Assembly: GCA_965243395.1 (NCBI GenBank)
Contig: CBDEUS010000001.1
Location: 288,001-352,000, forward strand
Direction: 5' to 3'
DNA: 64,000 nucleotides
Source of the DNA: Gammaproteobacteria bacterium
Lineage (GTDB): Bacteria; Pseudomonadota; Gammaproteobacteria; UBA4575
The notes under the pieces were generated by a model that saw only the letters and a program-made list of their open reading frames with translations, made no database searches and was not told where the DNA came from. Within the stretch, counting starts at the first letter, position 1; the number at the start of each line of letters is the position of its first letter. A program made the translations under genes and the position numbers. Positions 1-64,000 of this stretch are shown piece after piece.

Positions 1-25
1 AAACTAAATGTCGCAAGGATAAGAT

Positions 26-409
26 ATGCGGGTTCTTCTAAATAAAGTAGTCATATTTTTATTAGCATTAACGCTTTTGATTAGTCAGTCAATGCCAGCC
101 TATGCGGGTCTTGTAGGCACGAAACAATTAATCGATCAGCAACTCTTAGAATTAGATCGCGAAACATTACTCAATGTTTTTGAACGAGATGAAGCACATT
201 CACTACTGCAAAAGCACGGAATAACGCATAAGCAGGCACAAGATCGAGTCAATGCAATGACAGATCAGGAGATTTATGTATTTGTCCAGAAGTTTGAGGA
301 ACAACAAGCTGCAGGAAGCGTTGGTATTGCTGCAGCTGTGTTAATCATAGTTTTACTCTTTATTGTTTTAGACCTGTCCGGAAAAACAGATGTGTACAAA
401 GGAATTTAA
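26..409 (+). CDS. PA2779-family exported/membrane protein
   Basis: Signal peptide ending PAYA; 'RVNAMTDQE..QQAAG' followed by C-terminal hydrophobic segment ending 'LDLSGKTDVY', typical of this family. Confidence 0.6.
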   Translation: MRVLLNKVVIFLLALTLLISQSMPAYAGLVGTKQLIDQQLLELDRETLLNVFERDEAHSLLQKHGITHKQAQDRVNAMTDQEIYVFVQKFEEQQAAGSVGIAAAVLIIVLLFIVLDLSGKTDVYKGI

Positions 410-429
410 TCAAGTTTTAGGAGCTATTC

Positions 430-1020
430 ATGCTATTTAACAATTCAAATCGAATACATAAAATATTTATTAGAAGTGTTTTATTAGGTTTGGGGATAAT
501 TTTAATTAGCACTTCTGTTTATAGTAAACCACCACCTTGGGCACCTGCACATGGTTATCGAGATAAACATGGACATAAATATTATGATCATCATTATGCG
601 GATGTCATCGGTATTTTTGATGGAAAATGTAAGTACGAGAAAATAGGTACAGTTGTCGGTGGTGCAACGGGTGCTGTTATCGGTTCTAAGGTTGTGGATA
701 AAGATGATCGAGTAATTGGCGTGATTGCCGGCACGATCATTGGTGCCATTATTGGTAAGACAGTAGGTCGTGTATTAGATGAGCGTGATCGACACTGCAC
801 TGCACAAGGATTGGAGTATGCTCGAAGTGGCCAATCTATTCACTGGCATAATCCAAATTCGAATATTGATTATGAAGTCACTCCCTTTAGGTTTTATCAA
901 AGTAATGGTTTGGATTGTCGCATGTTTTCCACCAAAGCTAGGTTAGCCGACGGTAAGACGACGGAGTATGAGAGTGATGCCTGTTTACATGATGATGGCA
1001 TCTGGAGGACTGTGTATTGA
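430..1020 (+). CDS. Glycine-zipper / RT0821-Lpp0805 (17-kDa surface antigen-like) exported protein
   Basis: Signal peptide, PPPWAPAHGYR His-rich segment, GxxxG zipper (GTVVGGATGAVIG..GTIIGAIIG), WHNPNS and terminal 'AC..DGIW'. Confidence 0.75.
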   Translation: MLFNNSNRIHKIFIRSVLLGLGIILISTSVYSKPPPWAPAHGYRDKHGHKYYDHHYADVIGIFDGKCKYEKIGTVVGGATGAVIGSKVVDKDDRVIGVIAGTIIGAIIGKTVGRVLDERDRHCTAQGLEYARSGQSIHWHNPNSNIDYEVTPFRFYQSNGLDCRMFSTKARLADGKTTEYESDACLHDDGIWRTVY

Positions 1021-1237
1021 AATTCATTATGAGTACGTATGAATAATATTCTTACCTATTTCGATACGCGAGAGATAATGATTTCACTCAGAATTTGTTT
1101 TTTAATGGCTTCTATTTAACTTGTAAGCTAATCAAAACCGTTCATCGTAGGATTCGCTCCGAATTTGAGTGAATATTACAAAATAGTCTCAAGAAACAAT
1201 CAACTAGTTAAGTTACAAATATAGTAATGGAATACTA

Positions 1238-1663
1238 ATGAGCAAATTGAATACCGTCATTGAATTAATAAAAAATAAATCTCATTCTCTGACTGGAATA
1301 TTTGAAAAAGGTGTTGATCATTGTCGCCATAAGCTGGATCGTGAATCCACCATTGATCCTGAAGCAAACGAATCGGCATTGACAAAGGCTGTAGATAAAT
1401 GCAGGGAAGAAATAGAAAGATCTGATCAAAAAAATAAAATTCCTTCGCCAAAATATTTTGAACATGTTGCGATGCTTTCTAGACAAACAAGAAATTATCA
1501 AAACGAGATCGCTATTTGTGAATTGTATCTTGAGACACTACAAAAGCATTCATCGAAGTATAAATTTTCAAAAAGGAAAATAGAGAAAGAAATTCGGCCG
1601 CTTTGTGAAACAATGATGATGCGAATACATAATGCAAAAACATTAAGTGAGAAACAAATATAA
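1238..1663 (+). CDS. Hypothetical helical (TPR-like) protein
   Basis: 141-aa ORF; stop overlaps next start (TAATG). Confidence 0.55.
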   Translation: MSKLNTVIELIKNKSHSLTGIFEKGVDHCRHKLDRESTIDPEANESALTKAVDKCREEIERSDQKNKIPSPKYFEHVAMLSRQTRNYQNEIAICELYLETLQKHSSKYKFSKRKIEKEIRPLCETMMMRIHNAKTLSEKQI

Positions 1664-1896
1664 TGACACGAAAAATAAAAAAAGAACCTGTTAAAATGCT
1701 TCAAGAGGTTGATACAGAAATGATCCATATAAAAGGGTGGATCGCAGATAAAGAATTTAAAGATAATATTAATAATTCACATCTTACCTATCAGAAGGTT
1801 TACGACTACGCTAAAAAGCTATCACTTGAATGTAAAGTCGCAATTAGATCAGTCGCTGACGGCGACACTCATATCATGAAGGTGTATAAAAAGTAA
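1663..1896 (+). CDS. Hypothetical protein
   Basis: 77-aa ORF translationally coupled to upstream ORF. Confidence 0.5.
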   Translation: MTRKIKKEPVKMLQEVDTEMIHIKGWIADKEFKDNINNSHLTYQKVYDYAKKLSLECKVAIRSVADGDTHIMKVYKK

Positions 1897-2045
1897 TCCG
1901 AATTGAATTACTATTAATCTCAAACAAATTGTTTGCATTAACAGAATGCTAAAAATTCATTTTATATTTTTATTAAATTAATAAGTTTTTAGCGGGTAAG
2001 GGCCTAATACACAATCCTGAATAATTAGTTAAGTTACGCTCGGTT

Positions 2046-3248
2046 CTATTTGACAACGCTGCCGAGATCGCTTGCCCATTTTATTGCTTGCAGATAAGCT
2101 TTTCGATATTCGCTATGATCGATCAAATGCATAAGTGTATCCCAGTCACCTTGTTCATAATATTTTATATTCTGAAGCACCTCTCCCATTTTTCCAGTAT
2201 GAGATAATAAGGCTAAACTTACTTCTTCTGTTAAAGGTAATGTTTCAAGAATTTCTTCTAGTGACATATCCATTAATGCATCTAAAATAGAGAATAACCC
2301 AACTGAGAAATATTGATCAGAAACTCCATTAGGATCAGATTTCCCAAGAATTTCTGCCATCTTTGCTCTCATCATTCCAGTGAGCATTAGTTCTTTAGGC
2401 TTCTCGTCTGATAAGCGTAACATCAACATTAAACTTGCCCATTTTCTAACTTCATCCGTACCTAGTAATGTTAGAGCATGTTTAATAGATTCAATTTTTA
2501 TACGCAATGCATAAAAGGCTGAATTCATATAACGAAGTAAGTGATAAGCAAGTGTAGGATCACGTCCAATAAGGTTTTCAAGCTCATCAATATTAACGGA
2601 TGGGTTCTGAAGTTCTGAAATTAATTTGAGAACAATCATTCTATTACCTTCAATTCGTTTCCCTATAAACATTTGAGGCTTACAAAAAAAGAAACCTTGA
2701 AAATAATCGAACCCTAGTTCTTTACATTGTTCAAACTTTTCATGAGATTCAACACGTTCAGCTAAAAGCTTTATCTTGTGACTACGCAATACACTAACGT
2801 GCTTCTGTAAGTCAATATCACTTAAAATACTGACATCTAGTTTTACAAATTGAGAAACTTTTAATAAAGGATCGAACTTTGGGGTATAAATAAATTCGTT
2901 CAGTGCAATTTGAAATCCAGCACGTGATAAGTTGCCTAACCCGGCGATTAGTTCATCGTCAATTACATCATTTTCAAGTACCTCTAACACTATCTGCTCA
3001 TGCATTTGTGGCAAGGGTAGCTCACCAATCAAAAACCCACGTGTCATATTTATAAATGCTAGCTTTGTACCTACAATATTTTCTAGACCGATATCTATTA
3101 ATGCACTAATAATGACATCAGTGGTTGCTTCATCACCATCAACAATGTTTGCATTATTTGAAGCTTTTTTACGATACAAAAGCTCATATGCAAATACATT
3201 CAGTTGACGATCATAGATGGGTTGACGTGCAAGAAATATTACTGCCAT
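2046..3248 (-). CDS. EAL-HDOD domain protein (CdgJ/YuxH-like), degenerate EAL
   Basis: FLARQPI, AYELLYR, VLEVLE, FDYFQGFFF, HDOD 'DPTLAYHLLRYMNSA..GLFSILDAL'; DDF motif reads NEF. Confidence 0.9.
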   Translation of the reverse strand: MAVIFLARQPIYDRQLNVFAYELLYRKKASNNANIVDGDEATTDVIISALIDIGLENIVGTKLAFINMTRGFLIGELPLPQMHEQIVLEVLENDVIDDELIAGLGNLSRAGFQIALNEFIYTPKFDPLLKVSQFVKLDVSILSDIDLQKHVSVLRSHKIKLLAERVESHEKFEQCKELGFDYFQGFFFCKPQMFIGKRIEGNRMIVLKLISELQNPSVNIDELENLIGRDPTLAYHLLRYMNSAFYALRIKIESIKHALTLLGTDEVRKWASLMLMLRLSDEKPKELMLTGMMRAKMAEILGKSDPNGVSDQYFSVGLFSILDALMDMSLEEILETLPLTEEVSLALLSHTGKMGEVLQNIKYYEQGDWDTLMHLIDHSEYRKAYLQAIKWASDLGSVVK

Positions 3249-3354
3249 TTTTATTTAGCTTAATAAAGGGTTTAAATTGCAAAATTAGTCACAACTTAAT
3301 AAACGGCATAATATGGATATTCTTTACGTTTTATTTGATTGAAATGAACCCATT

Positions 3355-3382
3355 CTGACAATTTGGGTATCTGAGCAGTCAT
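3355..3382. repeat. 28-bp palindromic cassette-boundary repeat, copy 1 (degenerate)
   Basis: CTGACAATT-TGGGTATCTG-AGCAGTCAT. Confidence 0.45.
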
Positions 3383-3400
3383 TCTCTCGCAGAAGACTTA

Positions 3401-3526
3401 ATGAATAAATTATTCTAAGGCGAAAAAACACTTCAAATGCTTATTTCTGAACAATTTTTCAGATTATATTGTAGGCAAAAGTACTCTATTGAAGACTATA
3501 ATAAAGTTGCGAGAGGTATTAGATAG
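3401..3526 (+). pseudogene. Possible decayed cassette ORF
   Basis: MNKLF*GEKTLQMLISEQFFRLYCRQKYSIEDYNKVARGIR*; one in-frame stop at 3416-3418; fills the space between repeat copies 1 and 2. Confidence 0.3.
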
Positions 3527-3529
3527 TGA

Positions 3530-3557
3530 ATGACCGCTATTGGCCGAAAGCGGACAT
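3530..3557. repeat. 28-bp palindromic repeat, copy 2 (best conserved)
   Basis: ATGACCGCT-ATTGGCCGAA-AGCGGACAT; arms pair at 8/9. Confidence 0.85.
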
Positions 3558-3585
3558 AATTAGGAAAAATCTAAAGGAGCTTTAG

Positions 3586-3852
3586 ATGCGTTATATAGCT
3601 GGAGTCTTAATCCCTGTAGTGCTTCAATGTTTGTTTGTATTTATTATTATTGAAATGAACACGGGGAATGGTTCATGGATTGGATTAGGTGCACTGTTAA
3701 TAGGTATGTTTGCAATCCCTGCAACGGCTATTATTAATTTTCTCTATATAAAAACAAATAAAGGCCGAAGCACTGTTTCGCTAATGTCACGGTGTTTTTT
3801 AATCGCAATAATAGCGCCTGTAATAATTCTATTATTATTGCTGGTTGGGTAA
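3586..3852 (+). CDS. Small 3-TM membrane protein (cassette gene)
   Basis: AAGGAG RBS; three hydrophobic segments. Confidence 0.7.
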   Translation: MRYIAGVLIPVVLQCLFVFIIIEMNTGNGSWIGLGALLIGMFAIPATAIINFLYIKTNKGRSTVSLMSRCFLIAIIAPVIILLLLLVG

Positions 3853-3858
3853 CAATAA

Positions 3859-3886
3859 ATGTCCGCTATTGGCCGTAAGGAGCGAA
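3859..3886. repeat. 28-bp palindromic repeat, copy 3 (right arm disrupted)
   Basis: ATGTCCGCT-ATTGGCCGTA-AG; spacer 9/10 identical to copy 2; starts 7 nt after the upstream stop. Confidence 0.8.
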
Positions 3887-4032
3887 AACAAGGCCACTGA
3901 GGGAGATATTCAGGTTGGAATCTTTTGAACACATATAAAGTGTAAATTCAGTGGCATTATTTGGAAAAAGAAGAGTGAAACATATTTGAAGAGCATTTTA
4001 CAAAGTGTAACTAATTTATAAAGAGGTTGTGT

Positions 4033-4638
4033 ATGTTTAAATGGAGTTATCTACTTATATTAACATTTATTATTTTAGCTGGTTGTGCATCAACATCAAA
4101 TCAACCAGTCTTTGAATTTGATAGTGGTGATGCAAAAGGTGTATTTGTACCAGTTCGTGTTCACATTAATAGAAATGTACCTGTTGCCCGTTTTTATGAA
4201 TCAAGATTAATCGAAGTTAAAAATACGTTAAAAAGGAGTGGTATGTTTTTAGAGGTAGGATCGCATGTCGATTCTCCTTATGTGTTAGATTTACAGTTAG
4301 AGCGAGGTTCTAATGATAATGCGGTTGATACAACAGCACAGCTACTTTCTGCTGCAACTTTATTTTTACTTCCCTCTAAGGTAAATGGTTATCACATATT
4401 AAAAGCTGACTTATATATCGATGGAAGCTTGCTAAAGAGTTACGAATATAAAGATGAATATGATGAGACTATTAGTATTTATAACTACAATGAGGCTGCC
4501 AGTAATGATGGTGATGAATTTGTCTCCATCCGAAATGTGGTGAATAAACTATTAAAAGGTTTAGATGAAGATGATGTTATTGAAAGATATATCGATAACT
4601 CAAATCAACAAGATACTCCTAAAGAGTATGATATCTAA
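4033..4638 (+). CDS. Lipoprotein, hypothetical (cassette gene)
   Basis: Lipobox LAGC; GAGG RBS before ATG 4033 (ORF track starts at TTG 4027). Confidence 0.75.
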   Translation: MFKWSYLLILTFIILAGCASTSNQPVFEFDSGDAKGVFVPVRVHINRNVPVARFYESRLIEVKNTLKRSGMFLEVGSHVDSPYVLDLQLERGSNDNAVDTTAQLLSAATLFLLPSKVNGYHILKADLYIDGSLLKSYEYKDEYDETISIYNYNEAASNDGDEFVSIRNVVNKLLKGLDEDDVIERYIDNSNQQDTPKEYDI

Positions 4639-4647
4639 TAAGGTAAA

Positions 4648-4675
4648 ACGTTTGCTATAGACCCAAAGCGGACAT
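4648..4675. repeat. 28-bp palindromic repeat, copy 4
   Basis: ACGTTTGCT-ATAGACCCAA-AGCGGACAT; perfect right arm. Confidence 0.75.
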
Positions 4676-4722
4676 GCTAAGCATCATTAATTCATGTATT
4701 GATAAACCTAGAGTAACTTTTT

Positions 4723-5085
4723 ATGGGAAATACCGTTTGGGTGTTAAGCGAAAATAGTGATGAGGATGATTGGGATCACTCATTTATTTTAATAAATGAG
4801 CAGTCACTCGACAAACTCGCAGACCAATTAAGTGTTAAGAAACTAAGTGATTTATACGATCATTCAATTTTGGCAGAAGAATATGGAGAGGATATTGAGC
4901 CAAACTATATAATTCCAGACGATTTAGAATCTGTATTAAATCCTCTGATTACCGCTATTCGTAATGGAGATGCAGGTAAGCTAAATGGTGATACTGAAAT
5001 CATTGAAGAACTTGAAGATTGTTTAGAAAAAGTTTTAAACGCCAAGAGTCGCAGCTCAAAAGTACGACTAGCAATTGTGCCCTAA
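4723..5085 (+). CDS. Acidic hypothetical protein (cassette gene)
   Basis: 120 aa, very D/E-rich. Confidence 0.7.
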   Translation: MGNTVWVLSENSDEDDWDHSFILINEQSLDKLADQLSVKKLSDLYDHSILAEEYGEDIEPNYIIPDDLESVLNPLITAIRNGDAGKLNGDTEIIEELEDCLEKVLNAKSRSSKVRLAIVP

Positions 5086-5098
5086 TTATCCTTTGCGA

Positions 5099-5126
5099 AT
5101 GTTCACAATTGACCGTTAAGAGGCAT
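5099..5126. repeat. 28-bp palindromic repeat, copy 5 (degenerate)
   Basis: ATGTTCACA-ATTGACCGTT-AAGAGGCAT; spacer 8/10 identical to copy 3. Confidence 0.55.
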
Positions 5127-5166
5127 TTAGCGAGAAGCTTTATCGTTCGGAAAATATAAACTAATC

Positions 5167-5400
5167 ATGAAAAAGCTATTTTGTTTTATGTTTATCGGCA
5201 TTGGTGCATTGTTAGTATTTGCAGCAGGTACTATTGGGCTTGGTTTTGGGGCTATATATTTAATGGGTGCAATAGGTACTGGCGGTCGTGAGGGTGTTGG
5301 AGAGCTAGTTACTGTTGTAATGATAGGTGTTGCTGGGTTCGTAGTTGGATATTTTCTGATTCGTATCGGAAGAGGGCTTGGTGTTAGCAATACCCAATGA
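5167..5400 (+). CDS. Small Gly-rich 2-TM membrane protein (cassette gene)
   Basis: 77 aa, two hydrophobic Gly-rich segments. Confidence 0.6.
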   Translation: MKKLFCFMFIGIGALLVFAAGTIGLGFGAIYLMGAIGTGGREGVGELVTVVMIGVAGFVVGYFLIRIGRGLGVSNTQ

Positions 5401-5420
5401 AGGTGTTTCAAAAAATAATT

Positions 5421-5448
5421 AATTTCTATTTACGATCAAAGCGGACAT
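5421..5448. repeat. Palindromic repeat, copy 6
   Basis: Perfect right arm AGCGGACAT at 5440-5448; left arm degenerate. Confidence 0.65.
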
Positions 5449-5493
5449 TATATTTAATCATTCAGGGCATTTACTTTTAAACTCGATTCTCTA

Positions 5494-6753
5494 CTACGTA
5501 TCTCTTTCAATAATCATAGCTGCCGCCGTCCCACCTGCGCCACAAATACTAATTAAACCTAAGTGCGAATTTCTGCGCTTCATTTCGTTCGCTAATGTGG
5601 TTGTAATGCGAATACCTGTTGCAGAAAAAGGATGACCTATTGCTATTGAGCTACCTAAAGGGTTTAATTTTTCTTGATCGACTTTACCAATAGCTGGCTC
5701 TTTCCAACCTTGTTCCCATGCTTTTAGATTACAAGCAATTTGTCCTGCAAATGCCTCGTGCATTTCAATAATGTCAAAGTCCGATAGTGAAAGTGAATTA
5801 CGTTTTAGTAATCTTGGCACAGCAAGTGCAGGGCCCATTAACAATCCTTCTCTTGGTTCTATGCCAACAAACTCGAAATCTTTTACATATGCGAGAGGTT
5901 CAAAACTTTTGTTTTTCGCATACTGTTCTGACATTAATAGTATAGAGGCTGAACCATCAGTCAGCGGACTAGAATTTCCTGCCGTGATCGTACCTTTTGA
6001 ACTACGATCAAATACTGGTTTAAGTTTGGCAAGCTTATCTATAGTAGTATCAGGACGAATAAATTGATCGGTTTCAATTCCATCCAAAGGATCTATTTCC
6101 TCAAGTAGGCGACCATCTTGACTTGCTTGGTATGCATTCATATGACTTCGGTAGGCAATTTCATCTTGTGCATCTCGAGAAATGTTCCATTCTTTTACCA
6201 TTAGTTCTGTATGTTCACCCATTGACAATCCAGTAGATGGTTCTTTTATACCAGGTGAAGTTGGTTTGAAATGTCGTGGTCGTAATTTTAATAATTGACG
6301 TATACGCTTTGTATTCGTTTTTTCTGAAAATGCATCTAGAAAAATACGACTTGCCGAACGGCTAAATAAAAGCGCCGGATTTGACATCGATTCCACACCT
6401 CCAGCAATACCGGCTTCAGATCTTCCAGTTGATATTGAATCATAAATGGTTCGGATTGCAGAAAGTCCAGTAATGCAATTGTTTGTTATCGTCAATGCCT
6501 GAAGCTGTGCTGGCAGTTTATTAGCTAAAACAATCTCTCTTGCCAGATGGGGGATCCTTGGATCGACAACAACAATGCCGTAAACAAATTCTTGCAAATC
6601 ATCTTTATTGACATTCGTTTTGTTCAGCAGGCCTCGAACAGAATGTCCAGATAGTTCAAGAGCTGTGTAATGTTTGAAAACTGTGCCCGCGCGAACAAAT
6701 GGTGTACGAATACCATCAATAATTGCAACACGCTTTGAAGGATTAATATTCAC
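5494..6753 (-). CDS. Acetyl-CoA C-acyltransferase (thiolase, FadI-like)
   Basis: IDGIRTPF, NNCITG (catalytic Cys), GGVESMS, HEAFA, GHPFSATG, SICGAGG; GTG start overlaps upstream stop. Confidence 0.92.
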   Translation of the reverse strand: MNINPSKRVAIIDGIRTPFVRAGTVFKHYTALELSGHSVRGLLNKTNVNKDDLQEFVYGIVVVDPRIPHLAREIVLANKLPAQLQALTITNNCITGLSAIRTIYDSISTGRSEAGIAGGVESMSNPALLFSRSASRIFLDAFSEKTNTKRIRQLLKLRPRHFKPTSPGIKEPSTGLSMGEHTELMVKEWNISRDAQDEIAYRSHMNAYQASQDGRLLEEIDPLDGIETDQFIRPDTTIDKLAKLKPVFDRSSKGTITAGNSSPLTDGSASILLMSEQYAKNKSFEPLAYVKDFEFVGIEPREGLLMGPALAVPRLLKRNSLSLSDFDIIEMHEAFAGQIACNLKAWEQGWKEPAIGKVDQEKLNPLGSSIAIGHPFSATGIRITTTLANEMKRRNSHLGLISICGAGGTAAAMIIERDT

Positions 6754-7235
6754 TACTCGCTTCCATCATTAACATTGAAAATCAATCGTATAAAAATCAT
6801 GAAGTGCGTAACTAAAAGAAAAGGTACTAAAAATGTGGGTATGTACCAGTTTGCGCCAAACATTGATATTACCTCTGCGTGACGCAATGCATTTAGTAAA
6901 TCTATGAATCCAACTATATTAAATATCCAAACGATAACCAATGCGAATGGCCATTTATAATAGAGAAAACATAACGCAACGAATGCAAGTATACCTGCTG
7001 CTAAATCGCCGTAGGCAGCTGGAACTGCAAAATTACTGGGCAACGTTTGTAATGAAAGCCCAGGAACAAGAAAGCTCATACCTATATGTCGAAACGTATG
7101 AGGTAGTGTAAGCCAGAATAATGCTGTTTTGAGCGGTTGTTTATTCAGCCAAGGCGAAGCAATCCATTTCATCAGGAAACTGAACACTATTATGCTTAGC
7201 AAAAACTGTAAAAGGAATATTGCTTGTGTGTCCAT
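6753..7235 (-). CDS. Hypothetical multi-pass membrane protein
   Basis: About 5 TM segments, 'PHTFRHIG', 'AAYGD'; GAGG RBS. Confidence 0.75.
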   Translation of the reverse strand: MDTQAIFLLQFLLSIIVFSFLMKWIASPWLNKQPLKTALFWLTLPHTFRHIGMSFLVPGLSLQTLPSNFAVPAAYGDLAAGILAFVALCFLYYKWPFALVIVWIFNIVGFIDLLNALRHAEVISMFGANWYIPTFLVPFLLVTHFMIFIRLIFNVNDGSE

Positions 7236-7267
7236 CTCGCACCTCTTTTTATTTTAGTGAATTAATT

Positions 7268-7296
7268 AAAAAAAACGGCCTCTTAATCGAGGCCGT
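7268..7296 (-). terminator. Rho-independent terminator/attenuator after YHS gene
   Basis: ACGGCCTC/GAGGCCGT stem followed by T-run on minus strand. Confidence 0.75.
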
Positions 7297-7313
7297 AATG
7301 AGAGGTCACTTAC

Positions 7314-7769
7314 TTAGAGTGACGCGGGGGATGCATCTTTTATTTTTGGCCATTCCTTGTCCGCCATTTCGATCCTTCCTGGGATATCCTTTTCCCATTC
7401 CTTTTGAATATTCTCATCCAAGTTGAGATAAAGCGTTCCATCAACAATCTTCCATACTGTTGGATCACCTACAAATTTTTTGCCTACAGATACACCATAA
7501 GCACAGTATCCACCATATGCGGGTATGTAATTTTGAGGATTTTTATTAAATGCTTGCATGTTTTCTTTAGTTGAAAACAAATAGGTCACACCTTCATGAT
7601 CTGAAACATAATGCCCATTTCCGCGAACAGGACCTGTTTCACTATGATAGGAAACCAAATCATAACCTTGTACACCAGGTGTACTATTGGTATGAATGTT
7701 AGCTGCTAATGAACTGGTGCTAACACCAGCTAAGAACAATGTTGATATTAAGAAAGTTATTAGTTTCAT
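7314..7769 (-). CDS. YHS-domain (seleno)protein family, periplasmic, Cys form
   Basis: GYDLVSY, YLFST, PAYGGYCAYG, WKIVDGTLYLN; AAGGAG RBS before ATG 7769; signal peptide. Confidence 0.85.
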   Translation of the reverse strand: MKLITFLISTLFLAGVSTSSLAANIHTNSTPGVQGYDLVSYHSETGPVRGNGHYVSDHEGVTYLFSTKENMQAFNKNPQNYIPAYGGYCAYGVSVGKKFVGDPTVWKIVDGTLYLNLDENIQKEWEKDIPGRIEMADKEWPKIKDASPASL

Positions 7770-7972
7770 TTCTCGCTCCTTTAATAAATTAAATAAAAAT
7801 TTGGCTTTTTTCATAAAGCCCTTCCGTATACATGATCACTATTACTAGCATGATTGCTCCAGTGGTTAATGTTTTAGAAGTCTTATGCATCTCTGTCTCA
7901 TTTATCATGTTTTTCTCACACGTATCTCTTTTTCAATTTTGATTAAGCTACCTATATATTTTTTCTTTTTTA

Positions 7973-8221
7973 TTATTTGACTTTAGTAATCAGCTCTACA
8001 AGTTGTTGGTAGCCTCCGATTAAATCGTTATTAATATAAATTTTTGGTAAATGTTCCTCTTCAAATAAAACTTTATTTTTAAATGTATTTTTTGCTGAAG
8101 AGTTAATATCAATTTCTTCAAATTCAATTCCTTTTAAATGTAATAATGCTCTCGTCGATTCACAGTATGGGCAATCTTTCTTTATATAAATAACTATCTT
8201 GTCTTCTTTGTTAATTGTCAT
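7973..8221 (-). CDS. Glutaredoxin (Grx3-like)
   Basis: CPYC, 'PKIYIN..IGGY'. Confidence 0.85.
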   Translation of the reverse strand: MTINKEDKIVIYIKKDCPYCESTRALLHLKGIEFEEIDINSSAKNTFKNKVLFEEEHLPKIYINNDLIGGYQQLVELITKVK

Positions 8222-8235
8222 TTTTAATATTGATC

Positions 8236-8562
8236 TTATTTTGAAAGTTTACTTTTGCTAATAACCATCGCAATTTCACATTGTTGTCGTTCAGCAAACG
8301 CTACTTCATCAGGGTCTAAATTATTTTCAAAGTTGTATACTCGATCTATAAGCGGAATTACCACGCTTTGTTCTCCATAACTAATACTTTGATCTAAATA
8401 TTTTTTTATTAAGTCATATTCTTTGATTCCATTGTCTCGGTTTTGCGCAACGACATTTGCGGCATTTCCAAGCCACTCACAAAATGTATTGTTAGAGTCT
8501 TGTGCATACGTAGATGCATTCACTACTAATAAAAAAATAATTGTTATTACTCGATGTTTCAT
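8236..8562 (-). CDS. Exported hypothetical protein with Cys pair
   Basis: CAGGAG RBS before ATG 8562; signal peptide; two Cys in mature part. Confidence 0.65.
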   Translation of the reverse strand: MKHRVITIIFLLVVNASTYAQDSNNTFCEWLGNAANVVAQNRDNGIKEYDLIKKYLDQSISYGEQSVVIPLIDRVYNFENNLDPDEVAFAERQQCEIAMVISKSKLSK

Positions 8563-8640
8563 TATTTCTCTCCTGTGATAGTTGCTGGTGAACATCCCTG
8601 TTCTATACTCGTCCTTGATCGCTAACGCTAAACACAGCAA

Positions 8641-8868
8641 TTAAGCTTGACCGCTGTAATCTTGCTTAAGCTTGTCGGTATCAACCATGAACTTGCGAGT
8701 TTCAGCATTAAATTTATCAAGAGGACCTTGAGCAACAATTTCTGGTCTGTTGTTGTCGCGAGCTTCATAGTCAGTTGCTTGTGCGGTATCAATTGATAAT
8801 CCACCTTGCGCCCATGCAAAGTTGGTGGCTGCAAGTAATACTGCTGTTAATAGTGCTTTTGCTTTCAT
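8641..8868 (-). CDS. Small exported protein, first gene of sigma54 operon
   Basis: AGGAG RBS, signal peptide MKAKALLTAVLLAATNFAWA. Confidence 0.7.
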   Translation of the reverse strand: MKAKALLTAVLLAATNFAWAQGGLSIDTAQATDYEARDNNRPEIVAQGPLDKFNAETRKFMVDTDKLKQDYSGQA

Positions 8869-8936
8869 ATCTAATCTCCTAAAAAAATGTTTAAAAGTTA
8901 AAGAACATCAACATTAATGTTCTTGCTTAGCTATAT

Positions 8937-8953
8937 TGCATACAGTGTGCCAA
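8937..8953 (-). promoter_or_regulatory. Sigma54 (-24/-12) promoter
   Basis: Minus strand TTGGCAC-ACTGT-ATGCA; adjacent to divergent bEBP gene. Confidence 0.85.
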
Positions 8954-8970
8954 CTTCTCTTTTTCAATAA

Positions 8971-8983
8971 ATTCAAGGAGTTG
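8971..8983. promoter_or_regulatory. Putative IHF site
   Basis: ATTCAAGGAGTTG, 1 mismatch to WATCAAN4TTR; lies between the sigma54 promoter and UAS. Confidence 0.5.
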
Positions 8984-8997
8984 CAGAAAATTACTGC

Positions 8998-9031
8998 TTA
9001 CGAAATATTGGGATTCCCAAAATATTGGGAA
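8998..9031. promoter_or_regulatory. Putative bEBP upstream activating sequences (tandem)
   Basis: TTACGAAATATTGGGA and TTCCCAAAATATTGGGAA, two adjacent related quasi-palindromes. Confidence 0.55.
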
Positions 9032-9142
9032 TGAAATTTTAAAAATTTGTATAATTTCGTTATCAACTCAAATATTTCCTCTCCTGGGAGATTCTTGAAT
9101 TGAATATAAGAATAATTAGTGATTTAAATGGAGATTTGCTCC

Positions 9143-10642
9143 ATGTCTCAAGCAAAATCTATCGATGTTTATGATGATGAATCTGAAAGATTCATACTTG
9201 AACATGATCTGATACTAGAATCAGCAGGCGAAGGTATTTATGGAATTGATGCACAAGGGCGTGGTCGATTTGTAAATAAATCTGCAAAAGATTTATTGGG
9301 GTGGGATGTTGAAGATTTTAGAAAAACAAATTCCCACGATGCGCACCACCATACTAAAGCTGATGGAACTCCCTATCCAAAGGAAGAGTGCCCAATTTAT
9401 GCTGCACTAAAAGATGGAAAAGTGCATCGATGCGATAATGAAGTCTTTTGGAGTAAAGATGGTAAAGCTGTTCCTGTTGAATACACGAGTACCCCAATAA
9501 TTAAGGAAAATGAAATTATTGGGGCAGTAGTTGTATTTAGAGATATTACGGAACGAAAAAAAATTGCAATTGAGTTAGAAAAAGCGTTTGAGGATATTCA
9601 AAAACTACATATAGCATTAAAAAAAGAGCGCGACTATTTAAGAGAAGAAGTCGAACATACCGTTAAATTTGGGGATATTATTGGCGAGAGTCCTGCTCTA
9701 AAACAAATGTTAGTGCAGATTGAAGCTGTTGCTTCCACGCCTGCTAATGTTTTAATTTACGGAGAGTCAGGTACCGGAAAAGAACTTACCGCACGTGCAA
9801 TACATAACCGTAGTGATCGCTCTAAGAGCCCCCTAATAAAAGTAAATTGTGCATCAATCCCTAAAGATTTATTTGAAAGCGAATTCTTTGGTCATGTTAG
9901 AGGATCGTTTACTGGCGCTCATCGAGATCGTGTTGGACGATTTGAACTCGCTCATGGTGGAACTTTGTTTTTAGATGAAATTGGTGAAATTCCGTTAGAA
10001 CTTCAAAGTAAATTACTTCGTGTCTTACAAGAGAACGAGTTTGAAAGAATTGGTGATGAAAAAACAAGAAAAGCTGATGCTAGAATTATTGCGGCAACTA
10101 ATCGTGACTTACAAAGTGAAGTCGAAAAAGGAAATTTCCGAGAAGACTTGTTTTACCGTTTAAGTGTATTTCCAATAGAGGTGCCTCCTCTGAGAAAACG
10201 ACGTGAAGATATAGTCCCTCTCGCTCTTCATTTTATGAGTAAACAGTGTACAGATATGGGCAAATGCGACTATAAGCTCACCCGTGAGCAAGGACGTTTG
10301 CTCGAGAATTATAGTTGGCCTGGGAATATTCGTGAACTTGAACATGTTATTGCAAGGGCGGCAATTTTATCAAAAGGCAAAAAACTACTATTAGACCCTA
10401 ATTTGTTCAGTCCCAAAGAATCAAAAGTTCATGAAGAAACAATTTCGTCGAAAAAACTTAAAAAGTCAAAGTTTTTGACAGCAGATGAATTTAAGCAAAA
10501 AGAGAAAGAAAATATTATTGCAGCATTAACTGAAAGCAATTGGCGAGTCGCCGGTAAAGCTGGTGCAGCTGAGCTGTTAGGATTGAAGCCAACTACCTTG
10601 GCACATCAGATGAAAAAGCTAAATATTCAAAAACCAGCTTGA
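9143..10642 (+). CDS. PAS-AAA+-HTH sigma54 enhancer-binding protein
   Basis: PAS; GESGTGKE, ESEFFGH, GSFTGA, FLDEIGE, FREDLFYRL, WPGNIREL; Fis HTH; GGAG RBS before ATG 9143. Confidence 0.95.
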   Translation: MSQAKSIDVYDDESERFILEHDLILESAGEGIYGIDAQGRGRFVNKSAKDLLGWDVEDFRKTNSHDAHHHTKADGTPYPKEECPIYAALKDGKVHRCDNEVFWSKDGKAVPVEYTSTPIIKENEIIGAVVVFRDITERKKIAIELEKAFEDIQKLHIALKKERDYLREEVEHTVKFGDIIGESPALKQMLVQIEAVASTPANVLIYGESGTGKELTARAIHNRSDRSKSPLIKVNCASIPKDLFESEFFGHVRGSFTGAHRDRVGRFELAHGGTLFLDEIGEIPLELQSKLLRVLQENEFERIGDEKTRKADARIIAATNRDLQSEVEKGNFREDLFYRLSVFPIEVPPLRKRREDIVPLALHFMSKQCTDMGKCDYKLTREQGRLLENYSWPGNIRELEHVIARAAILSKGKKLLLDPNLFSPKESKVHEETISSKKLKKSKFLTADEFKQKEKENIIAALTESNWRVAGKAGAAELLGLKPTTLAHQMKKLNIQKPA

Positions 10643-10723
10643 TAAAATTAAATGACCATAACGACTATCAAACTGCAAAGATATCAAGATTAAATTAACA
10701 AACTGGATTTATTTAAATCATAA

Positions 10724-11380
10724 ATGAATGAAAACCTAGGTAAAGTCATTTCAATTAATGTTGGGCTTCCAACAGAATTTGAATATAAAGGTCGCAAAGC
10801 CAAGAGCGCAATTTGGAAAAATCCGGTTAATGGTAAAGTTTTTGCTCGAGGTATCAATCTCGAAGGTGATGATCAAGCTGATCGGGAAGCTCATGGAGGA
10901 TATGATAAAGCAGTCTATGCTTATGCAAGTGAAGATTTAACATGGTGGGGAAATGAAATTGGACGTGATCTAAAACCTGGTGAGTTAGGGGAAAATTTAA
11001 CATTAAAAGGCATAGCCATTAATGATGCTCTGATTGGAGAACAATGGAAGGTTGGTGAAGTTACATTAGAAGTATCTGAACCGAGAATACCATGTTGGCG
11101 ATTGGGGGTCAGAATGAATGATAAAACCTTTCCGCGAAAATTTACAAAGGCATTAAGACCAGGCGCATACCTAAGAATAGTGCAGGAAGGTTCGCTCGAA
11201 AAAGGAAATTCAGTAGAGGTTATAGAAAAGCCTGATCATGCTTTGAGTATTCGCGATGTGTTTGAGATATATACTCAAACCCACGCAAATGCGAATAGAA
11301 TTCTTGAAGTAACTAAAATGTCAGATGCTTGGAAAAGTTGGGCAAATAAAACAGTACAAAAAAATAAGTTTGATTCCTAA
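10724..11380 (+). CDS. MOSC-domain protein (YiiM-like)
   Basis: GDDQAD..HGG..KAVY, GENLT, PRIPCWRL, RPGAYLRI. Confidence 0.9.
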   Translation: MNENLGKVISINVGLPTEFEYKGRKAKSAIWKNPVNGKVFARGINLEGDDQADREAHGGYDKAVYAYASEDLTWWGNEIGRDLKPGELGENLTLKGIAINDALIGEQWKVGEVTLEVSEPRIPCWRLGVRMNDKTFPRKFTKALRPGAYLRIVQEGSLEKGNSVEVIEKPDHALSIRDVFEIYTQTHANANRILEVTKMSDAWKSWANKTVQKNKFDS

Positions 11381-11407
11381 CTAATAATTTGTCAGCAATT
11401 TCTGCTC

Positions 11408-11559
11408 TTTCGCCGCGCATTTCCGTCGAAGTTGTCTTATTTAAAGTAGTAAACACTAATATATACGCGTCATCCAAGAACGTATCTTATTCGCGCCTGC
11501 ATGTGTTCACATCCCTGCGATCACAAAAAAATACGAATAAAATTACTAGGCGGCTGAAA
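11408..11559. repeat. Structured intergenic element with two CATCC-loop hairpins (REP/MITE-like)
   Basis: Terminal IR TTTCGCCGC/GCGGCTGAAA; hairpins around CATCCAAG (11471) and CATCCCTG (11510). Confidence 0.4.
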
Positions 11560-11649
11560 TACTATGCGCTAACGGTAGAGTGTCCTCTGGTATGGGGAAT
11601 TTGTTAGCGTGACAATGTTGGTATCTCAAAGAATGGAGGTTCTGACATT

Positions 11650-11973
11650 ATGAAGTACCTTTCAACTATTTTATTAATTCCATTTTTTTTATTCAGTTCT
11701 AATATCTTTGCTGAAGAAAAGCATGTTTGCACATATGGTGACGCTGTGAGAGTAATTAGCGTTGCGTATGAGGATGATCAAAATCAAGTTCCTTGTGAAG
11801 TGAATTATGACAAGGGAGAAGGTGTGCAAACTTTATGGACCGCAAAATCAGAAATTGGCTATTGCGAAAGCAAGGCGCTTGAACTCATTGAGAAACATGT
11901 GTCTTGGGGTTGGTCTTGTCAAGACAGCGCGCAAGCAGCGAATTCTGTAGATTTAGTTACTGAGTTATATTAA
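11650..11973 (+). CDS. Exported Cys-containing hypothetical protein
   Basis: GGAGG RBS, signal peptide, 4 Cys. Confidence 0.75.
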   Translation: MKYLSTILLIPFFLFSSNIFAEEKHVCTYGDAVRVISVAYEDDQNQVPCEVNYDKGEGVQTLWTAKSEIGYCESKALELIEKHVSWGWSCQDSAQAANSVDLVTELY

Positions 11974-12000
11974 ATAGTTTCAGTAAATAACTAAATAATA

Positions 12001-12032
12001 AAAAAAGCCCTGCCAAGAAGGCAGGGCTTTTT
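12001..12032. terminator. Bidirectional rho-independent terminator
   Basis: AAAAAGCCCTGCC-AAGAA-GGCAGGGCTTTTT between convergent genes. Confidence 0.9.
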
Positions 12033-12075
12033 AAAATTTATCCGTTAATACCTATTAGTTGACGTTAAAATTTAA

Positions 12076-12933
12076 TTAGCCATCAGCAGATTCTGATGGT
12101 TCATCCGAACGAGTAATGGTGGCATTCGCTTCCAATTCATCAACATATTTTTCAACAGATTGGCGCGTGAGATTTTGTTGTATGTTTTGTTTAACGTCTT
12201 CAAAATTTGGTTGATCTGTAGAGCGTTTATCTTCTAGTAATATCACATGCCAGCCGAAACGTGTGTTGACTGCGGTAGTGGAGTAAACACCTTTTTCCAT
12301 TTCTCTTACGGCTTTAGCAAAAGCGGGCACCATGGTTTCCGCTTTGAACCATCCCAGGTCACCACCATTAGGCGCGGATGGTCCTTGTGATTTGGCTTTT
12401 GCTAGTTCTTCAAAGTTTGCACCGGCTTTTAATTCTTCAATTACGGCATTGGCATCTTCTTCAGATTGCAAAAGAATATGTCTTGCCTTGTACTCATTAA
12501 AATCTGAAAGACTTAGCAAACGATCATATTCGGCTTTAAGTTCTTCTTCAGTAAAACTTAAATCTGCAAATTTTTCAGTCATTAAAGTGTTAATTAAAAT
12601 ATTACTTTCTTGACGTTTAATTTGTTCAATAATTTCTGGGCGATCTGCAATGCCAGCATTAACGGCTTCTTGGCGGAGCAATTCTGTTGCTATCAATTCA
12701 TCAGCGATTGCTTTATCAGTAAAATTTGCATCCGGTTGAGATGCGCGTTTTGCTTTAGCGTACGCCTGATATTCGTTATTCGTGATAACTTCATCATTAA
12801 TTTTTGCGAACTCGCCACTGTCATCAGCCGTCATAGTGTCAGAAGACTCTGAGGCTTCCTCTCCTTTACAGCCATAGATAAACCCAAAGCTAAATAGAAC
12901 CAGCAGCAAAGCTGCAATATATTGTTTAAGCAT
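12076..12933 (-). CDS. Parvulin-type peptidylprolyl isomerase, lipoprotein
   Basis: ARHIL, NGGDLGWF, FGWHVI; lipobox-like IYGC. Confidence 0.9.
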   Translation of the reverse strand: MLKQYIAALLLVLFSFGFIYGCKGEEASESSDTMTADDSGEFAKINDEVITNNEYQAYAKAKRASQPDANFTDKAIADELIATELLRQEAVNAGIADRPEIIEQIKRQESNILINTLMTEKFADLSFTEEELKAEYDRLLSLSDFNEYKARHILLQSEEDANAVIEELKAGANFEELAKAKSQGPSAPNGGDLGWFKAETMVPAFAKAVREMEKGVYSTTAVNTRFGWHVILLEDKRSTDQPNFEDVKQNIQQNLTRQSVEKYVDELEANATITRSDEPSESADG

Positions 12934-12977
12934 AAATGTTTCCTTAGAAGTTGAGAGGGTAAATAATTTAATGAATA

Positions 12978-13277
12978 TTAGGGTAGGACATGCTTAAAAG
13001 GTTTCACAATTACCTTTTCATATACGCCTGCGGCAATATAAGGGTCGTCATCTGCCCAGGCTTGTGCGCTTTCAAGTGAATCAAACTCTGCGACAATTAA
13101 GCTACCCGTAAACCCCGCATCACCAGGATCAGGGCTATCAATGGCTGGGTGAGGTCCGGCAATGATCAATCGGCCTTGGTCTTTGAGATCATTTAAGCGC
13201 GCAATATGTTGTTCACGAACTGATAGACGTTTTTCAAGACTATTTTCTACGTCTTGACTGATGAAAGCATATAACAT
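12978..13277 (-). CDS. yciI: YciI family protein
   Basis: [26 protein letters not shown]. Confidence 0.92.
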
Positions 13278-13382
13278 GGTAAATTTGATTGATTATAGAG
13301 TTTGAGTATAACAATAATTTTCAGATTACAGTGTAAACGAGGCATATGTTGCCTCACGCATTATAATAGCAATTAGATTCTC

Positions 13383-14006
13383 ATGAGCCAGTATTTTGTA
13401 ATTCACCCCGTTACACCGCAGAAGCGTTTAATCCATGGCGCGGTCGAAATAATCGATCAAGGAGGATTGATTGTTTATCCAACCGATTCTTGTTATGCAT
13501 TAGGATGTCACATTGGTGATAAACAAGCTACGCAAAGAATTCGTAAAATCCGAAACGTAGATGATAAACACCACTTCACTTTAGTATGCCGTGATCTTTC
13601 CGAATTATCCAATTATGCTCTTGTTGACAACAGTGCTTATCGACTAATGAAAACTTGCACACCGGGGCCTTATACTTTTTTATTGAAGGCTACACATGAG
13701 GTGCCAAGAAGGTTACAAACACCTAAACGTAAAACGATTGGTTTAAGAGTGCCTGATCACCCCATTGCGTTGGCATTATGTGAAGAACTTGGACAGCCAT
13801 TAATGAGCAGCACGCTGATCTTGCCGGAGCAAGAAGAGCCGTTGTCAGATCCTCAAGAAATGCGCGAGGTGCTGGGTAATCAAGTCGATCTTATAATCGA
13901 TGGAGGTTATTGTGGGATTGAAGCGACAACGGTAATTGATTTAGTAGAAAAAAGTCCAACAATCTTGCGTCAAGGAAAGGGTGATGCAAGTTGGCTGGCA
14001 GAATAA
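13383..14006 (+). CDS. yciO: YciO (Sua5/YrdC/TsaC family)
   Basis: MSQYFVIHP, YPTDSCYALGC, PGPYTF, KRKTIGLRVP. Confidence 0.92.
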   Translation: MSQYFVIHPVTPQKRLIHGAVEIIDQGGLIVYPTDSCYALGCHIGDKQATQRIRKIRNVDDKHHFTLVCRDLSELSNYALVDNSAYRLMKTCTPGPYTFLLKATHEVPRRLQTPKRKTIGLRVPDHPIALALCEELGQPLMSSTLILPEQEEPLSDPQEMREVLGNQVDLIIDGGYCGIEATTVIDLVEKSPTILRQGKGDASWLAE

Positions 14007-14061
14007 TCTCTCTTTCGAGCATATTACTTCCATAATTCGCTGCGTATAATAGACGCGATTA

Positions 14062-14757
14062 ATGAGCACCATTCAAGCAATTACTATTTGGGCAATACCT
14101 GTTCTTTTTGCAATCACCCTGCATGAGGTTGCCCATGGTTGGGCTGCGAAGCAATTCGGTGATTTCACTGCACAGTCACTTGGTCGTTTGAGTTTAAATC
14201 CTATTAAACATATTGATCCAATTGGTACGATAGCAATCCCTGCAATTTTAATCGCAACTACAGGTTTTGCATTTGGATGGGCAAAGCCTGTGCCAGTTAA
14301 CTTTAGTCTGTTGAATAATCCAAAGAAAGATATGGTATGGGTGGCAGCCGCCGGACCATTTGCTAATTTGATGATGACTGCTTTCTGGGCAGTAATCTTA
14401 ATTACTTTTTTAAGTGCTGCGAACAATAATAATCAATATGCCATATTTTTTGTTTACATGAGTATGGCTGGTATTTTTATAAATTTAATATTAATGGTTT
14501 TAAATTTATTACCTGTTCCACCCTTGGATGGTGGTCGAGTCTTAGCAGGACTTGTGCCAGATAAATTTTCAAATATGCTCGCAAAAATAGAGCCATATGG
14601 TTTATTTATTATGTTTGGTCTATTGTTTGCGGGTTTGCTAAACGCACTCGTATTTACACCTTCTATATTGATTTTATTCTATATTATGTCTGTATTAGGT
14701 ATACAACCTGCAGAATTTATTCCACATCTTGAAATGATTTTAGGTTCTAAAAATTAA
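14062..14757 (+). CDS. Site-2 protease (M50) family
   Basis: HEVAH, AAAGP, NLLPVPPLDG. Confidence 0.92.
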   Translation: MSTIQAITIWAIPVLFAITLHEVAHGWAAKQFGDFTAQSLGRLSLNPIKHIDPIGTIAIPAILIATTGFAFGWAKPVPVNFSLLNNPKKDMVWVAAAGPFANLMMTAFWAVILITFLSAANNNNQYAIFFVYMSMAGIFINLILMVLNLLPVPPLDGGRVLAGLVPDKFSNMLAKIEPYGLFIMFGLLFAGLLNALVFTPSILILFYIMSVLGIQPAEFIPHLEMILGSKN

Positions 14758-14761
14758 ATAA

Positions 14762-15973
14762 ATGAGTACAAATCCTTCGCAGAATAATCGTGTGCTATCA
14801 GGTATGCGTCCTACGGGTAAATTACATCTTGGTCATTTGCATGGTGTGTTGCATAACTGGTTAGAGCTGCAACATACACATGAATGTTTTTTCTTCGTTG
14901 CTGATTGGCATGCACTAACAACGGAGTATGACAATACACAAATTATTTCAAATAGTGTTACAGAAATGGTGATTGACTGGCTATCTGCAGGCGTTAGCCC
15001 TAGTGCGGCAACGTTGTTTATTCAATCTCATGTTCCAGAGCATGCGGAATTGCATTTATTACTTTCTATGATCACGCCTTTAGGTTGGTTAGAACGTGTA
15101 CCGACATATAAAGATCAACAAGAGAAATTAAAAGAAAAAGATTTAGCAACTTATGGCTTTTTGGGCTATCCACTTTTACAAAGCGCAGATATTTTGGCTT
15201 ATAAGGCAGGTAATGTACCAGTGGGTGAAGATCAGGTTGCGCATGTTGAACTCACGCGTGAAGTGGCGCGTCGTTTTAATTTTATTTATGGCAAAGAACC
15301 CGATTTTGAAGAAAAAGCAAAACTCGCAATCAGTAAAATGGGCAAGAAAAACGCCAAGCTTTATCGGGAGCACCGCAAACGATTTCAAGAGCAGGGTGAT
15401 CCTGAAGCGCTAGAAGTGGCCCAAGCACTATTAGAATCTCAGCAAAATATTTCGATAGGTGATAAAGAACGACTATTTGGATATTTAGAAGGCGAGGGAA
15501 AAATAATTTTACCTGAACCACAAGCGCTGTTAACCAAAGCATCCAAAATGCCTGGTTTAGACGGTCAAAAGATGTCCAAGTCTTATAACAACACCATCTC
15601 GTTACGTGAAGAGGGCAAATCACTCGAGAAAAAAATACGTACCATGCCAACCGACCCTGCGCGTGTGAAGCGAACTGATCCGGGTGATCCTAAAAAATGT
15701 CCAGTATGGCAATTTCATGAGATCTATTCTTCAGAAGATACTCGAAGTTGGGTACAGCAGGGATGTACATCAGCAGGTATTGGATGCATTGAATGTAAAC
15801 AACCCATAATTGATGCCGTTGAGCAAGAGATTCAACCGATACGCGAGCGTGCAATGGAGTATGTTGAAGATGAGTCGACGGTGCAAAGCATTATCAAAGA
15901 AGGTTGTGAAGAGGCAAGAGATGTAGCGCGCGACACGTTAGAAGACGTGAGGGAGGCAGTTGGGTTATCATAG
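14762..15973 (+). CDS. trpS: Tryptophan--tRNA ligase
   Basis: SGMRPTG, HLGH, VPVGEDQ, KMSKS. Confidence 0.97.
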   Translation: MSTNPSQNNRVLSGMRPTGKLHLGHLHGVLHNWLELQHTHECFFFVADWHALTTEYDNTQIISNSVTEMVIDWLSAGVSPSAATLFIQSHVPEHAELHLLLSMITPLGWLERVPTYKDQQEKLKEKDLATYGFLGYPLLQSADILAYKAGNVPVGEDQVAHVELTREVARRFNFIYGKEPDFEEKAKLAISKMGKKNAKLYREHRKRFQEQGDPEALEVAQALLESQQNISIGDKERLFGYLEGEGKIILPEPQALLTKASKMPGLDGQKMSKSYNNTISLREEGKSLEKKIRTMPTDPARVKRTDPGDPKKCPVWQFHEIYSSEDTRSWVQQGCTSAGIGCIECKQPIIDAVEQEIQPIRERAMEYVEDESTVQSIIKEGCEEARDVARDTLEDVREAVGLS

Positions 15974-15989
15974 TCACAGAGGAGAACAA

Positions 15990-16826
15990 GTGGCTGATAC
16001 AGAATCCAATTCGCAGGATAATCTTCAAGGTGAATTACCTTTTGCTGTCGTAAAAGGTGAGCCAATGACGGTCCCGCCTGAGGACCTATATATTCCACCA
16101 GATGCTTTAGAAATTTTTCTTGATGCTTTTGAAGGTCCGCTCGATTTACTTCTTTATTTAATTAAACGTCAAAACTTAGATATTTTAACGTTACCCGTAT
16201 TTCAAATTACTCAGCAATATATGAATTACATTGAGCTGATGAAAGAAATGCGACTTGAGCTTGCAGCTGAGTATTTGGTTATGGCGGCTATGCTGGCTGA
16301 AATTAAATCTCGTTTATTGCTACCACGACCCGTTGAAGATGATGAAGAGGATGATCCTCGCGCAGAATTAATCCGTCGTTTGCAAGAATATGAGCGATTC
16401 AAAAAAGTTGCAGAGGAAATTAATGAAATTCCGCGCATGTACCGAGATATTTTTGGTGTTTCGGTTATTCAGTCGGACTATGAATATGAACGTCCCCAAC
16501 CGACTGTAGATATTAAAGATGTGATTGCTGCCTTTCAGGAAGTCATGCAGCGCGCACAAATGTTTGCCAGTCACCATATCGAACGGGAACCACTTTCCGT
16601 GCGTGAAAGAATGTCGATGGTGCTTACGATGCTAAATGTTGAAGACTTTGTAGAATTTAATCGGTTTTTTAAACCTGAAGAAGGACGAAGCGGTGTCATA
16701 GTCACATTTTTAGCATTGCTGGAATTAATAAAAGAACACGTAATTGAACTGGTTCAGTCTGAACCTTTTGCGCCCATCTATGTGAAACCGGCTGTGAAAG
16801 GCCCAGTAGAGGACGAGGTACTCTAA
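15990..16826 (+). CDS. scpA: Segregation and condensation protein A
   Basis: FEGPLDLLLYLI, AAEYLVMAA, TFLALLEL; GGAG RBS before GTG 15990. Confidence 0.95.
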   Translation: MADTESNSQDNLQGELPFAVVKGEPMTVPPEDLYIPPDALEIFLDAFEGPLDLLLYLIKRQNLDILTLPVFQITQQYMNYIELMKEMRLELAAEYLVMAAMLAEIKSRLLLPRPVEDDEEDDPRAELIRRLQEYERFKKVAEEINEIPRMYRDIFGVSVIQSDYEYERPQPTVDIKDVIAAFQEVMQRAQMFASHHIEREPLSVRERMSMVLTMLNVEDFVEFNRFFKPEEGRSGVIVTFLALLELIKEHVIELVQSEPFAPIYVKPAVKGPVEDEVL

Positions 16827-16831
16827 TTATT

Positions 16832-17482
16832 ATGAAAGATGATCAACTTAAACAGATAATTGAAGCAGCTTTAATGGCTGCCGATACCGCACTGAATATC
16901 GATCGTTTGTTGCAATTATTTGAGCACGATGAAGATAAACCAACACGTGATCAAGTTAAAAATGTCTTGAAAGTATTACAAGAAGAATGTGAAGGTCGTG
17001 GCGTTGAGTTAAAAAGAATTGCCAGTGGCTATCGTTATCAAACGCGTGTCGATGTGCAACCTTGGGTAGCACGATTATGGCAAGAAAAACCACCACGCTA
17101 TACGCGTGCATTATTGGAAACATTGTCTTTAATAGTATATCGCCAACCGATTACTCGCGGTGAAATTGAAGAGGTTCGTGGCGTGAGTGTTAGTAGCAGT
17201 ATTATCAAAACACTTTTAGAAAGAGAGTGGATAAAAGTTATTGGGCATAAAGAAGTACCGGGTCGTCCTGCACTTTATGCAAGCACAAAAAAATTCCTCG
17301 ATTACTTTAATTTAAAAACCCTTAATGAATTACCCACGCTTGCCGATCTTACCGATTTAGATCAAGAACACCCAGAACTTGATCTTGGTGCGCCGGTAGA
17401 GGAAGACGCACAAGCACAGTTAGGGGTTGTTACAGATGCAGGGGATATTGTTGACGTAGAACCGAACCAGACAAGACACTAA
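16832..17482 (+). CDS. scpB: Segregation and condensation protein B
   Basis: IEAAL, ETLSLIVYRQPITRGEIEEVRGV, GRPALY. Confidence 0.95.
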   Translation: MKDDQLKQIIEAALMAADTALNIDRLLQLFEHDEDKPTRDQVKNVLKVLQEECEGRGVELKRIASGYRYQTRVDVQPWVARLWQEKPPRYTRALLETLSLIVYRQPITRGEIEEVRGVSVSSSIIKTLLEREWIKVIGHKEVPGRPALYASTKKFLDYFNLKTLNELPTLADLTDLDQEHPELDLGAPVEEDAQAQLGVVTDAGDIVDVEPNQTRH

Positions 17483-17492
17483 GATTAAATAT

Positions 17493-17528
17493 TTGACTGC
17501 TAATAGCTTTAGAGCTACTAGCAGTCAT
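17493..17528. terminator. Hairpin between convergent scpB and TBDR; outer arms match the cassette repeat
   Basis: TGACTGCTAATAGCT-TTAG-AGCTACTAGCAGTCA. Confidence 0.65.
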
Positions 17529-17535
17529 TCAACTA

Positions 17536-19560
17536 TCAAAGGCCCAATGAGGCGCCAAATATTATTCCTCTTCCTGGTAACACAACACGATCTTTCGTGA
17601 ATGAAGTATGTTGGCGTGCATCTTCATCCAGCAAGTTTTCACCTTTAACAAATACTTTTATATCTGAGTTTCCGGCATAGAATGTTTTAGAAAGGCTTGC
17701 ATCTAGCATGGTGTAGCTATCCGTATCGGTTTCAAGATCCGCTTCGTTGTTTGAGTCATCTACATAGATAAGATCAATACTTCCGTCCCAAGTATTTCGA
17801 TAAAATTCTAAGCCTAGTCCTACACGTCCCGTAGGAATACGTGGTACATCACCTGCATCACTATCGTCGAATTCTGCTCGTACATAATCACCAAATATGC
17901 GGCCACGTAGATCATATATATTATTACTAACGAGTTGCTTCACAAACTCGGCTTCAATGCCGTAAAACTCTGCATCCTCATTCTCGAAGACACCTAGGAG
18001 TAATTCACCATTCAGGTCAAACACGCCGTCTTCATCAACGCGATCGGCAATACCATCATTATTGGCATCTACACCCGCAAGATAAATAAAATCATCGATA
18101 CGGTTGTAGTAGGTATTTACTGCCCAGCTGTGACTACTTTTATTTTGTTCAAGACCAAGTTCAATACTGTAGGAGGTTTCCTCATCAATATCGGTTGATC
18201 CGATTTCAAACGTCAGGGTAGCTAGGTGAGGGCCGTCAGCATATAACGCAGTTTCTTGTGGTGCACGTTCACTACGTGCAACAAATACATTAAATTGCAT
18301 ATCATTAGCCAATTGGCGTTGCGCACCGAATGAAACTGAGAAAACGCTAAAATCTTCATCATCACCGTTATCAGGATCGAATTCATCGCGATCAAAGCGA
18401 ATCCCCCCTTCCAAATCCCATATTTCACTGTGGTGATGGCTGACTGCAAAGATTCCATATCGTTCCTGATCCAGAGGCTGAATAAAAGCCTCTTCACCCA
18501 CAGCGGCAAACTCGCGATCGTTATACTGCACGCCAAATGCATTTTTCCAATCGTCATTAACGATATGAATAAACTCAAGTCTGGATTCTAGCTCTTCATT
18601 ATCAAATGTCGTGGCAATTTCTCCATCTTCTTCAATTTCAAAATGACGGTAATTATTGTAAGTGGAGCGAAGTGATATTTTTTCAATGTTGCTGAAAGGG
18701 TTGTACAGCTCAGCAAGCATGTCATAGCGATATTGTTTGAGATCGATACGAATATCGCCTTCTTCTGCTCCGGGCACACCAAAATTAGTATCAAAGCGGT
18801 TAAAGGCAATACCGATCATGCCTTGATCCGTAATATAACTTGCACCTAAACCATGGTTGTCGGCTTCTACATCACTGTTGGTTAATTTGCCACGATTTTC
18901 TGGTTCATCATCATTTGCGAATCCATCAATTTCATAATCGTTAGTGTCTCTGGTTAAACCATCAAAATGCCAAGCAAATGAATTATGCGAACCATTAAGT
19001 TCTAACGCCGCTGTTTCACCGTCTGATACCGTGGCATGTTCCACTACAGCGTTTAATTCGAATGGCCTGGTGTTTAAAGACCTTGGAATTCGTTTATTAA
19101 TAATATTCACTACACCACCAATTGCACTTGGACCAAAACGCAAGGTTGCTGGTCCACGGAGGATTTCAACTTGCTTAGCAAAGTAGGGCTCAATTGAAAC
19201 AGGGTGGTCCTCACTTAGACTGGAAACATCTAGTGCACCGATTCCATTTTCAAGTACCCGCACTCGGTTGCTACCTAAACCGCGAATGATTGGTCTACTT
19301 GCGCCAGGCGCAAAGTAAGTAGAGCTCACACCGAGCTCATTTTTAACGGTTTCACCAATTGAGTTGGATAGCTTGCGTTCCAGCTCTTCACCCCTGAGGA
19401 TATCAACGGATTGAGTAAACTCATCCGGTTTTTCGCCGGGAAACCAGCTTGATTCAATTACAATTTCAGGCAAAGTAGATTTTCCTGAAGTAGCTTCATC
19501 ATCTGCATACAAATTGGTGCTTAATAAAAGTAATAAACAAATAGCAATACGTGTGCGCAT
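17536..19560 (-). CDS. TonB-dependent receptor, ZnuD-like
   Basis: Signal peptide, plug 'SRPIIRG..RVRVLENG..DH.V..EILRGPATL', GPHLAT, C-terminal 'PGRG..GASLGL'; Zur-like boxes upstream. Confidence 0.88.
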   Translation of the reverse strand: MRTRIAICLLLLLSTNLYADDEATSGKSTLPEIVIESSWFPGEKPDEFTQSVDILRGEELERKLSNSIGETVKNELGVSSTYFAPGASRPIIRGLGSNRVRVLENGIGALDVSSLSEDHPVSIEPYFAKQVEILRGPATLRFGPSAIGGVVNIINKRIPRSLNTRPFELNAVVEHATVSDGETAALELNGSHNSFAWHFDGLTRDTNDYEIDGFANDDEPENRGKLTNSDVEADNHGLGASYITDQGMIGIAFNRFDTNFGVPGAEEGDIRIDLKQYRYDMLAELYNPFSNIEKISLRSTYNNYRHFEIEEDGEIATTFDNEELESRLEFIHIVNDDWKNAFGVQYNDREFAAVGEEAFIQPLDQERYGIFAVSHHHSEIWDLEGGIRFDRDEFDPDNGDDEDFSVFSVSFGAQRQLANDMQFNVFVARSERAPQETALYADGPHLATLTFEIGSTDIDEETSYSIELGLEQNKSSHSWAVNTYYNRIDDFIYLAGVDANNDGIADRVDEDGVFDLNGELLLGVFENEDAEFYGIEAEFVKQLVSNNIYDLRGRIFGDYVRAEFDDSDAGDVPRIPTGRVGLGLEFYRNTWDGSIDLIYVDDSNNEADLETDTDSYTMLDASLSKTFYAGNSDIKVFVKGENLLDEDARQHTSFTKDRVVLPGRGIIFGASLGL

Positions 19561-19672
19561 TATTTTTCTCCAACACATGTGAAAACTCTATAGAACAGAG
19601 CCATAAAAAATTACAAAATTTAAATGGTGTAAATTTATGAGTTACTTATAGTTAACGTTATATATATACATA

Positions 19673-19708
19673 ATGTTATATTATAACATAGTGTTATATT
19701 ATAACATT
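19673..19708. promoter_or_regulatory. Tandem Zur-like boxes
   Basis: ATGTTATA-T-TATAACAT (19673-19689) and TGTTATA-T-TATAACA (19692-19706), matching the gammaproteobacterial Zur core TGTTATAWTATAACA. Confidence 0.8.
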
Positions 19709-19846
19709 GCGTAGATCTCTAAATATACCCAATTTGCGCTTACTGGTAATTTCAGTTTTGTATTTCCTGCCCTAGTGCACTCAAGTACTCTATTTATTTG
19801 TCCTTAAATTAGCCGAAATGGCTTATTGCACATAAAATAATCATCC

Positions 19847-20572
19847 ATGTCTGAAAGAATTCAAAAATTTTTGGCCAACCAGGGGGTTGCATCGCGTAGA
19901 GTAATTGAGCGGTGGATTAAAGCGGGAGATATAGTGGTAGATGGCGAGCTTTGTACTTTGGGGCAAAGTATTTCGGGAAAAGAGCGTATCGAAATCCGAG
20001 GTGAGTTGCTTAATTTAAAAGCCGATATTCATAGTCGAGTCATTCTGTATAACAAGCCCACAGGTGAAATTGTTTCACGTTCGGATCCTGAAAATCGGCC
20101 CACCGTTTTTGAAAATTTACCTCGTTTGAAATCTGGCCGTTGGGTTTCAGTCGGGCGGTTGGATGTAAATACTTCTGGACTACTTTTATTTACCACTGAT
20201 GGCGCATTGGCAAATGAACTTATGCATCCACGAAATCAAATTGAACGTGAATATCGTGTACGTGTACAAGGTAAAGTAACAAATGAAATGATGTCCAACC
20301 TTCAAAAAGGTGTTTACTTAGAGGACGGTTTAGCAAAGTTGAAAATTCTCGAAGTGCAAGAAGGCAAGGGTTCCAATACATGGTGTCGTGTTGTGTTAAA
20401 CGAGGGGCGAAACAGAGAAGTGCGTAGAATTTGGGAATCTCAAAACCTACGTGTAAGTCGATTGATACGTACACGGTTCGGTTCAATCGAGCTACCAAGA
20501 GAGTTAAGAATGGGTAAGTATATCGATCTTACGCCGAGTCAATTCCGTACTTTAAAAAACTTAGTTCAGTGA
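19847..20572 (+). CDS. rluB: 23S rRNA pseudouridine synthase B
   Basis: ERIQKFLA..SRR, GRLDVNTSGLLL, EGRNREVRR; follows scpAB. Confidence 0.9.
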   Translation: MSERIQKFLANQGVASRRVIERWIKAGDIVVDGELCTLGQSISGKERIEIRGELLNLKADIHSRVILYNKPTGEIVSRSDPENRPTVFENLPRLKSGRWVSVGRLDVNTSGLLLFTTDGALANELMHPRNQIEREYRVRVQGKVTNEMMSNLQKGVYLEDGLAKLKILEVQEGKGSNTWCRVVLNEGRNREVRRIWESQNLRVSRLIRTRFGSIELPRELRMGKYIDLTPSQFRTLKNLVQ

Positions 20573-20580
20573 TGTAATCA

Positions 20581-21357
20581 TTAACCCGCAAACTCAGGGT
20601 TAAGCTTGTAGTTTGTGCCAGTGGTCCCTTTGCTATCTGGGCCGATAAAATATAAATAGGGCGCAATTACATCTTCTGGTGGGGCAAAGTCTTCAGGATT
20701 AATTCCCGGGAAATTTGTTAAGCGTAATTTTGTTCGTACCGGTGCGGGGTCCACGCCATTTACACGAATAGGTTTATCACTGTCCAGTTCTTTTGCAAGA
20801 ATTTCCATCATTCCAAGTTGTGCAGATTTGGCTACACCGTAAGCGCCCCAATAGGCTTTGGAGCAATCATGTGTGGAAAATACAATGCTTGGATCATCAG
20901 ATAATTCAAGTAATGGAATGCAACACTTTAATAATAAGAAAGGTGCATGTTGATTGATTGTGATTGTTTTCAGCCAAGTATCCAATTGAAAATTCCTAAT
21001 GCCTTGCATAGCTTCTATATAACCCGCATTTAAAACTAATGAATCTATAGCTTTGTTATTTTCAATCAGGTGGTTAGCAAATTTAATATAATCCTGTTCA
21101 CCGGCGGTGCTCAGGTCTAATGAATAGTACTTGTGTTCATGGCCAAATGATTTAGAGAGTTCATCAGTAAGGGAACTTAAACTGCTTTCATTTTTGCCAA
21201 GCAACAAAAGTTCAGCGCCCAGTTCAGCGCATGCATAGGATAATGCTCTACCAATGCCATCCGTCGCACCGGTAATTAAAATAAGTCTGTTTAAAAGACA
21301 GTCTTTTTTTGGCTTGTAAGTATTGAGACTAATGTTTCTATTGATAGGTGTAGACAT
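20581..21357 (-). CDS. yciK: YciK-family SDR oxidoreductase
   Basis: ITGATDGIG, AYWGAYGVAK, IRVN. Confidence 0.8.
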   Translation of the reverse strand: MSTPINRNISLNTYKPKKDCLLNRLILITGATDGIGRALSYACAELGAELLLLGKNESSLSSLTDELSKSFGHEHKYYSLDLSTAGEQDYIKFANHLIENNKAIDSLVLNAGYIEAMQGIRNFQLDTWLKTITINQHAPFLLLKCCIPLLELSDDPSIVFSTHDCSKAYWGAYGVAKSAQLGMMEILAKELDSDKPIRVNGVDPAPVRTKLRLTNFPGINPEDFAPPEDVIAPYLYFIGPDSKGTTGTNYKLNPEFAG

Positions 21358-21425
21358 TTAATAGAACGAAGTTCTATAAAAAATAGAATTGTATATTAAT
21401 TAATGTAGTAATAGAAAATGTTGAA

Positions 21426-22055
21426 TTATTTTCTTGCGCTGATAAATATTCCTCTGCGGAATAAATAACCTAATACTTGGTTTGTACATTCCTCTAATGA
21501 GTTTGTTCCAGTGTCAACAATTAAATCAGCGTTTTCAGGTTCTTCATAAGGCGAGGAAATACCCGTGAAGTCTTTAATTTTGCCTTCACGTGCTTTTTTG
21601 TATAGGCCTTTCACATCTCGTTCTTCGCAGATCTCTAAAGAGCACTTGCAGTACACCTCAATGAAATCATCTTCGCCAATCAATGCTCTAGCATTTTGAC
21701 GGTCTTCCTGAACAGGAGAGATAAATGCGGTGAAAGTAATGAGTCCGGCATCGGCTGTTAGTTTGCACATCTCAGATATACGGCGCAGGTTTTCTTTTCG
21801 ATCTTCTAGAGAGAAACCCAAATCACCACACAATCCGTGTCGCACATTATCCCCGTCAAATACGTAGGTAAGGCAATTCCGGTTGTGTAACTCTTCTTCA
21901 ACAGAATGCGCCAATGTAGACTTTCCAGCCCCCGATAAACCGGTGAACCAAAGTACAACGCCATTGTGTCCAAGAATATTCTCTCTTCTGCCTCGTGTGA
22001 CGGTTGCTTGATGATAAACAACATCAGGACTGATTTTTCTTGCTGAGCTCGACAT
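21426..22055 (-). CDS. cysC: Adenylyl-sulfate kinase
   Basis: WFTGLSGAGKST, DGDNVRHGL, RDVKGLY, FTGISSPYE. Confidence 0.96.
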   Translation of the reverse strand: MSSSARKISPDVVYHQATVTRGRRENILGHNGVVLWFTGLSGAGKSTLAHSVEEELHNRNCLTYVFDGDNVRHGLCGDLGFSLEDRKENLRRISEMCKLTADAGLITFTAFISPVQEDRQNARALIGEDDFIEVYCKCSLEICEERDVKGLYKKAREGKIKDFTGISSPYEEPENADLIVDTGTNSLEECTNQVLGYLFRRGIFISARK

Positions 22056-22171
22056 AAAATGAATGCTATTTATTATTCTGAAGGGTGATTATTCTACAAA
22101 TAATTTTGGCAAACTGTTAAATCTGTTTAGTTTCTTAGGGTATTTTTTTAATATTTATTTACTTATATAAC

Positions 22172-23452
22172 TTAATGTTTTATAGAATTTTTTGGTGAAT
22201 TTTCAACAATTTTAAGCTCAGGGATGGTTTTTTTCTTTTCTATGCCAAGCTCAGTAAATTTTCTGGCCCCGCTGAGTACCTGCCGGTCTAATGAGCCGAT
22301 GGCTTTATTGTACTGCTCCACACTTGAATCGAGGTTTTTACCAAGCTTATGTAAATGTTCAGCAAATGTAGCCAGGCGGTGATAGAGGTCTTCGCCCAGC
22401 TCACGAATTTTCTCTGCATTTTCTGCCACAGCGATCTGACGCCAACCAAATGCGACTGCACGCAGTAAGGCGATAATACTGGTTGGGGTAGCAAGGATAA
22501 CTTTATTTTTCAAAGCATCTTCTAATAATTGTGGATCCTGCTCCAAAGCCGCAGAAAGAAATTGTTCGCCCGGAATAAATAACACCACGAAATCAGGCGA
22601 ATTTTTAAACTGATTCCAATATGCTTTACTGGAAAGTTCGCGCATGCGTTCGCGAACATTTCGGGCATGTCGTACTAATGCACTTTCACGTGCATTTTCA
22701 TCAGTTGTTTGGCTGGCGTTTAAGTAGGCATCTAGTGGTGTTTTTGCATCAATTATAAGTTCACGTTTGTCTGGCATGCGTACTACCATGTCAGGGCGCA
22801 TTCGCGAATCGGCATCATCACTTTGTTGTTGTTCGTAAAAATCACAATGATCTACCATGCCTGCAAGCTCGGCGATACGTTTTAATGTGAGTTCTCCCCA
22901 TTGCCCTCGAACTTCGGGGCGCCGTAGCGCTTGCACTAAGTTTTGTGTTTCCAGGCGTAAATCTGACTGTGATTCATTGATAATTTTTAAATGTTGTGAG
23001 AGTGAGCCAAAGGATTCTTTGCGATCTTTTTCAATCGATTGGATTTGCTCTTCAGTTTGCTTAAGTGCTGATTGAATTGGCTGTAAAAGAGTTTCAATTG
23101 ATTTTTCTTTTTTCTCTAAATTTGCCTCAGCTTGAATTTGAAATTGTGAAAGTTTTTCTTTCGCTAAGGCGAGAAAGTTTTCATTATTAAGTTTTAGTGC
23201 TTGTTGGGAAAGGGTAGAGAAAGAGTTTTCTAATTGCTTTCGTGATTCTTCTATGGTTTCAATTTTTTCGAGATAACGCTCTTTTTCTAATTGCAGCTGC
23301 ATGGATAGTTGCTGGGAAATAGATTCTAGTTTTTCTCGCTCCCTGCGAGCACGACTTCGCATGATGAGTGCACCTAATGCAGCACTGAGTAAACATAAAC
23401 TCGCGCATAACAGCACAAATTGCCAAGTGTTTTGAAGTTCTACACTTATCAT
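22172..23452 (-). CDS. rmuC: DNA recombination protein RmuC
   Basis: N-terminal TM, coiled coil, RGQWGE, RPD..IDAK, DFVVLFIP. Confidence 0.93.
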   Translation of the reverse strand: MISVELQNTWQFVLLCASLCLLSAALGALIMRSRARREREKLESISQQLSMQLQLEKERYLEKIETIEESRKQLENSFSTLSQQALKLNNENFLALAKEKLSQFQIQAEANLEKKEKSIETLLQPIQSALKQTEEQIQSIEKDRKESFGSLSQHLKIINESQSDLRLETQNLVQALRRPEVRGQWGELTLKRIAELAGMVDHCDFYEQQQSDDADSRMRPDMVVRMPDKRELIIDAKTPLDAYLNASQTTDENARESALVRHARNVRERMRELSSKAYWNQFKNSPDFVVLFIPGEQFLSAALEQDPQLLEDALKNKVILATPTSIIALLRAVAFGWRQIAVAENAEKIRELGEDLYHRLATFAEHLHKLGKNLDSSVEQYNKAIGSLDRQVLSGARKFTELGIEKKKTIPELKIVENSPKNSIKH

Positions 23453-23466
23453 GTAGATATTGTCGA

Positions 23467-24153
23467 TCAGCTTTTGCTAAAAAGCCAATCCTTTAAATGT
23501 AGGGCGTGTTGTAAGACGACATCTGATCCCCAGTTTTCGGGATTTTGATTGTCCTGAATATATCCATAGGCTGCCACAGCAGTTTGCATGCCAGCTGCTT
23601 TCCCGGCTTGAACGTCTCTGGGGTCATCGCCCATGTAAACAGTATTTTGCTCGCTGACACCAAGCATATTTGCAGCATGGTATAACTGGTCAGGGTCAGG
23701 TTTTCTGCGTGATAAAGAATCACCACTCACCATGCACACTGCGCGAAAAGCAATACCCAGTTCTTGAACTAATGGTTCTGCAAGCGCACCGGGTTTATTT
23801 GTGACAATTCCCCACGGTATTTCAAACTCGTCAAGTGAATCTAATAATTCATATATACCGGGAAAGAGTTTGGTTTGTTTACATAAATTTTCGGCATAAA
23901 TTTCTAAGAATTCATCACGCAGTTGCATGCTGTGTTGTTCTTCCAGTGGCTCATCAAAACCAAGCTGAATCATGGCGACACTACCGCGAGATGTATGTGG
24001 CCTAACAGACTGATAATCAAGCGTAGGCTTGTTGTATCGTTGAAAAAGAATATTTAACGCATCAGTCATATCCGGAGATGTATCTGCAAGCGTACCATCT
24101 AAATCAAAAAGTACAGCTTGAACACGTGCATTATTTGACATTGAGTTATGCAT
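23467..24153 (-). CDS. gph: HAD phosphatase (Gph/MupP-like)
   Basis: FDLDGTL, VTNKP, KPDP, GDD.RD; follows ubiG. Confidence 0.8.
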   Translation of the reverse strand: MHNSMSNNARVQAVLFDLDGTLADTSPDMTDALNILFQRYNKPTLDYQSVRPHTSRGSVAMIQLGFDEPLEEQHSMQLRDEFLEIYAENLCKQTKLFPGIYELLDSLDEFEIPWGIVTNKPGALAEPLVQELGIAFRAVCMVSGDSLSRRKPDPDQLYHAANMLGVSEQNTVYMGDDPRDVQAGKAAGMQTAVAAYGYIQDNQNPENWGSDVVLQHALHLKDWLFSKS

Positions 24154-24866
24154 TAATTTTTTTGTGCAAACACAATATAGTTTACGCTGGTATCGGAAGA
24201 TAATTTGTAGACTTTAGTCAAAGGATTGTATGTCATACCAATTATTTCGTTGCTGTGTAATTTAGCTTGACGAATCCAACCGTCCAATTCTGAAGGTCGT
24301 ATTAGTTTTTCGTAATGGTGAGTGCCTCTGGGTAAAAGATTCAGCACATATTCAGCGCCGATAATTGCAAATAAAAAAGATTTTGGGTTGCGGTTAATGG
24401 TTGAGAAAAACACTTTTCCATCAGGTTTGAGTAAATTTGAACATGCTTGAACAATGGCAGCAGGGTCAGGGACATGCTCTAACATTTCCATGCAGGTAAC
24501 CACGTCATAAGTTTGTGGTTCCTGAGTCGCGATCTCTTCAGCAGAGATAGCTTGATAATCAATATCCACGTCAGTTTCTTTTGCATGTATTTTGGCAACA
24601 GCAAGCGGTGCCTCGCCCAAGTCTATCCCTTTTACTATGGCGCCGCGTGTCGCCATTGATTCAGATAGAATGCCGCCCCCACAGCCAATATCTAAAACTT
24701 TTTTCCCAGCGAGCCCCACATGGTTATCAATAAAATCTAGCCGCAAAGGATTAATATCATGAAGAGGTTTAAATTCACTCTCTTTATCCCACCATCGATA
24801 CGCCAAGGCTTCAAACTTTGCGAGTTCTGCTTCGTCAACATTCAAATTTTTTTGTGAGTTGGGCAT
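24153..24866 (-). CDS. ubiG: Ubiquinone biosynthesis O-methyltransferase
   Basis: [33 protein letters not shown]. Confidence 0.96.
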
Positions 24867-24873
24867 GTAAGCT

Positions 24874-26199
24874 CTAATTTAAAATTTTTTGATTAAGTTT
24901 TTTTGTTTTTGCTAAAACTTCTTCTTCATCGAGTGTTAATAATTCACGATTACTTAGTAATTGTTTGCCAGCAATCCACACATCTGATACTTGGTTGCGT
25001 TGCGTGGCATAGACTAAATGTCCAATAGGGTCATATATGGGTTGTGCTTCAAGCGTATCAATATCAATCACACACAGGTCGGCAGACTTACCGATTTCTA
25101 AAGAACCTGTCTCTTGTTCTATACCTAAAGCAATGGCTGCATTAATGGTTGCACAGCGTAATGTTTCGTAAGCAGGAAGCGCTGCTGCGTTGTTTGCAAT
25201 ACCCTTTGCCAATAGTGCAGCAGTGTGCATTTCATTTAGCATATCCAAGTCATCATTACTGGCGCAACTATCCGTACCAATTGTGACATTAACATTTTTA
25301 TCTTTGAGTTTTTGTACCGGGCAAAACCCACTCGCTAGTTTTAAATTGGACTGTGGACAATGCACAATATTCGCATTGTTTTCAGCAAGCAGATCTATTT
25401 CATCTTCTTCCAGGTGGGTCATATGCACTGCCACTAAGCTGCTATTTATTAGACCGATATCATGTAGTCGTTGGATGGGTCGTGCATTGTATTGATCCAA
25501 GCTTTGTGAAATTTCATCTTGTGTTTCGTGTAGATGAATATGCACGGGTAATTCTAGTTCGTTGGCTAACACCGCTACGCGCTCTAACGGAGGGTTTGAA
25601 ACCGTGTAAGGCGCATGTGGAGCAAAGGCACATTTTACTAAAGGGTGAGTTTTATATTGATCATGTAAAGCTAAACCCTTTGAAAAATATTCATCGATAT
25701 CTTTTGCATATTGTGTGGGAAAATCTAAAAGGATCATGCCAATATGGGCACGCATTCCTGATTTAGTGACCTCCTGTGCGGAGTTTTCAGCATAAAAGTA
25801 CATGTCATTAAAACAAGTCACACCACCACGCAACATTTCAGCAATGGCAAGCTGTGTGCCTAATTGAACAAATTCTTCATTTACCCATTTTTGTTCGGCA
25901 GGCCAGATATGTTTTTCTAACCATTCCATTAACGGGAGGTCATTCGCTAAACCGCGAAGTAAAGTCATCGCAGCATGAGTATGGGTGTTAATTAAGCCGG
26001 GTATAACTATGTGGTGATCATAATGCGGACTTAAATCACTGGAATATTTCTGTTTAGCCTCTGAGGTAGGCAAAATGTCCAGTATGCGGCCATCCTGAAT
26101 CGCGATGCTGTGATTAATAAGTGCACGCTCGCTTTTGTCTGCACGGCTATTTACTGGGATCAGCGTGCTGCAATGAATCAGGGTTTGGACTTGTTGCAT
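24874..26199 (-). CDS. mtaD: TRZ/ATZ amidohydrolase (MTA/SAH deaminase-like)
   Basis: [30 protein letters not shown]; standard ubiG-mtaD/mtnA context. Confidence 0.82.
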
Positions 26200-26335
26200 G
26201 TATTTTAATTTAATTTATTGTGGACTTTAACAGATTGTTGTGTAGCAACCTACTTAAAGCAACTATTGTAATATTCAATTCGTACAGGGATGTGCATAAT
26301 CTGTATAAAGTAAATTAAAGCTAGTTAAACTAATA

Positions 26336-27379
26336 ATGAAATCATTAGCGGATCAAGCCATTGCGTGGCAAGACAATCAATTAGTCTTGTTAGATCAGAG
26401 AAAGTTGCCTAAAGATGTGCAATACATCCAGTGTCGAAACGTCAATGATGTTATTCATGCAATCAAAAAAATGGTGGTGCGTGGTGCGCCTGCAATTGGA
26501 GTAACTGCCGCGTATGGGGTGGTATTAGCGGCACGCTTACGTTATCAAGACTCGACAACAAACTGGAAGCAAAACATAGAACAAGACTTAAACGAGTTGT
26601 TGTGTGCTAGACCTACAGCAGTGAATTTGAGATGGGCGATTGAGAATATGCGACAAGAAATAGTTAGATCTGGTTCTGAGGATCCTGAACCCGCCTTGTT
26701 AGCTACCGCAAAACGAATTCACCAAGAGGATGTTCAAGCTAATAAAACCCTGGGTGAACTTGGTGCAAATTTACTCAGTAAGGGTTCTGCTGTGTTAACT
26801 CATTGTAACGCAGGTGCTTTAGCAACCGGCGGTTATGGAACTGCATTAGGTGTTATTCGGAGTGCATATGCAGAAAATAAGATAACAGCCATCTATGCTG
26901 ATGAAACTAGGCCATGGTTTCAGGGTACACGTTTAACAGCTTGGGAACTATTGCAAGACAAAATTCCAGTGACCTTGATTTGTGATAGTGCAGCTGCAAG
27001 TTTAATGCGGCAAAAAAAATTGGCATGGGTGATCGTCGGTGCTGATCGTGTCGCCAGTAATGGTGATGTTGCAAATAAAATTGGTACTTATTCTCTAGCT
27101 GTGATGGCACGTGAACATGGTGTAAATTTTATGGTTGCTGCACCAAGTAGCACTATTGATATGCACGTGAACTCAGGTGATGAAATAGAAATCGAAGAGC
27201 GTGCGCATGAAGAGGTTACATCTATTCAAAATGAGTCAATAAGCCCTGAGCAAGCTCAGGTTTGGAACCCTGTTTTTGATATTACACCCGCTGAATATGT
27301 ATCGGTTTTAGTCACCGAAAAAGGGGTGGTGGAATTACCGAATCGCAGCAAAATAAAGAGTTTGATGAAAAGCAAGTAA
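26336..27379 (+). CDS. mtnA: S-methyl-5-thioribose-1-phosphate isomerase
   Basis: VRGAPAIG, RPTAVNL, THCNAGALAT, DETRP, NKIGTY. Confidence 0.96.
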   Translation: MKSLADQAIAWQDNQLVLLDQRKLPKDVQYIQCRNVNDVIHAIKKMVVRGAPAIGVTAAYGVVLAARLRYQDSTTNWKQNIEQDLNELLCARPTAVNLRWAIENMRQEIVRSGSEDPEPALLATAKRIHQEDVQANKTLGELGANLLSKGSAVLTHCNAGALATGGYGTALGVIRSAYAENKITAIYADETRPWFQGTRLTAWELLQDKIPVTLICDSAAASLMRQKKLAWVIVGADRVASNGDVANKIGTYSLAVMAREHGVNFMVAAPSSTIDMHVNSGDEIEIEERAHEEVTSIQNESISPEQAQVWNPVFDITPAEYVSVLVTEKGVVELPNRSKIKSLMKSK

Positions 27380-27577
27380 ATAGGCGATTTTTTGTCCTTG
27401 CCGAAGGTCAAAATGGAGATTCAAAAATAACCAATTTGATATTTAACGCTTTCAGTTAGTTTTTACATGCCTTTTGCTGCAACCCACTCCCCTAGACTTA
27501 TGTTATAATTTATCGCATTAGAGCGAATATAAATTAACGCACATAGACAGATTTTAACTACACAAATTAGCATTTAG

Positions 27578-30139
27578 ATGGCTGCAATTGCCAAAGAAAT
27601 TCTCCCGGTAAATCTCGAAGACGAAATGCGTCAGTCGTATCTCGATTACGCAATGAGCGTAATCGTTGGACGCGCCTTACCGGATGTACGTGATGGCTTG
27701 AAACCGGTGCACCGGCGTGTGTTGTATGCCATGAATGAGCTAGGTAATGACTGGAACAAGCCATATAAAAAATCTGCACGCGTAGTGGGTGATGTGATTG
27801 GTAAATATCACCCGCATGGAGATACAGCGGTCTACGATACGATCGTACGCATGGCGCAGCCTTTTTCAATGCGCTATATGTTGGTGGATGGCCAAGGCAA
27901 TTTTGGTTCGGTGGATGGTGATGCACCTGCGGCAATGCGGTACACCGAAATCCGCATGGCGAAGATTGCGCATGAGATTGTTGCTGATCTTGAAAAAGAC
28001 ACGGTTGATTTTATTCCTAACTATAACGATGAAGAAACTGAGCCCTCAGTTTTCCCAACGCGTATTCCAAATTTATTGGTCAATGGTTCATCCGGTATTG
28101 CAGTAGGGATGGCAACCAATATTCCGCCTCATAATTTAACTGAAGTAATTAATGCAAGTATTGAATTGATACAAAACCCAGAGGCTGATTACAAAGAATT
28201 GATGCAACATATGCCAGGGCCGGATTTTCCTACCGCAGCATTGATCAATGGCCGCGCAGGAATTATTGAAGCGTATCGAACAGGACGTGGACGCGTGCAC
28301 ATGCGTGCTCGAACACATATCGAACAAGATGAAAAGAGTGGACGCGAGAGAATCGTCGTTACGGAGTTACCCTACCAAGTAAATAAAGCAAACTTGATAA
28401 TAAAAATCGCAGACTTAGTTAAAGAGAAGCGAATTGATGGTATTGCATCAGATGGCTTGCGCGATGAATCCGATAAAGATGGTATGCGCATTGTAGTCGA
28501 ATTACGGCGCGGTGAAGTTAGTGAAGTTATTTTAAATAATCTATACAAACATACTGCGATGCAAAGTGTGTTTGGGATCAATATGGTGGCTTTGGTCGAT
28601 GGTCAGCCACGTTTGTTAAATCTTAAACAAATATTACAAGCTTTTATTCGTCATCGCCGTGATGTCGTTACACGTCGTACGATATTTGAATTAAGAAAAG
28701 CACGTGAGCGTGCGCATATTCTCGAAGGTCAAGCGGTTGCATTAACGAATATTGATGAAATTATCGCGTTAATTAAAAAATCAGAAAGTCCAGCTGTTGC
28801 AAAAGAAAAATTAGTTGCTAAATCTTGGAAGCCGGGTGTGGTGACTAAAATGCTGGATCGTGCAGGGGCAGATGCATCAAAGCCAGAGAACCTAGATCCT
28901 AAATATGGCATGCACAAAGGCGAATATTTGCTTTCGCCTACACAGGCACAGGCCATCCTAGATTTGCGCTTACATCGTCTAACCGGTTTGGAACAAGACA
29001 AAATAGTTAACGATTACAGTGATCTTTTAGAAAAAATTATCGATTTATTGGAAATTTTGCAAGATCCTGAACGTTTGTTGAAAGTAATTCGTGAAGAGTT
29101 GGAAGAAATTCGCGACAACTACGGCGACAAACGCCGAACTGAGATCACTGACGCGCAAGCTGATCTCACAATGGAAGATTTAATTCCTGAGGAAAATGTT
29201 GTCGTGACATTGTCACATGCGGGTTATGCAAAATCGCAGCCATTAGATACATATCGTGCGCAACGGCGGGGCGGACGTGGTAAAGCAGCAACATCTGTTA
29301 AGGCCGAAGATTTTGTTGATCAATTATTTGTTGCTAATACACACGATACAATTTTATGTTTTTCAAGTCGTGGCAAAGTTTATTGGCTAAAAGTTTACGC
29401 ATTACCGCAAGCAGGAAGAACAGCGCGAGGTAAACCGATTGTTAATTTGTTACCTCTTCAAGAAGGTGAGCGCATTAACGTAGTACTTCCGGTAAAAGAA
29501 TATAGCGAAGATGCGTATGTAGTGATGGTTGCAAGTAGTGGTACCGTAAAGAAAACAAAATTAACAGAATTTTCCAGACCACGCGCAAGCGGTATTTTAG
29601 CAGTTGATCTACGAGAAAATGATCGGCTCATTGATGTTGCTATAACAGACGGAAATACGGATTTACTATTAGTAAGTAGTGCGGGCAAAGCTATTAGATT
29701 TACCGAAGATGATGTACGTGCAATGGGTCGCAATGCTACAGGTGTGCGCGGCATTAAATTAGCGGCTGATCAACAAGTAGTATCTTTAATTACCATCAAA
29801 GAAAACATGAGCTCAACGGATGTCCTGGTAGCAACAGAAAATGGTTATGGAAAACGTACAGATATGAGTGAATATCCAGTACAAAAACGTGGTGGGCAAG
29901 GTGTTATCGCTATTCAGACCTCCGGACGTAACGGAAATGTGGTGGGTGCAGTTGCTGTATCCGATGACGATGAGATCATGCTGATTACCGATAGTGGCAC
30001 GTTAGTGAGGACACCTGTTAAAGATGTGTCTCGAATGGGGCGTAATACACAGGGCGTGAGACTAATTCGCCTTTCTGAAGATGAGCGTTTGGTTGAAGTA
30101 GAGCGTATCGAAAATCTTGTACAGCAAGAGAATGAATAA
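27578..30139 (+). CDS. gyrA: DNA gyrase subunit A
   Basis: [15 protein letters not shown], GyrA-box QRRGGRG. Confidence 0.99.
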
Positions 30140-30242
30140 AGCGCTTTTACAATAAATTCTGAATCGCCCACAAATGAAGTTATTTAGAAAACATTCTGAA
30201 TAATCATCATCAACTCTTTTTCCAATATTTTTAGATTCTAGT

Positions 30243-31340
30243 ATGTCTTCTGGTCACCAAGAAATTTTTTATTTTGGTGCAGGCCCTGCGACGTTGCCCC
30301 GCAAAGTCTTGAAGCAGATTAAAGAAGAGTTAGTTGATTATCAAAGTACTGGTTTATCCATATTAGAACATTCACACCGAAGCGAATTGTTCATCGAGTT
30401 GATGGAAAATGCGGAACATGTATTGCGCGAGTTAATGGCCATTACTGAAGATTATTCAGTATTGTTTCTACATGGTGGAGCAACTGCGCAATACTCAATG
30501 TTACCCATAAATTTTTTAGATAAAAATGACATTGCTGACTATATATGTACAGGTCATTGGTCGAGTAAGGCATGTGAAGAAGCCAAGCAGTTTGCACGCA
30601 TAAATGAAATACAAGCACTTGAGCAAAATGAAAAATCGAAAATAAAACCTGTTGAAAAATGGAATTTAAATTCTAATTCTGTTTATTTGCATTATTGTAA
30701 TAATGAAACAATCAATGGTATTTCCTATCCTGAAAGTATAAAACTCGACAGAACTATTGTTTGTGATATGACATCATCTATTTTGACGAGCCAAATGGAT
30801 ATCAATGATTATGATTTAATCTATGCTAGCGCACAAAAAAATTTAGGAATTGCGGGTTTATGCATTGTAATTGTCAGAACTGATTTATTGAATAAAGTTA
30901 AACGCAATGTGCCAAGAGTTTTTAATTATAAATTGTGTTATGAAAATAAATCGTTAGTAAACACGCCACCTATATTTGCAATTTATGTTTTAGGATTAAT
31001 GTTGAATTGGTTAAATGCTCAGGGCGGTGTAAATGAAGTTGATAAGTTGAGAAAACAACACGCCAGTGAGATATACAGTCTTATTGATAGTAGTGAGCTA
31101 TATCAAAATAATGTGGATCTTTCATTTCGTTCAAATGTAAATATTCCATTCACTATTGAAAACGAAAAAGTGCAAGAAGAATTTTTATTACAAGCGGAGA
31201 ATAATAAATTACTTGGTTTACGTGGACATAAGAGTGTGGGTGGTTTACGTATAAGCATATATAACGCTATGCCGATCCAAGGCGTTCAAAAGCTAATAGA
31301 ATTCATGCATGATTTTGAAAAGAATCATGCGAAAAGCTAG
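30243..31340 (+). CDS. serC: Phosphoserine aminotransferase
   Basis: FGAGPA, SHRS, NETING, DMTS, AQKNLG, GHKSVGGLR. Confidence 0.95.
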   Translation: MSSGHQEIFYFGAGPATLPRKVLKQIKEELVDYQSTGLSILEHSHRSELFIELMENAEHVLRELMAITEDYSVLFLHGGATAQYSMLPINFLDKNDIADYICTGHWSSKACEEAKQFARINEIQALEQNEKSKIKPVEKWNLNSNSVYLHYCNNETINGISYPESIKLDRTIVCDMTSSILTSQMDINDYDLIYASAQKNLGIAGLCIVIVRTDLLNKVKRNVPRVFNYKLCYENKSLVNTPPIFAIYVLGLMLNWLNAQGGVNEVDKLRKQHASEIYSLIDSSELYQNNVDLSFRSNVNIPFTIENEKVQEEFLLQAENNKLLGLRGHKSVGGLRISIYNAMPIQGVQKLIEFMHDFEKNHAKS

Positions 31341-31347
31341 ATGGTAG

Positions 31348-31605
31348 CTATGCGTAGCGTTGATCGCGTTGGAGTCGGCGATCAAAGTAAACCATGGTTC
31401 CGTCTGAGCATGTCACAGGAAAACTGCAAGAAGTATTTTTTCTGCGCTCGATAGGTTTAGAGTTTTTGCGGTTATTTCTATCTTGCCTAGATCGGGATGA
31501 AAATACGGCATAAATAGACAAAACTGTGATACTAGAAATGAGAATGATTAAGTGAAAGGTTAGTAATAAGTTTACTAATTGCACGGCTGGCTTCTCCCCA
31601 CGCAT
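31348..31605 (-). CDS. Small membrane-anchored Arg-rich protein
   Basis: TM segment then 'ERRK..FPV.CSDG..V..DRRLQRDQR'. Confidence 0.55.
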   Translation of the reverse strand: MRGEKPAVQLVNLLLTFHLIILISSITVLSIYAVFSSRSRQDRNNRKNSKPIERRKNTSCSFPVTCSDGTMVYFDRRLQRDQRYA

Positions 31606-31742
31606 AAAATAACGTGATATTGCTGAGCTTTTGTAAATCAGTGTGTTATTAGATATTCAGCAAGTATGATGGGGGAATCATACATAACCTACTGTAAGGT
31701 AACAAGGATTTAAAATTGACGCAGACTAAATAGTTGAAATTT

Positions 31743-32750
31743 TCAGATTTTATAAAATTCTCGATACCACTCAACAAAATTTCTAATACCTGTTTCAACA
31801 CTAGTATTTGGTTTGTAATCAACATCTTGCACCAGTGCTTCGACATCGGCATAAGTATCCGGCACATCACCAGCTTGTAGTGGTAGTAAATTACGTTCTG
31901 CTTTTTTGCCCAGGCAGTCTTCTAAAACTTCTATGTAGCGGCTTAGCTCCACAGGAGCATTGTTGCCAATGTTATAAAGTCGGTAAGGTGCAAAGCTGCT
32001 TGCACTATCGGGCATAGCACTGTCCCAATCTGAGTTTTTTTCAGGTAAATGATCTAATGTGCGAATCACGCCTTCAACGATATCGTCTATGTATGTGAAA
32101 TCACGACGATGGTTGCCATAATTAAATACATCAATGGGCTTACCCGCTAAGATATTTTTTGTAAACAAGAATAACGCCATATCCGGTCGTCCCCATGGAC
32201 CATATACTGTGAAGAACCTCAAACCAGTAGTGGGTAGACTGTATAAATTACTGTAAACATGTGCCATGAGTTCGTTAGCTTTTTTAGTGGCGGCATATAA
32301 GCTTAAGGGATGGTCTACATTATGGTGTACGGAAAATGGCATTTTTGTATTCGCGCCATACACTGAACTGCTAGAAGCATACACAAGGTGTTCGACTTCA
32401 TTGTGTCTGCATGCTTCTAAAATGTTACAAAAACCAACCAGGTTGGAGTCAACATATGCAGATGGGTTTTCAATGGAGTAGCGAACACCTGCTTGTGCAG
32501 CAAGATTGATAACTCGTTGAGGTTTAAATTTAGAAACTGTTTCTGAAATTTTTCCTTTATCTTCTAAATTAATTTTTGCTTCCGTGAATTTTTCATAAGA
32601 TTTGACTCTCTCAAGTCTTCCAAGTTTTAAATTCACATCATAGTAGTCATTGAGATTATCAATTCCCAATACTTCGTCGCCACGTTCTAACAGATACATG
32701 GATACTGAAGAACCAATGAATCCGGCGGAACCTGTAACTACAACTTTCAT
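31743..32750 (-). CDS. NAD-dependent epimerase (UDP-glucuronate 4-epimerase/CapI-like)
   Basis: [39 protein letters not shown]. Confidence 0.93.
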
Positions 32751-32792
32751 ATATTAATTCTTGTGCTGGGTAAAAATAACTGTATGCATGAA

Positions 32793-34070
32793 CTACAATC
32801 GACCATCTACTTGGGTTTTTGGAAAAATATTCTTAACATCAAAAATAACATGATTCTCTTTCCCTAGAGCATGTATTTTTTCAATGTTTAAGTTTTTAAA
32901 TTTATCATGATTTACGGCAAGTATAATTGCATCGTATTTGACGGATGACGGCATTTCTGAGAGGAATGAAGCATCATATTTAGAATTGGCTTCATCTATA
33001 TCAATCCACGGATCATATATATCAACTTGTGAATGATAAGTAGTAAATTCATTTACAACATCAATAACGCGTGTGTTACGAATATCCGGACAGTTTTCTT
33101 TAAAAGTGAATCCAAGAATTAATATGTTTGCTTGCACGACATGTATTTTCTTTTGCAGCATCAGTTTAATCACACATTCTGCAACATATGCACCCATCGC
33201 ATCATTGATGCGTCGTCCGGATAAAATAACTTCAGGGTTGTAACCAATTTCTTTAGCTCTATACGTAAGGTAATAAGGGTCAACGCCTATACAATGACCG
33301 CCAACTAATCCCGGCCTAAAGGGTAAAAAATTCCATTTTGTTCCTGCAGCTTCAAGAACTTCTAAAGTATCAATTTCGAGGCGATTGAAAATAAGTGAAA
33401 GTTCATTAATCAGGGCGATATTAAGATCGCGTTGTGTATTTTCAATAACTTTAGCTGCTTCAGCTACTTGTATACTGCTTGTTTTATGTGTACCTGCGAC
33501 AATAATTTTTAAGTACAGCTCATTGATAAAATCCGCTACTTCTGGAGTCGAGCCTGAGACAACCTTTTTAATAGTGGGCAGGCGATGTTCTTTGTCACCA
33601 GGATTAATACGCTCTGGGCTGTAACCGGCATAAAAGTCCTGGTTAAATTTCAAATTTGACTCTTGCTCTAATATTGGCACACAAAATTCTTCTGTTGCGC
33701 CTGGGTAAACGGTCGATTCGTATATTACGATATTGCCAACTTCGAGAACGCTCCCAACTGCTTTTGATGCTTGTTTTATCGCAGATAAATCTGGAACTTT
33801 ATGTTTATTTATTGGTGTGGGGACTGTGACAATAAATACATTGCAAGTCTGTAGTTCTTTAATAGATGAGGAGAAATTTAAATGGTTTGCAGACTTTAAT
33901 TCTTCTTGATTGACTTCCATGGTGCTATCAACACCTTGTTTCAGTTCATCAAGTCGTGATGCTTTAATATCAAAGCCTACAGTAGAGTAATGTTTGCCAA
34001 ACGCTACTGCGAGGGGCAGGCCTACATATCCAAGGCCGATTATGGCGATTTTGATTTTATCTGGAAGCAC
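32793..34070 (-). CDS. tviB: UDP-N-acetyl-hexosamine C6 dehydrogenase (TviB/WbpO-like)
   Basis: [46 protein letters not shown]. Confidence 0.88.
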
Positions 34071-34270
34071 AATTTTGCTTGTTTTAGCCTTAGTATGATA
34101 AAGAAAGACTATGCTATTGGTATAATAGAATTAGTGGTTTACGCAAGAATTATGTGATTTTTGCATTCAAGATACAAATTAATAAGAGATGTAATGCTTG
34201 AATTTACGTCTGAGAGGAAGTGGTTTGAGTATTTAAACTTTAAATAAATAGCTAGGAGATATCTTTAGTT

Positions 34271-35497
34271 CTATATCAGGTATTCGTTAGCATTGGGTTG
34301 GCTTAAAAAATTGATCGGGCTTGCAGTGTACCCATAGGCACCTGATTGTAATATGGCAACGTTATCACCAACTTCAGCTTTACTTAATTCTATGTTATCG
34401 CCAAAAAGGTCTAATGGAGTGCAAAGTTTTCCAACAATATTCACTACTTCTTTAACGGGAGAGTTGAGCTTATTTGCGATATAGACTGGGAAGTTTTTTC
34501 GATTTCTTTGACCCAAGTTTCCAGACGCGGCTAATTGATGATGCATACCACCATTAGTGATTAAATAAGTTTTACCTCTCGATATTTTTTTATCAACTAC
34601 CTTACAAACATACACGCCTGATTCACCAACGATATATCGACCCAGTTCTATAATTACATTGATCGATTGCTCTGAATGTATAGATTCTACGATTGGAAAT
34701 AATGAATGCATGTTTTTCCCTATCGAACCAAGATCTAAAGGTGTATGTTTAGAAAAATAAGGAATTCCAAAACCTCCTCCCATGTTGACGGCTTTAATTG
34801 GAATATTATATGTAGAGGTAAACTCTTTAATGAGCTCTATGGTTTTATTTTGTGAATAATTTATTGCCTCAGCATCAAGTATTTGTGATCCACTGTAGAC
34901 ATGGAAACCATGTAAATCAATGCATGAGTCTTTAATCCAATTTAACAATTCAGGTATTTGTTCTGCGTCGATACCAAATTGACTTGAGCCACTTGCCATT
35001 TTCATACCAGCACGTTTTTGTGTGTAGGTTGGGTTCACGCGTATCAGCACTGAAGGTTTGTGCATGACCTCGGTACCAATTTCATCCAACCTATGTAATT
35101 CAAGACTAGATTCAGCACTGATTACAATTCCATTTTTTACGGCAATTTCTAATTCTTCGTAACTTTTCCCCGGGCCTGTAAGACAAATACTGGCGCTATC
35201 TATACCGGTAGCGAGAGCTATTTTCATTTCTTCCAAAGAAGATACTTCAAGGCCATCGACATGTTCCGCAATAAAGCTGACAAGCGCTGGTAGAGGATTG
35301 GCTTTAATCGAGTAGTGAATTTTTATGGCTTTAGGGAGCGTGCTTCGAAGCAGTTTGATTTTTTCGATTATTATTTCTTTCGAATAAATGAAGCAGGGAG
35401 GTTTTATTCCTGCATCATCTAACTCTGTAATACTTTTGCCAGAAATGCATAAAGTATTATCGCGAATTTCAAAATTATCTAATGGATTATAAGACAT
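34271..35497 (-). CDS. PLP-dependent decarboxylase, LysA fold (exosortase-A-system-associated type)
   Basis: YSIKANP (PLP Lys), GMKM..SQFG, NMGGGFG, ELGRY, GGMHHQLAASGNLGQ, CTPLD, GAYG. Confidence 0.8.
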   Translation of the reverse strand: MSYNPLDNFEIRDNTLCISGKSITELDDAGIKPPCFIYSKEIIIEKIKLLRSTLPKAIKIHYSIKANPLPALVSFIAEHVDGLEVSSLEEMKIALATGIDSASICLTGPGKSYEELEIAVKNGIVISAESSLELHRLDEIGTEVMHKPSVLIRVNPTYTQKRAGMKMASGSSQFGIDAEQIPELLNWIKDSCIDLHGFHVYSGSQILDAEAINYSQNKTIELIKEFTSTYNIPIKAVNMGGGFGIPYFSKHTPLDLGSIGKNMHSLFPIVESIHSEQSINVIIELGRYIVGESGVYVCKVVDKKISRGKTYLITNGGMHHQLAASGNLGQRNRKNFPVYIANKLNSPVKEVVNIVGKLCTPLDLFGDNIELSKAEVGDNVAILQSGAYGYTASPINFLSQPNANEYLI

Positions 35498-35578
35498 CTA
35501 AAAAAATGCATGGATATGTTTATTTTTCGTTGAAGTTTGATTATAGATGAATTAAATCAATTTGTTAGAGTAGTGCCT

Positions 35579-35730
35579 ATGAGTGTACTGGCTTAGATCC
35601 CAAGGAAGATTAATGGCAGCAGTTTGTTGCGTATAGTCCAACGAACGCATTATCAGCAATGTAGTGGGCTTATTTGGATGAAAAGGCTATAACACGTTCG
35701 AAAATTCTGTGTATCTATATGGTTGTAGTA
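35579..35730 (+). pseudogene. Possible eroded FemAB-like (PEP-CTERM locus) 5' fragment
   Basis: Peptide pieces in shifting frames: WQQFVAYSP / THYQQ / EKA / VYLY. Confidence 0.2.
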
Positions 35731-35821
35731 TTCTCGTTTGCTATATATGGTAGTACGTTATAAAAATTTCCTGTTTATAATGCATTGAGAAATCATCTGA
35801 ATATTACGTACTTTGAATCAT

Positions 35822-36904
35822 ATGAGTAAAAAAACACTCTCTGACTTGCGCCAACAAATTGATGCTGTAGATAGGCAGTTACTTGATCTCATTAGTGACC
35901 GGGCAAAATTAGCTCAACTGGTCGCTCAAGTAAAAGCTGGCTCTGGTGAAAAAAATGCCTACTATCGCCCTGATCGAGAAGCAAGTGTTTTAAAACAAGT
36001 CCTAGAGCACAATCAGGGCCCGTTATCTGATGAGGAAATGGCCAGGTTGATTAGAGAAATTATGTCTGCCTGTTTAGCCTTGGAGCAGCGTTTGCAAGTA
36101 GCGTTTCTTGGTCCTGCTGGTACATTTACCGAGGAGGCCGCATATAAACATTTTGGACATTCAATTCAGACTCTATCGGCAAACAGCATCGATGATGTAT
36201 TTCGAGAAGTAGAATCTGATAATGCTAATTACGGCGTAGTGCCAATTGAAAATTCTACACAAGGTATTGTTAACAGCACCTTGGATATGTTTTTAGAATC
36301 TACGCTTAAAATTGTAGGTGAAGTTGAATTGCGAGTGCACCAGCACTTACTAAGTAATGTTGATGATTTGAAAGAGTTAAGTGTCTTGTATTCTCACCAG
36401 CAATCACTCGCACAATGTAAAAAATGGTTGGAAAATAATCTTCCTGGAGTTAAACGTGTTCCAGTAAGCAGCAATGCGGATGCTGCGAAGCGTGCTGCAA
36501 GTGAAAATAATGCTGCAGCAATTGCCAGTGAAACGGCTGCAGATGTGTATGGCCTCACTATACAAAACAAAAATATTGAAGATGTACCAGATAATACGAC
36601 AAGATTTTTAATTATTGGTAAGCAAGAAGTTGAGCCTACTGGCGATGATAAAACTACCTTGTTGATATCTGCACGCAATAAACCAGGCGCCCTTTATAAT
36701 TTATTGCAGCCTCTGGCAAAAAATAATGTCAGTATGACTAGAATTGAATCAAGACCTTCACATTGTGTGAATTGGGAATATGTATTCTTTTTAGATTTAG
36801 AAGGGCATTTAAAAACAGAGACTATCAAGAACTGTATTTCTGAATTAAAGGACGATGCTGATCTTTTAAAAGTTCTCGGTTCTTACCCGCGGGCTGCGTT
36901 ATAA
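35822..36904 (+). CDS. pheA: Chorismate mutase/prephenate dehydratase
   Basis: LRQQID..YRPDRE, FLGPAGTF, VVPIENST, NTTRF, IESRPS. Confidence 0.97.
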   Translation: MSKKTLSDLRQQIDAVDRQLLDLISDRAKLAQLVAQVKAGSGEKNAYYRPDREASVLKQVLEHNQGPLSDEEMARLIREIMSACLALEQRLQVAFLGPAGTFTEEAAYKHFGHSIQTLSANSIDDVFREVESDNANYGVVPIENSTQGIVNSTLDMFLESTLKIVGEVELRVHQHLLSNVDDLKELSVLYSHQQSLAQCKKWLENNLPGVKRVPVSSNADAAKRAASENNAAAIASETAADVYGLTIQNKNIEDVPDNTTRFLIIGKQEVEPTGDDKTTLLISARNKPGALYNLLQPLAKNNVSMTRIESRPSHCVNWEYVFFLDLEGHLKTETIKNCISELKDDADLLKVLGSYPRAAL

Positions 36905-36926
36905 CTAATTCAATTTGCATTTATAG

Positions 36927-37787
36927 ATGTTTGATAATGTTTACTTAATTGGCGTCGGCCTAATTAATGCTTCGCTTGCAAAAGACCTTAAGCGTCAACG
37001 ACTTGCTAAGACTATTGTAGGCGTTGGTCGCAACGCTGAGCGTCTAGCTTCAGCACAATCGTTAAATATCATTGATAAATATCAATTAATTCAAGATGCT
37101 GATGTAACAAATGCAGATGTAGTGGTGGTTGGTGTGCCAGTTTCAAAGATTAAAGACAGCTTTGATGCAATTAAGTCAACACTTAATGCAGATACTCTAT
37201 TAACTGATGTTGGTAGTAGTAAAGCTAATGTTATTCAAGCGGCAAGAGATATTTTTGGTGAATTACCTAAAAATTTAGTTCCTGGGCACCCAATTGCAGG
37301 AAGTGAACAGAATGGTTTTGAGCATGCAACAGAACAGTTGTATAAAAACCGAAAAGTCATTTTAACGCCTTCAGAAGAAACAGAGGATAAGGCGGTAACA
37401 AAAATTACCAAAATGTGGCAAAGCATTGGTGCTATTGTAGATGTGATGTCTGCATCACAGCATGATGCAATATTAGCGGCCACTAGTCACTTGCCACATG
37501 TAGTAGCTTACAGTTTGGTAAATTACTTGGGTCAACGTGAAGACGCTGAGAACATCTTTAACTATGCTGCAGGAGGGTTTTATGATTTTACCCGTATTGC
37601 ATCGAGTGATTCGACCATGTGGACGGACATATGTATAGAAAATAAAGATGAAATTATTAAATCAATAGACGGGTTTATAAGCTGTCTTGATACTTTAAAG
37701 CAAACAATCGCTGATCAAGATAGAAAAGTTGTACATGAATTATTTTTGCGCGCCAAACAGCTGCGTGATAAAAATTTAACTAATTAA
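36927..37787 (+). CDS. tyrA: Prephenate/arogenate dehydrogenase
   Basis: IGVGLI, TDVGS.K, GHPIAGSE, HD..A.TSHLPH, DFTRIA. Confidence 0.92.
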   Translation: MFDNVYLIGVGLINASLAKDLKRQRLAKTIVGVGRNAERLASAQSLNIIDKYQLIQDADVTNADVVVVGVPVSKIKDSFDAIKSTLNADTLLTDVGSSKANVIQAARDIFGELPKNLVPGHPIAGSEQNGFEHATEQLYKNRKVILTPSEETEDKAVTKITKMWQSIGAIVDVMSASQHDAILAATSHLPHVVAYSLVNYLGQREDAENIFNYAAGGFYDFTRIASSDSTMWTDICIENKDEIIKSIDGFISCLDTLKQTIADQDRKVVHELFLRAKQLRDKNLTN

Positions 37788-39094
37788 TGTCCCCTGCATA
37801 TTTTCGATTACAGCCTGGCTCCTTTTGCAGCGGTGAAACGCATGTGCCTGGTGATAAATCTATTTCACACCGTGCGGTTATGTTAGCTTCCCTAGCCGAA
37901 GGTGAAAGTGAAGTGCAGGGCTTTTTACCTTCCAGTGATTGTGAAGCCACATTGAGCGCATTTCAAAATATGGGTGTATTAATTGATCGTGTTGATACGA
38001 CAAATATACGCATTAACGGAGTTGGTTTAGGTGGGTTGCATGAGCCAGGAAATGTGCTTGATATGGGAAACTCGGGCACTGCAATGCGTTTAATGGCCGG
38101 GATTCTTTGTGGGCAAAAATTTTCGTCTTCTCTAATCGGTGATGCTTCGCTTTCCAAACGTCCTATGCAACGTATACAAATACCATTAAAAGAAATGGGT
38201 GCAGATATCACTAGTGAAAAAAACTATACACCGCCATTAGTCATTCATCCTGTTAATCATTTAAATTCAATTCAGTACGAATTACCTGTACCAAGTGCAC
38301 AAGTTAAATCGTGTGTTTTATTAGCAGGCTTGTATGCACAAGGCAAAACCTGCGTTACTGAAAAAGCGATAACTCGTGATCATACTGAGAGAATGTTGCA
38401 GAGTTATGCTTATCCGATTGAGGTGGTTCGAAACTCAATTTGTTTGCAGGGGAATAGTAAATTGCTTGCGAGCACTATCCATGTGCCTGGCGATCTATCT
38501 TCTGCAGCGTTTTTGATTGTTGCAGCTTTAATATCAAAATATGCTGAGCTTACAATTCGCAAGGTGGGCATAAACCCAACGCGTGATGGGTTTATAAAAA
38601 TTCTGCGCGAGATGGGGGCGAAAATAGAAATCGTAAATCAAACCTATTTTGGTAAGGAGCCTGTTGCAGATATTGTTGTACACAATAGTGAATTGCACGG
38701 TATTAATATTCCACTAGATTTAATTGCAAATTCTATAGATGAATTTCCAATACTTTTCATTGCTGCGGCTTGCGCAAAAGGCGTGACCAATTTGAGTGGG
38801 GCTCAAGAGTTACGTGTTAAAGAATCAGATCGTCTCGCGACAATGGCAAAAGGATTACAAGCACTGGGAATTGAAGTTGTAGAAAAGCCGGATGGAATTA
38901 TTATCAACGGTGGTCAGTTCCATGGTGGAGAAATTGATAGTGGAGGCGACCATCGAGTCGCTATGGCTTTTGCAATGGCATCTATATGTGCCAAGGACGA
39001 TATTATTATTCGTGATACTGCGAATGTAGCGACGTCATTTCCAAATTTTGTAGCGATTGCTTCTGATTTGGGTTTAAAAATTTCTCAACATTGA
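37787..39094 (+). CDS. aroA: EPSP synthase
   Basis: PGDKSISHR, GNSGT, SAQVKS, RDHTE, RVKESDR, DHR. Confidence 0.97.
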   Translation: MSPAYFRLQPGSFCSGETHVPGDKSISHRAVMLASLAEGESEVQGFLPSSDCEATLSAFQNMGVLIDRVDTTNIRINGVGLGGLHEPGNVLDMGNSGTAMRLMAGILCGQKFSSSLIGDASLSKRPMQRIQIPLKEMGADITSEKNYTPPLVIHPVNHLNSIQYELPVPSAQVKSCVLLAGLYAQGKTCVTEKAITRDHTERMLQSYAYPIEVVRNSICLQGNSKLLASTIHVPGDLSSAAFLIVAALISKYAELTIRKVGINPTRDGFIKILREMGAKIEIVNQTYFGKEPVADIVVHNSELHGINIPLDLIANSIDEFPILFIAAACAKGVTNLSGAQELRVKESDRLATMAKGLQALGIEVVEKPDGIIINGGQFHGGEIDSGGDHRVAMAFAMASICAKDDIIIRDTANVATSFPNFVAIASDLGLKISQH

Positions 39095-39104
39095 GTTGTT
39101 ATAG

Positions 39105-39806
39105 ATGAACTCCAATGTAATTCCTGTCATCACTATTGATGGTCCAGCAGGATCAGGTAAAGGTACCATTGCTAGACAGTTGGCGGCGTTTCTAAAGTAT
39201 CACTATTTGGATAGTGGGGCTTTGTATCGAGCCTTGGCTCTTCAAAGCCAACAGCAAAATATTGAACCCGATGATTGTGAAGGCTTGTTGGCTATATGTG
39301 AGCAAATGAAAGTGCGATTTGATTTTAGTGCACCGGATATGGACAACACTATGCAAGAGCATGTAACAGTATTTTTAGACGACCAAGAAGTAACTGAGGA
39401 GCTACGCACCGAAGAATGTGCCGCCCGCGCTTCGCAACTGGCTTCTCAGCCTAAGGTCCGCGAAGCTTTATTAAATAAGCAAAGGTCTTTTAGAAAAGCG
39501 CCCGGTTTGGTAGCAGAAGGCAGGGATATGGGGACTGTGGTTTTTCCCGATGCCGAGAGTAAATTTTACCTTACGGCCAGTCCCAAAGAGAGAGCCCTAA
39601 GGAGGCAGAAACAGTTGAAGAAACAAGGCATTAGTGCTAGCCTTGGCCCCCTTTTGACAGACATAGAGACGCGAGATTCCAGGGATCAAAATCGCAAAGT
39701 CTCTCCATTACGTCCTGCCACTGATGCTTTACTTGTTGATTCGACGGAACTATCGATTGAGCAAGTCGTAAATCGAATTGCTGAAGTTGTTCGTGGCCGG
39801 CATTAA
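39105..39806 (+). CDS. cmk: Cytidylate kinase
   Basis: IDGPAGSGKGT, LDSGALYR, EGRDMGTVVFP. Confidence 0.97.
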   Translation: MNSNVIPVITIDGPAGSGKGTIARQLAAFLKYHYLDSGALYRALALQSQQQNIEPDDCEGLLAICEQMKVRFDFSAPDMDNTMQEHVTVFLDDQEVTEELRTEECAARASQLASQPKVREALLNKQRSFRKAPGLVAEGRDMGTVVFPDAESKFYLTASPKERALRRQKQLKKQGISASLGPLLTDIETRDSRDQNRKVSPLRPATDALLVDSTELSIEQVVNRIAEVVRGRH

Positions 39807-39845
39807 CCGATCCCTAAAAATAATAGGAATTGTATATAAATTACT

Positions 39846-41531
39846 ATGAGTGAAAGTTTTGCCGAGCTCTTTGAGGAGAGCGTTTCCAACCTAAATACAC
39901 AGCCGGGTACCATCATCAATGGAACAGTAGTTGATATTAATAAGGATGCCGTAATCGTTTATGCGGGATTAAAGTCGGAAGGCATTATTCCGATAGACCA
40001 ATTCAAAGTTAATGATGGAGTTCTTGAAGTCGAAGTGGGCGACTCAGTTGAAGTGGCCTTGGATGCACTTGAAGATGGCTATGGAGAAACCAAACTTTCA
40101 CGTGAAAAAGCACGTCGAGCCAAAGCATGGATTGAATTAGAAACGGTCCATGAATCGGGAGAAACGATTACTGGGACAATTACGGGGAAAGTGAAAGGTG
40201 GATTTACCGTCGAGTTGGGTGATTTACGGGCATTTTTACCAGGTTCTTTAGTGGATGTGCGTCCTGTGCGAGACACATCTTATCTTGAAGGTAAAGAGCT
40301 CGAATTCAAAGTAATCAAAATTGACCTTAAGCGTAACAATGTCGTGGTCTCACGTCGTGCAGTGGTTGAATCTGAATATAGCGCTGAGCGTGAAGAACTC
40401 ATTGAAGCGCTCAAAGAAGGGGCTGTTGTCAAAGGTATTGTTAAGAATTTAACCGATTACGGAGCATTTTTGGATTTAGGTGGGGTTGATGGTTTATTGC
40501 ACATCACTGATATGGCCTGGAAACGCGTCAAACACCCATCGGAAATTGTTGCGATTGGAGATGAAATAGAAGTACGTGTTCTTAAGTTCGATAAAGAAAA
40601 GACACGTGTATCACTTGGCTTGAAGCAACTGGATGATGATCCATGGCGAGACATTAATCGCCGTTACCCTGAAGGCGCTCGGATTTTTGGCAAAGTAACC
40701 AATATTGCAGATTATGGATGCTTTGTTGAAATCGAAGAAGGCATTGAAGGCTTGGTTCATGTTTCAGAAATGGATTGGACCAATAAGAATGTTAACCCTG
40801 CAAAAATCGTATCACTAGGCGATGAAGTAGAGGTGATGATTTTAGATATCGATGAGGAGCGTCGCCGAATTTCCCTCGGTATGAAGCAATGCAAAGCCAA
40901 CCCGTGGGATGATTTTGCCAGCAGTCATGATAAAGGCAGCGAAGTTACCGGCACGATTAAATCAATTACTGATTTTGGTATTTTTGTTGGGCTTGACGGA
41001 GGCATTGATGGTTTAGTGCACTTGTCGGATCTATCTTGGAATGAAACGGGCGAAGAGGCTGTCCGTAATTATAAGAAGGGTGATGAATTACGGGCCATGG
41101 TTTTATCCGTTGATGCCGAGCGGGAGCGAATCTCGTTGGGTGTTAAGCAAATGGAGAAAGATCCCTTTTCAGGGTTTTTCACCGAGCATCCCAAAGGTAG
41201 CATTGTCAAGGGCACTGTAAGTGAAGTAGATGCAAAAGCTGCTACTATTGTTCTAGCAGAGGGTGTTGAGGGTATACTTAAGGCCTCCGAGATTGCACGA
41301 GATCGCGTCGAAGATGCACGAACTGTGCTAAAAGAGGGCGATCAAGTTGAGGCGAAATTTATCGGAGTAGATAAAAAGTCTAGAACGATTATTTTATCTA
41401 TTAAAGCGAAAGACTATGAAGAAGAATCTGAAGCGATGCAGGAATACAGCAGTAATGAATCCGCTTCAATGAACCTCGGTGATATTTTAAAAGAATCCAT
41501 CGAGGATAATAACGAAGACTCTACTGAATAA
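39846..41531 (+). CDS. rpsA: 30S ribosomal protein S1
   Basis: [12 protein letters not shown], six S1 repeats. Confidence 0.99.
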
Positions 41532-41570
41532 CAGGTTGAATAAAAACAGTTCCAAAATTAGGAGTAACTC

Positions 41571-41891
41571 ATGACTATAAATGATGATAAAAACATGATT
41601 ACCAAGTCGGAGCTAATTGAAAAAATATCTTTAAAGCAAAACCATCTAGCGCATAAAGATATTGAGCTATCCATTAAAAGTATCATAGAACAAATGAGCA
41701 CCTCGCTATCCCAGGGTGATCGTATCGAAATTAGAGGCTTTGGTAGTTTTTCTTTGCATTTCAGACCACCCCGTATAGGGCGAAATCCTAAAACGGGCGA
41801 TGCAGTTTCTTTACCTGGGAAGCATGTCCCCCACTTCAAACCTGGCAAAGAGTTGCGTGAACGCGTGAATCGTAGTGTCAGCCACAATTAA
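41571..41891 (+). CDS. ihfB: Integration host factor beta
   Basis: [32 protein letters not shown]. Confidence 0.97.
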
Positions 41892-41942
41892 GTTAACTAA
41901 ACGCTTTCTCAGACTGTCGGTATATATTTTGAAATAAACTAA

Positions 41943-42236
41943 ATGGTACGTTTTCTACTATTTATTTTCTTTCTTGCACTAACACTTTTATTTTTTATTT
42001 TTACGCTAGAAAACCTTAACTTAGTTCCATTGAATTTGGTATTTAGCCAAATTCAGGTGCCTTTAGGGTTAACCATGCTAATGTGTTTTTTATTTGGCGC
42101 ATTATTAGGACTGGTTTTCAGTATTAGTTTAGTATTGAAAAATAAAAATAAAGCCAGAGTGTTGGCTAAAAAAGTTGCTGTTGCCGAACAAGAAGTTGCC
42201 AATCTTCGCCAGCTTCCTATCAAGAGCTCCCATTAA
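41943..42236 (+). CDS. lapA: LPS assembly protein A
   Basis: Two TM segments plus coiled coil; between ihfB and lapB. Confidence 0.85.
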   Translation: MVRFLLFIFFLALTLLFFIFTLENLNLVPLNLVFSQIQVPLGLTMLMCFLFGALLGLVFSISLVLKNKNKARVLAKKVAVAEQEVANLRQLPIKSSH

Positions 42237-43405
42237 TGCCAGAACTATACTGGTTGCTGCTGTTATTGGCAGGTATTGCAGGATGGTTTTTGGCGCAAAT
42301 TATTTATAAAGATCGTTCTAAACCAAAAATTCCGGGCGAATATCTCAAGGGTTTAAATTATTTATTAAATGAACAACCCGACAAAGCCTTAGAAGTATTC
42401 ATAGATCTAGTCGATGTCGATACAGAAACCGTAGAAACCCATTTAGTGCTGGGAAATATGTTTCGGCGCAGGGGAGAAGTCGATAGAGCTATTCGAATAC
42501 ATCAAAATTTGATTGCACGTCCTACACTTGAAGCTGTCGACAAATCAACCGCTTTGCTTGAGCTAGCTAAAGATTATCTAAAAGCGGGGCTATTGGATCG
42601 CGCAGAGTCCTTACTCAAGAATGTAATCGAAATTGGCATACAAACAGACGAGGCATATCCATTGTTGTTAGGTCTGTATGAGCAGGAAAAAGAATGGAGC
42701 TTGGCTATTGAAACCACAAAAAAATTAGAAAAAGTACAAGGTAAAAAAATGAACCATATCACTGCACACTATTATTGTGAATTAAGTGAAGTGGCATTAG
42801 AAAATAAATCTAATGATGATAATGGTTCGCAGAAATCAGCTAAACAATTAGCAAAAAAAGCACTTTCTTATGATAAGAATTGTGCACGCGCAAGTGTATT
42901 GTTAGGGCATATTGCAATGTATGAAAAAAATTATAAAGCTGCAATAAAATTTTATATTGCAGTAGCGAGACAAAAGCCTGAATATTTGCCTGAGGTGTTC
43001 ATGAACTTGCGCGAAGCATTTATCAAGCAAAATGATCAAGAAGGGTTCAGACAGTTCTTGCGTAATATTAAAGATTCCAATCTTAGCGGTCTTACTTTAA
43101 CGAATTTACTTGAAGATCTTGGTGAAGAAGATGTTGAAAAACAGCTTATTCTAGACTGGTTACTTGAAAAGTCTAAACTATCTTTACTTGAAGTGAACGG
43201 CTTTTTAAAAAGCAAAACTCAGGAGAAAGAATCGATTAGTGAGCTGGGTTTACTTAAAATTCAGGAAAGTGTAGAACAATTCATTAGTAACCGTAGTACA
43301 CATCAGTGTAAACAATGCGGTTTTCATGGAAAGTTACTCTATTGGCAATGCCCAAGTTGCCATAGTTGGGGTACTGTGGTGCCGGTGATGCCCAGCCTTA
43401 ATTGA
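42236..43405 (+). CDS. lapB: LPS assembly protein B
   Basis: GLNYLLNEQPDKA, TPRs, rubredoxin CKQC..CPSC. Confidence 0.95.
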   Translation: MPELYWLLLLLAGIAGWFLAQIIYKDRSKPKIPGEYLKGLNYLLNEQPDKALEVFIDLVDVDTETVETHLVLGNMFRRRGEVDRAIRIHQNLIARPTLEAVDKSTALLELAKDYLKAGLLDRAESLLKNVIEIGIQTDEAYPLLLGLYEQEKEWSLAIETTKKLEKVQGKKMNHITAHYYCELSEVALENKSNDDNGSQKSAKQLAKKALSYDKNCARASVLLGHIAMYEKNYKAAIKFYIAVARQKPEYLPEVFMNLREAFIKQNDQEGFRQFLRNIKDSNLSGLTLTNLLEDLGEEDVEKQLILDWLLEKSKLSLLEVNGFLKSKTQEKESISELGLLKIQESVEQFISNRSTHQCKQCGFHGKLLYWQCPSCHSWGTVVPVMPSLN

Positions 43406-43434
43406 ATGAGTCTTAACTAAATGATAACAAGAAC

Positions 43435-44142
43435 ATGAAGGACGAAAACCCAATTATTATTGCGCTTGATTACCCAAATGCCAAGCAAGCAAATGAGTTC
43501 ATACAGCGTATTCAAGGATCTTCATGTAAATTAAAAGTAGGCCTGGAACTGTTTATTGCCGAGGGGCCTGCGTTTGTTGAGCAGTTGGTGGCTCAAGGGC
43601 ATCAAGTATTTTTAGACTTAAAGCTACACGATATTCCTAACACTGTAGCTTCAGCATGTAGATCTGCTTCTAGTTTAGGGGTTTGGATGATGACTTTACA
43701 TGCGTTAGGCGGGGAAGCAATGTTGGGTGCAGCGCGTGAAGAAATATCTAATTCTACGAATGCCCCTAAGCTTGTCGCGGTAAGCGTACTAACTTCTATG
43801 GACGATAATCAATTAAAGGGTGTTGGTATAGAAAACTCTCCAAAAAATACAGTAATGAAGCTTGCTGAAGTTGCAATGGCTGCAAATATGGATGGCATGG
43901 TGTGTTCCGTCCATGAAGTTGCTGCGATGAGAGAAAAATGGGGAGAGCTTCCTACGATCGTTACTCCCGGTATACGTTTACAATATGACCAATCTCATGA
44001 TCAAAGTCGTATAGCTTCACCTAAACAGGCACATGATTTGGGTTCAAATTATATTGTGGTGGGCAGGCCCATTACACAAGCAGCGAATCCAGTTGAAGCA
44101 ATGAATCAATACCTTGATAACTGGAGTTCAAGTGCTGAGTGA
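43435..44142 (+). CDS. pyrF: Orotidine-5'-phosphate decarboxylase
   Basis: IALD, FLDLKLHDIPNT, TPGIR, VVGRPIT. Confidence 0.97.
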   Translation: MKDENPIIIALDYPNAKQANEFIQRIQGSSCKLKVGLELFIAEGPAFVEQLVAQGHQVFLDLKLHDIPNTVASACRSASSLGVWMMTLHALGGEAMLGAAREEISNSTNAPKLVAVSVLTSMDDNQLKGVGIENSPKNTVMKLAEVAMAANMDGMVCSVHEVAAMREKWGELPTIVTPGIRLQYDQSHDQSRIASPKQAHDLGSNYIVVGRPITQAANPVEAMNQYLDNWSSSAE

Positions 44143-44267
44143 TATATACATGCAAGTTTTCTATTTGAATAATTTAAATAAAGTCGATAGATTAATTACC
44201 AGAATAAATTTAATAGCAGATAAAACTAAATATTAGAATTTCTGCGATAGCAATATTAGGTGGGTAA

Positions 44268-44525
44268 ATGTTGCGTCTATTGTTAATTTCGATATTTTTT
44301 GTATTTATCTCAATTGTTAATGCTGAACCAGTCAACATTAATGAGGCAGATGCTCAGGAACTTGCCGATAATTTGACTGGGGTGGGTCCTAAAAAAGCTC
44401 AAGCAATCATAGAATATAGAGAATTAAATGGCCCATTTTTTAGCGCAGAAGAAATTGTCAATGTAAAAGGAATTGGTCCAAAAACGTTAGAGAAGAATAT
44501 AGAAAATATTCGCGTCAGGAATTAA
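44268..44525 (+). CDS. comEA: ComEA-family HhH DNA-binding protein
   Basis: Signal peptide, VNINEA, GVGPKKA, VKGIG. Confidence 0.9.
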   Translation: MLRLLLISIFFVFISIVNAEPVNINEADAQELADNLTGVGPKKAQAIIEYRELNGPFFSAEEIVNVKGIGPKTLEKNIENIRVRN

Positions 44526-44621
44526 TTTTCTTGAAATATAATTATGATGTGATAATTTTTAATTGATTCTTTAGCTATCTAGTTCTCATTTTAAATAATA
44601 TAAATATTTTACATTAAGCCT

Positions 44622-45494
44622 ATGCAAAAAATTCGTAAAGCTGTATTTCCTGTAGCAGGAATGGGAACTAGATTTCTTCCCGCAACTAAGGCTAATCCAA
44701 AGGAAATGCTACCCGTGGTTGATAAACCGCTCATTCAATATGCAGCTGAAGAAGCTGTTGCCGCGGGAATCGACACTTTGATTTTTATTACAGGCCGTCA
44801 TAAACGTTCTATTGAAGACCATTTTGATAAAGCTTACGAATTAGAAACTGAACTGCAAGCAGATGGTAAAGATACGATGCTAAATATGGTTCAAAATATT
44901 CTACCTAACGATGTGAAGTGTATTTATATTCGTCAATCTGAACCATTAGGGTTAGGGCATGCAGTGTTATGCGCAAAACCTGTAGTTGGAGATGATCCCT
45001 TTGCAGTGATACTGGCAGATGATCTCGTGGACAATGATACATATGGGTGCATTTCCCAAATGGTTGATGTTTATGAAAAAGAAAAATGTGGTGTTGTGGG
45101 AGTGCAAGAAGTTAAAAAAGAAGAAGTAAAAAGTTATGGTGTAATTGCGGGTAACAAAATTCAAGATAATTTATGGGATGTAGATACCTTTGTGGAAAAA
45201 CCAGATCCTGAAGATGCGCCATCAAATGTTGCAGTTGTTGGGCGCTATTTATTAGAACCTTCAATTTTTAAAATTCTTGAGGAAACGGGGAAAGGTGCTG
45301 GCGATGAAATTCAATTGACTGACGCTTTGGCTACTCAGGCAAAGTCAGAAAAATTATTGGCTTACAAGTTTGAAGGCAAACGATATGACTGTGGAAGCAA
45401 GTTTGGTTACCTAGAAGCTACAGTTGAACTAGCAATGAAGCACGGTGGAATTGGTAAACAATTCAAAAACTACTTACAACAGCGTATTAAGTAA
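44622..45494 (+). CDS. galU: UTP--glucose-1-phosphate uridylyltransferase
   Basis: [32 protein letters not shown]. Confidence 0.97.
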
Positions 45495-45554
45495 TCTGAA
45501 ATTTGTTTGATACTGAGTTTTAACAACCTAGTGATTTAATTTAATAATAATCTA

Positions 45555-45582
45555 TTGTCCGCTCTAGGAGCTAAACAGACCT
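45555..45582. repeat. Dispersed copy of the 28-bp palindromic repeat at the core/island junction
   Basis: TTGTCCGCT-CTAGGAGCTA-AACAGACCT. Confidence 0.55.
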
Positions 45583-45620
45583 CCTCTGTCTTACAATTAA
45601 GTATAAATTTATAAGTCTGC

Positions 45621-46781
45621 TTATACGTAGTCTCCTCTCAAACGATTGCCAAGAGTAACTGAAGCTGCACCAAGGCCTAATAACATCACTAGCAAAATTA
45701 ATATCTCACCAAGAAAAGGTACGAACCCTATAATCACTAATAGGATCACACCAGTAGCTAACAGAAATATACGCTGACCGGTTTTTTTGGATTCAACGTT
45801 TTTGTTTAGTATCCAATCTGACACTGCAAATGCTGCTGTCGTAATACCAAGAATAAATAAAAATGGTAGCAATAGCAGTGTGGCTACTCCGATCGGGATT
45901 CCAATGATGGTAGCTGTGGTTACAACTATGAATATTGGGACGCTGATAAAAACAACAAAACCCCATAAGATGCTTTGACCTGGATGAGTGCGCAGCAAAG
46001 TTATGCATTGTTCAACAAAACCACGAGCAAAGATGACGAGAATGAGCCCAAGTAAAAAAACACTAATAGCTAAAAGTATGAGTAATGCTCTACTATCGGA
46101 ATCGTGTTCATTCTCCTTAATATAATCAGAATCTTCCAGACTTGTTTTCGTGAGCTTGCCAGCCACGATTGCATTTGGAGAAATAACAGCTTCCTCGCTT
46201 GATCGTATAGTAAGGTTACCTTCAATATGCGCAGTATCACCAAGCTGCACATGGCGCCCCTCGATAGTAACGGGCCCGGATGTATGGCCTGAAAATATAA
46301 CTTGGTCTGCGTATAGACTAAGATTGTCCTTCGCGACTCCGTTAAACTCAATTAGTGCTGCAGCTAAAGATGTGTCGTTAGGTAACACAGCATTTTTAGA
46401 AATTTCAATTGATGCAGCTGCGGCACTTAATTGCTCTCCAACTTCGGCATCAACTTTTAATTCAGCCCCTGCAAGTCGGGCATTACCTGAAACTTTTCCT
46501 TTAACACTTAACCGTGAGCCTGCAGCGTATAAATTGCCATTGGTTTCTGTATCAATATCAATCAAAGCACCGGCCGCCCATATGTCTTGCTTCGCTTTAC
46601 CTTCAATGGTTAAACGAACGCCGGCAGCATAAATGTTCTTTGCGTTTTCGGATATGATTCTGATATTTGCGCCGGCCGCTTTAATATTATTCTCTTCGTA
46701 AGTGGCTAGCACATTGAAAAATGCTGAAATAAAAATGATCAGGATTGTGGATATGAATAGGATCAGTATTCGTCTATGCAT
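45621..46781 (-). CDS. Bactofilin-like beta-helix repeat protein with C-terminal multi-TM domain
   Basis: Signal peptide, repeated 'AAG...I.G' units, about 5 TM segments at C-terminus. Confidence 0.75.
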   Translation of the reverse strand: MHRRILILFISTILIIFISAFFNVLATYEENNIKAAGANIRIISENAKNIYAAGVRLTIEGKAKQDIWAAGALIDIDTETNGNLYAAGSRLSVKGKVSGNARLAGAELKVDAEVGEQLSAAAASIEISKNAVLPNDTSLAAALIEFNGVAKDNLSLYADQVIFSGHTSGPVTIEGRHVQLGDTAHIEGNLTIRSSEEAVISPNAIVAGKLTKTSLEDSDYIKENEHDSDSRALLILLAISVFLLGLILVIFARGFVEQCITLLRTHPGQSILWGFVVFISVPIFIVVTTATIIGIPIGVATLLLLPFLFILGITTAAFAVSDWILNKNVESKKTGQRIFLLATGVILLVIIGFVPFLGEILILLVMLLGLGAASVTLGNRLRGDYV

Positions 46782-46914
46782 ACATTACTCCTAAAGATAT
46801 TTATTTGACGCACAATAAATGATATGTGCAAAGAAAACACAAACTGAATGTTATGCATTTGATCTAGCTCAATTTATTTAACGAATAGGAAATTTTGATA
46901 AAACTAGCTAAATA

Positions 46915-46928
46915 TTGATAAATATCAA
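46915..46928. promoter_or_regulatory. FNR box
   Basis: TTGAT-AAAT-ATCAA; TACTAT -10 at 46950; second box TTGATCTAGCTCAA at 46859. Confidence 0.85.
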
Positions 46929-47002
46929 TTCAACTAATTTAATATTTATTACTATTTGGGAGGTAGTAAATAGATTTACAATTAATACGAATGAGGTGAC
47001 TC

Positions 47003-47392
47003 ATGAACTTTGGAACAATAGAGATACTCGCATTAATACTTATTGCGATAACCGCTATTAAACTTCTTGTTTTCCTGGTAAATCCTCAGTGGTGGTATAG
47101 CTTTATAGAGAAAGTATACGGAAACCCTCCAATTACATCTTTAATCGCATTTATATTAGCAATGGTTGTTTTATACTTTTTGGTTCTATCTGGAATCTCA
47201 ATAGTTGAAATACTTGCGGTTAGCTTATTTATCGCATTATTGATTGCTATTGGATTTGCAAAATATGCTAACAAATTAATTCCTTGGGTAAGAGAACAAA
47301 ATATTGTATTAATACTAAAAGAAGTATGGCTGTATACGTTAGTATGGCTGCTACTCATAGCCTGGGGAGCAGGCGAACTTTTGATAAGTTAG
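47003..47392 (+). CDS. Hypothetical 4-TM membrane protein
   Basis: GAGG RBS; hydrophobic throughout. Confidence 0.75.
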   Translation: MNFGTIEILALILIAITAIKLLVFLVNPQWWYSFIEKVYGNPPITSLIAFILAMVVLYFLVLSGISIVEILAVSLFIALLIAIGFAKYANKLIPWVREQNIVLILKEVWLYTLVWLLLIAWGAGELLIS

Positions 47393-47395
47393 TAC

Positions 47396-47644
47396 ATGAG
47401 CAAAGAAGAAGTTCACGATTTACTCGTTAAACTGAAAAGAGAAGTAAAAAATCTTGATTCAAATAGCGATATTCATAAAGAAATAAATTCGCTAATCTCT
47501 GATATTGAACAGAAATTAGCACTTAATGAAACATCACTAACGGAAAATATACGCAATTATATTGAGCAATTTGAAGCTGAGCATCCAAGAGTTACGAATA
47601 TTCTAAGCGAGCTAATGATCAAGTTAATGAATATTGGAATCTAA
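47396..47644 (+). CDS. DUF4404-like small protein
   Basis: 'FEAEHP...L.NIGI' C-terminus. Confidence 0.7.
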   Translation: MSKEEVHDLLVKLKREVKNLDSNSDIHKEINSLISDIEQKLALNETSLTENIRNYIEQFEAEHPRVTNILSELMIKLMNIGI

Positions 47645-47653
47645 CTAAACATC

Positions 47654-48130
47654 CTAGGAAAAGCCTTTGAGTACATCTTTTTCTTCCTTGGTATATTTTC
47701 TAATTAAATCTTCGATATGTATTAGTTCTTGGCTTAACATAGTAATACCATAACTCCAAGCTTTAACTAAATCATTCGTCTTGTCTAAATTTAATGTATC
47801 ACACAATGCATTGGTAAATGCTTTTTTCATAATTGGATAAAATTCATTTTTAACATGATGCTGAACATGAACATGTGCAATATCGTCTAGCTTTCCATAT
47901 ATTAATTTAAAGTTATCGATTTCTGTTGCATATAAAATAATTGTATCAATCAATCTCTCTGATTGAGACGGAGGCGTATTTTTAAATAGCTGTTTAATTT
48001 CCACATTATCTGCAAACATATTGTTATATGTTTTCTCGCCAATCTCATGGCTATGTTGTTTGATTGCGGGGTATGTGCGTTTTAGCGCTTCTAAATATCT
48101 TAGCTCTCCACTTAACATTTTATATCCCAT
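47654..48130 (-). CDS. Single-domain globin (Vitreoscilla Hb/flavoHb globin type)
   Basis: B10 Tyr (TYNNMF), CD1 Phe (QLF), F8 His (IAHVH), 'FYP', 'AW..G'. Confidence 0.85.
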   Translation of the reverse strand: MGYKMLSGELRYLEALKRTYPAIKQHSHEIGEKTYNNMFADNVEIKQLFKNTPPSQSERLIDTIILYATEIDNFKLIYGKLDDIAHVHVQHHVKNEFYPIMKKAFTNALCDTLNLDKTNDLVKAWSYGITMLSQELIHIEDLIRKYTKEEKDVLKGFS

Positions 48131-48175
48131 ATGAACTGAGTTAAGTAAAGTATAAGCAGCAGGGTTAATTCATGT

Positions 48176-48189
48176 CTGACCTAAATCAA
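48176..48189. promoter_or_regulatory. FNR box (globin)
   Basis: CTGAC-CTAA-ATCAA; minus-strand TATACT -10 21 nt away. Confidence 0.7.
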
Positions 48190-48206
48190 AAATAGGATAG
48201 ATACTG

Positions 48207-48322
48207 TATGCAAGATGCGGAATAGCAATATATGATACCAGCTGTTACCTAATTGATATTAGGCTCTTCTTTGGGGAAGCATTATGTGTTTTTTTAGGCA
48301 TATATCTTCCGCACCTTGCATA
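48207..48322. mobile_element. Candidate TA-flanked MITE or structured ncRNA
   Basis: TATGCAAGATGCGGAA ... TTCCGCACCTTGCATA (15/16 inverted), internal hairpins. Confidence 0.45.
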
Positions 48323-48383
48323 AGATGTCTCATAAATATTATGAGGCATAACTCCAACATATTTCATTTCTTATAATGAAGTA

Positions 48384-48397
48384 TTGATATAAATCAT
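48384..48397. promoter_or_regulatory. FNR box (cytochrome c)
   Basis: TTGAT-ATAA-ATCAT; TATTGT 22 nt downstream. Confidence 0.75.
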
Positions 48398-48463
48398 CTA
48401 ATTCCATATTTATTGCTTGTATTGTTACATTGCATCAAATAGTTTGGACAAAGGATATTTAGA

Positions 48464-48859
48464 ATGAATTTCGTTCTAGCAATATTTTCGATTATATTAT
48501 TGCAAACACAAGTTTATGCAAATTCTGAAGACATTAAAAAATCACATGAAAAAGGCTCACAAACTTATATAAACTATTGTGCTAATTGCCATGGAGATGA
48601 TGGTAAAGGTGATGGCCTAAACGCCAAGCAACTAGCAGCTAAAGCATCTGATCTTACGTTGCTTAGCAAAAATAATGGGGGTTCATTCCCTGAAACGACA
48701 GTCTATAATATTATTGATGGTCGTAGGACAGGTGATTATCATGGCCAAGAAATGCCGGTATGGGGACAATACTATAAAGAAATCGACGGGGATGAAGCCA
48801 TTGTAGATGCCCGCATTAGTAGAATAATTGAGTACCTCAAATCAATTCAAGTAGATTAG
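48464..48859 (+). CDS. Monoheme cytochrome c (MPVWG type)
   Basis: Signal peptide, CANCH, G.GDG, HG..MPVWG. Confidence 0.9.
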   Translation: MNFVLAIFSIILLQTQVYANSEDIKKSHEKGSQTYINYCANCHGDDGKGDGLNAKQLAAKASDLTLLSKNNGGSFPETTVYNIIDGRRTGDYHGQEMPVWGQYYKEIDGDEAIVDARISRIIEYLKSIQVD

Positions 48860-48931
48860 TAAATGTATAAGTATTTTTGTAATATTTTTTTCACATATTA
48901 TTGCGAGAATAACTTAAGATAAACAGTATGT

Positions 48932-49453
48932 TTAAAGATACATGCTGTAAATAACTTGTGTTGAATCATTTGGATTTTTTTCTACATGCATACCAAAGTC
49001 ATTAGCCAATGACTTCATTTTATAGTTATCTGTAAAATCTACAGAAAAGATGCGTGTGACACCTTGTTCACGCGCATATTTAATTAATGATTTCATCAAA
49101 ATTGTTCCTAACCCTTTATTCTGCCACTCATCAGCAACGACCACTGAGAATTCATACGAATCTCCATATTGATTAACTGCATAGCGACTAACTCCAATTA
49201 CTTTTTCTTTCCCCTTATCGACAACTGTAGCGACAAACGCCATCTTATTTTCATAATCTATATCACATAATTCAATAACTTCTTCAGTTGAAAGATGTGC
49301 AACACCACCGAGGAATCGATAATGTCTGCTTTGGGGAGATAATGTATCAATAAAGTCTCGTTCTTTTTCAGCATCATCTAGATTCATTGGGCGAATTAAT
49401 ACTTGTTTTCCGTCAATTTCTTCAACCTGTTTAAGTTTACTGACTGCTAACAT
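48932..49453 (-). CDS. GNAT N-acetyltransferase (stand-alone Pat-type domain)
   Basis: LSPQSRHYRF, DIDY, IGVSRY, VADEWQNKGLG. Confidence 0.85.
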   Translation of the reverse strand: MLAVSKLKQVEEIDGKQVLIRPMNLDDAEKERDFIDTLSPQSRHYRFLGGVAHLSTEEVIELCDIDYENKMAFVATVVDKGKEKVIGVSRYAVNQYGDSYEFSVVVADEWQNKGLGTILMKSLIKYAREQGVTRIFSVDFTDNYKMKSLANDFGMHVEKNPNDSTQVIYSMYL

Positions 49454-49529
49454 TATCTTGTCTCCTCTGAGAATGTTTACATTTATTTATCTTTATCTTC
49501 CTATTTTCCTTCAAAATGCCTTCGCAATA

Positions 49530-49543
49530 TTGATTTAACTCAA
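49530..49543. promoter_or_regulatory. FNR box (GNAT/FNT divergon)
   Basis: TTGAT-TTAA-CTCAA; TATCGT 22 nt downstream on plus strand. Confidence 0.75.
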
Positions 49544-49604
49544 CAAATCATTACTAATCTTAGGTTATCGTTATTTTTCAACAGGGTTAAATGGATTAAG
49601 TAAA

Positions 49605-50393
49605 TTGTCTGAGCAAACTATTGATGCCTATACGCCAGATAGAATGGCGGAGTTGGTTGAAAGCGTTGGTGTAAAAAAGGCTGCTTTGCCTGTTGTGCCA
49701 ACCCTTATGTTGGGTTTGCTTGCAGGTGTATTCATTGCTTTTGGGGCAATGTTTTTCACACTGGTTACAACTAATCAATTTATGGGTTTAGGTTCCGCTC
49801 GATTATTGGGTGGTGTGGCTTTTTCTCTAGGCCTTATTCTTGTGGTCGTTGGGGGCGCAGAGTTATTTACTGGTAACAATCTAATCGTAATGGCCTGGGC
49901 TGATCGAAAAGTTTCTACTATGAAATTATTACGAAATTGGGGTCTTGTATATTTTTCAAATTTATGTGGAGCAGTAGGAACGGCTGCACTAGTATTTTGG
50001 TCCGGTACATTGTCGTTCGGTGATGGTGCTGTTTCTGAAACTGCAGTTGAAATAGCTATGGCCAAAGTCAATATTAATCCACTGCAAGCATTTATTAGAG
50101 GAATATTGTGTAATGTTTTAGTTTGCTTGGCTGTTTGGTTATGTTTTGCCGCACGTGATGTAGCAGGAAAGATACTAGCAATTATTTTTCCTATTTCTGC
50201 ATTTGTTGCTTTAGGATTTGAGCATTCAGTTGCAAATATGTATTTTATCCCACTAGGAATGTTATTAAGTAGTGGCGATATCACCATTATAGATTTTATA
50301 AACAATCTCATTCCCGTAACCCTTGGCAACATTGTTGGGGGAGGGCTACTTGTTGCAATTGTATATTGGAGTATTTACTTAAGAAAATATTAG
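49605..50393 (+). CDS. Formate/nitrite transporter (FNT) family channel
   Basis: LAG.FIAFG, GAELFTGN, GILCNVLVCLAVW, FEHSVANM, GNIVGG; TTG start. Confidence 0.93.
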   Translation: MSEQTIDAYTPDRMAELVESVGVKKAALPVVPTLMLGLLAGVFIAFGAMFFTLVTTNQFMGLGSARLLGGVAFSLGLILVVVGGAELFTGNNLIVMAWADRKVSTMKLLRNWGLVYFSNLCGAVGTAALVFWSGTLSFGDGAVSETAVEIAMAKVNINPLQAFIRGILCNVLVCLAVWLCFAARDVAGKILAIIFPISAFVALGFEHSVANMYFIPLGMLLSSGDITIIDFINNLIPVTLGNIVGGGLLVAIVYWSIYLRKY

Positions 50394-50515
50394 TTATGAA
50401 TATTCTTATTGATAAAAATATATCAAAAATATTAATTACATCTCTACTATTTAGCCTGCTTACCAAGCTGCTCCGTCTTATTCAACCAATGATTTAATTT
50501 ATTTTAAGTAAATAC

Positions 50516-51712
50516 TCATAGTGCGCTAAAGTAACCAAAAAATAGCAGAATAAAATTAAGTGAAATTCCTAAAATAGGAAGAACATAATCTAGTTTTACT
50601 TTGCTATGTCCAATTACTGAGATATATAAAAGTGATGATTGAACAACAATGAAGATCGCTAAAGTTATAGTGCTCGTTATTTCGGCCAAAGTTACCAGAT
50701 CAAAGCTAGTTACAAGAATTGAAAGAATTATAGCAATTGTTACTGTTGCAACTATTGGCGTATGTGTATTCTTATTAACCAAACTAAATACAGATAAGAA
50801 TAGTTTTTGTTTGGCCATTCCATACAATACTCTTGATGCCATGATTAATTGCACAAGTGCACCGTTTATTATTGCAATCATGCTAATCATTGCCATGATA
50901 GTTGGATTGTAACCTTTATATTCAACTATGGAGACTAATGGAGCGCTACTCGTATTAAATATAGATGAAGGAATAAAAACTGTGCAAGCAACAGAAAGTG
51001 CTAAATATAGTAGAGTTGAAAATATTAAAGATAAAGCTATAGCAAGAGGAACCACTCTAGTCGGGTTTTTAGTTTCTTCTGCAATGTTTACAATATCTTC
51101 AAAACCAATATAGGCATAGAAGGAAATAAAAGCAGCATAAAAAATAATACTGCTTTCGGAAAAAATTGAATTAGGTGAGGGAACGCTAAATGTTTCCAGC
51201 TCTTTTACGTCTATCACAGCATAGATTACAAAAAGCAAGCCAATAATTTCAATAATAGTGATACACGAAGCGATAGTTAAAGACTGGCTTATTCCCCAAA
51301 CTGCAAATGCAGTGATCATTATGATAACGCTCAATATAATTACTAATTCTGGAATTTGGTAAAGTGCAATGAAGTAACCTGCAAATCCCTTAGTCATGGT
51401 TGCAGCAGAAACCGTACCAATCATTACTACGGCCAAGCCAACTAATACAGATATAATGCGTTTATTAAAAGCTGCATATGCATATGCTGCTTCACCAGCA
51501 CTTTTAGGATACATAGAAGCTAACCGCGCAAAAGAATAAGCTGTTATTCCAGCAATAAATGCAGCCACCATAAATGACAAAGGTGCAAGCTTCCCAGCGC
51601 GTAGAGAAACTTCACCAATTAATACATATATGCCTGCACCCAGTATCGTGCCTAATCCATAAAATGTTAGTAGGGGTAGCGATACCTTCCTAGCGAGTGT
51701 ACCTCCAGACAT
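50516..51712 (-). CDS. APC-family amino acid permease
   Basis: GTILGAGIY, SAGEAAY, FYAYIGFE..AEETKNP, ASRVLYGMA. Confidence 0.9.
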   Translation of the reverse strand: MSGGTLARKVSLPLLTFYGLGTILGAGIYVLIGEVSLRAGKLAPLSFMVAAFIAGITAYSFARLASMYPKSAGEAAYAYAAFNKRIISVLVGLAVVMIGTVSAATMTKGFAGYFIALYQIPELVIILSVIIMITAFAVWGISQSLTIASCITIIEIIGLLFVIYAVIDVKELETFSVPSPNSIFSESSIIFYAAFISFYAYIGFEDIVNIAEETKNPTRVVPLAIALSLIFSTLLYLALSVACTVFIPSSIFNTSSAPLVSIVEYKGYNPTIMAMISMIAIINGALVQLIMASRVLYGMAKQKLFLSVFSLVNKNTHTPIVATVTIAIILSILVTSFDLVTLAEITSTITLAIFIVVQSSLLYISVIGHSKVKLDYVLPILGISLNFILLFFGYFSAL

Positions 51713-51755
51713 TAATATAGCTCATAATGTATTAGATGAATTACTAATTATAAAA

Positions 51756-52595
51756 CTAATGAGAAAGGAATAATGGTATCGTTGTGTGTTTTAGCAAGTA
51801 TTTAGTTGTTCCACCCAATACAATTTCCTTAAATCGTGTATTTCCATATGCGCCCATAACTATTAAGTCCGCATCATATTCAATTGCACCTTGAAGAATT
51901 GTCGCGCCCGTGCCTTTTGCAGATCTATCTAATGTAACTACTTCAGCATTTATGCCATGATGAGATAAATGCTTACGTAAATCATCGCTATAAATCATAT
52001 TTTCCTTTTCTTCTTTATCAGTACTTGAAACACTTACAATTTGGACATGCTCAGTTAAATCTAAAAAAGGCAAGGCATCATGAACCGCTCTTGCAGCCTC
52101 AAGACTCTCATTCCATGCAATTACTACTCTCTTAGGTAAGTTAAATACTTTTTTCAAATCTGGAACAACCATTAGTGGCCGACCCATATGAATTGATAAA
52201 TAGTCTGCAATTACATGGGTATTTTCTTCACCAAGCCTTGAATAGCCTCTAGGAAGAATCACAAGATCTGCGTAACGTGACTTATCCACAATATAATCTA
52301 TATCTACGCCTTCAATTTCATTCCATTCACATGGTACTTCTAATTCGGAGGCTTTTTTCTTGAACTTGGATTTTAAAAGCTCTGAATTTCTATTGGCTTC
52401 TTCAATTTGGTCGTCTGCGTAATAGGGAATAACTTCCGGATTCCCATAGCCATATATTGGTATTGCAGGGTATGGAATAAAATGGACGCCTGTTACATGC
52501 GCCTCATATATTTTTGCTAATAGCAATGCGGTTTCAACACGATAGTCGTTTGCTTCACTAGCATCGCATACTACTAAAAGATCTTTTATAGGCAT
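51756..52595 (-). CDS. Tandem-domain universal stress protein
   Basis: IAWNES.EAARA, DLIVMGAYG..GGTT. Confidence 0.92.
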   Translation of the reverse strand: MPIKDLLVVCDASEANDYRVETALLLAKIYEAHVTGVHFIPYPAIPIYGYGNPEVIPYYADDQIEEANRNSELLKSKFKKKASELEVPCEWNEIEGVDIDYIVDKSRYADLVILPRGYSRLGEENTHVIADYLSIHMGRPLMVVPDLKKVFNLPKRVVIAWNESLEAARAVHDALPFLDLTEHVQIVSVSSTDKEEKENMIYSDDLRKHLSHHGINAEVVTLDRSAKGTGATILQGAIEYDADLIVMGAYGNTRFKEIVLGGTTKYLLKHTTIPLFLSH

Positions 52596-52664
52596 GATAT
52601 TTCTCCTATTAGAAATAAACCAGTAATTCTTTAAAGCATGCTATCTAATTGATCATATTGCTGA

Positions 52665-52678
52665 TTGACCTATATCAG
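52665..52678. promoter_or_regulatory. FNR box (usp)
   Basis: TTGAC-CTAT-ATCAG; TAGCAT -10 21 nt away on minus strand. Confidence 0.7.
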
Positions 52679-52726
52679 ATAAGTGTATTTTTATATATGA
52701 TTTGTAAAAAATTAAGCAAGAGAAGC

Positions 52727-52774
52727 TTATAAAAGGGATGTAGCCAAATAAAATATTTAGCTACAACCTTATAA
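52727..52774 (-). terminator. Terminator hairpin after hsp20
   Basis: AAGGGATGTAGCCAAATA / TATTTAGCTACAACCTT imperfect stem. Confidence 0.6.
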
Positions 52775-52785
52775 ACGTGATAAAA

Positions 52786-53226
52786 CTATTGAACTTTGAT
52801 TGTGATCTTTTTTGGCTTTGCAGCTTCTTTTTTCCCTACAGTAATTTCCAATACCCCTTTATTTGACCTTGCTGATATATCTTCAGAATCAGCTGTTTCT
52901 GGGAGATTAAAACGCCTATAGAAACTTCCATGTGATCGTTCTACACGCGTGTATCCCTCTTTATCTTCTTTAATTTCACTCTCACGCTCTCCCTTCATGG
53001 TTAATAAGCCGTTTTCCATACTGATTTCTATATCCTGGGGGTCAACTCCAGGCACATCAGCCTTAATTAAAAAATGATCATCCTTCTCTGCTATATCTAC
53101 TGCGGGTGTCCATGCGCTTGTTGCAATAGTGCTGTCCTCATCGTCTAACTCAACATTAAAAAAACGATTTAGATCCCTAAGATTAGGCAAGTAATTAAAA
53201 AATGGATCTCTTGGTACTAACTTCAT
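52786..53226 (-). CDS. Hsp20/alpha-crystallin small heat-shock protein
   Basis: WTPAVDI, DVPGV, ERSHGSFYRRF.LP, GVLEI; AAGGAG RBS before ATG 53226. Confidence 0.95.
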   Translation of the reverse strand: MKLVPRDPFFNYLPNLRDLNRFFNVELDDEDSTIATSAWTPAVDIAEKDDHFLIKADVPGVDPQDIEISMENGLLTMKGERESEIKEDKEGYTRVERSHGSFYRRFNLPETADSEDISARSNKGVLEITVGKKEAAKPKKITIKVQ

Positions 53227-53304
53227 ATTTTCATCTCCTTCGTATTTTGTAAAATACAATACATTCCTGTGTTCAATATTATGAATACTCTGCCTACATT
53301 AGTA

Positions 53305-53318
53305 TTGATCGAGATCAA
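53305..53318. promoter_or_regulatory. FNR box (hsp20)
   Basis: TTGAT-CGAG-ATCAA; CATAAT -10 21 nt away. Confidence 0.85.
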
Positions 53319-54217
53319 TTAATATCTTTTTTATAAATACTGTCTAATCGCAATAAATTCTGAGTTCTAAAGAAATATGCCTGATCCTTAATATATTGTT
53401 TAATATTATCAAGTTCTTGATTTAAAGATAATTCGTTTAGCACGCGTTCTGCGATATAGCTATCATTAATTCCCCCTAAAATATGCTGTAAATTTTTTAA
53501 AAATTCTAACTCATGTTTTTTGTGATTAATAAAAATACCTAACTCATCTACTGCATACCGAAGTTCTTTAATATTAACTCTTAGTTTATGTAAATCTTTC
53601 TGTTTATAAGAAAATATATCTTTTTTTGCTTTCAATATCTTCTTATGCTTTTTGTGTAATATATTATTGACAAGATCTTCCATGCTTTTATTAGCTTTTC
53701 GTTGTTTTTCGTCAGTTAATGTTTTTCGCCACTTTCTATTATCAACCCAATTATGAAGTTCGTTTAATAGTTTTTGATATCGGCTGGATGCTAGCTTATC
53801 GAGCATCTGTGTATGAAGAATGGATTTTTTATCTTCGGAGTATTTATGCAGCATTTTAAACTTCTCACTGCCAGCGTTATTTCTGCAAGCTCGAGATATA
53901 AATTCCTGGTTGATTACATCGAAATCACGAACCTTAGAAGTAGGTTTCAGTAAGTTTTTAATCACTCTATTAACTTCGGTTCTTTCATTACTATTTATTT
54001 CACTTTTAAAAAAATTTACAAGTGATTTAAAACGCCGTAAGGATACTCTCATTTGATGAAGAGTTTCTGGGTCATAATAATTTTGTAGTGAGTGATAGTT
54101 ACTTTGAATTTGGTTACAGTATTTCAAAAATAATTTTTCTAGAAAATTATCAAGTTTTGAGTCTTTTCTAGGTTCATGATTATTTAAAATGGGCTCCATA
54201 TAAGCTAAGTTATTCAT
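53315..54217 (-). CDS. CHAD-domain (polyphosphate-binding) protein
   Basis: LHQMRVSLRR, VRDFDV, LHKLRVNIKELRY, LGGIND. Confidence 0.88.
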   Translation of the reverse strand: MNNLAYMEPILNNHEPRKDSKLDNFLEKLFLKYCNQIQSNYHSLQNYYDPETLHQMRVSLRRFKSLVNFFKSEINSNERTEVNRVIKNLLKPTSKVRDFDVINQEFISRACRNNAGSEKFKMLHKYSEDKKSILHTQMLDKLASSRYQKLLNELHNWVDNRKWRKTLTDEKQRKANKSMEDLVNNILHKKHKKILKAKKDIFSYKQKDLHKLRVNIKELRYAVDELGIFINHKKHELEFLKNLQHILGGINDSYIAERVLNELSLNQELDNIKQYIKDQAYFFRTQNLLRLDSIYKKDIN

Positions 54218-54276
54218 TTTGACTATTATGATAAAAAGTTAATTGGATTAGTCTATTTAAAGCATTAAAGATGGTA

Positions 54277-54290
54277 TTGATTTAAATCAA
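54277..54290. promoter_or_regulatory. FNR box (CHAD)
   Basis: TTGAT-TTAA-ATCAA perfect palindrome; TAGACT -10 21 nt away. Confidence 0.88.
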
Positions 54291-54294
54291 TCTT

Positions 54295-55584
54295 TTATAA
54301 GACTGGTATGTATGATGATATATAAATAAAATAAATAATGGCCCCAACTAAAAATGAAACGAGAAGTATACTTCCGCTCCACTTAGCCAATTCCCAGCCC
54401 CCAATAGCAAAAGATATTATTGCTTTAACAACCGTATTAACAAATACGACGATTAAAATACCATTGGCAGCAACTTGAGTGGATAGTTTGTTGCCTACAG
54501 GTATCGAAGTTTTTGCAAAAGTAATACTCATAGGATCAGCATCAGCTATTCCAGAGAGAGCTGCTAAGGCGTAAATTCCCGTTGTACCAAAATATAATTG
54601 CACAAAATATGTAACTATAAATAGTAACGAAAGAAGTATTCCATAAAATGCTGCAGTCCCAAGTTGCAGAGGATTTTTTAATTCAATTTGTGTGGAGATT
54701 GCTTTCTTGTTTTTTTCTAGTCTCGCTATCCATAATGTAGCGCCCATTGGAATTAAAGTAAGAGCAATTAATACAGGGCTAACAAAAGGTATCAGCGAAA
54801 TATTCAAAATACCGATGACGACTAATAACCGTGCACCCATCATCCCAGCAGCGAGGGAAATACCGCCTCCGAGTAGTGCACGTGACGCAGCTACATTACT
54901 AGAAGCTAACTTTGAAAATGAAACTGCTACTGCAGTTGATGATGTTAATCCACCGAGCAGTGCGGTTAAAAAAATTCCGAATTTGGTGCCAAATATCTTC
55001 ATACTGAAATATCCAAAATAAGAAATTCCGGCAATCAGGAGTATTAGTAAGCCTATTGTTCGTGGGTTAATAACGTCGCCAGGACCCATGACTTGATTCG
55101 GAAGCAATGGGATAGCGACTGCGGCTATTAAAAGCAGTTGAATAGATGCATTTACCTCATTTACATCTAAAGTACTTATATAACTATGTAGTTTGGACTT
55201 AAGTCTGAGTAATGCGACCACAATTGCTGCTGAGGCAATGGCTTCAATTTTGTAACCAATTGCTGCAAATGCTCCGATCACAAATACTAATAAAAGAGCA
55301 ACTTCAGAGGTGTAGCCTAAATCTTTTGATTTTTCGGCATTAAATCTATAACTAACAAAAATTATAGAAGAGAGACCCAATGCTATGGACGGTATTACTA
55401 ATGGAGTAATTAGGTTACTGAGAATTGCAGATAGCCCACCTAAAAAACCTACTACGGCAAACGTTCTAAGTCCTGCATCAAAGCTCTCATGAGATTGGTT
55501 TTTGGTATGCCACTCTCTTTCAAATCCGATAACCATTCCTATTGCTAGTGCAATAAGTAAGTTAATTGTAAGTTCGATATCCAT
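54295..55584 (-). CDS. MgtC/SapB + DUF4010 membrane protein
   Basis: IGFERE, AGLRTF, GYTSE, GGLTSSTAV. Confidence 0.88.
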   Translation of the reverse strand: MDIELTINLLIALAIGMVIGFEREWHTKNQSHESFDAGLRTFAVVGFLGGLSAILSNLITPLVIPSIALGLSSIIFVSYRFNAEKSKDLGYTSEVALLLVFVIGAFAAIGYKIEAIASAAIVVALLRLKSKLHSYISTLDVNEVNASIQLLLIAAVAIPLLPNQVMGPGDVINPRTIGLLILLIAGISYFGYFSMKIFGTKFGIFLTALLGGLTSSTAVAVSFSKLASSNVAASRALLGGGISLAAGMMGARLLVVIGILNISLIPFVSPVLIALTLIPMGATLWIARLEKNKKAISTQIELKNPLQLGTAAFYGILLSLLFIVTYFVQLYFGTTGIYALAALSGIADADPMSITFAKTSIPVGNKLSTQVAANGILIVVFVNTVVKAIISFAIGGWELAKWSGSILLVSFLVGAIIYFIYISSYIPVL

Positions 55585-55633
55585 CAGATTAAAAATTTAT
55601 TATTAAATATAAATAAACCAATTACATCAATGC

Positions 55634-55647
55634 TTGATTTATATCAA
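55634..55647. promoter_or_regulatory. FNR box (mgtC-like/cbpM divergon)
   Basis: TTGAT-TTAT-ATCAA; TATATT 21 nt downstream. Confidence 0.85.
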
Positions 55648-55723
55648 TGTCATATTTCACACAAAACTTATATTTATAAAAGGCAACTTGATGTGTTCTG
55701 ACGAACAGAGATAAGGACTTGAA

Positions 55724-55987
55724 ATGAATGACAATATCCTCTACACAACACGTGCGGTTTGTAATTATCAAAAAATAACCCAAGAAAATATTGATGAGAT
55801 GGTGTCATGGGGGATTGCAAACCCGCATGGCGATAAGCCTGAAAAATGGTTATTTACTCATGATGACCTTGAGCGTATTGCACGCGTTCAGAGATTTAGA
55901 AATGACTTAGACATTAATATCCCTGGGGCAGCATTTGCGCTTGATTTAATTGAGGAAGTTAAAAAATTACGAGAAAGGAGGGATTAG
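55724..55987 (+). CDS. cbpM: Chaperone modulator CbpM-like (MerR-HTH-like)
   Basis: 'EMV..GI..P', 'W.F...L.R.....R...DL.IN..G....LDL..EV..LR'. Confidence 0.75.
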   Translation: MNDNILYTTRAVCNYQKITQENIDEMVSWGIANPHGDKPEKWLFTHDDLERIARVQRFRNDLDINIPGAAFALDLIEEVKKLRERRD

Positions 55988-55990
55988 ACT

Positions 55991-56446
55991 ATGTTTCCTT
56001 ACAAAAATGTTTTAGCTGCAATTGATTACTCTGAATTAACAGATCCAATATTTAAGAAATTAGAAAATATTTCTAAAGACTCTAATGTTAATATCATCTT
56101 ATTTAATGTTGTTGAGCGTGATATGCCTACACTTATGGGCGCATCACAAAATGAAGCAATTAGCTATAGTCGAGAATGGTCTTTAGAAGAAATTAAATTA
56201 AAAGATAACGCAGAAAATACACTTAAGAAAGAAGCAAATAAATATAACTTAGGAAAATTTAAATGTTATGCAGAGGTTGGTGTACCAAGATATTCAATAC
56301 TATTTGCTGCAAAAGCAAAAAATATAGATCTGATAGTCGTAGGCGCACATGGCGCTCGCGGTATTAAAAAAATTATTGGGTCTACTGCTCAATCGGTACT
56401 TAATAATGCCTCTTGTGATGTGCTAGCAGTGCGTAAAATGAAATAA
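55991..56446 (+). CDS. Universal stress protein (UspA-like)
   Basis: YKNVLAAIDYS, DLIVVGAHG..GSTA..VL. Confidence 0.92.
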   Translation: MFPYKNVLAAIDYSELTDPIFKKLENISKDSNVNIILFNVVERDMPTLMGASQNEAISYSREWSLEEIKLKDNAENTLKKEANKYNLGKFKCYAEVGVPRYSILFAAKAKNIDLIVVGAHGARGIKKIIGSTAQSVLNNASCDVLAVRKMK

Positions 56447-56472
56447 GATTTTTGATTACTATGCTGCATTCC

Positions 56473-56694
56473 TTAAACAAGCGCCATTTTTTTTAACTGC
56501 TCGTCTATTTTGTCCAGTTCTGCATTGGCCTGTTCGAGTAATCTTTGCAGAACCTCATAGTTTTCTAATTGTATTGCTTGTTCTTCAAGATCGGGGTCCA
56601 AGCCTTTTTCAAAATCTCTTTTTATCGCAGTAACACGGTCAATCAACTCGTGTTGTTTTGTAAGTAGCTCGTCTCTGGTTACTGTTTTTGACAT
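56473..56694 (-). CDS. DksA/TraR-like coiled-coil protein lacking the C4 zinc finger
   Basis: GGAG RBS before ATG 56694; 'DPDLEEQA.QLEN.EVL..L...A..EL..I' then stop. Confidence 0.65.
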   Translation of the reverse strand: MSKTVTRDELLTKQHELIDRVTAIKRDFEKGLDPDLEEQAIQLENYEVLQRLLEQANAELDKIDEQLKKMALV

Positions 56695-56719
56695 ATAGAT
56701 CTCCAAAATGTTTACAGAA

Positions 56720-57181
56720 TTATTCTTCTTGTATTGACATAATATAAACAAGAAGATCAAGAATTAATCCTCTTGCATAGAGGTATTCATTAATTTCAGA
56801 TTGATCAGTTATTTCATGATATTTTTTGGCTAGTTCATTATATTTTTCAGCTTCTTTTCGATATCGATCACCCCATACCGGCATTTCTCTACTTCCATGC
56901 ACTCCGACACTAGGGGATCCGTCAATGGTTCTATAAACATTGCTAAAAGGAAAATGACCATTATTATTTTTTGTAAGCCTCGTTAAATCGGTTGGCTTTT
57001 TTGTTAAAGATTCAGACATAACACCTTTCCCTTTGCCATCAAAGCCATGACAAATTGCACACGATCGTTCAAATTCAATTCCGCCCAAGATTGGATCATG
57101 ACTTATTGAATCACTTGAGAATGAATTCATTGAATAGACCAGCAAGAAAATAAAGGATATGAGTAGGGTGAAAAATTTCAT
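56720..57181 (-). CDS. Monoheme cytochrome c (MPVWG type)
   Basis: CAICH, GKGKG, HGSREMPVWG. Confidence 0.9.
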   Translation of the reverse strand: MKFFTLLISFIFLLVYSMNSFSSDSISHDPILGGIEFERSCAICHGFDGKGKGVMSESLTKKPTDLTRLTKNNNGHFPFSNVYRTIDGSPSVGVHGSREMPVWGDRYRKEAEKYNELAKKYHEITDQSEINEYLYARGLILDLLVYIMSIQEE

Positions 57182-57183
57182 AA

Positions 57184-57591
57184 TTACTCCTGAATAACTT
57201 GAATATAGAGAATGATGTCTAATGCTTTAGCCTTGGCCACGGTGTTTGGCTCATTTTCAGTTTGTGTTTCTCTGATAAACTTATAGCCCCAAACTGGCAT
57301 TTCACTTGTTCCATGTTCATCAAATTGATGTGTTCCATCAAAAACACCCCATAAAAGATCAAAAGGAAAATGGCCATTGTTGTTTTTAGAAAGCACTGTC
57401 AAGTCAGGAGGCTTTCGTTTTAGAAAATCAACGATTGGTCCATCACCCTGTCCATTGCTTCCATGGCATGAGGCGCAATAGTGCATAAATTCGCTTTTTC
57501 CGATAACGCTATTTTTATCATCTGCGTTAACATGACTAGTAAATGCTGCGAAACCAAATGTGACTATTAAAATGTATTTATTTAATTTCAT
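57184..57591 (-). CDS. Monoheme cytochrome c (MPVWG type)
   Basis: CASCH, GQGDG, HGTSEMPVWG; GGAG RBS before ATG 57591. Confidence 0.9.
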   Translation of the reverse strand: MKLNKYILIVTFGFAAFTSHVNADDKNSVIGKSEFMHYCASCHGSNGQGDGPIVDFLKRKPPDLTVLSKNNNGHFPFDLLWGVFDGTHQFDEHGTSEMPVWGYKFIRETQTENEPNTVAKAKALDIILYIQVIQE

Positions 57592-57601
57592 ATTGACTCC
57601 T

Positions 57602-58348
57602 TTAAGCAGCATATTTCTCTAGTCTTTCGTGATCTTTTATTTCAATGAGCTTGCCATGTACTTTTATTAAGCCTTTAGCTTGTAAACGAGAAAATAAGCG
57701 ACTTACTGTTTCCATTGCAGCTGAAAGATAGTTGCCAATATCTCGTCTTGACATATATAGATTGAATTCATTACCAGAGAACCCTCTAGCAGCATAACGC
57801 CGAGATAAATTCAACAATAATGTTGCGAGACGTTGTTCTGCGCTTTTTGTCCCAATCAATAAGGTATGTTCTTCTTCATCCCTAATTTGGTGGCTCATCT
57901 GAGTTAATAACTGCTTATAAAGTTCAGGTATCTCTGCCGCGAGTTCCATGTAGCGCGCAAACGGTATTTCACAAACATAAGTAGTTTCCAGAGCTTGTGC
58001 TGTAGTGGGATACACATTTGAAGAGGCGCCATCCAATGCCACCACATCTCCCTGAATTGAAAATCCTAAAATTTGTTCACGCCCTTCTTCATCATCTATT
58101 AGGGTTTTAAGGGAACCGCTACGGATAATATAAATTGAATGAAACTTGTCGCCGGCCTGGTACAAATAATCGTTTCGATTTAATTTTTTTGAATGTTTGA
58201 TAATGGAGTTAAAAGCTTCTAGTTCCTTACCCACTAATGAGTGCGCAAAACAAGCATTTACTCTGCTGCAATCTTGACATTTATTTTGACTATAAATAGA
58301 TGGTAGTACATAAGATTTTTGCTGCGATATGACGTGTGCGGTTTGCAT
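57602..58348 (-). CDS. fnr: FNR-type CRP-family regulator with intact Fe-S cysteines
   Basis: CQDC-x5-C N-terminal cluster, fourth Cys in VCEIPF, HTH ETVSR. Confidence 0.85.
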   Translation of the reverse strand: MQTAHVISQQKSYVLPSIYSQNKCQDCSRVNACFAHSLVGKELEAFNSIIKHSKKLNRNDYLYQAGDKFHSIYIIRSGSLKTLIDDEEGREQILGFSIQGDVVALDGASSNVYPTTAQALETTYVCEIPFARYMELAAEIPELYKQLLTQMSHQIRDEEEHTLLIGTKSAEQRLATLLLNLSRRYAARGFSGNEFNLYMSRRDIGNYLSAAMETVSRLFSRLQAKGLIKVHGKLIEIKDHERLEKYAA

Positions 58349-58454
58349 CTCTTTACTCCCGAAAATATGTTCTTAATTCCCTTATTTTTTGATTTTTAAC
58401 CCAAGTCTTTGCTCTTGTGCGTAATTGAACACTGGTAGGCAAGAAAAAATAATT

Positions 58455-58496
58455 AGTACGTGCACGTACTCAACCTTCGGTAAATACGTAGTTGAG
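58455..58496. promoter_or_regulatory. Palindromic operator(s) in the fnr/fixL intergenic region (candidate FixJ sites)
   Basis: Perfect 16-bp AGTACGTGCACGTACT plus adjacent CTTCGGTAAATACGTAG. Confidence 0.45.
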
Positions 58497-58683
58497 TCGA
58501 GTTATAGTCTTAATTGCGAATAAGGGTGTACTATGTAAATTACTGATATGGATACATTTAATATGCGTAGACATTTATTAATACTTGGTAAAATGGAAGG
58601 CGTTACCTCCGCAAGAAAGCACGAGTTTTATAAGGAATTTAATGTATTGGTAATTAATTACAGTAGAAATTAAACATCTAAAA

Positions 58684-60201
58684 ATGAAATTAGCTTCAGA
58701 AGCACGTTTACAGGCCATCATTGAAAGTTCTGTCGAGGCAATCATAACTATTGATGATTCTGGGATAATTCAAATGTTTAATCCGGCAGCAGAAAAAATA
58801 TTTTCTTACAAATCAACAGAAGTTATTGGAAAAAATATCAACATATTGATGCCAATGCCATATAAACAAGAACATGATTCTTATATTAAGAGTTACCAGG
58901 CAAGTGGCGATGCGAAAATAATTGGTATAGGTCGCGAACTCACTGCCGTTCGAAAAGACGGAACTGATTTTCCTATCTGGTTATCTGTAGCAGAGTTTTA
59001 CGAAGAAGAAAAACAATATTTTACAGGCTTTATCCAAGACATTACTGCATTTAAGCATGCGCAAGAAGCATTGCGCTTACGAGAAGAAGAATTTCAATTA
59101 ATTTTTGAGAATGCACCAACAGGTGTAGCTGTATTAGACACTAAGGGTCATTACACTAATGTAAATACATCTTTATGTGACATGTTGGGTTATTCAAAGC
59201 TTGAATTATTAAAACTTTCTTATAAAGATATAACTCATCCAGAAGATTTAGATATTAGTAGTGAATATCTTAGCAAGCTCCTAAAAGGAGATTTTTCAAA
59301 TTTTAATTTAGATAAGCGTTATATCCGAAAAGATAAAAAAATTGTTAATGTCGTTTTGAATGTTGCGGTTGTACATGAAAATGTTTCGTTAGCACATGAT
59401 GAGAAAGGCAATCCAGCATTTTTAATATCCCATATTCTAGATGTTTCAGATAAAGTCGAAATAGAAAATAAACTTAAAATCCAGCAAGAACAACTTGCGC
59501 ATAGAGATCGTGTCAGCATTATGGGTGAAATGACTGCAGGGATAGCACACGAGATCAATCAACCGTTAACAGCCATAGAGTCCTATTCGCAAGCAGCACA
59601 GCGTAGAATCAAAGCAAATGATATCGATAAGCTCCAAGAATTATTAGAAAAGATATCTAGAGCATCGAAGCGTGCAGGGGATGTAATTAGTCATTTACAA
59701 GCCATGGTTAAACGCGATACTCAACAACATGAGCAAATTAATATTAATAGATTGATAGAAGAGGTTGTGAAGCTAGCTGAAATCGATGCATTAGCAAATG
59801 AATTTAAAATCAAACAAGAGTTAGCATCTACCTTGCCATACGTAATGGCTGATGTCATACAACTACAGCAAGTGGTATTAAATCTAGTTCGCAATGCTAT
59901 GGATGCGGCAAAGCAAGAGTCTGAGGGAAATAGACAAATAACTATCACTACTTTGTTCTTAGCCGATGAAAATAGAATACAAGTATCGGTTAAGGATTGC
60001 GGCAAAGGTATTGACGATATAACTGCTCAACAGTTATACAACCCATTTTTTACGACAAAAAAGTCAGGTATGGGTATGGGTTTGGCGATATGTCAATCGA
60101 TTATACAATCACATGGTGGACGTTTATGGTTTATACATAACGAAAAAAAAGGTACCACCTTTCATTTCACATTACCTACCGCTGTGAGTGAAAATGAGTA
60201 A
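58684..60201 (+). CDS. fixL: FixL-like heme-PAS/PAS histidine kinase
   Basis: PAS with ILMP..EHDSYI..IIGIGR..RKDGT.FP; H-box AHEINQPL; G-box GMGMGLAI. Confidence 0.85.
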   Translation: MKLASEARLQAIIESSVEAIITIDDSGIIQMFNPAAEKIFSYKSTEVIGKNINILMPMPYKQEHDSYIKSYQASGDAKIIGIGRELTAVRKDGTDFPIWLSVAEFYEEEKQYFTGFIQDITAFKHAQEALRLREEEFQLIFENAPTGVAVLDTKGHYTNVNTSLCDMLGYSKLELLKLSYKDITHPEDLDISSEYLSKLLKGDFSNFNLDKRYIRKDKKIVNVVLNVAVVHENVSLAHDEKGNPAFLISHILDVSDKVEIENKLKIQQEQLAHRDRVSIMGEMTAGIAHEINQPLTAIESYSQAAQRRIKANDIDKLQELLEKISRASKRAGDVISHLQAMVKRDTQQHEQININRLIEEVVKLAEIDALANEFKIKQELASTLPYVMADVIQLQQVVLNLVRNAMDAAKQESEGNRQITITTLFLADENRIQVSVKDCGKGIDDITAQQLYNPFFTTKKSGMGMGLAICQSIIQSHGGRLWFIHNEKKGTTFHFTLPTAVSENE

Positions 60202-60799
60202 AGATCAACAGATTGTATTTATTGTTGATGATGATGAAGATGTACGTGATAGTTTATTCGAGCTAGTCACCTCTATTGGATTGACTGCTAAAGCATATGA
60301 GTCCGCAAACAATTTTCTAAGTGAATTCGATAAGAATGTACCTGGCTGTATTCTTGCGGATGTGCGCATGCCAGGGTTAAGCGGCATAGAATTGCAACAT
60401 AAACTCATCGAACTCCATGCGCCACAGCCACTAATTATTATTACAGGACATGGTGATATCACTATGGCGGTTCAAGCAATGAAAGATGGTGCATTTGAGT
60501 TTTTGCAAAAACCTTTCCGAGATCAAGATATTTTAGATTGCATAGTTAAAGCTCTTGAACAAGACGCTACTAATCGAATAAAAATAACCAAGCAAGCTGA
60601 CACACAAGATCGTGTAAACTCTTTAACATCTCGTGAACGTGAAGTTATTGATAAAGTGATTGAAGGAAAGCCCAATAAAATCATAGCGCGTGAGCTTGGA
60701 ATTAGTGACCGTACAGTAGAGATTCATCGTTCTCATGCCATGGAGAAGTTGGGCGTCAAATCAGCAACAGAGCTGGTCAAACTTATGCTTAGTATTTGA
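60194..60799 (+). CDS. fixJ: FixJ-like response regulator (REC-LuxR)
   Basis: VDDD, DVRMPG, TGHGD, KPF, LT.REREV..NK.IA..S.RTVEIHR. Confidence 0.88.
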   Translation: MSKDQQIVFIVDDDEDVRDSLFELVTSIGLTAKAYESANNFLSEFDKNVPGCILADVRMPGLSGIELQHKLIELHAPQPLIIITGHGDITMAVQAMKDGAFEFLQKPFRDQDILDCIVKALEQDATNRIKITKQADTQDRVNSLTSREREVIDKVIEGKPNKIIARELGISDRTVEIHRSHAMEKLGVKSATELVKLMLSI

Positions 60800-60861
60800 T
60801 CCAAGACAATATCTTGGAAATCTTCAATATTCGATTGAGTACTTACAAATTTCAATAGAAA

Positions 60862-60875
60862 TTGATCGAAGTCAT
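60862..60875. promoter_or_regulatory. FNR-like box upstream of pseudo-receiver
   Basis: TTGAT-CGAA-GTCAT; -10 not clear. Confidence 0.5.
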
Positions 60876-60962
60876 TATTTAAGCATCTAGTGCTATGCGA
60901 TTATTCAGAATTGAATGATATTCAATTTTGGTACACCAGTATCGCAATAGTTAAAGATTTCA

Positions 60963-61352
60963 ATGACCTGGAAGTTAAAAAAAATAGCTCCAATCCACCT
61001 GATTATTGGTGACGAAGATACCTGTGTTCAAATAACTAAACTGTTAGCCAAGATTCCAGCTGAAGTAAAAACGTTTGGTAGTGCTGGTGCATTTCTTCAT
61101 GCGCGCATCTCTGAGGCTCCAGCTTGTTTGATTACCGAAGTTAAACTAGATGATTCTGATGGAATTACGTTTATAAAACAAATGCGTGAGCATGGGTTAT
61201 CTACTCCTGTTATTGTTTTAGCAGATGGTGATAACAGTGTTAATACTGCAGTGAAAGCAATACAAGCAGGAGCATCTGATTTTATTGAAAGGCCAATTAT
61301 CGAAAGAGATTTTCTTGAACGTGTACAAAAAGTTCTAGAAAAAAGTGGATAG
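60963..61352 (+). CDS. Single-domain pseudo-receiver protein
   Basis: REC fold similar to FixJ, but CLITEVKL (Glu at phospho-Asp position) and FIERP (Arg for Lys). Confidence 0.8.
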   Translation: MTWKLKKIAPIHLIIGDEDTCVQITKLLAKIPAEVKTFGSAGAFLHARISEAPACLITEVKLDDSDGITFIKQMREHGLSTPVIVLADGDNSVNTAVKAIQAGASDFIERPIIERDFLERVQKVLEKSG

Positions 61353-61395
61353 GTGTTATCGTGCAATTTAGCTGTTTAAAAAGCTAGAAATTATT

Positions 61396-62478
61396 ATGAC
61401 TGAGAATTGCGAGGCAGATACATCACGCCATGGGATTAGCTGTCACGCTAATAAAGAACGACCAGATTATTTGCTATGGAGTACTTTGAGTCTAACCACA
61501 ATCTTGTATATCTTACATTGGCAATTTTCTAGTCAAATTTCGTCCGCCACATTACTGAGTACTTTAAGTCATTCAACGTATGATTTAATAAATACCATTT
61601 GGTGGGGAATTCTCATGGGTATCCTTATGATCTCACTCTTGGGCAAAATTCCTAGAGAATTTGTTGTCTCATTACTTGGTACGGGGAGAGGTTTCAGGGG
61701 AATTATTCGCGCAACTTTAGGTGGTGTGCTACTTGATTTGTGTAGTCATGGAATTTTAATGGTTGGGGCGAAATTATATGAAAGAGGAGCTTCTTTAGGT
61801 CAAGTTATGGCTTTTTTAGTTGCCAGCCCATGGAATTCATTTTCTCTAACTCTAATTTTAATTGCCTTGATAGGATTGAAATGGACTTTAATATTCATTT
61901 TTGCTTCTATGCTAATTGCAATTACTAGTGGGGTTATCTTTGATAAATTAGTTTCTTCAAAAGTGCTACCAAAAAACCCGCACCAGATTGATTTACCAAA
62001 AGACTTTCAATTTTGGCAAGCCGCGCGAACTAGATTCAGCGATTTAAAATTTACATCAAAATTTTTTTGGACCATGGCTAAAGATGGGATTGTTGAATCA
62101 CGCATGGTAATACGTTGGATTTTATTTGGTGTTTTATTTGCCGGAGTGGTGAGAACATTTATGGATGCCGAAAGCTTTCAAAATTACTTTGGGCCAACGA
62201 TAGCTGGTCTTGCATTAACCTTGGTTGCTGCAACCATTATTGAAGTTTGTTCAGAAGGTTCAAGTCCAATTGCTGCAGATATATTGAATCGGGCACATGC
62301 GCCCGGTAATAGCTTTGCCTTTCTTATGACAGGAGTTTCGACTGATTACACGGAAGTAATGGTAATAAAAGATGCGACTAAATCTTGGAAAATCGCACTA
62401 TTTTTACCTTTGATAACGGTGCCTCAAGTAGTTGTATTGGCTTATGTATTTAATTTTGTTATGGCAATACCTGAATAA
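61396..62478 (+). CDS. Permease, DUF318/ArsP_1-like
   Basis: Two repeats with LCSHG / VCSEG and 'FL.ASP' / 'FLMTG'; multiple TM segments. Confidence 0.8.
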   Translation: MTENCEADTSRHGISCHANKERPDYLLWSTLSLTTILYILHWQFSSQISSATLLSTLSHSTYDLINTIWWGILMGILMISLLGKIPREFVVSLLGTGRGFRGIIRATLGGVLLDLCSHGILMVGAKLYERGASLGQVMAFLVASPWNSFSLTLILIALIGLKWTLIFIFASMLIAITSGVIFDKLVSSKVLPKNPHQIDLPKDFQFWQAARTRFSDLKFTSKFFWTMAKDGIVESRMVIRWILFGVLFAGVVRTFMDAESFQNYFGPTIAGLALTLVAATIIEVCSEGSSPIAADILNRAHAPGNSFAFLMTGVSTDYTEVMVIKDATKSWKIALFLPLITVPQVVVLAYVFNFVMAIPE

Positions 62479-62601
62479 TATTTAAATTAAAATAATTAAG
62501 CTTGTGTTTGCTTTTCATATTTTGTTGACATAGCTCAGTTTATAAAAATATTTTTGTCATAAAATAATATAAAAGTTGATAGAAAATATAGAGGCTCAAA
62601 A

Positions 62602-62742
62602 ATGAAATATGTATCTAAGTTTGACCACTTTTATCACGAATTAGTTACCTTTACTAAGGAAAATTGGTTTGAGGTTGCCGTATTATGCCTTTGGATGAGT
62701 ATAGTTTTTTGGATAATAATTGCATTGTTTAGTTGGTGGTAA
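62602..62742 (+). CDS. 46-aa single-TM small protein (below ORF-track cutoff)
   Basis: GAGG RBS; MKYVSKFDHFYHELVTFTKENWFEVAVLCLWMSIVFWIIIALFSWW; degenerate FNR box 62525-62538 with TAAAAT 21 nt downstream. Confidence 0.55.
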   Translation: MKYVSKFDHFYHELVTFTKENWFEVAVLCLWMSIVFWIIIALFSWW

Positions 62743-62803
62743 AGCTAGAATAAGAAGTTAATATTTTATTGTAATTACCATTAATTTATGGTGCTATATA
62801 AAA

Positions 62804-63238
62804 ATGGTAGTTGTTTTCATAAGCACAATTTTCGTAATTGTGTTATCTGTGGCACTTCATTATGAAGTTTTAACGCGTCTTGCAGAAAGACACTTTAAAC
62901 GCGCATGGCCTACAAGACTGCTATTACCAGTAGGTGTGTTAATTATTATTCTTACGCATGTGATTGAAGTATGGCTATTTGCAGTATTATATTATTTCTT
63001 GCTACCTATAAATAATACAGGTGAAGTGATTGGTGAATTTAGTAATGGAATTCTAGATTGCGCCTACTTCTCTTTTGTTAATTATACGTCTCTTGGTTAC
63101 GGTGATCTTGTTCCGATAGGGCATATTCGATTTACTGCTGGTTCCGAAGCTTTGACAGGTCTAGTACTAATCGCATGGACAGCATCCTTCACCTATCTTC
63201 AAATGCAGCAACTAGTACACAACAAGAATAAAAAATAA
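62804..63238 (+). CDS. Two-TM ion channel (Ion_trans_2) family protein
   Basis: YFSFVNYTSLGYGD pore signature. Confidence 0.88.
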   Translation: MVVVFISTIFVIVLSVALHYEVLTRLAERHFKRAWPTRLLLPVGVLIIILTHVIEVWLFAVLYYFLLPINNTGEVIGEFSNGILDCAYFSFVNYTSLGYGDLVPIGHIRFTAGSEALTGLVLIAWTASFTYLQMQQLVHNKNKK

Positions 63239-63397
63239 TAGAAATCTATATAAAATAGTATTTAACGAAGTGTTATTTACAACAGCTTGTATTTCTTTCT
63301 TTAGATCCTCAATATAATTTGTTTTGCTAATTGGGCATTAATAATTAATATTATCTCACCTGGTATTTACTAAGTATCCGAACTTTTTTATGCAAAT

Positions 63398-63853
63398 TTA
63401 AAATTCAGATTCATATTCTTGGATTGAATATAGAAATAAAATTAGCTCAAATATACGGCCCCTAACTAAGGTATTGGCATATTCCGGGCTTACATGAGTC
63501 CATGTTTCTTGACTATAGCGATCTCCCCATACAGGCATTAAACGTGTGCCATGATATTTATTCATATCGCGCCCATCAATGATTAAAAACGTTTCTAGAA
63601 AAGGAAACGTGCCATCATCATTAAGTAGTTTTGTTAAATCGGAAGGTTTAAATACTAAAGCAACAGAATAGGGTCCATCTCCTTTTCCATGTTCCCCATG
63701 ACAAAGAGCACATCTTTCTTGATATTCTTTTTCACCCTCAATAATAGCGTCATCAGTTTCGGTTAACTCAATTAAATCTCTGGCATATAATGAGCTTGTC
63801 AAAGCAAAAGACAAAATTGCTAAACTTGTTAATAATTTAATGGTGGCTTTCAT
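63398..63853 (-). CDS. Monoheme cytochrome c (MPVWG type)
   Basis: CALCH, GKGDG, HGTRLMPVWG; signal peptide from ATG 63853. Confidence 0.9.
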   Translation of the reverse strand: MKATIKLLTSLAILSFALTSSLYARDLIELTETDDAIIEGEKEYQERCALCHGEHGKGDGPYSVALVFKPSDLTKLLNDDGTFPFLETFLIIDGRDMNKYHGTRLMPVWGDRYSQETWTHVSPEYANTLVRGRIFELILFLYSIQEYESEF

Positions 63854-63909
63854 AATAATCTCACATATATTGACTAGCTTATAGAGTATTCGATGCATAT
63901 AAATAATTG

Positions 63910-63923
63910 TTGATATACATCAA
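63910..63923. promoter_or_regulatory. FNR box (cytochrome c)
   Basis: TTGAT-ATAC-ATCAA; TACTCT -10 21 nt away on minus strand. Confidence 0.88.
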
Positions 63924-64000
63924 ATTTATATGACTAAGCTGTTATAGTATTAACTTCACGCATTTGTGTTTATAAAAATTAAAAAGCATGTAATGGGTTC

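Follow-up and report, generated by a model that had tools for sequence, protein, structure and literature searches.

The window analysed here, a stretch of 64,000 nucleotides from the genome called G000 below (G012, G002, G011 and the like are the other genomes compared), contains the tail of one among about ten arrays of single genes in that genome. Four small genes of this array, each with a copy or remnant of a 28-bp repeat behind it, lie between an EAL-HDOD gene unit and a thiolase gene (Table 1).

Table 1. Genes and repeats of the array tail and its surroundings (window positions)
Feature	Position	Strand	Remarks
EAL-HDOD gene unit	1958..3550	-	gene 2046-3248 (-) plus its 5' region
Repeat copy	3530..3557	+	class A spacer (ATTGGCCGAA); exact consensus; matrix score 47.5
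Cassette ORF, 88 aa	3586..3852	+	predicted membrane protein; without Pfam family
Repeat copy	3859..3886	+	class A; decayed right arm; matrix score 20.2
Cassette ORF, 203 aa	4027..4638	+	lipoprotein-like N-terminus; without Pfam family
Repeat copy	4648..4675	+	class B spacer (..GACCCAA); decayed left arm; matrix score 31.6
Cassette ORF, 120 aa	4723..5085	+	acidic; without Pfam family
Decayed repeat copy	5099..5126	+	class A; matrix score 4.7, marginal
Cassette ORF, 77 aa	5167..5400	+	two predicted membrane helices; without Pfam family
Remnant copy	5421..5448	+	right arm intact plus part of a B-type spacer; matrix score -10.1
Thiolase gene	5494..6753	-	right flank of the array
L copy	11458..11523	-	second repeat family; two hairpins with A[T/G]GGAT loops

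For scoring, 78 copies of the genome were combined into a position weight matrix; with it, only 1 of 2.58 million positions of the reversed genome used as control attains a score of 10. The repeat pattern of the preliminary description, with up to 3 mismatches, has 2 sites against 0.03 expected, and for the 10-mer of the right arm the count is 3 where chance would give 0.10, a number that none of 100 shuffles reaches. Of the six copies listed in that description, three (3530, 3859 and 4648) are clear and two (5099 and 5421) survive as decayed remnants. The supposed copy at 3355-3382 is to be withdrawn: it scores -13.9 and is part of the EAL-HDOD gene's 5' region, and G012 has this region conserved but no repeat in it. 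It follows that the "41-codon ORF" proposed as a decayed cassette is no cassette; the rule of a single plus-strand ORF per unit holds for the other four ORFs.

These genes are as patchily distributed as had been anticipated. The lipoprotein gene is present in 1 of the 41 genomes searched (G000 only) and the acidic-protein gene in 3 of the 41, and the 88-aa ORF has no homologue at the DNA level in five genomes of the genus. The 77-aa ORF has 80% identical DNA on another contig of G002, adjoining a repeat, and the homologous unit there carries a full repeat copy in the place of the remnant seen in the window. The EAL-HDOD unit is 92% identical to G012:C5:111645-113240, where repeat copies stand at both ends and the neighbours differ on either side; the copy at 3530 forms its right boundary, and homology to G012 crosses this copy and stops at about its position 21. 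For the acidic-protein unit, homology to G012 begins within the copy at 4648, and in G012 too the gene has a decayed copy behind it, homologous to that at 5099. Beyond the thiolase gene, G012 has a single MBL-fold-like gene and a tRNA-Met but no repeats.

The repeat family and its spread

Throughout G000, 120 oriented copies reach a matrix score of at least 12, compared with none in the reversed genome. The consensus is a bipartite palindrome of 28 bp whose arms (ATGWCYGCT and AGCRGWCAT) flank a conserved, asymmetric spacer of 10 nt. Spacers fall into two classes, A and B; the relatedness first noticed among spacers of the window is genuine, the related ones being those of class A. The two classes are often combined into an A-linker-B unit of about 101 nt, with A preceding B in 31/31 composites and a spacing of 73 nt in 25 of these. 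Perfect copies adjoin many decayed ones, which implies that not every copy is maintained.

Orientation and placement follow the genes. The upstream gene is co-oriented with the repeat in 105 of the 120 copies and the downstream gene in 92, the GC-skew strand agrees with it in 90, and all copies within each array share one orientation. Repeats begin a median 10 nt behind the stop codon (which 18 copies overlap) and end a median 43 nt ahead of the following start codon; 93 copies are intergenic, 21 overlap gene ends, and together the repeats occupy most of each short intergenic gap. As originally proposed, the repeat punctuates arrays of unrelated single genes: 95 copies (79%) are found in ten arrays of at least three copies, and the 144 ORFs in or adjoining the arrays yield 115 different Pfam families. 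Copies are also found after ordinary genes, such as nuoN and, in Alphaproteobacteria, ABC substrate-binding genes.

The same 28-mer, with the same small-ORF arrays, was found in Alpha- and Betaproteobacteria and in xanthomonads. The site is conserved from gammaproteobacteria of 38% GC to alphaproteobacteria of 55–65% GC, and the persistence of the same 28-mer with small-ORF arrays in genomes of other classes, all of 55–65% GC, implies a conserved factor. The composite unit found no match in plasmid and phage collections. The literature searched gave no description of the site: the 14-letter motif strings occur in no paper, and the papers containing the 11-letter strings are unrelated and for the most part on eukaryotes.

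A second repeat family, L, is associated with these loci. The L copy of Table 1 and an inverted partner (G000:C1:281079-281131) bracket the 18-kb variable locus that holds the array of the window, and a homologous bracket in G012 (L096 4775-4837, L097 98-164) has different content inside. L abuts 28-bp repeats in 14 of 29 cases and its 40 aligned copies exhibit many compensatory stem changes; it did not match Rfam RF01731 (TwoAYGGAY RNA) at E up to 10. The distribution of L (one genus and one other) is unlike that of the 28-mer.

The 28-bp repeat itself appears to be a double-stranded DNA site and not a hairpin, given that paired arm positions do not covary and that the spacer is conserved yet unable to pair. 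No compensatory stem changes were found among 102 copies, with C-G 32, T-G 29, T-A 9 and C-A 25 times at arm positions 6/23, and the folding energy is weak (-6.4 to -8.4 kcal/mol). Other roles were considered and set aside: a folded single-strand unit, for which the consensus folds weakly (-2.3 for the top strand, -9.7 for the bottom strand); a promoter in the linker, since just 1 of 6 linkers in the array L084 passed a promoter scan; and a known RNA family, the Rfam matches being tRNAs only. An intrinsic terminator had already been discounted in the preliminary description, and rightly so, as the regular array L084 1000-5400 has 0 terminator-like sites against 2.3 expected from shuffles.

Turnover and movement of the units

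The arrays are hypervariable. Same-locus arrays of G000 and its closest species, G012, have no cassette in common in place within flanks that are 84–92% identical, while homologues of the G012 cassettes sit in other arrays of G000; units have moved between loci and species. After nuoN, G012 has a 16-kb array of about 30 units against a 58-bp repeat-free site in G000. The acidic-protein unit is part of a solitary 730-bp insertion in G012, the corresponding site being empty in G000, and two adjacent units follow each other as X-Y in G000 and as Y-X in G012. Cassette content and order thus differ between species, as had been foreseen, and homology often stops in the repeat. Neither of the outcomes named in advance as speaking against a gene-capture system, an identical gene order in relatives lacking the repeat or a scatter of repeats after core genes with no link to gene gain and loss, was seen.

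For the EAL-HDOD, acidic, Y and 157-aa units, the end of homology falls within a repeat. Among seven downstream repeats at such junctions, the left arm and spacer are shared and the right arm is divergent in three, no difference is seen in two and the opposite pattern in two; among three upstream repeats, it is the right arm that has changed least in two, and in the third it ties with the left arm. The crossover point that shared arm deviations might indicate is accordingly mixed. Breakpoints at repeats are in part trivial because the repeats fill most of the intergenic gap whatever the mechanism, and variable-gene stretches free of repeats exist in the same loci (e.g., L096 5.8–15.5 kb). No target-site duplications were apparent by eye around the aligned units. 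A possible AAA microhomology is present at the one clean insertion, a single case. No excised unit, circle or variant with an empty site was apparent; in the Logan contigs covered (runs X5–X8), every joint had sides of 20–32 nt on repeat copies, and these joints were treated as repeat artefacts.

Candidate enzymes and readings of the repeat

The window was said to contain no recombinase, which is correct, and none for the repeat was recognisable elsewhere in the genome; the suggestion that a conserved recombinase or HUH (RAYT-like) gene would accompany the arrays was disappointed, none being found. G000 has no matches to RAYT/Y1_Tnp (PF01797), IS110, rve, DDE_Tnp_1 or resolvase families. RAYT is likewise absent from the repeat-rich genomes G012, G011, G019 and G062; PF01797 has matches in 7 of 41 family genomes and none of six RAYT loci of relatives has a repeat within 1.5 kb, so that a RAYT-driven REP was rejected. 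G011 has 97 repeat hits and just three tyrosine recombinases, and the only recombinases common to G000, G011, G001 and G019 are XerC- and XerD-like. Three tandem-like integrases around one G019 array were discarded because neither G000 nor G011 has a counterpart. In its geometry (9-10-9, 28 bp) the repeat resembles the crossover site of Tn3-family resolvases; a site of this type was dropped since G000 has no resolvase. For alphaproteobacterial copies, a scan of 148 flanking ORFs (92 further ORFs were left out) gave no recombinase or transposase among the 25 most frequent Pfam families listed.

We give roughly even chances to the reading that this REP/BIME-like mosaic repeat is the joint of a system shuffling single-gene cassettes by means of a putative enzyme. 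A conserved putative DNA-binding factor would recognise the repeat as double-stranded DNA, and at joints formed by the repeat, single-gene units would come and go, change order and pass from one array to another. Exchange would take place inside the repeat itself, possibly near the border of spacer and right arm, and could proceed either through a putative site-specific enzyme or through homologous recombination between the conserved repeats (28–101 nt) after DNA uptake. A more specific proposal, which we consider unlikely, is an integrase-free cassette system, widespread in Alpha-, Beta- and Gammaproteobacteria, that recombines at the 28-bp site through enzymes of an unrecognised family or through a host factor co-opted for it. 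It would involve a fixed cut near the spacer/right-arm border by which single-gene units are inserted, excised and reordered, with arrays starting just 3' of core-gene stop codons.

The repeat could instead be a passive REP, that is, a selfish or RNA-level extragenic repeat (e.g., a 3'-end stabiliser or processing site) that accumulates in the short gaps of islands made hypervariable by transformation, phage or island traffic, and that marks the joints without making them. Clear REP/BIME traits are present in the element, which the preliminary description had set aside: a short imperfect palindrome, extragenic and just 3' of stop codons, two variants connected by a conserved linker, and decayed copies among perfect ones, a pattern of birth and death. 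The copies after ordinary genes (nuoN, alphaproteobacterial ABC substrate-binding genes) and the variable stretches without repeats agree with it as well, as do the REP arrays reported at a fixed position beside TwoAYGGAY RNAs in Pseudomonas (10.64898/2026.09.22.753630), given that the look-alike L abuts the repeats here. We nevertheless consider this reading somewhat improbable. RAYT is lacking in all five repeat-rich genomes (G000 included) and unlinked to the repeat in relatives, the stem is weak and devoid of compensatory changes, a regular array has no terminator-like sites, and 79% of copies lie within arrays of tightly packed single genes. To our knowledge, REP families are usually specific to a species or genus, and conservation of a 28-mer between classes would be unusual for them. 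A quite improbable reading makes the palindrome an operator or architectural site ahead of each cassette gene. A regulator would bind there as a dimer, or else a protein that acts on the nucleoid or on DNA topology; acquired genes might be silenced in this way, for example, or the site might be of the gyrase type that occurs in E. coli BIMEs. Two half-sites that vary independently, the 43-nt median distance to the next start codon and a conservation across classes that fits a conserved host protein would suit it. However, the repeat is co-oriented with a downstream gene less often than with an upstream one (92 against 105 of 120), and an operator leaves the conserved asymmetric spacer and the A-linker-B unit unexplained and gives no account of homology stopping in the repeat.

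Integrons and Xer recombination offer two further explanations, both of which we regard as very improbable. Arrays of integron remnants (CALINs), with the A-linker-B unit as an unusual attC, would account for a two-site architecture of 73–119 nt, for single promoterless ORFs with diverse cargo in many arrays per genome and for a Cass2-family domain in one G012 unit, and the family does contain true integron integrases. On the other hand, the best TIGR02249 (IntI) match in G000 reaches 83.4 bits against a cut-off of 265, and no repeat copy lies within about 10 kb of any of the 5 intI genes in the 41 family genomes, including that of G015, an intI-bearing genome yet with 110 repeat hits elsewhere. 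Cassettes beside two of these five genes end in classical RYYYAAC / GTTRRRY-type sites, boxes that are absent by inspection from the repeat ends in 31 aligned units and in the window, where the sole TAAC is in the B spacer, at the 3' sub-site. The initial judgement that the repeat is neither attC nor dif-like is thus supported on both counts, since the canonical dif-like site of G000, which lies where the GC skew switches (C1:959290), is unrelated to the repeat. The latter finding also weighs against modules that depend on Xer, such as those with pdif sites on Acinetobacter plasmids, as does the single direction, without alternation, of the sites in an array, even though the site length of 28 bp and the XerC- and XerD-like genes as the only shared recombinases would be compatible with them.

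If the integrase-free proposal were true, it would be a second, independent solution to the problem that integrons solve; we know of no other well-understood platform than integrons that stacks single promoterless genes. The arrays have the same architecture (many arrays, diverse cargo, fast turnover) with another and shorter site. Should this site be used catalytically, a recombinase of a new kind, or a host enzyme in a new role, would await discovery, and tools that search for attC only would overlook a whole class of cassette arrays. Should it be a passive REP, it would still be unusually conserved and a clean system for studying the effect of REP-like repeats on accessory-gene flux. Either way, cassette metagenomes of these lineages can be mined with the site as a simple sequence tag.

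Comparison with known systems

Integron arrays and CALINs (cf. PMC4889954) resemble the present arrays in several ways: they consist of unrelated single genes that share one orientation and lack promoters, a two-part site of about 70–120 nt stands behind every gene, a genome has several arrays without an integrase, content changes fast, and units move between arrays. The arrays described here differ in lacking attC boxes, any link to an integrase and any sign of a folded single-strand substrate, and the family's own integrons have classical attC. In pdif modules of Acinetobacter plasmids, 28-bp sites also bound discrete modules in different contexts, whereas in the present case the arms bear no relation to the host dif, the sites all run in one direction rather than alternating, and the arrays are chromosomal with dozens of units. 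The Neisseria intergenic mosaic elements with dRS3, together with minimal mobile elements, are similar in that short inverted-repeat sites punctuate variable or silent cassette arrays and in the exchange proposed for them, by transformation and recombination at conserved repeats; their sequence is unrelated and their taxon another, and the system described here has an intact gene per interval and no IS110-type enzyme.

The TwoAYGGAY RNA is a possible parallel for L. According to 10.64898/2026.09.22.753630, REP arrays lie downstream of this RNA at a fixed position in Pseudomonas fluorescens SBW25; like L, it has two hairpins with AYGGAY-like loops, REP arrays at a fixed short distance and oppositely oriented pairs. 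Unlike it, L is not matched by RF01731, and L pairs bracket whole cassette arrays. REP/BIME elements of Enterobacteria and the REPINs of Pseudomonas (cf. PMC2817692 and PMC3733652) share with the 28-bp repeat the short extragenic imperfect palindrome just after genes, the mosaic unit of two variants and a conserved linker, and the tens to hundreds of copies with decayed beside perfect ones. In contrast to them, the present element has no RAYT in its genome, no GTAG or CGTC tag and no compensatory stem changes; its orientation is tied to the gene, 79% of its copies stand in arrays where each interval holds a single small accessory gene, and its 28-mer is common to several classes of Proteobacteria.

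The palindrome in the window and across the genome

The phenomenon is real and much larger than the array in the window. The window's genome (G000; 2.58 Mb, 38% GC, two contigs, C1 and C2) contains 120 distinct copies of the 28-bp palindrome (two 9-nt arms around a 10-nt spacer) that score 12 or more with a weight matrix built from 78 seed copies, compared to 0 in the reversed genome. The window spans C1:288001-352000, and its copies are the tail of an array beginning at C1:281223. The preliminary description proposed six copies in 3355-5448, with one plus-strand ORF per interval, as recombination sites of an integron-like gene-capture system. Three of these copies are clear and two are remnants, whereas the site at 3355 (score -13.9) belongs to the EAL-HDOD 5' region. 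The closest species (G012) conserves this region, but not as a repeat; the "41-codon ORF" is therefore not a unit. The single ORF per interval was confirmed for the remaining four (88, 203, 120 and 77 aa), none of which matched a Pfam family.

Coordinates of palindrome copies and of the bracketing copies of the second repeat family, L (window positions unless a contig is named)
Feature	Position	Strand	Remark
Repeat copy	3530-3557		exact consensus match
Repeat copy	3859-3886		right arm decayed
Repeat copy	4648-4675		left arm decayed
Remnant copies	5099-5126 and 5421-5448		supported by homologous copies at equivalent positions in relatives
L copy	11458-11523 (C1:299523)	-	right bracket of the window's 18-kb locus
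L copy	G000:C1:281079-281131	+	left bracket of the window's 18-kb locus

The spacer is conserved and asymmetric, so that each copy has an orientation, and it falls into two classes, A (ATTGGCCGAA) and B (AACGACCCAA). With crude longest-ORF gene calls, the upstream gene is co-oriented with the repeat in 105 of the 120 copies and the downstream gene in 92; the distance from the stop codon has a median of 10 nt, and 18 copies overlap the stop codon itself (TGA inside ATGA). Repeat orientation agrees with the GC-skew strand in 90 of 120, and ten arrays of three or more contain 95 copies. G000, together with the examined parts of G012 and of another compared genome, G002, yielded 31 composite units, always in the order A, conserved linker, B, with start-to-start spacings of 73 nt (25 units), 83 nt (four), 59 nt (one) and 117 nt (one); regular arrays have linker-B at the beginning and A at the end. 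The 144 ORFs in or beside arrays match 115 different Pfam families, among them GFA, nitroreductase, HxlR, LysR, DUF899, DUF1428 and Usp. Two DUF6627 paralogues (51% identical) in one array region, at window 26-409 and G000:C1:281869-282225, form one of only five paralogue pairs in these ORFs.

Cassette turnover and the limits of homology

G000 and G012 share flanks of 84-92% DNA identity around loci of different content. In G012 the thiolase gene is followed by a single gene and then a tRNA-Met, with no repeats; between the homologues of C1:281.7k and C1:299.5k this genome carries about 15 kb of different genes, no gene being common in place to both genomes. For the G000 array at C2:536-543k, comparison with G012 at E <=1e-25 matched the flank and four 100-nt repeat stretches only, and none of the cassettes. 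In G012, about 30 units form a 16-kb array between a tRNA gene and nuoN, where G000 has a 58-bp repeat-free gap; only three of these units find a DNA-level counterpart in five further genomes of the genus. Homologues of G012 cassettes occur in other arrays or repeat loci of G000 (C1:45k, 46k, 282k, 875k and 879k; C2:388k, 593k and 905k). The EAL-HDOD unit is 92% identical in G012, where it has repeats at both ends and different neighbours, and the acidic-protein unit is there a 730-bp insertion between two operon genes, at a site empty in G000. X and Y, units of 313 and 144 aa, are neighbours in both genomes in reversed order. The lipoprotein gene occurs in 1 of 41 genomes and the acidic-protein gene in 3 of 41. 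Both the proposed stacking and exchange of single unrelated genes and the expected differences in cassette content and order between species are borne out, and units move between loci and species.

Each of two tRNA-Met genes of G000 (C1:232100-232176 and C2:543265-543341) is separated by 118-119 nt from the point where a large array ends, and the homologue in G012 adjoins the thiolase locus; this placement indicates rearrangement between the two genomes with breakpoints at arrays. GC skew is locally reversed at C2:510-560k. In G012:C1 (locus L098, 700-1070) the 3' end of a tRNA is directly repeated about 200 nt downstream, before the first repeat of the large array, which resembles the scar that an integrase-mediated insertion would leave. 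In G012 and G001 the 157-aa gene forms a unit with repeats on its flanks; in G002, G003, G005 and G011 (L193-L197) it has another context without repeats and follows a non-coding leader that is conserved and about 120 nt long.

The ends of homology were compared by mismatch counts per repeat segment. In several pairs (those of Y and the 157-aa unit, and that of EAL-HDOD at its right end) the shared block opens with the right arm of the repeat that precedes the unit and closes with the left arm plus spacer of the repeat that follows it. Of seven downstream repeats, three keep the left arm and spacer better than the right arm, two show no difference, and two show the reverse, both with decayed left arms; among three upstream repeats the right arm is least changed in two and tied with the left arm in one. 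Judged from these sequences, a crossover near the border of spacer and right arm would fit. Breakpoints inside the repeat, as suggested earlier, are partly upheld: homology does end there in several pairs, but the segment test is mixed, and breakpoints near repeats are expected under any mechanism because repeats fill most of each intergenic gap. Variable stretches entirely without repeats also exist. The sequencing data are assembled contigs (four runs of one sample cover the stretch fully, metagenome runs small shares of it, with no RNA run among them), and all contig joints have 20-32-nt sides lying on repeat copies and were taken as repeat artefacts.

Distribution and a second repeat family

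The arm pattern, with one mismatch allowed, is present in 24 of 41 relatives counting G000, including all but one of the genus's 14 other members, five further genera in the family and a single genome from a different family. Within the genus, counts range from 28 to 184, and the reversed-pattern control gave 0 everywhere. A stricter pattern, with one genome per species, matched at least 120 stretches; among the matches listed are MAGs labelled Pseudolabrys, Xanthobacteraceae, Hyphomicrobiales, Maricaulaceae, Phenylobacterium, Sphingomonas and a betaproteobacterium, together with Lysobacter soli and a Pseudoxanthomonas. Five of these distant genomes contain 81, 62, 24, 14 and 42 copies (control 0). 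At the scanned locus (56% GC) of a 4.1-Mb alphaproteobacterial chromosome, two-site units again stand between small ORFs, their sites 45 or 91 nt apart; the B spacer is common with G000, and the A spacer is a variant of its own. Exact matches in 22 of 401 genomes, an even sample of the phylum, indicate a patchy distribution.

The second repeat family, L (about 70 nt; 29 copies in G000 at E <=1e-3), consists of two hairpins whose loops read A[T/G]GGAT and whose stems show many compensatory changes. For 16 of the 29 copies the start falls within -14 to +7 nt of a co-oriented gene's stop codon, and for 14 of the 29 a palindrome copy lies within 100 nt on the inner side. Inverted L pairs enclose whole repeat loci, the 730-bp insertion of G012 likewise being bracketed. 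L occurs in every other genome of the genus (14 of 14), even in G014, which lacks the palindrome, and in one additional genus, a distribution unlike that of the palindrome. It resembles TwoAYGGAY RNA, although the Rfam model RF01731 gave no match even at E up to 10. In Pseudomonas, according to a 2026 preprint, REP arrays are found downstream of TwoAYGGAY RNA at a fixed position (10.64898/2026.09.22.753630).

Candidate identities of the palindrome

In 102 copies, positions 6/23 are C-G in 32, T-G in 29, T-A in 9 and C-A in 25, and paired arm positions vary independently of each other; single copies fold weakly (-6.4 to -8.4 kcal/mol) and the conserved spacer is incapable of pairing. These features point to a protein that would read the palindrome as double-stranded half-sites rather than to a selected hairpin. 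An operator for a protein, or an architectural site, is a reading that we consider unlikely. A regular array has 0 terminator-like sites, which supports the earlier exclusion of intrinsic terminators, and only 1 of 6 linkers of that array passed a promoter scan. The palindrome units matched no known RNA family. The earlier exclusions of attC and dif also hold. An attC site is highly improbable: G000 has no integron integrase (best 83 bits vs a cut-off of 265), and 0 palindromes lie within about 10 kb of the integrase loci over the curated cut-off in five of 41 family genomes (G015, G044, G054, G056 and G014; L076-L080), even though G015 has 110 matches elsewhere. Cassettes beside the integrase genes at L077 and L079 end in classical RYYYAAC / GTTRRRY-type sites. 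The check for classical attC arrays covered two of the five integron-bearing genomes; G014 has an integron and no 28-bp palindromes, and G015 has both. A substrate of Xer is just as improbable; G000 has a dif-like site of its own at C1:959290, where the GC skew switches, and this site is unrelated to the palindrome. Five tyrosine recombinases are encoded in G000, two of them Xer-like and three phage-type.

Arrays had also been expected beside a conserved recombinase or RAYT gene, and this was not found. Genes for IS110, rve, resolvase and DDE_Tnp_1 are absent from G000, and it has no Y1 transposase, which excludes a RAYT-type REP in the strict sense; Y1 occurs in 7 of 41 family genomes, with the repeat at 0 of 6 such loci, and in two of the five distant genomes, the repeat-rich G062 being without it. 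The 25 most frequent families for 148 ORFs beside distant copies include no recombinase or transposase, ABC substrate-binding being the most frequent (20 members). G011 has only three tyrosine recombinases, beside 97 repeat matches. In G019, another genus, three tyrosine recombinase genes that look like paralogues (375-379 aa, each on the minus strand) are interspersed with repeat-delimited units (L200, G019:C1:1243000-1262000); a counterpart of this trio was not seen in G000 or G011. A passive REP/BIME-like repeat within hypervariable islands is a possible, if doubtful, explanation. We would put at about even the case for the palindrome as the joint of a cassette-shuffling system with a putative enzyme, and there is a real chance, albeit a minor one, that the palindrome system is a new recombination system. 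Literature searches turned up no account of the site, nor of cassette arrays delimited by palindromes. Among known systems, the palindrome resembles REP/BIME elements in form, and its arrays resemble integrons in genome architecture.
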